Position numbers and translations under genes: made by a program. 64,000 bases of DNA, taken from contig MU053810.1 of assembly GCA_013239625.1 (NCBI GenBank), positions 3,504,071-3,568,070 of the forward strand, read 5' to 3'. This document shows positions 1 to 64,000 of this stretch, one piece after another. The stretch comes from Lama guanicoe. Taxonomy: Eukaryota. The notes beneath the pieces are model-generated. The model saw nothing but the letters and a program-made list of their open reading frames with translations, made no database searches and was not told the origin of the DNA. Position 1 is the stretch's first letter, and the number at the start of each line of letters is the position of its first letter.

Positions 1-818
1 TGACACCCCCGGGCCGCCCTTCCGCAGTCGGTGACTTCGGCCTGGCTCCCCAAGGTGGGGGAGGAGGTGTGGGGACCAAGACTCCCCGCCAAGCGGCTCG
101 TCAGCAGGCAGAGCGGCAGGGCGATGCAGGAGAGCAGCAGAGGAAGATGCTAAACACCAGTGCTGTATTTACACTGGCTTTTTCTTTGCCAAAAAGATCC
201 CGTGTGTCTAAGAACATTGCCTTTAAAGGAAAAAAAAAAAAACCTAAGCACTAAAACGCTGCCCAAAGCTCTCCGATCTCCAATATTCTCACCACCGTCC
301 CCGTGCGGGGAGCTTCCGGACGCTCCCAGCCTCGGACAGGTACACCTGCCAGACCGCGGAGGACCAGGCCGCCCCTGCCGCCCCCTCAGAGGAAGCGATC
401 GCCAGGAATCTGACCCCAACAGCCCCTGCCGAGGGTGACAGCCCAGGCGGAGTCGTGCCCTGCAAAAACTTCCCAGTTCCCGGGCTTTGGGGACAGATCC
501 GCCGCGAGCAGACGGACGGACTGGGGCCGACACTGGTACGGCCGCAAGGCTCAAACGGCAGATGGGACCCCTCCTCCTGCATCCAGCCCTAGGTCCAAGG
601 GAGTCCAAGTGGCACCCGGTGGCGCCGAGGGGTTGGAGCGCGGCGCGAGTCCGGGGGCACCGACGAGCCGCGGCGAGCGGGCAGCCCGGGAGGGCGAGCA
701 GGCAGAGGGCCCGGGGCCCCGCTCAGGCTCCCCGCCCCGCAGCAGCTGCAGCAGGAGGAGGAGGGGAGCGAGGAGGAAGAGGAGGAAAGGGACTGCGCGC
801 CGCAGCCGGAGCCCTTAC

Positions 819-962
819 CGAGTGGTTTACTCCCCACATCAGGACGCTGAGCAGCGGATCGCTGGCCCGAAAGAGCTTCACTTTCTGCGCTACGAAGTGT
901 TTCTTCTTGGTCTTGGTCTTGCTCGCCAGGACAGAGGACCCCAGGTTGCCGGGGGTCGCCAT
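819..962 (-). CDS. PIP4K2A: Phosphatidylinositol 5-phosphate 4-kinase type-2 alpha, coding exon 1 (48 codons); rest of gene lies left of the window
   Basis: Translates [48 protein letters not shown], the PIP4K2A N-terminus. Strong Kozak GCGGCC-ATG-G at 962; ends at phase-0 donor TCG|GTAAGG (GT at 818-817). Confidence 0.97.
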
Positions 963-1019
963 GGCCGCCGCCTCTGTCCCCTCCACCGCCGCGCTCCCGA
1001 GGCCGGGGACCCGCCCTCT

Positions 1020-1049
1020 CTACACGCCGGCCCGGGGAGGCAGCCGCAT
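1020..1049 (-). other. Upstream ORF (MRLPPRAGV*) in the putative PIP4K2A 5' UTR
   Basis: ATG at 1049 in GGGG-ATG-C context, TAG at 1022-1020; same frame as the main ATG (87 nt upstream). Confidence 0.6.
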
Positions 1050-3414
1050 CCCCCTCGGCGGCGGCGCCGGCGCGCCGTGCCCCGCTCCGCCCGCCAACGT
1101 ATTCGCTCCGCTCCGCCCGCTGTGCCGGGTCGGCCCGGCTGGCGAGAGAGGCTGCGCTTGGTTCGCGATCCGGCCCGGACCCCGCGCCCGCCGCGGCTCG
1201 GCGCTCAGCCCGCGGCTGGACCAGGCGCGCCGCGAGCGGCTTCCGCGTTGGGCGCCGGCGTCTTGACGCAGGGGGCGGGCGGGCAGCAGCTGCGGCGCCG
1301 CCAGGCGGGGCGCGGGGTGTGGCCGCGGGACCGTTAAGCTGCGCCCTCGCGCTCCGGCTCCGGCTCCGCGGCGGCGGCCCGGCCGCCCCCGGGGCGCAGG
1401 CAACTTTGGGGCGGCCGCTCCCGGCCGGTGAGGAGGCCGCGGGGTGGGCGTGCGGCTCGGGGAGTGGGAGCGCTCCCGCGAGGCGTCCGCTTCTGCTGCC
1501 CAGGAGAAAAGAGTGAAGGATGGGGAGAGCGGGGAGGTCAGAGCAGAGGGGGCCCCAGAGGCGGTGGTCAGGCGAAGGATGGAGGCTCATGGCACCGCCG
1601 CTTACCGGTGCCACGGGAGCTAGTGAGACCTGAAAAGCTGCGTGGAGACCAGGGCTTCCCCAGCACCGAGGGAAAAGACCTGAGCACATCGTTGGCCACC
1701 CCTCAAAGTGGCCCTGCGGTGAACTTTAACCTCGTTGTGCCTTTTGGGCCCTGAACTTGGGCCTTCCCCCACGCATGCAGAAGGGAGACTCCCACCTCCA
1801 CTAACGCCCTCCAGAGACAGGACCCTGGATTCCTCCTCTAGAGTCCTTGGTTTAGCCAGGAGAATCACGCCCCGAACTGCACGTTCTTCGCCAAATCCTC
1901 CGTGATGTTTCTTGGATCCCTTCGTTTTAGCCATCCCACTGACCTTTCGCGGAAATCTGTTCAGTTGTCTTCATCCATGTACACCTAATTTAGCCCTTAA
2001 CGCTGGGAACACCTGACCCATCTCAGGAAGCTGCCATTCTAGGGATGTCGAAAAACGTGCTGTCCCTATGCCTTCTCCCCTAATCAGCATCCTGCCCTGC
2101 GCACTTAACCTACTCAGCCCACTGGGCAAGTCATTATCTACCCGTCACCATCATTACTCCTCTCAAATACAGTGGTTACCTACTGTGTGCTTGGTAATCT
2201 GCGTGGTTCTGTCAGGGAGGGAAAGGATGACAGACCCTTATCCCTTAAGGAGCTTGAAGAGTCTTGCGGGGTGGGAAGTGACAAGTCATGTGATCACCTT
2301 CATTTGCACCTTTTTTCTTTGACTGTTCTTTGAACATAAGGGTTGCCCCCAAAATCCTCTTACCATTTCTCTTTTGCTTCATTCTATTGTCCAAAGTGTT
2401 ATCTGCTCCCCCAGCCTCAACTATCACCATTCTTAGTGGTTAAAAAAATAACCTAGATTTGTAGTGAGAAGACATGGGGTTGCCCAGTTCTCCCACTTAC
2501 ATGTTTGAATTAGTGAACCTCTCTGAGCCTCCAGTTCTTTGTGTTAACAACAGAATAATCGGACACAAATGTCACTTTAGGGACTACTCTGGGCCTGGTC
2601 ATTATAATCCTGCTCTACCTAATAGGATGTGTGTTAGAATCAAATTCAACAGCCGATGGTGGCTCTGAAAAGCCCTCTGTAAATCTTACAGCACTAGGTA
2701 GGTACAGGAGCAAATGCACAGTGCTTGCAGAGGACCCAGACACTCTCCCAAGTGCCTGGTTGAACATCTCTACATCGATTGCCCACTGGGACCTAAAAAG
2801 TAATTGTCAAAAACCAAGTTCAACATCTTCCTCCATCTCACGTGTTGGTTCTTTTTTCTATGATATTGGAAATGGCAATCATATCACTCAGTTACTCCAG
2901 CTCAAAGTTCATTTGTTTAACAAATTTTCATTGACCCAGGCTCAGACACTTAGAATCATCATCGATTATTGTCTCTCCTCACCACTCAATATAAACCCCT
3001 TTACCAGGTCCTGTCCTTGAAAACAGCTGTGCTCAAATAGTATGTCTTCCCTGGCGCTTTCACTGTCCTCCTAGTTGAAATTAATCCGTTCACCTCAGTG
3101 CTTCCATAGCGCTCTATTTGTTCCGTGACAGCTCTATTGGACTTAACTGTATATTAATAATGCAAGACAATGGGCTTGCTGTCAATACTTAAAAGCTGAA
3201 TTTAGTGATGACAAAGTGTTGAATGAGCCTACAGGAAGGGGAAATGGATACCTGTGGGCACTGTCAGGTGAGGTTTCACGTAAGAAGGCACCAAGGTATA
3301 AATGAGTGCACAGGTATCATCCCTGCCAGGGACAGGCAGGGGCGTTGTCAGGGAGATGAAAATCCACGTGGTATTTTCAAATAGAAAAGAGCCTTGTAGC
3401 TGTTTAGGACAGGA

Positions 3415-3650
3415 TTTCCCCCCAAACTTTATTAAGATAAAATTGGCATATAACATGGGGTAAGTTTAAGGTAAACAACTTGATGATTTGGTACACATAT
3501 ACACTGTGAAATGATTACCACCATAAATTTAGTTAACACCTACATCACTCATAATTACCATTTATCTGTGGGGCGGGGGTGTGGGTGTGTGATGAGAACA
3601 TTTAGGATTTACTCTCTCAGCAACCTTCAAGTTTGTAATACAGTAATGTT
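3415..3650 (-). mobile_element. L1 3'-end fragment (L1MA-like)
   Basis: tttattaagataaaattggcatataac...tttaggatttactctctcagcaaccttcaagtttgtaatacagta resembles an antisense L1MA 3' UTR. Confidence 0.7.
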
Positions 3651-5384
3651 AAGGGACAGAATTTTTGGTGGTTGAACTTGCTTTGAATGGCATTTAATAT
3701 AATGCTTTTCATGAATAGGTCATTAAGTGATTTTTGCCAATGACCTTTCACATTAATTTTGTACGCTGCAGAGGATGTGTGTGGTGCAGGAGTTCTTGAA
3801 TCACAAAAATGACCTCGGAAAGTACCTAATCCAGTTCTCAAATTACCTGCACTCGATCCAGAGAAATTTAAGTGATTTCCTGACTCGTTCGTTGGGGGGA
3901 CAATACGTTCTGCGAAGGCAGGGTCGGTGTTGTACCCACTCTGTATCCTCCAATGAACCGAACATACTCCCTTTCCCACAGCACCTCTGGCATAGTTTTG
4001 GTGAATAAATGAAAAGGAAATTTTCATCTTCACATTAAAGTTACATGTGAAGATTCCATGCCCAGAAAATGTGTGTGCAAAGTTCCATTTAGAAATATTT
4101 CATCGGGAAATTAGGTTAGGTTAGACATTATATTTAAACCTGAGGGTCAGATACTATGGAGGATTTAACCACCTCGCAATTGGATCAGTTTCCCTTTGGA
4201 GTTTGTGTGTTAATGAAACAATACGTGTGTCTTTGGTTCAGCACTTAATTCAGGCTGCTTGTGAAGTCAAGGGAGGAAGTACTCCAACCATCGGCATTCA
4301 ACAGCGGTCTCAACGAGGAGGGTGGGTGGAGAAGGGGAAGGAAGTTCCGCCTCCACATGGGCAAGTGGGCATGTCAATCAGGCAGAAGGTTGTTCCCAAC
4401 TCTTTGCATTCGGCCTGTTGGGGTGTCTGTCCGTCCAGGTGCCAAGGCCCAGAAATGCTCGAGCAGCCAAGTTCATCAAGAAGAAGGAAGGAAAATGTTG
4501 AGAAGATTGAAAGGCCCTGATACTGACTTGTTTCTACTTGTTGTTACTTTTTTTTTTACGTTCTTTTACTGTAACCAGGTTTATTTAGTCTCTTAGAAGA
4601 GTGTGGTGAAAGTGTTTATGACCACTTAAATATGCAGTACCAGAAATGGAGGCTGAAATAGGGTGAATGCTCTGATTTTTTAATTTTATTACCTTTTTCA
4701 TCAAAAAAATACTTTCTCAGTTGAATCATTCCAATTAGAATTCTTCCTCAAGTAAAGGAACTCAGTGACTTCTTTAGTGCTATTTGGAAGCTTTTAAGCT
4801 TTTCATTGCTTTATGAAGATGTGAGACAGTGTCATTCAGTCTCCTGTAGTGTCATCCAGAGCCTTGCCATCCAGAATGGTATTATTTTGGACAACCATTA
4901 TTAAAGTGCATACAGTCGAACCCAGCCAAAATGTAATAAATAGGATCCAAGAATTCAGTTGTGACATGTGAGTTACTTTGGGGCGGGGCAGGGTGTTGAC
5001 ATGATGCAGCACTGCTTGCCGTCGGGAGTTCTGAGGGTCTAGCGGTGCTGTCCGAACCCCTCCAGGCCTGGCTGTGGTTTGGCACCAGCTGGAAGGGGTT
5101 GTCCACTCAGCTGAAATATTGATGGTGATTCCTCTGGCTTCTGCAGCTGGTTGGGACTTCCAGGACAGTGGCAGCAATTCCAGGAATCTTCCACTTGGCT
5201 GGCAGCTATTTTGTTGGCCTGACTTGGGGAGACTGGACTGGGGCAAGACAGGATATAAAGAAGCCAACACATAGGATGTCCGTTTCTCAGCCTGCCTCGC
5301 CCTACGCCGCAACTCCCCAAGCAAAGGAGGAGAACTTCAGTCACCCCCTTGGAAGACAGGAGTCAATCTCAAATGGCATTTTAC

Positions 5385-5960
5385 CTTTTTTTTTAAACTT
5401 TTTTTTTGAGTTATAGTTATTTTACAATGTTGTGTCAAATTCCAGTGTAGTGCACAATTTCTCATTTGTACATGAACATACGTATATTCATTGTCACATT
5501 TTTTTCACTATGAGCTACCACAAGATCTTGTATATAGTTCCCTTTGCTATACAGTATAATCTCGTTTATCTGTTCTACATTTTGAAATCCCAGTCTGTCC
5601 ATTCCCACCCCCTGCCCCCTTGGCAACCACAAGTTTGTATTCTATGTCTATGAGTCCGTTTCTCTTTTGCATTTATGTTTTTTGGTTTTTTTAGATTCCA
5701 TATATGAGCAATCTCATATGGTATTTTTCCCTCTCTTTCTGGCTTACTTCACTTAGAATGACCTTCTCCAGGAACATCCATGTTGCTGCAAATGGCATTA
5801 TGTTGTCGGTTTTTATGGCTGAGTAGTATTCCATTGTATAAATATACCACATCTTCTTTATCCAGTCATCCATTGATGGACATTAGGCTATTTCCATGTC
5901 TTGGCTATTGTAAATAGTGCTGCTATGAACATTGGGGTGCAGGTGTCATTTTGAAGTAGG
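5385..5960 (-). mobile_element. 5'-truncated young L1 (ORF2 C-terminus, 3' UTR, poly-A)
   Basis: Minus-strand peptides PMFIAALFTIAKTWK and DWIKKMWYIYTMEYYSAIK...LSEVSQ match the L1 ORF2 C-terminus; T-rich tail at ~5386-5407. Confidence 0.92.
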
Positions 5961-8157
5961 GGGCATTGAATCTTTATTATGTATGCCTTTATAATAATAA
6001 TTTCCAACATTGGGAGAGCAATGAAATGAATTACAAAAGGTCCACGTGGCAGACTATAAAGCCACCAATAAAAATGGTAATGTAAGGACATAAAATAATC
6101 ATGATATTAATATAAGTGAAAAAGTAGGAGAAGAAAATTGTGTATAGGTATGGTTTTAAGATCAGCATAAAATGTGTATGTGTATGTATATGTGTAAGAC
6201 ACTATAAACGTCATACTGTTAACATATATATGTATATATACATATGTAATATGTGAGGAGTATAGTTTGGATGATTTTAAATACATTTCCACATTTTCCA
6301 AATTTTCTAAAATTCATGTGTCATTTTCATAATAATTTCTAAGGACACAACCATCTTCCCTCATTAAATAAATAACACAGCTTTGGCATTTAACATAATA
6401 GCCCAATTTCTATAAGAGAACAGCTTTCTAACTTACTCCTTGCTATAACTCCAGCTTTAACTTACTCCTTTATTACAGCTATTGTTAAAATAGGTCTTAG
6501 TAGAACAGGCCGCTTTTCTACATGTGGGGGGGAGGGAAGTTCCCCTGAGTTCACACAGAGCCCTGAAGAGACAGGAAGGCTAAAATAAGAGGAAAATAGA
6601 AAAGTGTTGTTTTTATCTCTTAAATATCATATTCCCAATGCATAGGGCCTATGATTTTTTATTTTTTCTAGAAAAAGTTTGAAATCAGAAAAAAAAAAGA
6701 CTGACTCTAAAGGAAAACTGAAAAATTAATATTCTAATCAACATTTTATTAACTGTGTACAACAAATAACATAATACTACTAAGTTTGTTAGATTTAATG
6801 TAAAAAAATGTCATGACACAAGCTGTTCGTGAGTTAGGCTTTGTGTTACAAGTATACAGAATGATTGATTAAAAAGATAATAAAAAGCCCCCAAAAATTA
6901 AATGTCAGATAGCCAAAATTTCCAAGAGCAAAATTATAAACATCTTTTCTAATATATGTTACAGTAACAGTATTGTATTAAATGTGGGATATGAATTCAT
7001 GTTAGTAGGTTTGATACAATGAAGGTGGAGCTTCCAAAAATAAGAATGCCCAGCACTTACATTCTGGGAGGAGGGGAGGTATCATCCAAGCTGTACCCCT
7101 CATATATTTTATATATATATATATATATATTCTTGTTGATCAACAATGTTCATATAAATTTCCACCCCCCCAAAAGAAAACAAAAACAAAAACAAAAAAC
7201 AATGTTGATACAAATTGGTCCATACAAAGCTTCAGAAGTCATAGCTACATGAAAAGACCAGAAGAATTAGAAGATTTTAGCCTGAACTTCTTGTTGTGGC
7301 TCAAGGAAAATTCCATGCTGTCCAGGTGCAGGACGCAAGGGGACCCCAGCTGTGGGGAGGCTGGCAAGGATCCTACTAGGAAGATAGGAAGCCCCACAGG
7401 CTCCCTGTGAATTTGCCCCAAACCCTAACAGCTGCAGTGTAAGTTAGGTCTGACTGTTGTTAAGGTGCTTGGTTATTTTCCTCAGTTATTTATTTTGTTA
7501 TTGACACTTCAGAAAAATGCATTCACGCAACTACTGTTTATTGATTGATTTCACCTACTATGGGCCACGGAACAGTGTAGCTACCATGTATGGTTTCTTT
7601 CATCATAGAGTTTACAGTCCAAGAGGGCAGGGTAGAAGCTGGTAAACAGATAATCCTATAATTACAGATTGCGATAAGGGCTGTGAAGGCAATAAAACCA
7701 GCACATTAATAGAAAATACGCAGCGTGTCAAGAAAAACCTCTCCAAGGAAGAGATACATCAGCCTGAAAGCTGAGGGGCAGCCAGCCACATGGTGAGTAG
7801 GGTGGAGACGGGCCACCCAGGCGAGAACTCCTGTTCTAGATCAAGAAGGAGGCTTAGATTGGCAAGGGGGGCAGGGGGCAGCACCCAGACCCTGGCAAGG
7901 ATTCAAATTTCATTCAAAGTGCGGCAGGAGCCCTTGGGAAGCTGAGGATTTGGTTAGAGAAAGATCTCATGCCTCCGATGTACTGAAGGAGCATAAAGGT
8001 CAAAGTGAAGAGACAAGGTAACCATTACAGGAATTCAGGTGAGAGATAATGGGGCTTGGACTCCCAACTTAACAAGAAAGATAAGGGCCAAGTGGACAAA
8101 CTCACATAGGAGGGGCCGTGGTGTTTTCACACGGATGGGTGGGGAGAAAGTGCCGAC

Positions 8158-8227
8158 ATGGGGATGGAACCCAGGACCCCGTGCATCCTAAGCATGTGCT
8201 CTGCCACTTGAGCTATACCCTCCCCCC
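8158..8227 (-). mobile_element. tRNA-derived SINE fragment (camelid Vic-1-like)
   Basis: Reverse complement GGGGGAGGGTATAGCTCAAGTGGCAGAGCACATGCTTAGG...CCTGGGTTCCATCCCC with A and B boxes. Confidence 0.8.
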
Positions 8228-8899
8228 AGCCCCCACCCCCGACATGGCCTCAGTTTTAAAGAAGCACGTAGGGGAAGACCTCAGTCACTGCTTCAGTTGC
8301 CCTTCTTAACATCCCTGCAACCAAGGGGCACCCCGATTTAAGTGCCTACTGCTCTTCATGAAAAGGCACCTGAAGAGAAATCTCCCCTAAAATCTGTATT
8401 AATGGAAGTTCAAACTCTCACATACAGTATACGCTATACCGCTGGGAAGCTAAAGAAAGCCTAGAGAAATGGTTGATGTGTAAATGTGAAACATCCGAAG
8501 AAATGTACCCTGAGGTCAGCACAAGGAAAAGGATCACAGCCGTCTTGGCGCTGCTGCTTCCCACAGTCAGAGATGGGTGGTTCCCAAACGGAGGACACAC
8601 ACCTTCCTATCCTGATGGTACCCGGGGTCTGAGGAGGGCTTAACCCTGTGCAGGTCTAATCCCTCCCCCAGGCGGGAAGAACTGAAGTGGAAAAGAGGAA
8701 CAAGGGGTTCCCGAGAGAACCCCAGGCCTGCCCAGGCTGTTCCCACTTCCTCCTTACCACTCTCAGTTCCTGGATGTACAAACAACAGTGAGATGCCACT
8801 GCACGTCTATTAGACTGGCCTGAGTCCGGAACACTGACAGCTCCAAATGCTGGCGAGAATGTGGAGCAACGGGAATTCAACCCATCAATGGATCAATCG

Positions 8900-9554
8900 A
8901 TCAATAAAATAGACCAGTTATAACCATATACTCTATGGCCTCTCTCTCAAAATATTGTACAAATACAATGCCTTTTCGATCTTAACTAGGCACTTATCAC
9001 CCACTGTGTCCTTACCTTTTGCAGTCTGAGGAGCAACAGCAAAACTAGTGCCAGTTTCCTTTTTCTTCTTCACAATTTCAGGGATAGATTTGCCCTTACC
9101 GCAGATTGTCACAACCTCAGCATATGATTTTTTTCTTTCTTTCTTTATTAAGTGAAGAACTTTCACCTTGTCACTTACAGGAAGCACTTTATAGCTTCTC
9201 TTTGGCATCATCCGAATTGCCAGCATCACGACTCTTGCCTTTTGGGGCTGTCATTAAGTGAAATAGGGGTCACTTGCACACAAGCACTGCCATCAGGCAA
9301 CAGTCAGTATGATAACCAGGATGGCTACCAAGTGATTTACGGGCGGGATCTGCTGGACAAATAGATGATTCATGACCCGAGCTGGACAGAGTGGGAAGAC
9401 GCAAGATTTATCATGATACTCAGAAGGGTGCACAATTTAAAACATATGAATTTTTTATTTCTGGAACTTTCCATTTAATAATTTTGTACCCAGTTGACCA
9501 CAGGTAATTGAAAACATGGAAAGCAAAACTGAGGATAAGGGGGAGGGACTCCTG
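8900..9554 (-). mobile_element. Tigger7/MER44-type TcMar DNA transposon derivative
   Basis: Peptide MPKRSYKVLPVSDKVKVLHLIKKERKKSYAEV...FAVAPQTAK resembles the Tigger transposase N-terminal HTH; right end ggataagggggagggactcctg matches a MER44-type TIR. Confidence 0.85.
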
Positions 9555-10448
9555 CAAATGAGAATCAACCTTCCATACTGTTTTATGACTTGCTTCCTTT
9601 CTACTTAACACGATGCCTCGGAGATGCTTCCCTATTTTAGTAGCAAGGACTGATCACATTATCACTCACCTCCTGTATACAAAACTGTCATTTTCTTAAT
9701 CCATCCTGTACTTCATTTAGCTTTTAGTTCTTAGTTTAGCCAAACAGCAGAGAACTTGACTGAGTCCCTTCTAGACAAACACAGTCAATTCTGGGTTTTC
9801 CTCAGTCTCTATTAGATCCTCAGTGACCGTCAATTTCCCTTTCGCTAGGGGTGACCTAGGATGCGGATGGGAGGCTTATCTGTTGTGGCCTGGGGCTGGA
9901 GACCAGGATGGATTGCAGGCGTTCCCTCCTCCTGGGATCCGCCAAGATGACCTCCATCACACCATGGTCTCTTCTACTCAGGGACCTGTGGTCTAGAAAC
10001 TTCCCACCTAACTCCATTTCCCTTCCCATCTGCCCTTTCCCCCTCAGATGCTTCAGCCTCCTTGAGAAGATCCCTGGGGCTCCGGGCCGCCCAGCCCTTC
10101 CACCTGGAACCTCAGTCAGTCAGCACTGCTCCAAGCCCTGGTCCCTTCCTGGCTGTTCTCTGGCTTTCAGCCTCCTGGGACACACCCAGTAATCAAGCCC
10201 CAGAGCCTCTCTGACCTGGGGCTCCTGACCCACCCAGGGGCCAAGCCTTCTGCTCCTACTCTGAGAAAATCTCCTGGCTGCACCGAAAGTGTTTTTGTTT
10301 TTTTCCCCCATCTCCTAAGAGGCATATGGTCATTACAATCTGTTACTTAAGGATGAACTTTATGCTCAAATCCTTTGGATGTTTGGCTGTTAGTTACACA
10401 AAAACATTCTTACTTTTTTTTTTATTATTTTTAAAAGTTTAGCTCTTG

Positions 10449-10590
10449 GCAGGGAGGGTAGAGCTCAGTGGTAGAGATTATGCTTAGCATGCACAAGGTC
10501 CTGGGTTCAATCCCCAGCACCTCCATTAAAGTAACTAACTAAATAAATAAACCTAATTACCCCACCACCCACCAAAAACAAAAACTAAAA
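10449..10590 (+). mobile_element. tRNA-derived SINE (camelid Vic-1-like) with TSD
   Basis: GGGAGGGTAGAGCTCAGTGGTAGAG...GGTTCAATCCCCAG...AAATAAACCTAATTACC; flanked by aaaagtttagctcttg / aaaattcagctcttg. Confidence 0.9.
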
Positions 10591-11270
10591 TTCAGCTCTT
10601 GCAAGCAAACACTTTGGCTCTCAAGACTACTACCTTTGCTATGGGTTTCAAGTACCTACTTTGGAAGGAAAAGCCGAGAAATTTGGCTTTATATTTTCTG
10701 CTCTTTGGCCTTTTTCTGTGCCATTAAACACCAGCATTGTCCCTGCCCAGATATAGATCAAACAGAGATAACCGTGGCTCCCCCTGTAGACACGTTATTG
10801 TGAGGATTAGTATAATAAGTGCACACAAAGCACTTTCCACATGCTTGGCACAGAGTAAGTGCCCAATAAATGTTATCATTATTATTCATTCACTTAGCAA
10901 ATATTATCTTGAGCATCTACTACGTGCCAGACCCTGTTGTAAGCCCTGGGATAGAGAATAACACAAGATTAAAATACCTGTCCTCATAGAGTGTTCAGAG
11001 TAGAAAAATATAGAATATGTTCTATGGGGAAAATAACTAAGGAGAAACAAGAAAAGCTATGGGTTTATGATGCAAAACATTCTCCTACTACATGAGTCTC
11101 CTGAGAAGAACGTCATTTTCTAACCTCTATTCTTCTGGTTGCAAGATTTACAGACATTTTAAACTAGTTTTAGAAAAATGAGGGAAACTGCTGGTTCACT
11201 GAAGTGGAAGATTCAGGCATAGCTGGATGTGGAGACTGAATGTTTGCTTCAAAGATCAGTGTTTGTCAGC

Positions 11271-11273
<3 letters not shown>

Positions 11274-11301
<28 letters not shown>
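11274..11301. repeat. (TG)n microsatellite
   Basis: Direct dinucleotide run. Confidence 0.95.
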
Positions 11302-11302
<1 letters not shown>

Positions 11303-11381
11303 TGGTTTCATTTCACCAATAGGTTTTCTTCATGTGCTAGACAAGATGGCCTCCCATTGTGCCCAGAAAGAAGAAGGGGCT

Positions 11382-12012
11382 TGTATTAGTCAGAATTCTC
11401 TAGGGAAATAGAGAAACAGGCTAGGTATAGATAGACACAGACATAGACATAGATATAGACACAACCATAGATAGAAACATATGGACATAGACACAGACAT
11501 AGATACAGACACAGACATAGACAGAGACACATAGACATACAGACATAGACATACACATACACATAGATATACACATAGATGTGGATATACAGAAAGAGGT
11601 CTATTATGAGAGATTGGCTTATGAGATTCTGGAGGCTGAGAAGTCCCATGACTGGCCCAGGAAAGTTGGGGGCATAGTTCTAATCTATACTTGAAGGCCT
11701 AAGAATGAAAGGGCCAATGGTGTAAGTCCCAGTATGAGTCCAAAAGCCCCCAAATTAGGAACAATGATGTCCAAAGGCAGGAGAAGATGGTTGTCAGAGC
11801 TCAAGCAGAGAGCAGATCTGTCCTTCCTCCCTCTTTTTGTTCTGTTCAGACCCTCAGTGGATGGGACGATGCCCACACACATCTTTACTCAGTCCATCAA
11901 TTTCAACGTTACTCTCTTCCACAAACGCTTTCAGACGCACATAGAAATCACGTTTTATTGGCTCTCTGGGCATCCCTTAGCCCAGTCAAGTTGACACAGA
12001 AAATGAACTACC
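11382..12012 (-). mobile_element. MLT2-type (ERVL) solo LTR containing a degenerate (ACATAG)n tract at ~11427-11590
   Basis: Starts tgtattagtcag, carries gagattggctt...ggaggctgagaagtccca, ends cccagtcaagttgacaca..aactacca. Confidence 0.85.
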
Positions 12013-13549
12013 AGAGGCCTATTGTGATTGACAGCACCACCCACCCTAAGTGGGATGAAAAGATGATTCCCCAAAGGAAGGCGTGCTGAGCACATTACAA
12101 AACAGCACGTGTACTGTTGTTCGCAGTTTTTTGACTATTGAAAATATTTCCATAAAACATGTAGGCACACATCCATACATCTCTTTATACAAATGTACTA
12201 GAATTTCTCTGAATAGGTACCTACCGGTGGAATTGATAGGTTATGGCAAATTGCTTTACAAAGATACTTTACCAATTTACTTTCTGACACTGTATTAAAT
12301 GCTCTTTCTCCCACACCCTCACCAACCCTGGGTACTACTAGTTTTTGAAAATCTTGCCAATCTAACAAGCAAAACAGGATCTTTGATTTAAAAAAAATTT
12401 TTTTTCTCATTTCTCAAATTAGAACGGGGGCAAAACATCTTTTTGTGTTCACCAACTGTTGCAGGTGAAGTCCTGGGAAGAGATGCTGAGATGGAGATGA
12501 GGGCGCAGGAGGTTATCAGGCAGTGACCTCTGAAGCCAGGATAGCCCTTTGGAGTTGCCCTGCGTTCGAGCATGGTGGCCAGATCCTTACACTCCTGTGC
12601 CCTGACCCCGGTCTGGGGATGAGGGCTGCCCCAGGAAGGTGCATGCCCTTGGATAAGCTGACCCTTTTCCACAGAAGGTGGTTCCCAGAGAGGGCGGACA
12701 GCTGAGGGCAGTCAGCCAGCAACCCTTTCAGCAGCTGGGGGAGTAAATCCTCCAGGCCTGACGCACGGCACACATGCATTACACCGACCACATTTATTAG
12801 TTTGTGAATGGTCTGTTCATAGCCCTTCTGTTTTGTTTTTTTTTTTAATTGATTTGTAGTGGTGCTTTATTCTGGATGTTCATCCTTTATACATTATATG
12901 TGTTACAAATATTTTACCTCTGTCTACCGCTGGTTTTCAACATTGTTAAGGGGTCATTTATTTTGAACACTTATTATGTTTTTAGATAATCAAATTTGTC
13001 CATTTCTCTTCTCCAAGATTACAAAAATATCTCTATTTTCCTTGAACAGTTCTGTGCTTTAAAATATATCTATAGCTCTTTAATTCCTCTGGAGGTTATT
13101 TTGTGTTCATGGAAAGAGGTGATGTCCCAGGATCATATACTTAATAGACAATTCTTCATAGACTGAGGTAAATGAGCATACACACTAGGAATAAAACTTT
13201 CATTTAGAGGGAATATTTCTCTTTTTCTTTTCTTTTTTTTTTTAAAGTTCTTGAAGAGGTGTTTATGTCATCAGCAATGCTAAGCTGCTGTCACATATTA
13301 GCTCTTGGGCTTCAGTCATCACATCAGGCACCCACATCTGCCTTGGTCCTCTCCAGAGCAGAGGGGAGAGCTCTGACCACAGGGGACCAGCCCTGCCCTC
13401 AGGAGCTGGGAGCCCGTCGCACACATGTTTGCGAGCACAGCCACCATATCCCGCGGTTGCTGGGCCCAGGGTTGCCACTTGGTTGTACATCTGTTGGTTT
13501 CACCTACCGACCGTCTTCTCCAGGGATAAATTAGTGATTAGTTCCCCAC

Positions 13550-13850
13550 TAGGGGTGGATACCTTCCGAGTGGCTGTAACAAGATACCACCATCTCAGTG
13601 GCTTAACACGACACAAGGTTATTCCCCTGCAGTTCCAGAACCAGAGTGAAGACTGAGTTTTGTAGGACAAGTTCTCCAGGTGCCAGCAGGGCTGGCCCCT
13701 CTGGAGGCTCCTGGAGAGACTCTGTCCGGCCTTCTCCAGAGTCCCCTCCTCTGTCCTCACAGCCAGCAGTGCCGCATCCTCTGTCTCTGCTGCCTTGCCT
13801 CCTCTCTTCTGTCTTGACCATCCCGCTGCCTTTATAAGGACCCACCCGAG
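13550..13850 (-). mobile_element. MLT1 (MaLR) LTR fragment
   Basis: ggctgtaacaagataccaccatctcagtggcttaa...cagttccagaaccagag...ccctctggaggctc...ttataaggac motif series. Confidence 0.75.
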
Positions 13851-14499
13851 AAAGCCTCCGTCCAGACGTGTACCTTTGTCATGAGGATGAATGCCTTCTG
13901 CCTAGAAGGTCTCAGAGTCAGCCCTGAGTCAGCCCACCACACCCACACCTGGAGAGAACCCAGCCGGGGTACTTCTCCCTCCTTGAGCACAGGCTAGAGC
14001 CCCAGCCACAGGTCACAGGGCCGGGAGGGAGCAGGGTTGGCATCTACATGCCTGGTTCTGATCCTGGGGAGCCCTGGAGCCCCAGAGCCACCCATCAGAG
14101 ACCTCGCCAGCAGGCTCGCATAGGCACAGACCACACCCTCCTCTACGGGAGGGACATAAGGCCCAGGCCCCTTACCCTGCTGGTCATGAAACTTACTGTT
14201 GGAAACTTGCACGTTTCAACTTCCAGTGGCGATAACCCCCCCACCCCCGGCCCCCTGGCCCTGCACCCACTGCCCCCGGGAGAGGTTCCAAGCAGGCCCG
14301 GGGCCCTGTGCCCAGGAACAGAGGGGTCAGGAAGGGACCAGCGCTTCTGCTTGCGGCCTTACTGGAGCACTATTCCTTTCTCCTCCTGCCCTAGTCAGTG
14401 CCCAGCCCCACCCCTGCACGGCTCCCAGCTCCTTGACTCTGCAATTCCAGTAATCTGTCATCTATTTTTCTTTTAAGACTATATACTGAGATCACTGTA

Positions 14500-15640
14500 T
14501 TTTTATGTTTTCGTATCTGGTTGGTCAAATTTTTCATCATGACTCAATTTTCCCCCCAAATTTTGGCTATATCTAAGCATTTTCTCCTTCTTATGAACTT
14601 GAGAATACACCTGTCTTATTGTTTGCATTAAAGACACAGACTAAATTGGAACATTACAACATTACAACACACACTTCTCAACTAAGAACATCTTTCTCGC
14701 TAAGATTTTTTATTACCTTTAGTAAACTTTTATAACTTCCCTCATATAGGACTTACACATTTCTTGTTAGGTTTATTTCTAAGTCTTCTAAGTATTTTGC
14801 TTATTCCCGCCCACCTTTTGTCAATGGAATTTTGTTTTTTTTTTCCTACCAGTGATATGCATGTAACACTCTGCTGGTTTGTTTACTAGCATTTTATTAA
14901 GCCTAACTCCATAAGTGAGATTGACTGATAATGACATTCTTATTAATAAATCTTACCTAGTTTTGGTAACAGATCAGTTAGCAAATTTTACATTTTTCCC
15001 TATTATATTTAAATAAAATCTGATGCATCTGTTCATTAACAATATAGCAGAACCCATTCATAAAACTCTCATCATAGTGTCTATCTCAGGGTTTTTTTGT
15101 TAGTTATTTCCCTGTTCAGTTTTCTATCTTCTGGACTCAATTTTGATTATATGCCTGTTTTTAGAAAACTAACTACTTAGGTTTTATATTTTATTGATAT
15201 AAATTTCTACATAGTAATCATCTATAAATTAATATATTTTATACTTGGAGTTACATACAATTTCAAGCTGTATTTTTGTTTTTTTTCTTGATTTTATTTG
15301 ACAAAATTCCAGGCGTTTTATCCGTCCTTTCAAAAAAAGTTTTATTGGTTTTATTGATTAAATGAGTTTTATATCTTTAATTTCACCTTTTAGATTAATT
15401 CTTTTCTGTGGATTATTTTATTCTTTTTCTAGATTCTTGAATTTAATGATTGGATGTTTTGTTTATTAATTTCTAATCCTTCCTCTTTTCTGATATATGC
15501 TTTTAAGTCCATAACTTTTCTGGTTACCACTCTGCCTGCCTCTCACAGGTTTAATGTTTCCTCATTTGGGGTTCTTTTCTAAACAGTGTGCAATTTTATT
15601 TTGAATGTCCCTTTGAACCGAATATGATTTAGAAATGAAA
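14500..15640 (-). mobile_element. Old, degraded L1 ORF2 fragment(s)
   Basis: T-rich antisense L1-like text (tttcttgttaggtttatttctaag; ttttaagtccataacttttc). Confidence 0.55.
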
Positions 15641-16064
15641 TAACAAAATATAGCAAAAATGTTTTTACTAAGTAGCTCAGCAGAAACGAAGAAGAAATCT
15701 CTAGAGTCCAGAAATTAAAAAATGAAATGATGTAAGTAGGTAAGAACGATGCCTGCAGCTGATAGGCAAAAGGCCTGTGGGACAGTCTGCGAAGGTTTTC
15801 AAATCCTAGGAGTCCTGACCTTGGCTCTCCCCAGGTTTGAAAGCTAGACCTGAGTTGTGTGCATAATAAGCCTGACCTCAAAAGTCTCCCCCTCCCTTCA
15901 TGAAAAGGATAATAGAACTCCACCCAGTTGCCTGTAACCCTAACCCTGGTGATGGGCGGGGGGCAGCAGCTAAGAAGTTCACCATTTATCTAGGTGAGGG
16001 CTGGGCAGGTGACTTTCCGCAAATCTACTAAGTCCATGGGAAAACTTAAATATTTCTGCCAGAC

Positions 16065-16305
16065 TTTTAGTTTCCTCTTGATGCTGTAACAAATTACAGT
16101 AAATCTGACTGAACACTGTGGTTGTCAGGTGGTTGCTTCTCCATCATATCAGATCAAGCCAGCAGTCCCTCCAAGAGAGCCTGGATTAGGAATGTGGGGG
16201 GTGTAACAGATCAGTGGCTTAAAACAACAAAATTTATTATCTTGCTGTTCTGGAGGTCAGAAGTCTGAAATGGATTTCACTGGGCTAAACTCAAGGTGTT
16301 AGAAC
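16065..16305 (-). mobile_element. MLT1 LTR fragment interrupted by a 103-bp TG...CA insertion (16106-16208)
   Basis: ttagtttcct...gctgtaacaaattac | agtggcttaaaacaacaaaatttattatctt...ttctggaggtcagaagtctgaaat. Confidence 0.7.
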
Positions 16306-17649
16306 TATGCGTTTGGAACTTACTGTTTTGGCATTCCTTGAGACCTATGCTTAAAGTATGTTCCTCCAGAGAGGATTCCAGCTTGGACCTTTTTTCAGCT
16401 GTACAAATAGTGCAAATTTGGCTCCCCAGGGTGGCTGATTCACACTGTGGCTAAAATGCTAGAGAATTGTCATCCCTCTCTTATTAGGCTGCCCAGAGTC
16501 AAGGCCAAAGCAGGAAAATACTCTTTCTTGAAGTATATCTTTTCTAGTACACTCAGTTACAATATCATTTTTAGGGGAAGGTCCTAGCTTTTTTGGGCAC
16601 CCTCTCGTCTGCCCTTTACTCAGCGTGGCCTTCAGACTCCGGCCATCAGGAACCTGCAGATGCCCTCAGGATAAACACTGGTTTGAGTGATTTGAAATTG
16701 TGCTTTCAAGTGCTTTACAGCCTCTGACTGTTTTCCCTTACTTTCTTGACAGCAGAGAAACATCTTTCCAAAACGAACATTTTTCTCCCCTGTTTTTATC
16801 CATCATCCATCCATCCTTTATAAGAAAAGGTTAAATTTTGCTAAAATATTGCCCCACTGCAGAAAACAGAAGTCAGGAGACAATGTTTTAAAAGATAATG
16901 ATTGAGAAATTTTCAATCATTGTAAGTTTATAAAGGCTCTAACTTAAGGATTCTTAGTCTAGAGCAGAATGAATTGGAACATCAACCCTATTCACATTAT
17001 GGTAAACTGCCTAACGTCGAAGACAGAAAAATATTAAAGATAAAGAAATAAGTCATCTAAAAAGGATGACAGCTAAACTGATAATTTTAACTGATAATTT
17101 AAACCAATAATATTGCAACATTAGATGACATATGACAACAGATTACTGGGTCAAGGTAACTATCAACCTAGGACTCTCTTCTAAACTTAACTGTACCACA
17201 TCTCTTACATCTGATTGGCCCAGGTTTTTAAAAATCTAACTATATAAAGAATTGGTGACGATTTGGGGAAATAAATCTCAGCCACTGCATTCCACACTGG
17301 CGGAATGTAACTTGGTGTAACTTCTTAGCATCTGAAAATAGCTAGCGAAACTGATGATGTAAATTCCCTATGATTCAGCAACCCTACTTCTCTGGGAAAT
17401 GCTTTTACCTAAACTTACAAAAGTGCACACAAAAGTGTACACGGAAGAATTACTACAATGGCAAAAAATTAGAAGCAACTTAAATTTTATCAGTAGGAGA
17501 ATGGATCACTGAATTAAAGGCTTCACAGCAGCTAAAATGAATGCACTGAATCTTACGTATTTAAACAGATACATTAATAATCAAATATATCTCAGTAAAG
17601 AAGGGAAGAAATAAACGGATATAGCTTGGCTATTTTATTTTGAATTTTT

Positions 17650-18020
17650 AAAATATTGCAGAAAGATACTCATTTAAGTAAATTAAAAAAGAGCAGACAC
17701 AGAAAGGAAATGTCTCTGTCTTCCCCGTGTCTGGCTAAAAGCAAGACATACATTTCCATTTGTAAAGGTGTCCTTCTCTCTCCAGTACCAGGAGGAGAAC
17801 TCTTCTATTTTTCATTATTTTTAAAAATTTCCCAGCTTTATTGGGATACAATTGACATATAACATTGTATTAGTTTAAGGTGTGTACAACATAATGATTT
17901 GATGTATATGCTTTTCTCTTATTGATTTGTCTTTGTCAGTTCAATTTTCAGAGACCCAGCCACAGAGGGGAACAGAGGGGGACAGAGGAAACAGTGTTTT
18001 TTGTTTTTTCCTCCCTTACA
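17650..18020 (+). mobile_element. Degraded ERV1-class LTR (MER34-like) interrupted by a short antisense L1 3' fragment
   Basis: Shares motifs with the LTR at 39550-40050 (aaaggtgtccttctctctcc..tacc; tttgtcagttcaattttcagagacccagccaca; ends cctcccttaca). Confidence 0.5.
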
Positions 18021-18853
18021 GGGCATGTATTAAAAATACATAAAACAATCCTATACATTATTTATGCAGACATATATATGTAATAAAAATATAAAAACAG
18101 GGTGGGAAATTCCACCGTAGTAAGATTAGTTGTTACCTCTAGGGAGGAACAGACATAAATGGGATAAGAAAGGACAGCTGTATTTGTGGCATTTTGTTTC
18201 TCAAAAATATGTCAGTAAGAACTGCTTTAATACAAAAGGAAATTTGACAAAACTTCTTAGAAGTAAATAGATTAGAAAGTAAGTTAAAAAATGTAGAGGA
18301 ATAAATTTACATAGTAAGCTCAATTGAAGAGTGGTATTTTAAGAAAATTTGTACCAAATATTTGGGAAGATGCATTAGACTTACTTATTCTCATTTGGAG
18401 GCATTATTTCTAACATAAAAAGTACGGGGGACAGCATTGTACCTGCCAATGAGTTTTTTTAAAGTCTAGCTTTTAAAAATATTTGTTTAGATCTTTTGTA
18501 TTTGGGGGAAACCCCCACATTTGGTGTCCAGTTTTTTCTGAACAAAGCTCTATAAAAAGATAAGTGAAATACATAGAGATTCCAGAAAACTCAAGGCACC
18601 ACTAAGGAAAAACCCCCATATCCCCATCCTAATCCTGGAACAATGAAAATGAAAATTTAGTTCCTCTAAACCTCGTAATATGGTCTTCCACAACCAAGGA
18701 AACATGCCCTTTGATTACTTTACAGCCCAACTGGCTATACCCCTAGGTGACCTAGAATTTTCAGTTATAATAGCAGTCAAACAATTATAGACTAGTAATT
18801 ACAACACAGCTGGTATGTGTGCCATTTCACTTTTTTTTTTGTCCAAAATCTTT

Positions 18854-19670
18854 TTTTGTTGTTATTTTGCTTTAACATTTTTAATTGATTTATAATCATA
18901 TTACAATGTTGTGTCAAATTCCAGTGTAGAGCACAATTTTTCAGTTATACATGAACATATATACTCATTGTAACATTTTTTTCTCTGTGAGCTACCATAA
19001 GATCTTGTATATATTTCCCTGTGGTAAACAGTATAATCTTGTTTATCTATTCTATAATTTTGAAGTCCCAGTCTATCTCTTCCCACCCCCCACCCCCTTG
19101 GCAACTACAAGTTTGTATTCTATGTCTGTGAGTCTATTTCTGTTTTGTACTTATGCTTTGTTTTCTTTTTTTTTCTTTTTAGATTCCACACATGAGCGAT
19201 CTCATATGGTATTTTTCTTTCTCTTTCTGGCTTACTTCACTTAGAATGACATTCTCCAGGAGCATCCATGTTGCTGCAAATGGTGTTATGTTGTCAGTTT
19301 TTATGGCTGAGTAGTATTCCATTGTATAAATATACCACATCTTCTTTATCCAGTCATCACCTCACACCAGTCAGAATGGCCATCATTCAAAAATCCATAA
19401 ATGACAAATGCTGGAGATGCTGTGGAGAAAAGGGAACCCTCCTTCACTGCTGGTTAAGAATGCAGTTTGGTGCAGCCACTGTGGAAAACAGTATGGAGAT
19501 TCCTCAAAAGACTAGGAATAGACTTACCGTATGACCCAGGAATCCCGCTCCTGGGCAAATATCCAGAAGGAACCCTACTTCAGGATGACACCTGCACCCG
19601 AATGTTCATAGCACATTATTTACAATAGCCAAGACGTGGAAACAGCCTAAATGTCCATCAACAGAAGACA
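18854..19670 (-). mobile_element. 5'-inverted (twin-primed) young L1 with 13-bp TSD
   Basis: Minus-strand 3' end with poly-A at 18854-19358, then plus-strand ORF2 piece (HLTPVRMAIIQKS..KCW) at 19356-19670. TSD gtccaaaatcttt at 18841-18853 and 19671-19683. Confidence 0.93.
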
Positions 19671-19844
19671 GTCCAAAATCTTTATTACATTAAAAATGTG
19701 ACCTTTGAGAAAGTTGTAGGACTTCACTGTGCTTTAGTTTCTTATCTCAGATAAAAAAAAGATAATATTCTTTTTTTTCTGATTTAGTTTTGTTTACCAA
19801 ACACTTATATAACCCTGATGGTTTTTGTTCTCTCTCCCTGAACC

Positions 19845-20320
19845 AGTTAGCTTTTGTTGTATAATAAAACCACCCCCATAAGTCTGTGGATTAGCAATTT
19901 GGACTGAGCTCAGTCCTCCTGGTCTTAGTGGGACTCACTCATGGATCTGTGGTCAGCTTCCAGGGACTCTGGGGGCCAGTCAGTCTTGAGGCTGAGCTGG
20001 GATGGCTCCTCTCTTAGCTGGGACCACATCACCTAGTCTCTTATTATCCAGTAGAATATCTGAGGCTTTGCTCCACAGTGGTGGATTCCCTAGGAGCTGA
20101 AAAAGAGCAGCAGGCTCTCATGTGCAAATGCTTTTCAAGTCTCCATTGGTGTCGCAATTGCTAATGTTACATTGGCCAAAGCAAGTGACATGGCCAAGCC
20201 CAGAGTCAAGGAGTGAAGAATAGACTCCATTTTCTCAATAGGAGAATCTGGAAAGTCACTTCACAAGGGCATCCATGAAGGGAGGGAAGAATTTGTGGCT
20301 ATTTTCACAATCTATCCATC
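19845..20320 (-). mobile_element. Old MaLR (MLT1) LTR
   Basis: ttagcttttgttgtataataaaaccaccccc...ttggccaaagcaagtgacatggccaagcccaga...tagactcca. Confidence 0.7.
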
Positions 20321-20625
20321 CTCTAAAAGATGAACATTATGTTGATATGAAGTATTATTCACTGTAGTATAGCACAAAGTTCTCATTAACATTTTCAATG
20401 TTAAATTATGTTCTCAGAACATCTGCTTGAGTGTAAATATTGAAGTGTTTTCTAATGAACTCCTGTGAAATGCAAACACTATGTAATCTTTTACTGATGT
20501 ACCTTGTTGAAACAAATAAAGACCACAACAACTACCTCAAAATGACAAATATCAACACTGTAAAATTTTTCTTTGTTTAAAAGTTACTCATCTTAATGTT
20601 ATCCTATTAGATTAAAATAACATTT

Positions 20626-20785
20626 GGTGGGTAGGGTATAGCTCAAGCAGTAGAGTGCATGAGGTCCTGGGTTCAATCCCCAGTACTTTCTCCAAAAATA
20701 AACAAATAAACCTAATTACCCACCCCCCCACCACCAAAAAAAAAATAAGTAAATAAATAAATAAAAATTTAAAGAAAAAATAAAG
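20626..20785 (+). mobile_element. tRNA-derived SINE (Vic-1-like) with small internal deletion
   Basis: GGGTATAGCTCAAGCAGTAGAGTGCATGAGGTCCTGGGTTCAATCCCCAGTAC...AAACCTAATTACC plus A-rich tail. Confidence 0.88.
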
Positions 20786-21949
20786 TTCAATTTACTGAAT
20801 TTATTTACATATTACTATAAATACTTATACGGTGCAGTGGGGAAACCAAGAGGTAAAAGACTTGGGGGCTCATCTTAGTTTTGCCTCTCATCTTTTGCAG
20901 TCTTAGGCAAATCACCTAATCTCTTGAAGGCTCAGTTTCTTTATTGAAACAATAGATGCTCTGGGGAAAAAGATCTTTGTTTCATTTCAGCATTAAAATT
21001 ACAGATTCTTTCTTCAGGAACAAATCTATGGCAAAAACAAAACCTGGGTATACATAAAAATAGAACTATTAAGTCTTTAGCTAGAGCCTCAATTACTGAA
21101 AATTATGGGGAAAATTCTTGTTTAGCTACCTGGTTGTAAGTAAAAGTCAAACCACTTCTTTACGTAGCCCATTTTGTCACAGTTCAATCCTATTTAAAAT
21201 ATAACAAAATGGAATAATGGATCTGAAAAACCCTCTGATAGAACAATTTCTAGAAAGCTTTTTTAAAAATTGCTAAACAATTGTGATTATGATTAGCTCA
21301 ACATTAGAAAACTACCTACAAAGACACGAGCATCCTTAACACGTAAGATGTTCAGTATCTCTTAACAGTTCCTTTTTTTTTCATTGATTTTATAATCTGA
21401 TTTTACCACAATTCCCTGAAAAGACAGAATTTAGAGAAAATTCTATACATCTTTCAGTTGATAGCTTGCCAGCCAACGTTTATTTAGGAAATGAATGAAT
21501 CTGTACCAGGTTTGGCAACAACTCCCCCATTTGGTTGTACAGATCTAACATGTCCTATTTGCTTTATTAAGATAGTGTTGCTTTTTTGTTGTTGTTGTTT
21601 TTAGAGGCATTTTGCCACAATGATGTCACTGAACTTAAGTGGAGGATTGGAATCAATGACACTTAAGCGATATTGGTTTTTTTTTTTTACTGATACGAGT
21701 GGCAGCGAGCATTTCCAAAACAACTAATTTCACCTAAGCATACACATGAGAGGCCAAACAGCACGGGGCAAAGGTGACAGGAGCTTAACCAGGGCTTGTC
21801 TAATCATCTAGAGCAGAAAGTCCCTCCACAAAATGGACAATATGTGGATTGCAGGGCTTGTAAAATGCCTTCCTGCAACTTACACAATATTTGAGACTTT
21901 TAGAATAAACTCATCCGTGGAAAGAATCCTTCGAGGGAAAAGAATTCAT

Positions 21950-22400
21950 AACCTTAAAGCCTGTGCCATTTTGAAACCAGTCTTTCTCGCACCTTATCTT
22001 CCTGACCTCTGCGCCGCATTTGGTGCTCGTGGCCACTTCCTTCTTGAGGCTCCTTCTTCCTTTAACTTCTGTGACTGGCTGTTTCTTACTTCTGCTTTCC
22101 TTTCTCTGAGTGCTCCTCACTGCCCCTCACCTCGCTTGTTCCCCTTGCCTCTTAAATGTCATTGTCCTTTGGGTCCATCCTTAGCCTTCCCTTCCTTCCC
22201 CGTCCAAGCTCATCGACTTCTACTTTGACGGCTGCAATTCCTACCCGTGTGGGCAATGTAAACTCCCCAATCTCCTTCTCAATCTTGCACCCTCTCTCGG
22301 GGTTAGGTTTGCAGATGTTCTCAGCAAACCTACAATGGAACTCATTTTCTGTCCCCAACAACCTGCTGCTTTTCCTGTGCACGTGTGTGCATGTGGGCAT
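21950..22400 (+). mobile_element. L2 LINE fragment
   Basis: cttatcttcctgacctctgcgccgcatttggtgctcgtggccacttccttcttgag, typical of an L2 RT-region remnant. Confidence 0.65.
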
Positions 22401-22954
22401 GTGTTGCCTCAGTTAATGACCTTACATGAATCTTCATATATTAAGTTCTAAAGTTACTTTCCAGCCCCCAATGGCTCCCCATGCACTTCTTTCTGTATCA
22501 TATGTCCCAAAGAGATGATAATACTCTATCACTTGGGGGTTCACTCAGTAGCCTCTGGCTGCCTCCCCCAAATAAACAAAAGGTCATTTTTTAAAAGCGT
22601 TTCATTAGGAGACAGGGACTATGTTCTCAAAATAACAAGTGGGATAAGTCACTAAACAAATGTTTATTGAGCACCTGCTCAGCCAGGTGCTGGGAATATC
22701 ATAGCGAGTGAAAGGGGACATTTGGATTTAATTGGCCTCTAAGTCTGGGAAGAAGTGATGTAGGTCGGAAGGGGGAGAAACAGCCCTTAAGCAAAAACTT
22801 GCACAAAGGCACATGAAATTCCAACTGTGACAGGTGCAATGAAGGAGGGGTTCCTAGAGTGAGTCTGTAATCGTGTGATTTAATCTAGGCAGGGAGCCCA
22901 TGATAGGTTTCCCCCGAGGAAGCTTACCCAGAGCCAGTATCTAGAAGATAACCT

Positions 22955-23465
22955 GGTAGATGATTACAAAATTGTTCCCATTATTTCTGTCCTTTTACAA
23001 GGTGAGGCACAACCCCTCCTATCAGGAGAAGCTACTCCCTGGCCATTTTTATCTGGGCTGATGCTGTGATATACCTTAGCCAACAGAATGCGGAAGAAGG
23101 GATGTTGAATCAGTTCTGAACTCAGTCCTTGAGCGGTTTCACAGTTCACCCTCTGAAAATCCTGACATTGCTCTATAAATAAGCTGCTGGATGTTGAGAG
23201 ACCCACAGCCCAGTCGCCCCTGACCCCTTAACTAACGACCAGCTAACTGCCAGACACGTGAATGTGGCCATCCAAGACCAGCCAGGCCCCAGCTGACCTG
23301 TTGGGCAAGCACAGGCCCCTGGGCTAGCCAGCTGAGATCAGACAAGCCTGGCCCAGGGCAGCTGGGCCATCCAGCTGACCCACCGACCTCCAGGCGTGAT
23401 CAGTGTTTGCAGTTTTATGAGACTGAGTTTTGAAATATTCATTAGCCGTAGCAGCTAACTGATCC
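22955..23465 (+). mobile_element. MLT1 (MaLR) LTR
   Basis: ttagccaacagaatgcggaagaagggatg...gtggccatccaagaccagccaggccccagctgacc...gtagcagctaactgatcca. Confidence 0.7.
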
Positions 23466-24093
23466 AGGTGGGTGGGGATTAACTAGGCACAGAGCTGTAT
23501 GTTATACCCAGAGGACTACACGTGCAGATCCCTGTGTGAGGAGAGAGCGTGGCAGGTTCCGGGACTGAACGGAGGCCATGGGGATGGAGCACAGACAGCT
23601 TGGGAAGACGAGTGGGCTGGGCCTGAGTGGGTAGGGACAGGACTGTGCAGAGCCTGGGAGACTGTGTTAAAGACTTGAGTCTCAATTCTAAGAGCAGAGG
23701 GAGACCACACAAGGGTTTTAAGCAGGAAGGGTGCATGACTAGATGTGAGGCTTGGCTTTGGTCTTGAAGCATGAAGAACAATTCAACAGGAACAGAATAG
23801 AACAGGGGAAGTGTGACAGCAGCCAGGTGACAGACCATAACAGCAACACCAGGATGGCGATGGTGGCAGGGCCACAAACATGCCCAACTCCGGCAGCATC
23901 ACTGTTAACTCTGTGGTTTACAAAAGTGGCCATCCCTAGATGTGTGTAGTGCATCCCATGGGAGCTGGGCGTGGGGAGAACGGGATGGACGCAAGGGGTG
24001 GTCAGGAAGTAAGATTATGGTGTTGTGATTGATACGATACTGCACATGGCAGGTTTCTAGGGACATGGCAAAGGACTGCTAGGTTCCTTTCTT

Positions 24094-24617
24094 TTTATTT
24101 ATTTACAAATTATTTATTTGCCAATGTACAAAGTCTAAAGAGCATTACAATTAATTTTTTCATTTTTAAAAATATGTTTTAGGGTCTATTTTTAAAAGAC
24201 TCTGTTTAAAAGAGCAATGTTAGGTTGATAGGGAAATTCTTTATGCCCTCTACCCCATACATGCCTAGCCTCTCCTATGATCAGCATTCTGCCTGGCAGT
24301 GCAGCACAGTTTCGGCAACTGATAAACCTGCACTGACACAACATAATCACCCGAAGTCCATGGTTTACATTAGGGCTCATTCTTGGTGTTGTACCTTCTG
24401 TGGGTTTGGATAAATATATAATAATATATATCCATCATTGAAGTGTCGTAAGGAGCATTTTCACTGCCCTAAAAATCCTCTGTTCTCTACCTGTAATCCT
24501 CTCTCCCCTCCCAACCCCCGACAACCAGTGATCTTTTTACTGTTTTCATAGTTTTGCCTTTTCCAGAATGTTCTATAGATGGGATTATATAGTATGCAGC
24601 CTCTTCAGATTTGACTC
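24094..24617 (-). mobile_element. L1 3'-end insertion (L1MC-like) with 15-bp TSD
   Basis: gataaacctgcactgacacaacataatcacccgaagtccatggtttacattaggg; TSD ctaggttcctttctt at 24079-24093 and 24618-24632. Confidence 0.85.
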
Positions 24618-27149
24618 CTAGGTTCCTTTCTTGGTGGATGAAACAAATCATTGAGATGTAGAGAACAATGAAAGATCAAATTTGGAGAGAATTATCCTAA
24701 GTTTGGATTTAGACATGTTGATTTTGAAATGCCTTTGAGAATCCTGAAAAGATATCCAAGCAGGCAGTTGGGTAGATGAGAGGTCTGCCTGGAAACATAC
24801 TATTGAGCCATCTGTGTATATGGTGCCCAAAGGCTTAAAAGACATTATCTTTGAGAATCTCACTAGGATTTAGTTCAAACTGGTTCAAAGTTCCTGATGC
24901 CTTCAGAGATGTTCGCTGAGTTCTTGGGACTTTTGTTCCCAGAATTTATTTCTGAATGTGAGATTCACACATCATCTCTTCCTACCAATGGTGGGTTACT
25001 ATCTTCTTTGTGTATTATTTAATCCCAAATAAATAATAAAAATGGTGCTGTTTTTAAAACCACTGGACTGGATGCCATTCATCTAGCTGGAACTTGGGGG
25101 GCGCACCAAAACAATCGCTTTTGTACATTTCCTTACAATGACACACTAAAAAACTCAGGAGTTATGTCCTGTTCAGCTTATATCTCCAACCCACTGTGTA
25201 ACAGCTCCTAACAGTTGCCCTTCCCTTGAATATATTCCCTCATCATATCTTTCTTGTCTATTTCTGGTCTCATTTGCCTCTTTGCCTTAGTAGTGTATTC
25301 CCCCGAATACATTTTTCAGACGGCTGCCAGAGTGCTTTTTCTAAAATGCCTATCTGACCGTATCACTGTCCTAAAGTACTCTCAGGACAAAGTGCCAACT
25401 CCTGGGACAGCTTTCAAAAGCTTTCTGCCTGCAGCCATGGGCTTTCCCCAGCTTGTCTTGCCGCTGACTTCCCACCTCTGCCCAAATCTTGTAGAACTGC
25501 CTCCATTCCCCTGCCTATCCTGATTCTCTAAAATAGGTTTTTAGGAAGAAAAGCATATAGAGTAGCTTGCACCTGCTTTAGTGAGTGGCCAAATCAAAGC
25601 AGTAAATAATAGCTCTGAGCAGGCACAAAAGCACTGCTAGAAAGATTATGTCAATAAACCACCAGGGTTGCTTAAATTGATATCATGGTGGCAGAAATTG
25701 AGCTTTCAGTAGCTGCCTTCAGATCGAAGTTCCAGAAGCACATTTGCTTCATGCTTATAAACTTGTTACACCTATTTGGTTATTGCTGCATTTCATGGCT
25801 CACTCCGTTTAAATAGTGAACTAAAATTTCTTTCATGTCACTTATAATCGCTCTCTAAAAAATTTAAATTCCATCCTCCAATACTCAGTTCCTAGTTATG
25901 ACTAATAGTTTTATTCCATTCTTAGGAAGTAGAGAAATGTTTTCTACAAATAGCCACTATATATTTATTTTTCTTGGAATTTGTTTTTCCTCTGAAAGGA
26001 AGGATTTATTTTACTTTTAAACCCTTCAGGATCATTTTGGCATTACTCACCAGTTCTGTTCTAGATGACTTTAAAATATTCGTCATTTCTCTCAGATGGT
26101 AAGCAACAAAATCCTGCCTTAGATTTAGAAAACAAAGAGAAATAGCTTTAGTTTCATTATGAAGTTCTTGAGAATTTCTGTAATGTTAGCACATCATAAA
26201 AATTGGGAAGCAAAGGATAAATCCAAATCTGGAAGGCAACGATCAGTCAAGCCCCGGATTCACTGCACACCTGTGTGAAAATCTCTATGACACAATTCCC
26301 AGTGTTTTAATAATCTCCAGAAGCTTCTCAGACACAGTTCATAAAACACAACGGTATAGTGTCCAATAGGTTTTTTTCTGAAGTATGTGGCATTTTTATA
26401 CCTGTATTCCGTATATCATTATCTTTAAAAGTTGGTAATTTCTTTGCAGATGGGCAAATACTGTTGTAAATAGTATTAAGATTATTGAAAGTCTTTTAAG
26501 TTTTTAAATATTTTCACGAATGCTGGTGATCATTAGTTCCATTGACGATGCTCATTTAAAATTCTTGGCTCTTCTTCCTTGCACTTAATTCTTAAAATGT
26601 CCCCTCCTGTTGGCATTGACTTCATTTGGCCAGTCATCTGTTGTAATTCAAATCAAGTCTGATTTGCTGTCAATGAGGTAGAGCCTTGTAGGGCAGCCAC
26701 ACGGCGATGCATTTAAAGGCTGAGTTTTATTGATGTGGCCTGGGATGCCTGCTCAATGTGGGTTACGCATCCACAGCTGTTCCTACCTCCTGTCACTCAC
26801 CTCTCATGGCATTTCTTTGACTAAGCTCAGGAACACTGAGTTCATTGACAATGCCCTGTGACATTTCTGTCTTTATTCTTCCAAATATTTTATTTCAACA
26901 ATTCCTACCTTTCAATAAGTATATATTTTTACTTTCTTGAGTATTTCTAAGTCTCCAACCTATCACTTTTATTCTCAGTAAAACACTGTTTTAAAATAGA
27001 AAAAAAATTTCAGCTCTGAGTTTCAGGGACTCTGATTTCCAAATTAATCAGTCAGCTTTCATCACCACCTTCAAGCCAATGCAGTTGTGTCAAATAAAAT
27101 TCACTGCTTTCATGGTCTTTGAATGCTTCTGCATTTTAAAGCCAGAATT

Positions 27150-27400
27150 GGTAAACAGTGTAATGGTTAAGTGCATGGATGCTGGACCTGGCAACCTCAG
27201 TTTGAACCCCAGCTCTTTTCCTGGCTTTGTGCCATTGAACTGGTCAATTAACCTTGCTACACTTCCATTTTCTCATCTGTAAATTGGGAGTAATACTAGT
27301 ACATGCATCTTAGTATTCATCTTTAGCTTTCATCTTAAGGATGAGAAAAGCACTTAAAACAATTCTTGGCACGTGGTAAACACTATATAAGTGCTGGCTT
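27150..27400 (+). mobile_element. MIR SINE
   Basis: gtgtaatggttaag...ttttctcatctgtaaattgggagtaata...aagcacttaaaacaattcttggcacgtggtaa. Confidence 0.75.
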
Positions 27401-29732
27401 CATGTATAATGTTGCATTTCAAACATAGAAATCTAAATACCAGAGCTTTTAAATACATTTTGAGTTGCAAAAACCCTTTTGTACTTTGTAGGTAACTTCT
27501 GTTTGTTATTATCCATCACTTAATTTTAGTGAATTTCAAACCATGGATAAGATCCTGGCTTTCAACTGCATAAAGTTTTAATGTATATTAATCGTAGATG
27601 TACAATGATTAGTTATTGAAGAAAATGAAATGCTAGATTATTCTAGGCTCCTACTATTTGGAATTCCACTTGATGGACAGAGGGGTGGGAGGGAGAAGAA
27701 ATGTTTAGAATTTCTTTTGGTGGAAAATGGGTAGAGTAATTTCTTTAAAAATAGTTTTCCAAAATTAGAGTGACCAATAAAGGAACCATAAGAACCACTG
27801 CATTCAGGTAAGAAATCTGTGAATCAATTAGCACCAGTCCTGCATGTCCCAAGAGGAATCCACAGTGTGTGTCTCTGGGTTGGCAGAACACCAGCTGGAC
27901 AGAGCTGATGCAACTCCAGTGTCACCAGCAGTTGAGTTACAACAAAGGGGCCAGCTTTTTCCTTGCTTTGTTTTCTATCTTGATGAAAAAGAGCAATGTA
28001 ACTTATTAGAGAAAACTGAAAAACTTGCCTCTCTTTCACATATAATTGGTCTCCCATATACTTTTGGAAGATCTTTTTTCCTCTGTCACTTTTTTTTTTT
28101 TTCTCAGTTGGGAAGTTGGAGTGACTCGTGCCTCACTCCCTGAAGCTCTCAATCCTGTTTGTGTGTGATCCTTGGAGTGTATGTGTGTGCGTGTGTGTGT
28201 GTATGTGTGTTTACATCTATTCTTTAAAAGGAAGGAAATGGAAGCAGAGTTTACAACAAAAAGTTAGATCTCTTAGAAGGTAATGAAACATTTAAAGTGC
28301 TGTAGTCTCATTAGATATTTATTCAACAAGCTTTCAAAATTTTTTGGATTGCCTACAATGTGAGAAGTGCCGGGTGGTGGGAAAACCATGATAAGAAACA
28401 AAATCTCTTCCTTTCAGGAGGGTCATCCTGGGGGAGACACTGGCATCAGGAACCTGCTGAAACAAAGACCTAGGTACCGTCTAGGGTGGTGCACAGGACA
28501 CAATGAGAAGACAGAGGAGGGAGCAATTACATACTTATTTCTAATTAGAAAAAAAGATTTTCTCTTTCAGCATGACATCATAAGACTCTAAACATGCTGT
28601 TAAAATGCTTCTTAAAGTAATCATTATTTTGGTAATAGGAGCATTCTAGCAAAGCCAAGAAAAATTCCCAAGGAGAAATATTGAGACATAATTTGCTGTA
28701 TTCCTCTATGCAATTTTATGATGAAGCTGAAATAATGTAACCAGTGGTACAGTACTAGCCAGAAAGATAAATTAAGTAAAGTAAGACTGCATGAAAGTTC
28801 AAGGGAAATTAAGAGCCTTCTTATTGATCAGGAAAGGGTGATGTTTTTAAAAAAATGTGTTCCAGCAATTGGCTAGCTATTTACAAAAAAAAATTGATTC
28901 TCAGCCTTACACTAGATGCCAAATTGATTCCAAGTGGATTAAGAAGTGAAATTAAAAAACAAACAAAAAAATAAATATTAAAAAAGAAAATTTTATCAGA
29001 TGTGGAGGGCTTTTCAAGCATAACAGTGAAGATAAGAGCATAGATTTGGGTAATAAAACTAAGAATCTACACCAAGAACTTACATCAAAATACACCACAA
29101 ACAAAATTTTAAAGGATAAAAAAAAAGCAGGGAAAAAAAATCTGTAACTTGTATTTTGTAAAAGGGCCTTTACAAATTCACACGAAAAATAAATATACCA
29201 AAGAATTAAAAAAAACACAATATACACATTGAAACATAAATGGAAATATAAATATTTATAAAGACTGAAAAGATATGTCAGCAAAATGCTGACAATGATC
29301 AATCATGTAGTGAGATTATAAAAATTTTAATCTGTTCGCTTATGTTTTCTAAGTAGTCTTCAATGAATAGGTTATAAAAATATGTAATAATAGTTTTAAA
29401 AAGAAGAAATAGAAGGAAATAGACACTCTAATAAAATAATAATGAAAGCATCAAATTGGCATATCACCGCAGAGGGGAATTTAGCAACATTTACCAGAAA
29501 TTGTAATGTTTCACACACTCTTTGAATCAGTAATTGTTTTTCCAACAATTTATTCTAAGGAAATAATCAGGAATATGTAAGAAAAATGAAGCTATAAGAA
29601 TGTTCATGACATTGCTGCTCAAAACAGAAAGAAATGAAAATAAACAAAAGATTTCACAGTATAGGCTAGACTGGATCAGTGTGAGCTGTGTCCTCAATGA
29701 ACTGTTAGAAAGCCATTAAAATGAGATTGCAT

Positions 29733-30240
29733 GCCCATTGACAGATGGATGGATAAAGAACATGTGGTATATATATATACACATATACACAAACAATGGA
29801 ATACAACTCAGCCATAAAAAGAATGACATAATGCCACTTGCAGCAACACGGATGGACCTAGAGATGATCATCCTAAGTGAAGTAAGTCAGACAGAGAAAG
29901 ACAAATATCATATGATATCACTTATACATGGAATCTAAAAAAAAAGATACAAATTTTATTTAGACTCTTGAACATAGAAAACAAACTATTGTTACCAAAG
30001 GGGAAAGGGTGGGGAGGGATAAATTAAGAGTTTGGGATTAATGATACACACTACTATATATAAAACAGATAAATAACAAAGATCTACTGTGTAGCCCAGG
30101 GAACCATATTCAATTTCTTGTATTAACATGTAATACAGAAAAAAAATGTATGTATATGTATAACTGAATTGCTTTGCTGTATACTTGAAACTAACATTGT
30201 AAATTAACTATACTTCAATAAAAAATAAATTTAAAAATAT
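29733..30240 (+). mobile_element. 5'-truncated L1 (ORF2 end plus 3' UTR)
   Basis: Peptide DGWIKNMWYI...MDLEMIILSEVSQTEKDKYHMISL; aataaa and A-rich tail at ~30217-30237. Confidence 0.9.
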
Positions 30241-30949
30241 ATTGCAATGGCACGGAAATATTTGGGTTGGACTATTCAACAAAAAAGTCATATTATGAGA
30301 TAAATTCCAGACAACATTTTCATAAACTCTATAGCTGATACCTCTATTTCTATCACTTTATATATTTATATAAATTAAAAACACATGAAATCTGTAATCT
30401 AAAATATTAATAATGGTTACCTCAGAGTAGTGAGATTCTAAGCGATTTTAAGAATTTTTACTTATTTGTATTTTCTAAATTTCTTCCGAAAACACATGAG
30501 TGTGTATGTGTGTGTGGGTGTGTGTATGTATGTATGCACGTACATAAGTGTTTTGAAATAAAGCGAAAAAGTATTTTTAAAAAGGTAATCATTTTAACTA
30601 GCAGTCATAGTCAATGAGTTCATCATTGGATTTGTATTATTTTTAAAGTTCAAATATGAAAAGCAGCTCTGTCACATGACATGGTAAGTAAGGAGAGCCT
30701 TCCGATACAGCAGCCCTAATCCATAGTCCATATTCCCTTAAAATGAGGTCAGTGAGGTATTTCTTTACATAAATTATCTTTGGTGAGCCTTGAGAAAGAT
30801 CTGGCATATATTAAATTCTGTGATTAGTGAGTAATTTTATAGTAAATTTTGACTACTATTGCTGAATGAATAATTTTTGTTACAAATATAATTATATTTG
30901 TTTAGAACTGTACAGTGTACACAGCTCTTTTATGTACATTATTTTTATT

Positions 30950-31042
30950 TTATTAAAAAAAATTTAATGGAGGTACTGGGAATTGAACCCAGAACTTTGT
31001 GCCTGCTAAGCATGCACACTACCACTGAGCTATACCCTCCCC
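30950..31042 (-). mobile_element. tRNA-derived SINE (Vic-1-like)
   Basis: Reverse complement GGGGAGGGTATAGCTCAGTGGTAGTGTGCATGCTTAGCAGG...GGGTTCAATTCCCAGTACCTCC. Confidence 0.88.
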
Positions 31043-33104
31043 ACCATTTTGCTAACATTCAAAAAGATACTCATGAGGTGCAAGTTCAAACCTAGTATAT
31101 CACCTTGCCCCACTCCTGCTCAGAATGCTGCTTGTTTGAAGAGCCTATAAAGGGCACCTCAGTTATTCCATTATATGACACCTCAGCCAGAAGAACAGAC
31201 CTGTGCACAAAAGCCATGAAATCCTCACAGATTATAAAGAGTAGATTAGGGTAGATTAGAGCTTTTAAATCACTGTATCATGGCCCTTCTAAAAACCACA
31301 GCCACTATATTGCTAGATGCTAGGTGTATCACACATATTAATATAACAACAGCCTGTGAGATAGCCTCTCTTGTCCCCATTATACAGATGGAAAAACGGA
31401 GGCTCAGAAAAGAACTCTTGATCACACAGCTCATGAATGGCAAAAGTGGGATGTGAATTCAGCTACCTCTGACTTCAGAGTCTTTCTCCTCCCCAAGTCT
31501 GCCTCCTTTGATCCTCTTTTGTTTGGATTGTGCAGAGAAAATGCATGTCTTCCTGATGTTGACAGTGTGAATTTCAGAGCACATGGTTCTGTTGGAGAGG
31601 AGATGGTATGTTCATTAAATGGTGATCTAACCCAAAGCCAAAGGGAAGGTTACACCACTAGAAAAAAAACAACTTTTCATAGACCAAGGGATGCCTTGGG
31701 ATCTTTTCTATTTTCCTTTTTCCTTCTGTACATTTTTGCTTTACTACTAATAATTTCCTAAATCTTCTTCATGTCACTGCTATGATTAAGGATGAAGTCT
31801 TATCAAAAAAAAAAAAAGACAAGGAAAAATTATATTGTCTTCTCTAAAGTTTTTTACATAGACTCTATCATCTAAAAAGTTTTCCTGTCTAGTAACTTGA
31901 CCTCTTGCTGATCCAGTAGAGAAGGACCCTTTAATAGTTCAGATTAGGATGATTCCAAATATTTGGAAACGTAGTGTGTGTGTCTGGTACTCTGCTTATT
32001 GCTCCTATGGCCTATAGTAGACACAAAATTCGTTAGACCACAGATTGAATCAGCTCTCCAGTCAGGTTGTGAGAAATAGCAATTGCCTATTTTATTTCTG
32101 TTGACAGTTATTTACAGAATAGTTTAAAAGTTTTGGTGTTAATTGAACTGTATGGTAAGGATAAAAGCTGTAACTTTCAGGTTCAGCCCAGTGTTAAGCA
32201 TATTCGCTGTTTTTGATCTCCTGTGTCTAATAGCTTTAAAATGTTGGCATGCTAATGCAAAGGATTAAAAATAAAAAATGATGTTATCAACTAATATGAG
32301 TAGGGTAAGTTGGATGATACAGATTTAGAATAAAATCCAGCTATATATGAACGTATGTCTGCATAAGTATACACACTCAAATGCATATATATGTATACAG
32401 ATACTTATGCAATATATGTATTCATTTCCACATATATGTGGGGGTGTATATATACACATATATTTTTCAGTATTAGGGAATTTTTAGAAAATTGCAGATC
32501 CTGTTTTCATTACTTTCAAATCACTTTTTAAAAAGCTTAAAGGGACATAAAGCCATGGCAATATAGGTGGTTTCCTAAAGTGTGTGCTTGGTGATTCTTA
32601 ACTAATCAAGTATTAGGGATCTCTTTTAACTTGTGTCTTTTTCTCCTCCACCTTTTTTTTTTTTTTCAAAAGATCAGAAACCGTATAAAAACAAAATGAT
32701 TCAAAGAGGTTGCTTTGCATTTCTTGATTTGCTTTTTAAACAGTAACATGATGTTTGAGAAAGGAGTTACTAGACACAATTTTAGGAGTGGAATTTTAGA
32801 ATGCTCAGAAACAGTCCCCAACTTCTAAATAACAGACAGTTGCAAATGTTTATTCTTTATGTCCATGCTGGTGCCTCACCTATTTCCATAAAAGCTGTCA
32901 TGCAGCAGGGAGGGGGTCAGCAAGGAGCATTTAGAGCTTCTCCAGTTTTGGAAAAGGAAGAGGAAAAGGGACTGTATAAAACAGGTATAAGAATTGGCTT
33001 CAGCATATTTGGCACATTCACATGCTCAGATATCTCAAACTAAAGGCTTAAAAAAAAAATCTCATTTTAATTTCCCCAACATCCTACCTGTTGAAAAGTG
33101 GGCT

Positions 33105-33114
33105 CTCTCCCTCT

Positions 33115-33147
<33 letters not shown>
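33105..33147. repeat. (CT)n microsatellite
   Basis: Direct dinucleotide run, imperfect at the 5' end. Confidence 0.9.
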
Positions 33148-33149
<2 letters not shown>

Positions 33150-34723
33150 GGATATTGTTTAAAAAATGCAAATGCCTTTGAGTGTTAAAAGTTTCTTAGT
33201 CATTCATATCTTAGTGTAAACTGGCTCAATAAGGTTGCTTTTCTTAAAGTATCTAAAAAATAAAGGATACCAAGTTTGCTGGGAGTATGGAAGAATTCTG
33301 AGGCGTGAAGCAGTTCAGAGGTCTGGTCAGCCTCGCAGCAGAGAGTAGCACGGTGCCAGGAATAAACTGCCTACTTTGAGAATTTGTCTACATCTGGCCA
33401 CGTCGCAAGGCTTTGAAGGGAAAAAAATTACCCATCCAAACATCCAACTCTTTTCCCCCAGTCAGACCAACTTCTAGTGGTCCCCTTCCTCCGGGCAGGG
33501 AGGGGCAAAGAATAATCCTCATCTTAATTGGTCCAGCAGTTTCCTATTTCCTGTTTTTGTTGCACCACTGGAAAATTTTCCATATGTATCTGCACTGCAT
33601 TACAGACTCTTAGAACACTAGAAAAACGGGAAGAGTTTAGTTCCCTTTGCGTGTAAGAGCAATTCTTGACTTTTCACAGTAAGTTGGTGGTGGAGCCAAA
33701 GCTAGAAACCACTCGCTAGTGGTCTATTAAATAATAGATGCTTTGCATAAAGATATGGAAAGCTAAGTAAATAACAGTGACTAAAAAGAAACTAACTTGC
33801 CAGTTTCACTTTCCTAAAGTGGTGTGTTTGTAAACCAATTTTTTTGCAGTTTCTCTAACCTAAGAATGTGTACAATGCCTGTAGAGGTGACTAATATCCT
33901 CCACTTTATTGACTCCCATACACACACACACACACACATTTTTTTAAGTTCTCGGGGTGGCTGTCTTGTTGTCTCAGTCTGCTGCCTTACTCTTCTCCTG
34001 TGCTATTTTTTTTGCTGCTTCTCACTTTTCGGGGACAAGAGGAGGTGGTGGGTGGCGAAGTTCCTATCCCTCTCACAACTTTCTTCTTTAGGAGGCCAAC
34101 TAGTGCATTCAGCGCTGGGGAGGGCAGGGGTGGGTAGGCTGTCAGGCTTCAGATACTTGGTCCGGGCCTGCCCTGTCATGTACCAATTTACATGAAATAA
34201 ATAGGATGTCTCTTCATCTAACAGGTGAAAATGAAGTTAGCAACTGAATTTGCATTCACTCTCCAGTATATTCCTCCAGAACTTTGAAGGGTGTGATCTT
34301 TTTACTGTTTTGACATGCCAGCAACAGTCTTCCAACATGACCCCCTTCTAATGAAGTTTCCTTAAGATGAATGGACTTATGGTCCAATCCCCAAGTAACA
34401 CTGGACATTGATGGGTCCAAAATTATGCAAATCACCAATGGTCCATTCAAAAGTTATACAATTACCAATAGTCAACTTTCAGGTGATTTGTTTTGCAGAG
34501 GACATCAAAGTCTCTGAAAAGTCCTTAATTTATATGCATAAACATTGTCACATTTAAATGCATTTTGTACTCTGAATAATATAGAGTAGGGTTTATTAAC
34601 CCAAATAAATTTGAGTGGTGGTCCTTAAACACTCTGAAAGGTGGTGTGAATGTGCAATTTCATAGCTGTCATTAGAATCTCAAAGGGTCCTATGATCCAA
34701 ACAAAGACAAAGAGCCAAGAATT

Positions 34724-36428
34724 GATGGTGTTGGGAAAACTGGAAAGCAGCATGTAAATCAATGAAGTTAGAGCACTCCCTCACTCTCTACACAAAAATA
34801 AACTCAAAATGGTTTAAAGACTTAAATATAAGACAAAACATGACAAAAATCCTAGAAGAAAACAGAGGTAAAACATTCTCCGATATAAATCTTGGCAATT
34901 TTCTCCTAGGGCAGTCTACCCAGGCAGTAGAAATAAGACCGAAAATAAACAAATGGGACCTAATTAAACTTACATGCTTTCACACAGCAAAGAAAACCAT
35001 AAGCAAAACAAACCGACAGCCTACAGAATGGGAGAATGGGAGAAAATATTTGCAAATGATGCAACTGACAAAGGCTTAATCTCCAGAATATAAACAGCTC
35101 ATACAACTTAATGACAACAACAACAAAAATAACCCAATCCAAAAATGGGCAGAAGACCTAAACAAGAAATTCTCCAATGAGGACGTACATATGGCCAATA
35201 GACACATGAAAAAATGCTTAATATCACTAATTATCAGAGGGATGCAAATCAAAACTATAATGAGGTATCACCTCACACCATTCAGAATGGCCATCATTCA
35301 ATAGCCCATGAATGATAAATGCTGGAAAGGGTATAGAGAAAAGGGAACCCTCCTACGCTGCTCAGAGGAATGTAGTTTGGTGCAACCATTATGGAAAACA
35401 GTATGGAGAGTTCTCAAAAAACTAAAAATAGACTTACTATATGATCCAGCAATCCCACTTCTGGGTATATATCCAGAGGGAACTCTTATTGAAAAGATAC
35501 ACATACCCCAATATTCATAGCAGCACTATATACAATAGCCAAGACATGAAATCAACCTAAATGTCCATTTATTGACAGATGACTGGATAAAGAAGTTATG
35601 GTATATTTATACAATGGAATACTACTCAGCCATAAAAAAGAATAAAATAATGTTATTTGCAGCAACATGGTGGACCTGGAGCTCATCATTCTAAGTGAAG
35701 TAAGCCAGAAAGAGAAAGAAAAATACCATATATCACTTACATGTGGAATCTAATAAAAAAAAAGTAAAGAGACATAATGAACTTATTTACAAAACAGACT
35801 CACAGACATAGTAGACAATCTTATGAGGGGTTGAACCAATATGGCAGCCTAGAGAGACTCAAAGCCTACCCTTTTCCACAAACACATCAAGAATTACATC
35901 TACAAACCCACTGAATCACACAGAACACCTACTGAATTCTAGGGCAGAGGTCTCTTACTTCAAAATACAAGAGGAGTCTCACAAAATCCAATAAACAACA
36001 AGTTTATACTGTATAGCACAGGGAACTATATTCAATGTTTTGTAGTAACTAATGGTGAAAAAGAATATGAAAGTGAATATATGTATGTTCCTGTATGACG
36101 ATGCATTGTGATGTATACCAAAAATTGACACAACATTTTAAACTGACTTATATTGCAATTAAAAAAAAAAATCTTAATGGTTACCAGGGAAAGAGGGTGG
36201 GAAGGGATAAATCTGGGAGCTTGAGATTTACAAATGTTAGCCAGTATATATAAAAACATATTTAAAAAAAAAGTTTTTTCTGAATAGCACAAGGAACTAT
36301 GTTCAATCTTATAATAATCTTTAATAAAAAATATGAAAACAAATATATATATGTATATGCATGACTGGGACTTCGTGCTGTACACCAGAAATTGATACAT
36401 TGTAACTGATGGTACTTCAAAAAAAAGT
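34724..36428 (+). mobile_element. 5'-truncated L1 (ORF2 C-terminal part plus 3' UTR) hosting a nested element
   Basis: Peptides LTLYTKINSKWFKDLNIR..INKWDLIKL and [36 protein letters not shown] agagccaagaatt (34711-34723) / agaaccaagaatt (36429-36441). Confidence 0.93.
35826..36169 (+). mobile_element. Nested 344-bp bipartite L1-derived element (L1 5' UTR start joined to L1 3' UTR end, poly-A, TSD)
   Basis: 35826-35990 resembles an L1 5' terminus (..ccaatatggcag..cacaaacacatcaagaattacatctaca..cacagaacacctactgaa); 35991-36160 is L1 3' UTR. TSD aatcttatg / aatcttaatg. Confidence 0.8.
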
Positions 36429-38738
36429 AGAACCAAGAATTCAGATAATAAATGGGTCATTTAAACTATTTACTGATTTTTGTCTCTGCCCCATTTGGAT
36501 GCATTGCCTCACTGATTTTCTTTAACTGATGGCTTAAAAGACTTCAGCTCCCAGGATTTCCCTACATCAGGTTCTATCATATGCTGTTGATTGATTTGGG
36601 ATCATAATTGAGTAAAATAACAGGCCATAGAGAGAAGTGGACTTTGATGTTCTAGCAAGATGATTTCTATTGGGGGAGAATCACAGGCTGTAGAATTCAC
36701 TGACAGGAGTTCCACTGTGGCACAAAGGTCACTTAAGAGTTACTTCATAATTTTCCTGAGTGTCAGCCTCTGATCTGTATGTTGGGAACGAGGCAGCTAT
36801 TTCACGGCATTGTCATGAGGAGCACGTAAGATAAACATGGAAAGAGCCTAATGACCACAGTTCAGGACACCCAACATATAGGCCCTTTCCTCTCTTCTTT
36901 GAAACAGACTATTGGACTTGGTTTGGTTTCATGAAGTTATGCAAGGATCATACCCTCTGTTGATATTTGTTGTGTTCACTTCTGCGCTGACCTATTTTCA
37001 GGTCCAGAAATGCTACCTTCCACTTCCCCATTTGTTGGTCTCCTACCTCGTATTCCTGTCACCTCCTCCCTTTCTTCCAGTCCTGCCCCCTTTCCCAGCA
37101 TCCACCGAAAGAGTCAATTCACAGTGATCTCAATGCTTCTGAGGACCTCAGAGAAAAAAAGGTCTCAAAGGGAGGAATAAATACAATATGTTTAAAGCTG
37201 ACAATAAATTACTCAACTTCATCTCAAATTTTGCTCTGGGAAAAGTTTGACATGAAACGTTTGAAGAAACATGAAACAGATCCTAAAGGCAGACGATTTT
37301 TCAGAGTGAAAGGCAATTTTTTTTTTTCCAAGCTTCAAAGCAAAGGTTCCTTTTGTCATCTGCTTGATAGGTTATTTTTGACAGGATTTAACTTATGAAA
37401 TTGTTCCAATGCCCTTTAAAAGGGTCTGGGTACATGAGTGTGCCAGTGAAGATGATGAATGTTAGGTCTTAATTGAAAATCTAAAAAATATCCATGTGGC
37501 AAAAAGCGCAGGAAACACATTTGCTCTTTTGAGAAATTTCCAAAAATGAGTACCTTTTGTAGCACCGAATTTACACTCAAAATCAATAATAGGGTGATCT
37601 GAGAAATAAGCTAGGGAAAAATATACCTTCTGGATCAGTTTTCGTCTTAACATGTTCCTTGCAATTTTGATTCATCAAACCCTCCGAAGATGTCTTCTTG
37701 AATTTAGGCATTATTCTTTCTTATTTCATTAAGGACCTTAGTATATTACACCAATAAAGAGTAAATATACCTACGAAAATTACTAATAATGACTTACAAT
37801 AATAGAGAAACCAATTTTTTTTGCTACAGAAAAAAGTTGCTAGATTTTCAACATCATTTATAATTTCAAAAGTGTTCCATAAAATTACATTAAATTAAGA
37901 AGAAATTTAAGCAACTTTATGTATCTAAGCTGAAGGATTTTTCCAGTACCATGAAATAAGCTATACCTTAACTGCATAAACATTAACTAATGAAATATAA
38001 TTATTACAAAAATTTGAATAAAATAGAATTTTGGAAGGATTTAGAATTTCTAAAAAAATTTCATTTCTAAGCAACACTTTTACAACCACCATGTCAAGTG
38101 ATTGTCATTTCTTGTTCTGACTATATCTTAACTTCATACAAATTATGTTTCTGAAAAGTTGTCTTTATGTTTTGTTGTTGTAAGTGAAGTCATACAGTTG
38201 CACTAGAGAAGTGTGTTGTTTTTAAGACTCCATGGTATCTCATTTGGTAAAATGAGAATAGCTTCTACCTAAATATAAGTTTATGGCTCTGAATTTGTAC
38301 ACTGTGTGGGAGAGGGGGAGACAAGTTGGAGGGTAGAGAAGTAACATTGACTGATGACCCCTTTTGGGCCAGGTATCTCATTTAACCCCCGAAACAACCT
38401 GCAAACTGGATATTCTCACTACATTTTTATAGAAGAGGAAATCATTCAAGTCTACATAGTTAATGACAGAAAGAACATTCTGATTTTTGACAACAGGATT
38501 TGAATATTACATATGATTACATACATCTTTATTATGAAAAATTTCAAATAACTATAAATGTCCCTATCAACCTGATTAAACAATTATCAAGACTGATGTG
38601 TTGGCTTCATCTCTCCCTTTTTTTTTTTAACTTTTTTAATTTGCTGAAGTATTTTGAAGGGAACTCCCTGGGTGTCTCATTTTATATCTACATATGTCAG
38701 TATCTGTCTCTAAAAAATATGGACTTTAAATGCTATTA

Positions 38739-38788
38739 TCATGCCTTATAAAGTAACAATAATTCATGCCTTATAAAGTAACAATAAT
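38739..38788. repeat. Perfect 25-bp tandem duplication
   Basis: tcatgccttataaagtaacaataat repeated twice. Confidence 0.95.
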
Positions 38789-39117
38789 TCATTGGTATCA
38801 TATGAATCAGTCCATCATTAGTTTCCTTAATTGACTTAAAAACATCTTTTTTACTTGCTTATTCAAATCAAATTATGAGTATGATTTTTAACAAGATGTC
38901 CGCATAAGTTCTTGCAATTCCAGAAAACAGAGCAATGTTAGAGAGACAAGGTCTTCAGCCTACATAACTAGTGAAGATTCTGCAAAGCAGTCTGCAATGT
39001 TCTCAAGTTTTCTAGTCTATCAATTAAAATAAATCTTTGGCGAGATCCATAAGAAGTTATTTTTTCGGTTGTGTTTTGCTCTTCAAAAAGAAGGAAAATT
39101 TACCATCTACTAACGCC

Positions 39118-39350
39118 ATGTTATGAACTGAATGCTTGTTTCCTCTCAAGATTCACATGTTGGAACTTAACCCCCAATGTGATGACACTTGGAGGTGGGG
39201 CCTCTTTTATGAGGGCACTAATCCCATGCATATGGGCTCCACCCTCACGACCTCATCACTCCCAGAGGTCACACTTCCTGAGAGCATTCTGTTGGGGTTA
39301 GGATTTTAATATAGGAATTTTGAAGGGACAGAAACACTCAGACTATAGTG
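39118..39350. mobile_element. MaLR (MLT1/MST-like) LTR fragments
   Basis: tgttatgaactgaatgcttgtttcctc..attcacatgttggaacttaacccccaatgtgatg..ggaggtggggcc, followed by opposite-orientation ggggttaggattttaatataggaattttg. Confidence 0.65.
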
Positions 39351-39547
39351 CAGCCTGAGACCATTATTTAATTTTCAGAAGGGCAATTAATCCACAAATG
39401 GAGGAAAGATGTCATCTCAGAATGACAGGTCTTCCCAAGAGAACACATTTTAGTAAATCTGTAAATGTTTCTAAGAATATGGATTTGATAACTGAAAAAT
39501 ATTTCAACATTAGTCATGTTAAATGTTGCACTTGTTGGAACTTAGGG

Positions 39548-40052
39548 TTGGAACATAGGCCCACTCCAAAATATGCCACAATAGCATATTGATTACTTTG
39601 AATTAAAGTTACTTACGAAATGACCAAAGCAAGAGGGGCACTGTGACCTTCCTTCCTGTTTGCCTGAAAGCAGGAAATAAACCTCCCATAAGAAAGGTGC
39701 TCTCCCTGCATCTGCAGGTAAAGATAGGAGATTCAGGCTGAGAAGCCTGGATAAACAAACTTCTTTTATTTAGGACCCCAAGACCAAAATGTTTGGATTC
39801 TTTATTGACTGAACACCTAAAACCTAAGTTTCTTTGTGTCAGCAGTTCTTCACAAATGTATTGTTTGTCTAAGAAGTATAAAATCTGTCTGCTTTGACCA
39901 CTTCTTAGGTCCTATTTTTATGAGTCCTCCTTGTGTGTGAATGAAAATTTGTTGTTTTTTCTCCTGTTAATCTGTCTTGTGTCAATTGTATCATTAGTCC
40001 AGCCACAAGAACTCAAGAAGGGTAGAGGGGAAAGTTTGCCCCTTCCAACACA
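39548..40052 (+). mobile_element. ERV1-class solo LTR (MER34-like)
   Basis: ccaaaatatgccac..gcatattgattactttga; TATA-like gtataaaa at ~39876; ends cccttccaaca. Confidence 0.65.
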
Positions 40053-40281
40053 CTTACTTGGTGAAAAATAACATTATCCAGTAAGCTTAGGATAAAACAA
40101 GGTAGAATAATACAGTGGTTGAGCCAACAGGGTCTGGAGTCAGACAGACCTGACTATTTACTCAACTTTCTCTGCACCTTGGTCTTTGCTCTGTAAGATG
40201 AGATAACCATAGTTCTACTCACGAGGTTCCTGTCAGTGGACATGAAATGCAGCTAATCCGTTATCTGGCACATAAAATGTA

Positions 40282-40733
40282 CAGAATTCCTCGACTTGCA
40301 ATGGAGTCATTTTCCAATAAACCCATCATAAATTGAAAGTACCGTTAAGTTGAAAATGCATTTAATCTAGCCTACCTTAAACATGCTGAGAACAAATGTT
40401 AGCCAACAGTTGGGCAAAATCATCTAATACAAAGCCTGTTTTATAATAAAGTGTTGAAAATCTCATGTAATGTATTGATCGCTGCACTGACAGTGAAAAA
40501 CAGAATGGCTGTCTGGGTCCAGAATTATTGTAAATGTACTGGCTGTCCACCCTCGTGATCACGTGGCTGACTGGGAGCTGTGGCCGTTGCCCAGCCTCCC
40601 GAAAGCAGATTGGATCGTGTACCACTAGCCCTGGAAAAGGTCACAATTCAGAATGTGAAGTATGGTTTCTACTGAATTTGGGTCGCTTTTGCACCATGGT
40701 AAAGTCAAACCATCTTTACTTGGGGACCGTCTA
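40282..40733 (+). mobile_element. MER47/Tigger5-type DNA transposon
   Basis: TA-flanked TIR remnants cagaattcctcgacttgcaatgg ... cttggggaccgtcta; internal aacagttgggcaaaatcatctaa. Confidence 0.85.
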
Positions 40734-43700
40734 TACTTAACAAATTCTAGTTAATTGTTGACTTCTACACTTTCAGACAGTTTGCCCAAAAGAACAGAAA
40801 CTCAGCCTAATCTGGACTGGAATTTCACAGGGACTTGGAGAGTCGATGAAGAAACTCCATTTTTATCCCCTCAAGGCAGATACTTTTCTTGTCTGCCTGC
40901 TGATGTGCGGAGCAGCTAGAATTAATGACACCTTAGGGAGAAGTGTTTAAAAGAAATAAGACTAAGTGTGGACAGGTTTTTTTTTTCTTGTTTGTTAATG
41001 AAGTCTTTCTAAATATGTCTCCAAAGTTGACATGCTAGTTCATATTTTTCCAGCTTTTTCACAATATTCTTAATTTTTTCTAATGACCGTTCAAGTTTAC
41101 ACATTGAAAAACTAAGGCACAAGACAATTAAGCAACTGGCTTAACGTAATAATATCTAACATTTGTTGAAACTTAATCTCCCGCCTACTTTATATTTATC
41201 TTAACTCATCTATATCCTCAGAGCAATCCTGGGACGTTGGTGCAATTTACATGTCCAACTTAAAGACAAGGAGACTGAGGTTCAGGAAGGTTAAGAAACT
41301 GGTCCAGGATCACGTGGCTGGGAGGTGGAGGTGCCAGGACCCATAATGAGCTGTCTGGTTCCAGAGTCACTCTGCTATGTCAGCAGAAGATTGTCTAAAT
41401 TGAACGCTCTTGTATTTAAAGAGCAGCGCGTCACCACGAGCTGGGATTAGGGGATGATGGTGAGGTAGGCAGACCTCCTCCAACTCCTGTGAGCTGCCAC
41501 ATCTCTTCTTTAACCGCCCCACCACACATACCCCCACCAGCCAGGAAGGCAAGCCAGTCTCTGCCCCCTCCTCCCACCCCAAGACCCCACTGTTCCTCTG
41601 CTTCTTCTTTGTCATTTCACAAAGATCTATTTGTTTGATCTTTCCATCTCTTCATTGTTTCCATCTAAATTGAGAGACAGGGTTGAAGGCAAAGGAGGTA
41701 CTGAAATCAAATCCTTCAGAAAGTGAGAGATGAAAATGCCAGGATATCTATCTGCCTTGTCACATAGACATTTCCTCAACATGCCTCCAAACATCACCCT
41801 TTGTCCCTTCTTCTGCCCTTCAATCTGATTGATTGTGTGGATGTCAACTGATTATATATCTAGGGAAAAGATCTGTCCATCCTGAATTCATTCTGGCCAC
41901 ATAAAAGCTGGGACTGTAGCCTCATTGTGCATGTAAAACCCAAGTTGACTGAGGACAGGAAGAAAAAAATTCTTACTCATTGTTATCTTGTAGTTATTAG
42001 GGGCTCAGAGAGGTACTTCCAGGGGTGAGAACCAGCCAGAGAGATATTACAGTAGTCACTTGTTTGAGCAGAAAATTATTTTTGAGGCTAGAATTCAAAC
42101 ACTCCAGTCTTTGAACACCTTATTTTTATTCTTTTCCTTGCTTGAAACAATAACACCATCACTTTCTGGTGAGATTTTGATGGTGGTCTGTGTTTTCCTC
42201 AGAATTCCTGACAGTTACAGCAGCTAGGCACATCCCCACCCCGCTCCGGGGAGCAGGGGTCCCAGGGCTCAGGGAATATCACATACAGAAGAGCAAGCAC
42301 CCTACTGAAAAAAGAGCTCAGAGCCTGTGTAGACAGGAGCCCAGGGAGGTGGTGGTTGGTGTGGGTGTGGCGGGGGGGGGGCCAACAGGGCAGGGCGGGG
42401 CTGGGATACTGGAAAGAGGAGGAAGGGAGGAGCTGGGATACTGGAAAGAGGTTGAAGGGCCCAGCCAGCTGCGCTGACATCCTTCCCAAGGTATGGGAAA
42501 ACAAGGAAGAGCTCTGTATCCTATCAGGGCACAGCTGTGATTGTGGTTCTGCTTCAGAGCATCCATCCTTTGGCATTCTGGGGAGGAGGAGCTGGAGGGG
42601 CCACAGACAGAGACTGCTGGATGTACCCTGAGCAGTTACCCAAGTAAAGGGCCCTAAGGTCCTAAGGTGAGGTGATGGTGACAGTGGAGCCCTGGGGGAG
42701 GAGGGGACAGATCCCACACTCGCTCAGGAAGTAGAACTGGGAGGACGTGGTGATAACTGGATGTGACAGATGGGGAAAAAAAGAGGTCTAGGGTCATTGG
42801 TATAATTCAGTTTTAATATTTAGGATTCACTCTGTTATTGCCAGGTTTGACCTACTTAGCAAATCAAAATAATAACATGGACCAAGAAGCCTAAAGAAGT
42901 CCAAGGTGATGGCTGCAGGCCATGATCCAGGACAGAGAGGGGTCAGGTTCTGAGGGTCAGGAACCAAGGAAGACAACCAGGGCACCAGAAACAGGGGACT
43001 CAGGCTGCCGAGATCAGGGGTTCCTACCAGTTCTGCCCAGCACTGTCCACCTCACCCCGGACTGTTTTTAAGACAGCTGTGCACTAGTCAGCACAACCCG
43101 GCTGCTGCTCAAACCCAGTCTCAGGCAAGAGCTTCTGAAAAATAAGACCACAGACCCATGGAGAGGGAAACTAGGATCATTCAGCCCCTCCAAAGGACAG
43201 GGCTGGCATCTCGCGTGCACACACACGCACACAAGGGTGTGTCATTTGAAGTAAAATGGTAGAAAAAAAAAGTGTGTATAGTAACCCTCTGGACCAGAGG
43301 GACTAGATGTTGTTCTCACACTCAGGGGCCTCGGATGCAGAAAGATGTTTCTTTTTCTGTCAGTGATGTGAACATGTCAGTTCTAACATGTTCTCCATCA
43401 ATTCCACATGGAACGGGAAGTCAGACTCTTTACAGAGGGAAAGGACTCAGGGTAATTTTTGTCCTGGGGTCAGTCCTGTTTCCCTCCTGGTTCAGTTTAA
43501 TGGAAAGACAGTAAATGTCCAACTAAGATTTTTCCTGGGATGACTCCATTCTCAGTTCTAAGCATAAGACACTTCAACTATATTCATCAAATAAACACAA
43601 AATATATTCCCTCTACACAGCCCTTTAAAAGAACCAACTAGAATTACTACCAACAGATAAGTGCATAAACATAATGTTAAATAAACAAACTGATGCCAGT

Positions 43701-45184
43701 TATGTGATGCATCTTAAATGCAAATATCTTCCAAAATTACCAGTATCCCTGGGCCATGAAATAAACTGTATTTTCTACTCAACGCATGAAAGGGACAGCA
43801 AGAGTAATGAGTTTTTAACAGTTTCATAAATAACCATGTCTGAAAATAGTTTGTGAATATTTGGGACTCATTTATGAAATGCTAACATGTTATTTCAATA
43901 CAGGACACACTTTGTGGCAGTTTAGTGACTGGCAAAGAATTCAATCAATGGTGAGAAAAGAAGCAGGGTGCAATTGGCATAGGCTTGAATTTAGGTGTGA
44001 GAGAAATCTGTGACGTGAATTGTCTGTAGTTCTTGTTGAAATGGACCCAGAAAAGCAAAGAGCGATATATTGTGTAAAATACAAGACCCCTTCAAGTTTC
44101 CATGTTGGTTACACACTGTTGCTACATCTGAGGTTGAAGTTGTCTTCACCACTTCCTTTTCTTTTGTTCCAAATCTGTCCTCCGAAGGCAGGCTATCCAT
44201 GCACCCCCAGAGGAAGTGCTTATTTGCAGCTCAGGCTGGGTAGTTGCTGTGTTAAGTGGTAAACTTTTTATTCAGCTGTCCTTGAGTTAAGTCTTATATT
44301 CTGTGTAGGACACTGAGGAGGAAGTAAAAACAAATTTTAATGCTGTGACGTCTTCTTTGAAGTCAATATTTGTGTGGGGTGAGGTGCTTAGCAGCTATTA
44401 AAATATATCACATAAGACATTTTAGCTCCCATAAAAATTCATCCTTTTTTCTCAGTTGATTATTTTTCTTCATTCTGATTCTAGGCAGCTGCTGTATTTA
44501 CTAACACAAGTGGAATCAATGGTTCCATGATCTTTTAGACTGTATTCATAATACTGTGGATGTTTTAAAGTAGCCCAGAAAGTGACTGGGATCTCTGAAT
44601 TTTCAGCCTCACTTAATATTTCCTGAAAGATCTGCCCAAAATTGCAGAGAGGTCATGACAATTTTAAGGGGGGTAGGGAGACCTTTTCATCCTTCTTCAA
44701 AATATAATCAGTCACATTTATTCTGGGCTTTCCTTCACTAGAAACTGACAGCCTGGAAAACTCATGGCCCTGGTGGAAGGGTCCTGAAATCCAAGAACCT
44801 GACCATTTTGTGGCAAGAAAGGGGAGAATTAGAGAGATTTCAAACAGCAAACTGACGGGCTTCTCTACACATATTTTCTGGGATTGAACGTCTGGTCTTT
44901 GAGCTCGTTTCAAATGTAAAGAACAACATAAAGTGTTTGTAGAAAAAATGACTTCCCTCCTAGTCTGCCAAAGATAGTTTTAATACTGTTCCTCTGTCCA
45001 CAGAGGACAGGCATCAGTACCTCCACTCTAGTCAACACCAGCCTTCCCTCCAGTCCTGTGTTCTGGTCTTTGGTCTCCACTGCGCTGAAAACATCCCTTT
45101 TCTGGACTCCATATAAATAGTGGTTCATTCCATTTATTTGGCATAAATCACATACCAACCGGTGTTAGTAAACATTTGTAGGTT

Positions 45185-45604
45185 TTTCTTTGCCATTTAC
45201 AACAACATGGATGGATTTGGGGGGTTTTGTGCTTAGTGAAATAAGTGGGACAGAAAGACAAATACTGTTGATATCACATATGTGTGGACTCTAAAAAATA
45301 CAAATTAGTGAATATAACAAAAAAGAAGCAGACTCACAGATACAGAGAACAAACTAGTGGCTACCAGTGGGGAGAGGGGAGGCACGCGGTGGGGGCAATG
45401 TAGGGGCAGGGGAGTAAGAGGTGCAAACTATTCGATATAAAATAAGCTACAAGGGTATATTGTACAGCATGAGGAATGCAGCCAATATTTTATAGCAACA
45501 AATGGATTATAACCTTGAAACATTGTGAATCACTATATGGTACATTTGTAACTTGTACATTACTGTCCATCAACTATACTTCAACTTAAAAATTTTAAAA
45601 AATG
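45185..45604 (+). mobile_element. L1 3'-end insertion with TSD
   Basis: gcttagtgaaataagt..cagaaagacaaatactg..ctatacttcaa; TSD catttgtaggtt on both sides. Confidence 0.88.
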
Positions 45605-46399
45605 CATTTGTAGGTTCTTGTCCTGGATCCATAACTGAGTTGTAAGTTTAGAGCCCCATGGTCAAGAGTGATGGCTTAGTCCCACTGCTTGGGTTTAATA
45701 TTGTCCCTAAGTGTGAGAATGAGACAGCACACGCAGGGCTCGGCAGGAGAGCCAGGCGCATGGGAAGCACCCAAAGATGAGCCGTTATTAGTAAACGTCT
45801 TGATAAGCAACCTGTTTTTACTCAATCAAGATGCAAAATACGTACAAAATCAGATTATACCCGATGGCTGACCAAGTTGGGTGACTCAAGTTGACAGCAT
45901 CAAGAAGATAGCAGTGTTGGTCTGAAGCTGTTTTCCCTGCCTCGTCCCTAAGGGGACAGAAGAAGAAGTGTGGTCTGGTTCCGAAGGAAACCAGGTCACA
46001 CTTTGTTTCCCATTTGGACGGTCTGTGTAGAAATGTGTATCGCGACTCCCAGAATTCCTCCGTGACAGCTCCCTCAGTCAATGGGCAAGGAGGAGTTTTT
46101 CAGGCTGGGCTTACACTGATCTGCCTCAGAAGAGAAAGCCAAATAATTCCTATTTTTGGCCTTGTGCTTAGGAAAAAGGGACAAACTGCTTGTTTTTAAA
46201 AAAAAACTTCCTGGGACATTAAACAACAGTTTTTTTTCTTTTGTTTTTCTTTCTTTTTTTTTTTTAAGATAGGGAGGAGATCATTTAAAGAGGAAATGAC
46301 CAAGGAGGCTCTCCAGTTTCACTCTTTTAGGATAAAAATGTGTTTTCCTCTCCATTCTTAGAGATTGCTTTTTCAATAAAAAACACATCAGAATTAGGC

Positions 46400-49300
46400 A
46401 GTTTGCACTGCAATCAAATCAGGGCATAACTTCCTTAAGGAGGCCTTTCACCACCTGGGAGGCTGTTCCTGTCTGGTGGGATGTGTGGACACCCTTCCAG
46501 GCTGGGTGGGAGCAAACACTAGCAGGCATCTGGAATTGCCTGCAGCTCGAGGCATTTGAGCAAAGTCTATTTACCAGTACTTGGTGGGCCAGGTTCCTCT
46601 GTGTTGAGTCCCCCCAGCCCTGCATCTGGAGAGGTCTGACAGCTGTCTTTGTGTTATTTTGAGCACAAATCACGCAATTCTGAGTGACTCTCTGCATGGT
46701 CTTGTGTAGGTTAGGCCCTGTTATATATTTTTGAATCCGTTGTAAGGTGACATCTCTCCTGCACAGCATCTAAGAGTAACTCAGAGGTCAAAATAGGTCC
46801 TTATCTGCTCCATTTCCAGCCAGGAGAGGTGCAATCAAGAGTGAAACCCCACTCTTTGGCCCTTTCTCTGATTTTTTCCTACAAAGGAGATCCCGACTCA
46901 CAAGAGGGATTGGACACTCTGACATATATAAGAATCTATGTTTCTGGGTGAGGTCCCCTATCTGGCATTCTGGAGGTTGCAAGAATGAATGATTTTGTAC
47001 TCCTCTAGAGACTTCCATGATGGGGATGGACTGAGATGTTTTCCGTGTCCCCTTGGTGTTTAGCACAGTGTCTGTTGCTCCTGCATCTATCAGAAAGTTA
47101 ATCCAGTTTATTCCCTGCTGTCAATTTCATCCAGGGCTCCGGTGGGGAAATTGAACTGGGCACCTCAAGTCCAAGGCCGCCCCTGGGCCTCTTCATTCAT
47201 CAAGAGTGTTCCTCTCTTTTCATCACACCAGAGGCGCCCATCTTTCTTTTGTTTTGCTTCCTGTTTAGTCTAGGGCAATCATTTTTCCAAAGCTGTTCTT
47301 CCTAATAGTAAGCACATTGCTCCTTCTCCAAGAGTGGCTTACCTCTCATTGGGTGACTTGCCTTTCAGGAATCTGATGCCCCAGCCAGAAAAATGGCATT
47401 CTGCTTTGCATCTTCCTTCTCCTGTCCTTGTCCCCTGTTGTTGAACATTTTAAAAGCAACATCTACCAGTTGAGAAGAGTTCATTCCAAATGCAGCATCT
47501 CATTTTTGCAGCCTTCTCCTGATACCTGAGGCACTCTGCCCAAAGGCCAAGTTTACCATTCTAGTATTTTGAGGGGCCTTGGGATAGGCATTAGTAAAAT
47601 GTCTGCAGACTGGATAAATCCTTTCCAAAAATTCAAAGGGGTCTTCGTTTCTCTCCCCCCACCCCCGCCACCCCTGAATTTCTTGAATTTTGTTCAAACT
47701 ATTTTGCTTTGTTTCCCCTTGTCAAAGCCCTGCCAAGATGCACTTTTAGTAGTGCTCTAATAAGGGCCTTCCTCCCTCACTGGGGTCCCATTTGGGTTCA
47801 GCTGTGGGTCCTGCCAAGTGGGCTTCAGTGTAGCACGTGGGTCTGTTAGGTGGGGCTGGTGTGCTTCTTCCCCGACCTTCTCAGTGACCTTTCTACCCCA
47901 TCATATTGAGAAGAACGTATGTGTCTGCTCACGAAGGGTGGTGGGTAGCAGAAATTGAAGTGAACAATTCTGTCAGTTGGAGAGGATTCTCCCTATAATG
48001 AGGGTTGTGATCTTTCCAATTAGACACGTCTGAGGTGGAGAAAGGACTCTGCATCCAAAGAAACCCAGCTGGCTGGCCATCTGCATTTAGGCTCCCTACT
48101 GGATGATGGCTAAAGGGAAATTGCCCTGCCCTGGGAGTGGCTTCTGTTGGGTCTTAAGTGGCAATACCAGACCAGGTCCCTATGCCTCAGAAACTAACAC
48201 AAGATTTTCAAATTGGTCCCTATAAGGAGGCGGAGCCAGTAGGACAACTCCCTGAGCCGCAGGGTCTGGATGGGGGCTGGATAGGAACAGGCGGCAGTGG
48301 AAGGGGTGGATATACTGGCAAAATGGCTGGAGCACCTGGGACAGCCAGCTCGGCTGGAGGATAAAGTGACATAGCCTCATCCTCGCTCCCTTTCTCTTCT
48401 TCCCACAGGACAGAGTTTTCCTTTTGCCACAAGGTGACAACTGTCTGACTTTGTGCCACCCTGATGTAATAGCACAAAGTCCTGCTCAGAGAGGATTTCA
48501 TCATCCTCCCCGGTTTCTTCACAGAATAGCTATAGAGCCATTCAAAGGCCACTGTAAAACCATAAATAGCAATTGATCATCTCTAACCATTCAAAGGATG
48601 CCTTTTTGCCTTGGCAGCAACCGACCAGACTGAATCCTGGGCTGGAGCTTTTGGTGACTTTAGGAACCAAGTGTAGCCTTTCTCTTCTCCCTGGGAGTGT
48701 CCCACTTTTGGACAAGAACAGACAGGTTTCTTGGTTGTCTCCATTTGACATGAGTCTGTAAAGGAAGAAATGGTGCCAAAACAAAATGAAGTGAAAAACT
48801 CAAAGAACAAACCAAAAACCTTAAATAAACCCTCAAATTTGGTCTTGGGGTTTTACGCATCACAAGAACCATCATCTCAACCCCCCGTGCCAGGTAAGTC
48901 CTTGGAGAGCTGTCCGATCCAGACCAACGACACAGGAGACTGCAAAGGACATAACACAGTAGGAGTGACAGGACATGGTGCACTGGGTCTCAAGATAACC
49001 TTGCCTACACCCCTTGTGGAGATCCCAACAGGTACTGTGGCCACACGTTGTTAAATACCAGAAAAACAAAACACGAACAGTGCACACAAATGCTAGCATC
49101 CCAAGGAAAGACCAACCAGTTGACAAAGTGGGTAAAAGTTCAGCTTGTTTCCTCTCTCCACCAGTGTACCCTACTCAATTACAAAACAAATTGGCTTCGT
49201 TCAGAGAAAAAACAAAAAACAAAAAAACCCCTCCCAAACAGAGAGGAAATAAAGTTTTCAGCTATACACATGGGGGTGACTTATCCTACTGTATGGAGTC

Positions 49301-49477
49301 CGGCTGCCCCCTCCAACTGCCAAGTGCTGGGGCAGCCAGTGCCACCTGGGGGAATTCTGAAGGGCAGACCCTCAGGACAAGTGGTCCTAGCAGCTGCAAG
49401 GGCCTTACTCAAAAATCCTCCTATCCGGGGCCAGCTGGCCATGAGCAGCAAGACTCCTGGCTGGCTTCTCCAAAATT
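46400..49477 (-). mobile_element. Degenerate ERV1 (gamma-like) internal region: PBS, gag, protease, partial integrase; RT/RNase H absent
   Basis: Gag capsid MHR EDPFEFLERI..GQSASGIRRRLQK (47500-47650); degenerate zinc knuckle QCAYY*EEQLWKNDCP (~47273-47322); protease FLIDAGAT..VLNT and PIPLVSRDLL (46880-47100); integrase CVICAQNN, W*IDF, TASQVVKGLLKEVMP (46420-46700). Confidence 0.9.
49452..49472 (-). other. Retroviral primer-binding site complementary to tRNA-Arg
   Basis: Plus strand gactcctggctggcttctcca resembles the tRNA-Arg(ACG) 3' end GACTCCTGGCTGGCTCGCCA; lies 5 nt inside the LTR end (..GGTAACA on minus). Confidence 0.8.
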
Positions 49478-50082
49478 TGTTACCAAGTCCAAGCTGCTTT
49501 TCTCATGACAGGTCAATCAATTGCGAGGTGAGGCATTGGGGTGAAAATCAGTGACATTATTCCAAAAGCCAGCAGACCGAGAAGACAGCTGAGTACCATC
49601 CTAAAGAACCATCTTTCCCGAGTTACAGCTCAGGCTTCTTTACACCAAAAGGGGCGGGGATCAAGTCCTGCTTCCAGTCAGCCTCTGGAAGGGGTGTGTT
49701 CATTACTTTCTGCCTGCAGCCATTCACAGTTGGGCCTGGCCAGGATGTTTCCTGGGAACTAAACAAAGGTACTTTCACTTAACACTCATTACCTGGGAGG
49801 CAAGGTTCCCAAAGATGTGCTATTATGTATAATTTAAACTTACAGCCTACATCCCTTTAGTGATTAACTTGTAATAAGGGGAGAGGGTATAGCTCAACAT
49901 GGTAGAGTACATGCTTAGCGTGTATGAGGTCCCGGGTTCAATCCCCAGTACCTCCTCTTAAAAAAAAAAAGTAAAGAAATAAACCTAATTACCTCCCTCC
50001 CCTCAAATAAACCTAAAAAAAAGTAAAATCAATCTATTAAAAAAAAACTTGTAATAGACTACAAAAGTTCTTCCCTATTATA
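49478..50082 (-). mobile_element. 5' LTR of the ERV1 provirus, interrupted by a SINE
   Basis: Abuts the PBS and ends ..TAACA on the minus strand; outer boundary (~50082) inferred. Confidence 0.7.
49878..50045 (+). mobile_element. tRNA-derived SINE (Vic-1-like) nested in the LTR
   Basis: GGGGAGAGGGTATAGCTCAACATGGTAGAG..GGGTTCAATCCCCAGTACC; TSD aacttgtaata at 49866-49876 and 50046-50056. Confidence 0.92.
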
Positions 50083-50384
50083 TAAAGTTATCTCCCTGGA
50101 AAATTTAACTACATGTAGGAAGGATACATAGATAGCATCATAATAAAAGGAAGCCTTTGGTATCAGACCCATGTAAGTTTTTTTCTCCACATTTAAGAAA
50201 ATTTATTGTTTTTAAAAAATTGAAGTATAGTTTAGACCCATTTAGGTTTAACTCCCAACTTAGCTACTTAACTTGCAATATAAACTTGAACAAAACACTT
50301 AACTTTTCCAAACTTTAGCATGTTCACTCCTAAAATGAGTCTTTTTCTTTTTCTTTCTTTCTTTTTTTCTTTTTGGTGCGTGTG

Positions 50385-51142
50385 ATACTGTGATATTTAA
50401 TAAAATATATATATATTTGGTTTTTGTCCAGTTCCTGGCACAGAGCACCTAAAACCCGTGGAATTTCCTGAGGAGAGCAACAAAGGTGGCTTTTGTTATG
50501 TTAATGAGGTGATTTTTGGACTGCACCTAAGAGTGGAGGCTCATTGCCAGAAGCAACCACATGATTGGAAATTTGGAACTTTCAGTCTTACCCCTGAGGG
50601 GACTGGGGCTGGAAGTCAAATCAATTCCTGGTGGCCAATGATTTAATCAATCATGCTGATGTAATGAGGCCACTATAAAAACTCTGAAGGTTGGAATTTG
50701 GACAGCTTCCAGGTTGGTGAACACACTGGGGAGTCAGGGAGAACCTTGGAATCTCTGTGCCCTTTCCCCATTCCCTGCCCTACGCATCTCTACCACCTGT
50801 CTCTTTTGAGTCACACCCCTTTATAACAAACTGATCGTCTAGTGAGTGAAATGTTTCTCCAAGTTCTGTAAGCTGCTCTAGCAAACTCATCAGACCAAAG
50901 TGTGGGTTGTGGGGAGCATGGTTCCATAGCAGGTCCATTAGAAGCACAGGTGACAACCTGGGCTTGAAATTGGCATCTGAAGCGGGGAACAGTCTTGTAG
51001 GACTAAACCCTTCACCTACTGAATCTGACACTGTCTCCACATAGTGTCAGAATTGAGATGAATTGTGGGAACACCCTGCTAGGGTCCAAGAATTGCTTGG
51101 TGTTGGGTGAAAACCCCACGCATCAGAACCTGGTATCAGAAT
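50385..51142 (+). mobile_element. MER21-type LTR
   Basis: ttcctggcacagagcacctaaaacccgtggaatttcctg..gccaatgatttaatcaatcatgc..gttctgtaagctgctctagcaaa..agtgtcagaattgag. Confidence 0.85.
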
Positions 51143-52098
51143 CTTAGTGAGTATTAAAGGAGAAAATATATGCAATGCATGTAGTATACACAGTTCCTGG
51201 TACAGAGAAGAAGCTCAATAGAAGATGATACGTATTTGTTACACGGCTAGGATGTATTGGTCACTGAGGGAGTCACTGAGGACAAAACAGACAGGGTCTG
51301 TCTTCTCATAAGCTGGTGGAACGGGTGCAGTTAACTAATGGCCCAGGGAGATCTTCCTCCCTTGGCTCTATCTTACACAGCACAAAATGAAATAAAAGGG
51401 AACACTGGCAATTATCTGGAACGTTGATCAAAGAAGCGGGCCAACCTTCTCTCTTTGCACACAGGACACTGAGATACCTGGAAGCTCCGTTTGACTCCTG
51501 CTCCCAGCTCAGTATTTCATCAGCCCCAAGGCCAGCCTGTTCTGTCTTTAAATCCAGTTTCTTCTCCAGGAGAGTTTTACAGTTTATAGCATAATCACTT
51601 TGGCCTAATTTACCAAAACACCCTCCAACCTTGTTTTACATAAGTTCTCGTATTAAAAAAAATTATGGAACACCTGCTGTAAGAAAAAAATTAAAGAGAA
51701 GTGCTATGATAAAGGTCTACACAGGAGGACAGAAGGAGGGGGCAGGAACCCCTGGTTATGTGGGTGTTGAGGTCAAAAGAAGTATCTGAGCTGGAAAGAA
51801 ATAATTGGGAGTGGAGGAGACGCCCTAGGAAAAGGCCTTGAGGGAAAAGAGAAGAATGTTAGGAACTGAACTGGGGCAGGGGGTGGGGTGGGTGGAAGGA
51901 GGATGAAGGCAGATAGAAAACTAAGGAGATGAGGGAGCAGCCAACAAGAGAAAGAGAAAGAGAAACCCGAGGGAAGGGATTGTTTCCAGAGGGAGAGAGG
52001 GGTCAGGAGTTGCTGACACAACCTAGAAGTCAGGAAAAGACAGAAAATGTCTTCCTGAGCTGAGAACCTTCAGGTCATTGGTGACCACTGTGAGTGTA

Positions 52099-52280
52099 CA
52101 GTTGGTCCTCGGTCCCCCCAGGGGATTGGCTCCAGGACCCCCCTGAGGACACCAGGCTCCACAGATGCTCAAGTCTCTCATGTAACATGGCCTAGTATTG
52201 CATGTAACCTACATACATCCTCTCATACACTTTAAATCATCTCTAGGTCACTTATAATACTGACTGCAATGGAAATGCTG
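52099..52280 (+). mobile_element. MER2 (Tigger-derived) DNA transposon, partial
   Basis: ggggattggctccaggacccc..gatgctcaagtctc..tttaaatcatctctag. Confidence 0.85.
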
Positions 52281-53644
52281 TCATTCACTTTGACACTTGC
52301 TCTCTGTGGGACACTGGGCCAGCCGTTTTACCTTCGGTACCTCAATTCCTTCACCTGTGAAATGGAGAGAGTACTATGTCTTGCTCACTGAGTTGTTATA
52401 AAGGTTGAAGTTTCCGGGGTATGGAAAGGGCTCACCATGTGTGTCTGCATTTCCCCAGGAAAATTTCCTGGGCTAAGGGATAGAAGAATAGCAGTTGACT
52501 CAACTAATTCCTACGTAGGTAGGAATGACTCAGAGATTATTAACTCAGCCAGAAGAAACCATCATTTCAAAAAGAGGGTGCTTGCTAGCCCCAAACCATT
52601 TCTTCTGGGTATCTTTTGCAGTCTTAACAAAGTGAAATAAAACAATTTAGATAGTATGGGGCAAGATAATCTGAGGACAAAGATTATACAGAAAGTCAAC
52701 TTTGTCTTGAAATCTGACTTTATGGTATGATTCTTGTAAGCAGGTTTTTAAAAACTGATCTTTATAACTTTTTTTTCCTTCTTCTGTATCTTCATGTTTT
52801 CTAGAAGCTCCATGTGCTTTTCCATAATGTTTCTTGTCACGGTAGCACAGAAGAGATGGATAAAACAAGCAGGGAATGTGTAGCACTGGATGTAAAAATC
52901 AGGTGTTTGTTTCTAAGTCATAGATAGCTGTAAAGGTAACCGCCTATTTTAATTTTTAATTCCCTCTCGCTTAAGATGTAAGTTCTATGTTTCATTACTT
53001 CTTGAAAAATATTGTAGCTATGTCACGACTACAGACAAAAGTGGAGTTGTTATCTTTAGTGAAGGAAAACTCGGCAGTAAATTTATTATTTGTGTTTCAA
53101 TTTAGCTTTCTATTTCAAAAGCAATTGCTTGGCTTCATGAAAGCCCTCGGTCTTGCTTATGGCCCTTGGATATCTGAACCGTGTGGTACTGGCCTTCTGG
53201 AGAACCGCTTTAAATGAATTGTGCTATTTGCCAGTGTTGGCAGAGCAGTACAAACAGGCCCTAGGAAATTCACCGTCACATCTGCTGTCGGGGTATTGTT
53301 GAAAATGGGCTTCATTACATTATATGGTGTTCTGTTTATGAGGATCTTTAAGAGGCTGTCTTTATGGTCTTACTATAAAGAACAGTTGTGTTTTCTTGAT
53401 CAAATGGTATGACTTTATAATAGAGGTTCCATCTTTGGTCTCTGCAAAGATTGCCAGGGAGCTTAGAATAAATCTGTGGTTCAACTTAAGCAAATCCTGC
53501 CCATTTCAAGCACTGGCCTAATTCCTGGCCCCATTGACAGCCCTCTTCTCTGTTCTCTTTTTCATTTGCTCCAAATTCATGTACTTCTAATATGAAGTAT
53601 GTATCTTTCAAAGCTACCCTAATTTTTTTTTTTTGAGGAAGAAT

Positions 53645-53880
53645 AGTAGTTTAAGGACATAGGAGCTAGAGTTAAAATGTCTCATTTCAAATCCTTTCTT
53701 CACCACTTACTGACCATATACAACCTCGGGCAAGTTATTTAATAGCACGAAACCTCAGTTTCCTCATCCATGAAATGGGGATGAGAGTGTTTACTTCATA
53801 GAATTTTGTAGATTAAAGGAGATCAAGTCATGAAAAATACTGAGCACAAGGCCTGGCACACAGAGGGAGTTCGACAAACT
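53645..53880 (+). mobile_element. MIR SINE
   Basis: caacctcgggcaagttatttaa..aacctcagtttcctcatccatgaaatgggg..gcctggcaca. Confidence 0.8.
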
Positions 53881-56349
53881 CACATCATTGCTGCTATTAC
53901 TAACATTCTTTTATGTTAATATGATATAAACATACACATATAAAAAGGCATCTGATTGAAACTCCTAGGAAATGAAAATGGTTCTGCCTCCTCCATGTTT
54001 ATCTGAAATTCACATGCCTTGATATTCACAACAAGAAGACAATTTCAGGAAATAGATTTTCAAGTGTTAACAGCTCAAATCAAGACAAAAGATTGTCCTT
54101 TATAATTAGCCTTCGACGGCTACACAGAAACACAGTGCTCTTTCTATTTATGCCCCTCTTACTATTCATCAGCTAGTGTTCTGTCTTTAGGCTGATGTAT
54201 CTATGTACACAGTTGTTCTAGAAACGTTGGTGAAATGCAGAAGATTATCCTATCTTGCAATTTAAATGAAACATGGCATAGATCATTTCAGAAAGGAATT
54301 TTCCAGACAGTGAGAAATAGTTCTCGGCAACATGCAAAACCAGAAACAATGCTAGATCTAATTCTGCAAAGAGCACAGCCATGTGCTGAGTGCACCATTT
54401 CATTTTTAAGGACATAGATTTAATTTCGTGTGACAATCTGGCATCCAGGTTTTCCTCTGGTCTTCTTTTTCTCCAAATAGCTTTGTAAATATGAAAATGC
54501 AATCAAATAGGAAAAGATTAAATTTGTGAGACTACTTGCAGGGCACAGTGGTTATTATAAAGGCAGTAAATGAACAAAATAGATTAAGGAAAATGCCAAT
54601 GATAGTTATATGATCTAAACACATCTAACACGTAACTAATGAGAATTCTACGTGCACAATAAAATGTCGCCCTGTATGTCTAGCTTATTGTTTCCTAGAC
54701 CATTTCTATCTATCATAGTTATCAAAGAAATGTAATCATTCTTCAGGGTTTCATAGTAATTTATGCAATATTTTCCTCTCTTTATCAAGGCGAGGGGAAT
54801 TTGCCTTAGTAATAGGGTTTTATTTATTTTTAATACTGTCTAACAAATCTTTTGCAACAGTCCTTTATTCAAGATGATTAAAGTTAACACATTTACTTTT
54901 AAAGGAATATGGCTATAAAAATAATTCTTAGTGAATTATACCTAAATGTTTAAAAATTCTTTTGTTGTTTATAAGGAAATGACAACACATTGCAACTTAC
55001 TGGGCAAAAATTTAACATGAAGGTTACTCTCATTCATATATTCTCTTTTATATTCCTACCGAATTTATTTCTCGCATTACATAGCTCATGTTAGATCTCA
55101 TTGTGCTTCTAAAAAATAGACTACATATATATAATTTAATAATACATGACCACTGATTCTCCATTTAAATGTCATTTGATGATACAGAATTCCATATTGT
55201 GACTTTAAAAACAAATTATAGGTTTGCGGCCAGGGACATTTTTTCCTTTCCCTTTTTCAGTCTTCTTGTGCAGTAATTTGAAAATAGACACTCAGGGAGT
55301 CTTTGATCATCTCTTCCAAATTGTCAGCCTAACATCAGCCGAGCAGAATAACTTTAGAGATGCGCTGGTCTCTGGGATGTGTGGAAGTCAGGACCATTGA
55401 TGTTCTAATAATGGCCAGCTCAGTGTTACGACGTCACCTGGGGCAAGTCTGCTCATCCCCTTTCCTCATATTTGTCATCTGCTTCTAGGAAAAGAGTAGT
55501 TCTCATTCTGTCAGGATGGTGCTCATCAAACTTCTGAAATGCACTTAGAAAACCACCGTCAAGGATGGTACCCTGAGCAAGATGGTACCAGAGCAGTCAC
55601 TGATGTATGCTTTATGTGTCTTCCATCCCATTCATGACTTCCCTGAGAAGCCAGTATCAGCAGTGTAACTTTTGGATGGTAAGTAAGACTGCAGCATAGA
55701 AAGAATTAATGAATTTCTAAAGTCAGCAGGGGAGTTGAAAGCAGAAGCGAAAGTTCCACAATCTTTTTTTTTTTTTCATCTTCTTCTTCTTCTTTTTTTT
55801 TGGCTATGAAGTAGAAAGTTGTTTAGAAGTTCTGCAATCTTGATCATCCATTTAAAACATAATTTTGAGTTTCAGAAAATTCTATGAAGAATTCTGTCTT
55901 GATTTAGCAAGACTGATTTTTTTTTCTTTGCAGTATGTCTAAACTGCAGTGAGATGCACCTTTGAGAAAGAAACAGATTTCTATGGGGAATCCATTATTG
56001 AATAAATGCATGTAAAATTAGTCCTTATGTCATTCCTTTGTGGCAAATGTTTTTGTCCCTATTTTACAGATTAAACACAAAAACAGATTCCAAAAGATCT
56101 AGGATGAATTGCAGCCTTCTGGTTTAGATTTGGGATCACCAGCCCAAAGTGGGGAGGAAACCACTGTTAAGTGTTGTGGAATATTTTCAAATTTTACTAT
56201 AATTTTTTTGTACTTGCTGGTTTTTATGGTTAAAAAAAGAAGGCACTTCATAATGAGAAATAGTGAAAAGGATTTTCTTGCTCTAGGGCATGCAGCCTGC
56301 TCATTTTCCTGGAGCATCAAATTACTCAATAATTTGGAAGCAAACACAG

Positions 56350-56715
56350 TTATCTTTTCTTTTCTTGAGGCAATGTTGATTTATGACATTGTGTAAGTTT
56401 CACATGTACAACATTATATTTCTACTTCCGTATACACTGCAGCATGCTCACCACCCAAAGCTGAGTTTCTGTCAATTACCACACAGTTGATCTCTTTTAC
56501 CCCTTTCACCCTCCCCACCACCCCATCCTCTCTACTACTCTGTTCTCTGTATCTATATGTTTGTTTTTATTTGGTTTGCTTTGTCCATTTATGTTGTTTG
56601 TTTTTTATATTCCACATATGGATGAAATCACATGGCCTTTGTCTTTCTCTGTCTATTTCACTTAGCATCATACCTTTAAGGTCCATCCACTGTTGTCACA
56701 AATGGCAGGATTTCA
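56350..56715 (-). mobile_element. L1 3'-end fragment
   Basis: atattccacatatggatgaaatcacatgg..tatttcacttagcat..tccatccactgttgtcacaaatggcaggattt. Confidence 0.85.
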
Positions 56716-57999
56716 CCTGCAATATACTGTTTTCATATTAAAATAATCTCTTATATGTTACACAGTTAATGCAAAATTCATTATCGTTCGTATAACATTT
56801 TAAAACAAAACAACAAACTTCGAAGAAATTCCTGAGAGCTGTAGGGATGTTCTAAACTTCCTAGGGGCAGGGTTTGGCTCTTCTCTGTTGTAGGGGTGCT
56901 TGATGAAAAGTTGGAGAAACCCTGAGGTGTTCTCTTTGATTCTTGCAATCGTTTCCTGGGATTTGCCAAGTCCCTTCGTGGTAGGCTTTCAAAGTCGATG
57001 AGAATTTACTTCTTAGAAAAATCAACTTTGGAAAATGAATTATTCTCCCTAAGAGGATGGCAGAGCCAATATGTGAAAAAAAAAAAAGATATTCAGGGGG
57101 AAAAAAAGAAACTTCTTTTAGCAATGGCTGGATGTCCTCAAGCTTCTAGAGATCAGAGCCAGTCAGCAGAGCAGTTGACATTACCAATGAGGACAAGAAA
57201 TGTTTTGGCTCTGCCTGCCGCCAGCAGAAACAATAGAACCCTGAAACTCCCCATGCCTTTTGCTCTGGTGCCCTGAGGCCTCACACAATGTCTTTGATGG
57301 TCACTTAAAACATCCGGGGATAAGCTCCGAGGAGGCTCTTCTCAGTCCTCTGTGGTCTTAATCTGTGTTTCCTCATTGTTGGGCTGAGTCTGGTGTTTGC
57401 TTTCATGTCCTTCTATGGCTCCCGACCTGGACCTTGAAGTTACTTGTCAATGGGAGACAGTGTCCTCCACGGCTCACGCGTCCATCACCCCTCCCAGCAC
57501 GTCCACAAACATTGCTCTCAAGGCACCTTATTGTAATTGCTCGTCGTCATCTTCCCTGCCAGACTGTAAGCTCTTTGAAGGCAGGTCTGTGGCTGTCTTT
57601 CTCCCCCAACAAAAGAGGTGCTTACATACAAAATGTCGTATGACGACATGAAGGAATGGCTCCTTCCATTGCTTTCTCAGAAGCTGGGAGGGCTCTCTTC
57701 CCACCAGAGTTACAGTTCTTAACAGGCTCCCAGAAAACCACAACCCTCTTCCCACCTCAAGGAACTTCAGTCAAGTACCTGTGGGTCTAGGTTAGAAAAT
57801 GTTGGAGAAACACCAAACAGTCTTTTTTGCAAAACATTAACCAGCGCTGTAAATCAGAGCCCAGACACTTGGGCCCTTACCTTTGAGCAGAAGGTGGTCC
57901 ATTTACAGCCAATGCTATAAAATGAGAGTTGGCGACTGTTCATCTGCTTTATATTTGATGGTGTTATTCCAAGGGCTAACCCATCAATCTCAACACGTG

Positions 58000-58212
58000 G
58001 AGATAAAAAGCATGGTTCTGAAGTCAGATTGCTGGCACTGAAAATCAGCTCCATCACTTCCGGAGATGGGACTTTGGGCAAATTACTTCACCTTGGTACA
58101 CCACAGTTCCCTCATTTGTGAAGTGGGGCTGTGACTGGCCAACTCACATAGTCACCATAAGGATTTAAGGAGATAAACCTTGAAAAGTATTGAACGCAAT
58201 GCCTGGCATGTC
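58000..58212 (+). mobile_element. MIR SINE
   Basis: gactttgggcaaattacttcacc..cagttccctcatttgtgaagtgggg..aatgcctggca. Confidence 0.7.
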
Positions 58213-59410
58213 ACATGTACTATAAATCTGAATATAAAAATTCCAGTACTAAGATTTTACTACAGCTAGCAGGAGGCCCTCATGTGCTGGAAGCCCTCAA
58301 ACATGTGGGTCATATAGGTGAGGCCCCTGTGTTTGCGTGCACACACATACACACATATGCACACATGTGCATACACCAGTTAATGAGGTCAAACAAGGAG
58401 CCAGAGTGCTTATTCTGGAAAATGGATTAACCGAAGTAAGGGAAGCAAAGGCATGCTTGTATTATGAGCCCATGACCTAACCAGAAAAAAAAAAAAAGCA
58501 GAAATAGTAACCTATTCCAAGAAAAAGCAATCTCCTTGGCTGTTGGCCCACAGGATGGCAGCGACCTCTGCCACTGTGGACATTACTCTCTACTCTGGCA
58601 TTCCTTCATAGCTGCTGTGGGACACTGGATCTGGGAACACATTTTTAACTGAATCAAATATGCATCAGGGTCCCCAAGAGGTGAAAATGTAGTCACTGTC
58701 TTCCAGGGTGACATGGACACCTAGGTACACATCTCTGGAGGCCAAAACACTCAAAACTCGAGAATGAAAGTTCTGCTCCACCTGGACAGGAACTTAAGGA
58801 ATTCCTCTAGAGGCATCTAGAATATTCTCAGTGGGGACAGTAGCCTGGCCAATGCCACAGGGAGATCAGGAAAGGGCCCTTCATCCACGGCCCAGCCTCC
58901 CTGGTGAGATGGGTCTTCTGTTTGCAAGCTCATGAATATAAATGAGCCCAAACCGCACATGAAGGAGCCAGAACATATTGCAACAGCCAAATTGCAAGTT
59001 GGCTCTTAAAATCTGGCCAAAGGAGCATATGATTCAAACACTGGGGCTGAGACTGGCGCTGTGCCTGAGCCCACAGGAGGGATGGAAGAAACCTTGGCTC
59101 AAACCCCTTGAGGATGAAGAGGAAAGACCAGAGCGGGAGTGCAGGAGCTTCCATTACTGCCCTTCTTAACTTGGCTGACCTGTCATCCCGAAGCCAAAGG
59201 GGAGGGTGTGCGCCACCAAACAGAGTCCGTGAGAAAAGAGCCCAGTGCCCCAGAACACGCAAGATCAATACGAACATCATGCACGTTGAAAAGCAATAAC
59301 TTTCCTTCACTCAGTACATAATTTCTTGGCACTCACCATGTGTGCTAGGCACTGGGAATACGAAGGAAAAGAGGAAACAGTTCCTGATCTTAAGGGGTAC
59401 ACAGTGGCCG

Positions 59411-59413
<3 letters not shown>

Positions 59414-59457
<44 letters not shown>
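59414..59457. repeat. (TG)n microsatellite
   Basis: Uninterrupted run of about 22 units. Confidence 0.95.
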
Positions 59458-59458
<1 letters not shown>

Positions 59459-59569
59459 TACACAGCTAAGGGAGTGAAAGACCCAGAACAATTTCAATGT
59501 GGCATGTCGTTGCACGTCTCAGAAGTTTGTTCCTTTATACTGCCGGGGAGTGACCTATAATTTGTTCTT

Positions 59570-60349
59570 CTTGTCCTCTGTTGATGACGTGTGGTGTGTT
59601 TCCAGTTTTGGTCTATTATGAAGACAGCTGTTACGAACATTCGTATCTTCACATGGATGCCCATTTTCATTTCTCTTGGGTTAATATCTAGAAGTGGCTT
59701 GTGGTATCATATGGTAAATGTATATATAACTTCATGAGAAACTGACAAAGTGGGTTCCAGAGTGGCTGTACCAGTTTGCATTCTTATCAGCTGTGTATGA
59801 AGTTCTTAACTGCTTCACATCCTTGTCCAGATTTGATGTTGCCCATCTGAAAAAAATCTAGTCATTATGGAGGATGCATAATGGTAGTCCACTGGAGTTT
59901 TCTTTTCATTTACTTCCCTTATGATTGATAATGTTGAGTGTTTTCTTTTCCATGTGCTTATTTGCCATCAGAACATCTTTGCTGAAGCGTCTTCAAATCT
60001 TTTGCCCATTTGAAGAATCAGGTTGTTTAACCTATTATTGTTTTGTGAATTCTTTACAAATTCTGGATCCAAGTCCTCTAGCAGACGTATATTTTGCAGT
60101 CTGTGGCTTGCCTTTTCAATTTCTCACCAATGTATTTTCAGTAGCCAAAGTTTTAAATTTTGATGATATCTCCAACTTATTTATTTTTCTTCATGGTTTG
60201 TGCTTTGTGTGCTGAGATATTTTCTCTAGCCCCAAATCACAGAGATTTTTCTCCTGTTGTGTTCTAGAAGTTTTGTGGTTTTAGATTTTCCATTAGAGTC
60301 TAGAATACATTTTAAGTTAATTTTCTTATGTGGTATAAGAATTGAAGTT
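59570..60349 (-). mobile_element. Old L1 ORF2 fragment (3' part), split from 62800-64000 by the IRF7 retrocopy
   Basis: gtggctgtaccagtttgcattc, catgtgcttatttgccatc, ttctagaagttttgtggttttag are antisense L1 ORF2 motifs. Confidence 0.85.
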
Positions 60350-60362
60350 CTTCATTTTCTTT

Positions 60363-62786
60363 CTTTTCTTTTTTTTTTAAACTAGACTTTTTTATTTGTA
60401 CATTATAGATACACACTGTTCCCACTGTGTTCTAATTTATCAAAAATGGATTATCTTTAGAGATGTCTCAATTGGTTCAGTACTTGAAAGGTGAACTTTG
60501 TGACCAAGGAAGGTCCTGGGCCAGAGATGCAGGAGGTTTCCTTGACCCCCCTCACAGACGGCCTCCCCCAGGTGGCCATCTGCGTGCCTGGCCCTTGTCC
60601 AGGGAGCCCTTGTACTGTCCCTGTTACACTCTGTAAAGAGTTGCTGAAGCCTATACTCAGCTCCACTGAGGCAGAGCGGTGTTGGCAGATTTCAAAGGCC
60701 AGGGACAGCCCCCCAGGTGCAGCACAGAGGCCCTGTTCCCGATGGAGGGGCCCCAGCTGCCACCTGACAGGGAGAGCAGAGTGTCTGTGTCCTGAGGGAC
60801 ACTTGGGATCTTTGAGTAGAGTTTGTTGGCTCTGAAGTGGGGCCTGAGCTTCTTCATTGTGAGGAGAGCAGGGTGCTCCATCCATGGGCCCCCAGGAAGT
60901 GGGGTGAGCTTCAGTCCACGGTGCCTCCGCTGAGCCCCAGCCCCAAGCCCACCTCTGGTCAGGACACCACGCTCGCTCTTGGGTTTTTACTGGACCCCAA
61001 AGGGGCTGGGGTCCGCCCTAGGTGGGCTGCACCACTCCATCAGGAAGTGCTCCAGAAAGTGCTCCAGGTCGTCACAGAGGCTGTCGGAGCTGGACAGGCA
61101 GAGGCTGAGGCTGCCGCTGTCCAGGGAAGACATGCCTTCACGCTCCACGCCCTCCAGGTATGCCCGGCACAGCCACGGCTCCAGCTTCACGAGGACCAGG
61201 TTCTTCTTGGGCCTCCCCACTGACAGGTCCTGGCCAAAGCCCAGGTAGATGGTGTATTGTGGGAAGCCTCGGCGCTGGCAGACACGGAACTCCCCCAGCT
61301 CTTGAAAGAAGGTGCTCAAGTCAAAGATGGGGGTGTTGCAGTCCCGGGGCAGCAGGCAGGCTGGGGTGGAGGGGCTGGCAGAGCCCAGGGGCCCACCCAC
61401 TTCCCAGTAGACTTTGCACTTCCCCTGGCGCCGGGCCCACAGCCAGGGCCCCCGGAGCTCCAGCTGCAGGCTGGGGGCCATGTGCTGCTGCAGCTTCTCT
61501 GTGTAGTGGGCTGCTTCTGGTCAGGCAGCTCATCGGGGCTGGGGAAGGCCACACGCTGGGGCTCTGCAGCCTCAGCGGCCAGGCTGGGGGAGCCGTACAG
61601 GAGCACGCAGCCCGGGCGCCCCACCGCCTCCTGCTGCACTGTTCGGCCCTTGTACGTGATGGTCAAGTCAGGGCCTCCAGGCCGGGCTCTGCATGCAGAC
61701 AGAGCTGTGAGCAGCTGGGACCAGCCGGGTGCCCACCTGCCGTTGGGGTGCAGGCACCAGGGGAGGATGTGGTGCCAAGCTCCACCTCTGGGAGCTGCCA
61801 GGGCTCTGGGGCCAGGGGTGGGCCTGCAGCAGGAGCCTCTAGGGGGATCGGATCCACCCCCAATACAGCTTTCAACAGATGGTCGTCCAGGGAGCTCTGC
61901 TATAAAGCCTAGAGCAAGAGGTCCTCAGCATGTCCAGCTGGGTTTGCGGTGCAGGGTTCAGGGCTTAGCCAGGCCAGTTCATGCCCTGGTCTCTCACCAG
62001 TATCTGCTGCCAAGCATGGCCCAGGAAGCCCATCCCTTGTGGGTGGGGCATCTTCAAGGGCTTTGTCCTCCCCCTGGTTAATGCCTGGGCCTTCTCCGCA
62101 CCTCACCTCAGGGCTGATCACATACACCTTATGCGGGCCGGTAGGGTCTGCTGAGTTGTCTTGCAACATCACGAGTGCTTTGCAAGGCGTAGGGGAAGTT
62201 GGTTTTCCAGGAGGCTCGGAGCGCACCCTCGTTGGTTGGCCGGGCACCACTGCTGCAGGGCGGCCAGCTGCCGCAGGCCACGGCCCAGGCCTTAAAGATG
62301 CGAGAATTCGCCTCACCCAGGTCCTTTTGCACAAAGTGCCTCCAGGGAACGCGGAAGTGTGTTCAGGCCGCATCCAGCCACCGCAGCTCCTCACAGCGGT
62401 CACTGATGACCTCGGCCAGAAGCCGGTTTCCGAGGAGCACACATGGGGCCCCACTGTCCTGAGCCATGGCCATGCTCCCTCTGCAGGGGCTGGGCGGGGA
62501 GGGGCGAGGGTTGTGGTCACGGGCGCAGAGTCAGGAATTACCGCAGGTGAGAAGGTTGCGAGGGTGGCCAGATGTCACCGGTGTTGAGGGCTACAGACGG
62601 GAATTGAGGGCTGATGGCCACGACGTTGTCCAGGTGTGAGTCCTGGCCAAGGCGGTGATAGGTGTGACTACAGATGCTGCGAGCGCACGCACAAGGGGCG
62701 ACAGGTGCAGAGCCGGCCTCTGGGCAGGCCTTGCGGGGCCACTACGGAGCTGGTGCAGGAACAGATGGAGCAGGAAATCTCGTCCC
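60363..62786 (-). pseudogene. IRF7: IRF7 processed pseudogene (5' UTR, intronless disabled CDS ~62473-61018, long 3' UTR, poly-A)
   Basis: DBD motifs LRWLDAA*THFRVPWRHF..RIFKAWAVA..WKTNF..DPTGPHKVY; IAD motifs TITYKGRTV, FPSPDELPDQKQ, KCKVYWEVGGP, YTIYLGFGQDLS..LVLVKLEPWLCR..SSLDSGSLSLCLSS. No coding introns. Stops at 62363-5, 61909-11, 61900-2; frameshifts near 62170, 61668, 61509, 61034. AATAAA at 60396-60391, poly-A, TSD cttcattttcttt (60350-62) / cttctttttcttt (62787-99). Confidence 0.96.
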
Positions 62787-62799
62787 CTTCTTTTTCTTT

Positions 62800-64000
62800 T
62801 TTGCTTATGAAAATCCAGTTATTTTCCAGAACCATTTGCTGAAGAGATCTTTTCTGATTTGATTTCAACCATTTGTTACAAAGATCATCTTTTCCTTGTT
62901 GATATCTTGGCACTTTTATTGAAAACCAATTGACCATTTATCTGTGAGCCTATTTCTTGATTGAGTTTCATGGACCAATATGTCTATTCTTACAGACATC
63001 ATACTGTCTCGATTATTTTAACTTTATAGTAAGTCTTGAATTCAAATAGTGATTGTTCTTCTTTTCCAAAGTTGTTTTGGCTATTCTAGTTTTTTTGCAT
63101 TTCTGTATAAATTTCTGCAAAAAAAAATCCTGCTGGAACTTGGATTGACATTGCATTAATAGATCAATTTAGGGAGAATTGACATCTTAATGATATTTGT
63201 ACTAGGAACAAAATATATCTCACTATTTATTTAGATCTTCTTTAATTTATGTCAGGAAAGTCTTGGAGATTTTAATATACAACACATATGTTGTTAAATT
63301 TATCCCTGATTCATGCTTTGTGATGCCATTGTAAATAATGTATTTTTAAAATGTCAATTTCCAATTGTTTGTTGCCACTGTGTAGAAATACAGTTACTTT
63401 CATATGTTGACCTTATATCCTGTGACCTTGTTAAATTTAGTTCTAAGTTGTAGTTACTTTTTGGTAGATTCTTTAGAATTTTCTATACATACAACCACAG
63501 AGCCAGTGGATAATGACACTTTCATTTCTTCCTTTCCAAACAGCACGGCTTTTATTTTGGCTTCTTGCCTTATAACATGGACTAGGAACTCCTGTTGAAT
63601 AGAAATGGCAAGAGAGGACCTCTCCTTGCCTTCTTTCCAATCTTAGGGGGAAATAATTCAGTTTTAAATAATTAAGTATGGTTTTAGCTGTAGGTTTTGG
63701 CAGATTTCCTCTACCAGACTGAGAAAATTTCCTTCTATTTCTAGCTTGCTGAGACTTTTAAATCATGATTGGGTGTTAAAAGTTGTCATATGTTATTCTG
63801 CATCTACTGAGCTGATCAAAAAAGCTTCTTTTTAGTCTGTTAATATGGCAAATTACATTTATTAATTTTTGGGGTGTTGAATCAATATCGCATTCCTGAG
63901 ATAAATCCCACTTGGTCATGATGTGTTCCTTTTTTTATATATAAATACTCTATGTATATTTAGAAGTTTGCTGCTTAATTTCCAAACAGAGGAGTGTTTC
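62800..64000 (-). mobile_element. Old L1 ORF2 fragment (continues past the window end)
   Basis: ccagaaccatttgctgaagag, gttgttttggctattctag, atcaatttagggagaattgacatctt, ataaatcccacttggtcatg. Confidence 0.9.

Follow-up and report, generated by a model that had tools for sequence, protein, structure and literature searches.

An ORF-less insert made of the two ends of L1 in the guanaco genome: a candidate product of 5'UTR-to-3'UTR splicing

The insert and its host L1

The window analysed in this study is the whole 64-kb stretch of DNA from Lama guanicoe. At 819-962 on the reverse strand, a first coding exon, presumably that of PIP4K2A, lies within a CpG island. An intron-poor, frameshifted copy of IRF7 with a Pfam IRF-3 domain (E 1e-23) occupies 60990-62600 on the reverse strand; its best matches are Camelus proteins (89% and 87%), with other mammals at 85% and lower, and it is probably a processed pseudogene. 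The window also contains the remains of a decayed retrovirus, with pieces of the protease and of the integrase zinc finger (46400-49500, reverse strand), and three SINE-like elements with a tRNA-Ala head and A-rich tails (10454-10525, forward; 30968-31039, reverse; 49883-49957, forward), which are probably of the camelid vic-1/ALPINE type.

The subject of this study is a 344-nt insert at 35826-36169, which is a separate retro-insertion within the 3'UTR of an older L1. The parts of the insert and of its host are listed below.

34726-35816, forward: upstream part of the host L1, with the frameshifted ORF2 C-terminus and the start of the 3'UTR, assigned by ORF2p matches
35817-35825, forward: left target-site duplication, AATCTTATG
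35826-35990, forward: 5' part of the insert, 165 nt, putative exon 1, from the very 5' end of an L1 5'UTR; colinear from the element start with five metagenome contigs (L002-L006), with start motifs as in the pig L1B consensus
35838-35847, forward: decayed version of the AAGATGG motif that is conserved at L1 5' ends, from the alignment to L1-type 5' ends
35989-35992, forward: junction 35990/35991, where the window reads CCA/ATAAAC, from the window sequence and the contig letter table
35991-36160, forward: 3' part of the insert, 170 nt, last segment of an L1 3'UTR, putative exon 2
36161-36169, forward: poly-A remnant of nine A's, with ATTAAA at 36158
36170-36179, forward: right target-site duplication, AATCTTAATG, with one extra A
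36180-36427, forward: remaining 3'UTR and A-tail of the host L1, aligned to the window tails, whose own tail motif has no preceding AG

An earlier note on this DNA described a separate 344-bp insert with its own poly-A and target-site duplication inside the host 3'UTR, and this description holds. Nine A's end the insert, its two flanking duplications (9 and 10 bp) differ by one base, and a single pair of them encloses both halves. If the insert is taken out, the host can be aligned colinearly with three other L1 tails in the window. These hallmarks of one retrotransposed unit were read for this copy. The target site, AC/AATC, is non-canonical for the L1 endonuclease. The AAGATGG motif is one that we take to be a YY1-type initiator. 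Two stop-free frames of the host L1 correspond to human ORF2p residues of about 935-1038 (E 3e-32) and 1054-1122 (E 2e-22) in a PDB search with two pieces; Pfam recognised none of four host ORF2 pieces. We rejected a local tandem duplication of the host tail, because the insert tail resembles the other tails (75-76%) at least as much as it does the host tail (72-76%).

The insert contains no open reading frame. Rfam gave no match inside it and two sub-threshold matches nearby. ARAGORN found no tRNA head in it, there are no A/B box motifs or other pol III boxes, and its predicted RNA fold is no better than that of shuffled sequences (z = +0.96). No host function of the insert is evident. Sampled words of 35800-37400 were present at 64-73% in 16 public runs from five organisms (A-E); the RNA runs that match this region are contig runs with 6-10% of the sampled words. 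A listed contig matches 35800-35914 with no differences in two of four runs (X5 and X8), and the insertion is therefore not an assembly artefact.

L1 origin of the two halves and the sequences at their junction

Metagenome contigs were scanned with a 26-base motif from the 5' part, which yielded five contigs (L002-L006). In each of them, DNA of unrelated sequence precedes a purine-rich start, which leads into a long GC-rich body (over 1 kb of 5'UTR). The 5' part of the insert aligns from its first bases to the starts of these contigs, with 99-104 identities over 149-157 nt and local scores of 118-125 against shuffle maxima of 86-100. When the search motif was omitted, none of 500 shuffles reached the score of the upstream 70 nt for any of the five contigs. 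The downstream 54 nt are weaker, with 29-30 of 51-52 positions identical and scores reached by 0, 4, 6, 8 and 34 of 500 shuffles in the five contigs; the match is not significant for L004. No other copy of the 165-nt 5' part was found elsewhere in the window. As a separate feature, the conserved 5' motif of L006 contains a stretch of about 43 nt that is duplicated in tandem, at about 286-372 (reverse strand of the locus).

Since L002-L006 end before ORF1, the L1 identity of the 5' part rests on the match to pig consensus starts and on the GC-rich body rather than on an ORF. In the pig, six of the 12 L1B subfamilies have consensus starts with the motif, and all six read CATAACTGG/GTAGAA at the junction position (supplement 1, PMC6501411); L1B5 has a 2-nt deletion upstream of this position, and L1B6 has GAC at the anchor used for counting. 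In the excerpts of PMC6501411 used here, pig L1B elements are 5975-7740 bp long with both ORF1 and ORF2. The same start and the same GT in these consensus sequences thus establish the L1 origin of the 5' part, which the earlier note had described as resembling laurasiatherian L1 5'UTRs.

The position homologous to the junction was counted from the local anchor CAAGA + 7 + CAC + 8; L004 has CTG for CAC. At this position, L002, L003, L004, and L006 read GT (GTAGGG three times and GTAAGA once), and L005 reads GC. Together with the pig sequences, the dinucleotide is GT in 10 of 11 related 5' ends and GT or GC in all 11, all belonging to L1s of other mammals. The putative donor is old, being found at this position both in pig and in a second mammal. 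A GT donor in the camelid parent L1 is suggested by these relatives, which are about 65% identical. The GT that the earlier note predicted directly after 35990 is thus present at the homologous position in other mammals; no camelid loose end behind 35990 occurs among the 24 rows listed (362 further). G at 35991 in 10-15% of the depth fits a GTAA continuation, as do pieces stopping at 35994 (one with 37 unaligned letters behind), neither of them tied to full-length L1s.

The 3' half is an L1 tail. The stretch 35991-36169 is 69-76% identical to the four L1 tails of the window, which bears out its earlier assignment to the L1 3'UTR. Three of these tails have AG directly before the tail motif; the exception is the host's own tail. 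The third copy below was absent from the earlier note, which had named the other two correctly.

30049-30074, forward: comparison L1 tail, AAAACAG/ATAAAT, with AG at 30067-68
19041-19066, reverse: comparison L1 tail, AGAATAG/ATAAAC, with AG at 19047-48
5564-5589, reverse: comparison L1 tail, AGAACAG/ATAAAC, with AG at 5570-71

The second of these L1s has an oppositely oriented ORF2 piece on its 5' side (about 19358-19500), an inversion resembling twin priming.

In the public runs, 690, 692, 732, and 762 contigs per run (four runs) start to match at 35991, and their loose-end consensus ends in AAAATAG. A candidate branch point, TACTAAC, appears in the consensus of five groups of loose ends: in one (X15, 197 contigs) it is 17 nt upstream of the AG, and in the other four (167-199 contigs) it occupies the corresponding position. 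The largest loose-end groups have TACAAAC instead, and agreement within the loose-end consensus sequences is just 0.55-0.58. For comparison, CTAAC lies 18-45 nt ahead of 124 of the 8753 AGs in the window, and TACTAAC ahead of two. No polypyrimidine tract is present at this 3'UTR acceptor, which is A/T-rich. Pig L1 tails have TGG where camelid tails have AG, and they are without TACTAAC (all three consensus tails listed and one more). From the presence of AG and TACTAAC in camelid tails and of neither in the pig tails examined, we infer that camelid L1s gained a candidate 3'UTR acceptor.

Recurrence of the junction and copy number

Contigs of four runs (organisms A, B, D, and E) were aligned to 35800-36030 at 80%. 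Among the 32 pieces listed (25,245 further), nine span the junction with at least 31 letters on each side and comprise five distinct sequences, and nine further listed pieces span it with 25-30 letters on the right. The junction-spanning pieces differ from the window at 11-24 letters, three of them carry 295, 365, and 2985 letters of other upstream sequence, and several recur at identical coordinates in different organisms, with aligned lengths of up to 170 letters. The same junction thus lies at independent loci; the 5' start, poly-A, and target-site duplication were read for the window copy alone. The recurrence for which the earlier note proposed a search of other camelid genomes was found in all four runs.

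Letters specific to this family support the same result. The family letter at 35976 was found in 42, 31, 38, and 44 contigs of the four runs, and that at 35970 in 33-40 contigs per run. G at 35990 was present in 30, 22, 26, and 38 contigs and made up 33-43% of the depth, and T at 35989 made up 15-20%. These two letters are the products of a decayed CpG, and the older junction therefore read CCG/ATAAAC. At 11 or more of 129 positions (40 rows listed, 13 further), the window copy does not carry the majority letter, suggesting that the family is old rather than recent. Two other joints, 35901-35997 and 35936-36003, which skip 95 and 66 letters, appear as single contigs in four of four and three of four runs, respectively; these are either chance alignments or variants of single loci that have lost more sequence across the junction.

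At 35991, the ratio of summed depth to single-copy depth is 156-261 equivalents, and at 35976 it is 135-217. The middle of the 5' part (35896-35903) reaches 1469-2006 equivalents, which is an upper bound that includes the 5' ends of full-length L1s, and the L1 tails adjoining the junction reach about 10^5. Summed contig depth is not the same as copy number, and the single-copy depth of X8 was set from piece depths. It is safe to state that copies with this junction number on the order of 10^2 loci, at roughly 150-250 copy-equivalents.

These numbers bear on the reading of the insert as a one-off chimera of a 5'-truncated L1 tail beside an L1 5' fragment, or as an artefact, with the apparent family inflated by the alignment of A-rich repeats at 80%. 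With some 10^5 tail equivalents next to the junction, a few tails might extend leftwards into it. However, the family-specific letters stand 14-20 nt to the left of the junction in dozens of contigs per run, pieces with long alignments span it at other loci with the same coordinates across organisms, one duplication pair encloses both halves, and the window locus is matched without differences across its 5' boundary in two runs. The junction contigs have already largely refuted this reading, which we regard as scarcely credible.

Proposed origin by splicing and relation to known elements

It is likely, judging from the sequences at the junction, that the 344-nt insert arose by 5'UTR-to-3'UTR splicing of an L1 RNA and was then mobilised in trans. 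Of all dinucleotides in the window, 5.1% are GT and 6.8% are AG, and their joint occurrence at fixed positions has a chance of about 0.35%, or perhaps 1% with a slide of a base or two. The breakpoints share one base only (G), as in any G/GT..AG/ splice. We therefore read the element as a putative exon 1 of 165 nt joined to a putative exon 2 of 170 nt, and the splice interpretation of the earlier note is supported.

In the proposed pathway, transcription of a camelid L1 would start at its internal 5' promoter, and splicing of the RNA would join a GT donor some 165 nt into the 5'UTR to an AG acceptor that lies about 170 nt upstream of the poly-A. A single intron of several kb, comprising the remaining 5'UTR, ORF1, ORF2, and the start of the 3'UTR, would thereby be removed. 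What is left, a poly-adenylated RNA of 340 nt without an ORF, would borrow ORF1p and ORF2p of intact L1s, and target-primed reverse transcription would insert it, in this case into an older L1's 3'UTR. The same junction would have been inserted many times, at an order of 10^2 loci. Given the age of the donor, it was probably the gain of the acceptor and of the candidate TACTAAC branch point that opened this splice path. Trans-mobilisation of poly-A RNAs by L1 proteins is an established process (PMC5860796).

An origin without splicing would involve a DNA deletion, or a jump of reverse transcriptase from 3'UTR to 5'UTR, in one L1, followed by amplification of this founder in trans, with GT and AG being coincidental. 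Internal deletion is the reported route to bipartite LINEs in the excerpts of PMC5786205 used here, and one founding event accounts equally well for an identical junction. In line with this origin, the acceptor has no polypyrimidine tract and no camelid donor appears among the loose-end rows listed. The earlier note had named microhomology at the breakpoints as a sign of such an event; beyond the single shared G, there is a weak similarity, AAAAT a few bases upstream of both breakpoints, which could aid a template switch. However, copies retain the CCG of the 5' side up to the tail motif, and the break therefore did not occur inside the AAAAT match. The GT or GC in all 11 related 5' ends (GT in 10) coincides with AG in the camelid tails, with the low chance given above, and a branch-point motif lies at the usual distance. 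We consider this origin improbable.

The splice origin leaves two ways in which the copies could have multiplied. On the evidence at hand, the chances are even that most copies come from repeated splicing of active L1 RNA. Alternatively, one or a few mini elements may have been transcribed anew, from their 165-nt 5' end or a neighbouring promoter, and have given rise to most copies in the manner of a SINE-like non-autonomous family driven by polymerase II; only the amplification step sets this course apart from repeated splicing, and it is possible, if doubtful. In its favour, there are many copies for an RNA that must obtain both proteins in trans (roughly 150-250 equivalents, compared with 11 human 5'UTR/ORF1 copies, which need ORF1p alone in trans, and 131 in all three human classes; excerpts of PMC5860796), the extreme 5' end is retained as in bipartite non-autonomous LINEs (excerpts of PMC5786205), and the depth of the middle 5' part is high, as an upper bound that includes full-length L1s. 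However, the corresponding human elements lose promoter strength and are described as dead ends (excerpts of PMC5860796), most of the GC-rich 5'UTR is gone from the insert, and there is neither a special RNA fold nor a pol III box. A tentative course of events would be that a camelid L1 gained a 3'UTR branch point and acceptor, and that one splice gave rise to a 340-nt polymerase II-driven, ORF-less parasite whose own copies served as the source of its amplification to hundreds of loci, about 2000 at most.

The human elements in question are SpIREs, spliced integrated retrotransposed elements of L1 (Larson et al. 2018, PMC5860796). According to the excerpts used here, they are spliced within the 5'UTR or from the 5'UTR to ORF1, and they comprise 131 copies in total, with 11 in the class that needs ORF1p in trans. 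Similar to SpIREs, the insert starts at the L1 5' terminus, retrotransposition would have followed splicing of the L1 RNA at a donor close to its 5' end, an identical junction occurs at many loci, and L1 sequence change would have created new splice paths. The insert lies outside all of the described SpIRE classes, which keep ORF2, whereas the camelid element has a 3'UTR acceptor, neither ORF, and a unit of 340 nt. Even though it depends on both proteins in trans, the camelid element has a copy number that equals or exceeds that of SpIREs.

Bipartite ORF-less non-autonomous LINEs include Bov-A, RTESINE1/2, WALLSI3, RIME, NARTc, Vingi derivatives, and R2 derivatives (Kojima 2018, PMC5786205). 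In the excerpts of that paper used here, they are reported only from the RTE, Ingi, Vingi, and R2 clades and by internal deletion; the string 'splic' is absent from its text. The insert resembles them in consisting only of 5' and 3' LINE ends, in lacking an ORF, and in its presumed mobilisation in trans. Unlike them, both of its halves are L1, which is outside these four clades, and its breakpoints are putative splice sites. HAL1 (half-L1), an L1-derived non-autonomous element that is without ORF2 and keeps ORF1 (excerpts of PMC5786205), shares with the insert the L1 origin and the loss of ORF2, whereas the insert is also without ORF1.

Camelid names in Repbase include ALPINE1 (about 127 nt) and SINE_VV (about 101 nt) of the SINE2 class and L1-1/2/3_Vpa (supplement 4 of PMC6726744, in part), and vic-1 is a short camelid element of the SINE2/tRNA type (excerpts of PMC3531059). 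ALPINE1, SINE_VV, and vic-1 are thus short SINE2/tRNA-type elements, whereas the insert has no tRNA head. L1-1/2/3_Vpa are the likely source of both halves. A 340-nt family of L1 ends is not among the 15 of 138 'Vpa' and 15 of 32 'ALPINE' places listed in supplement 4 of PMC6726744. As catalogue entries for the insert, we rejected ALPINE, since ALPINE1 is a 127-nt SINE2, and LSINE, which has no relevant use among the literature matches listed or in the portion of that supplement consulted. No such family is named in the main-text excerpts of the camelid survey PMC8605555, whose supplementary libraries may contain one, and the excerpts of PMC3183009, PMC4494074, PMC7805219, PMC13756887, and bioRxiv 2025.02.02.635956 hold nothing specific on it. 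Our literature search, beyond which lie Repbase, Dfam, and subscription journals, found no description of a spliced ORF-less mini-L1 family; it may already be catalogued in Repbase or Dfam. In two contig collections, the 5' motif matched no stretch of viral_contigs and one of genome_contigs, a chance match inside a bacterial gene, and the junction patterns matched neither. Because these collections hold little mammalian DNA, the zero matches are uninformative for camelids.

The proposed origin would extend L1 self-splicing from small cuts in the 5'UTR to the loss of the whole coding body. RNAs that need both L1 proteins in trans would have been fixed at a scale comparable to or above that of all human SpIREs, which bears on the strictness of L1 cis preference and on the origin of SINE-like elements without a pol III head. 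If copies were re-amplified, the 165 nt would define a minimal laurasiatherian L1 promoter, and the family would be a bipartite non-autonomous family of the L1 clade born by splicing and not by deletion. This would contradict both the view of SpIREs as dead ends and the view that L1 gives no ORF-less bipartite families. Repeat annotation would split mini-L1s into two L1 fragments, and they may therefore be overlooked in many genomes. Camelid-specific mini-L1 insertions with target-site duplications would also serve as phylogenetic markers.
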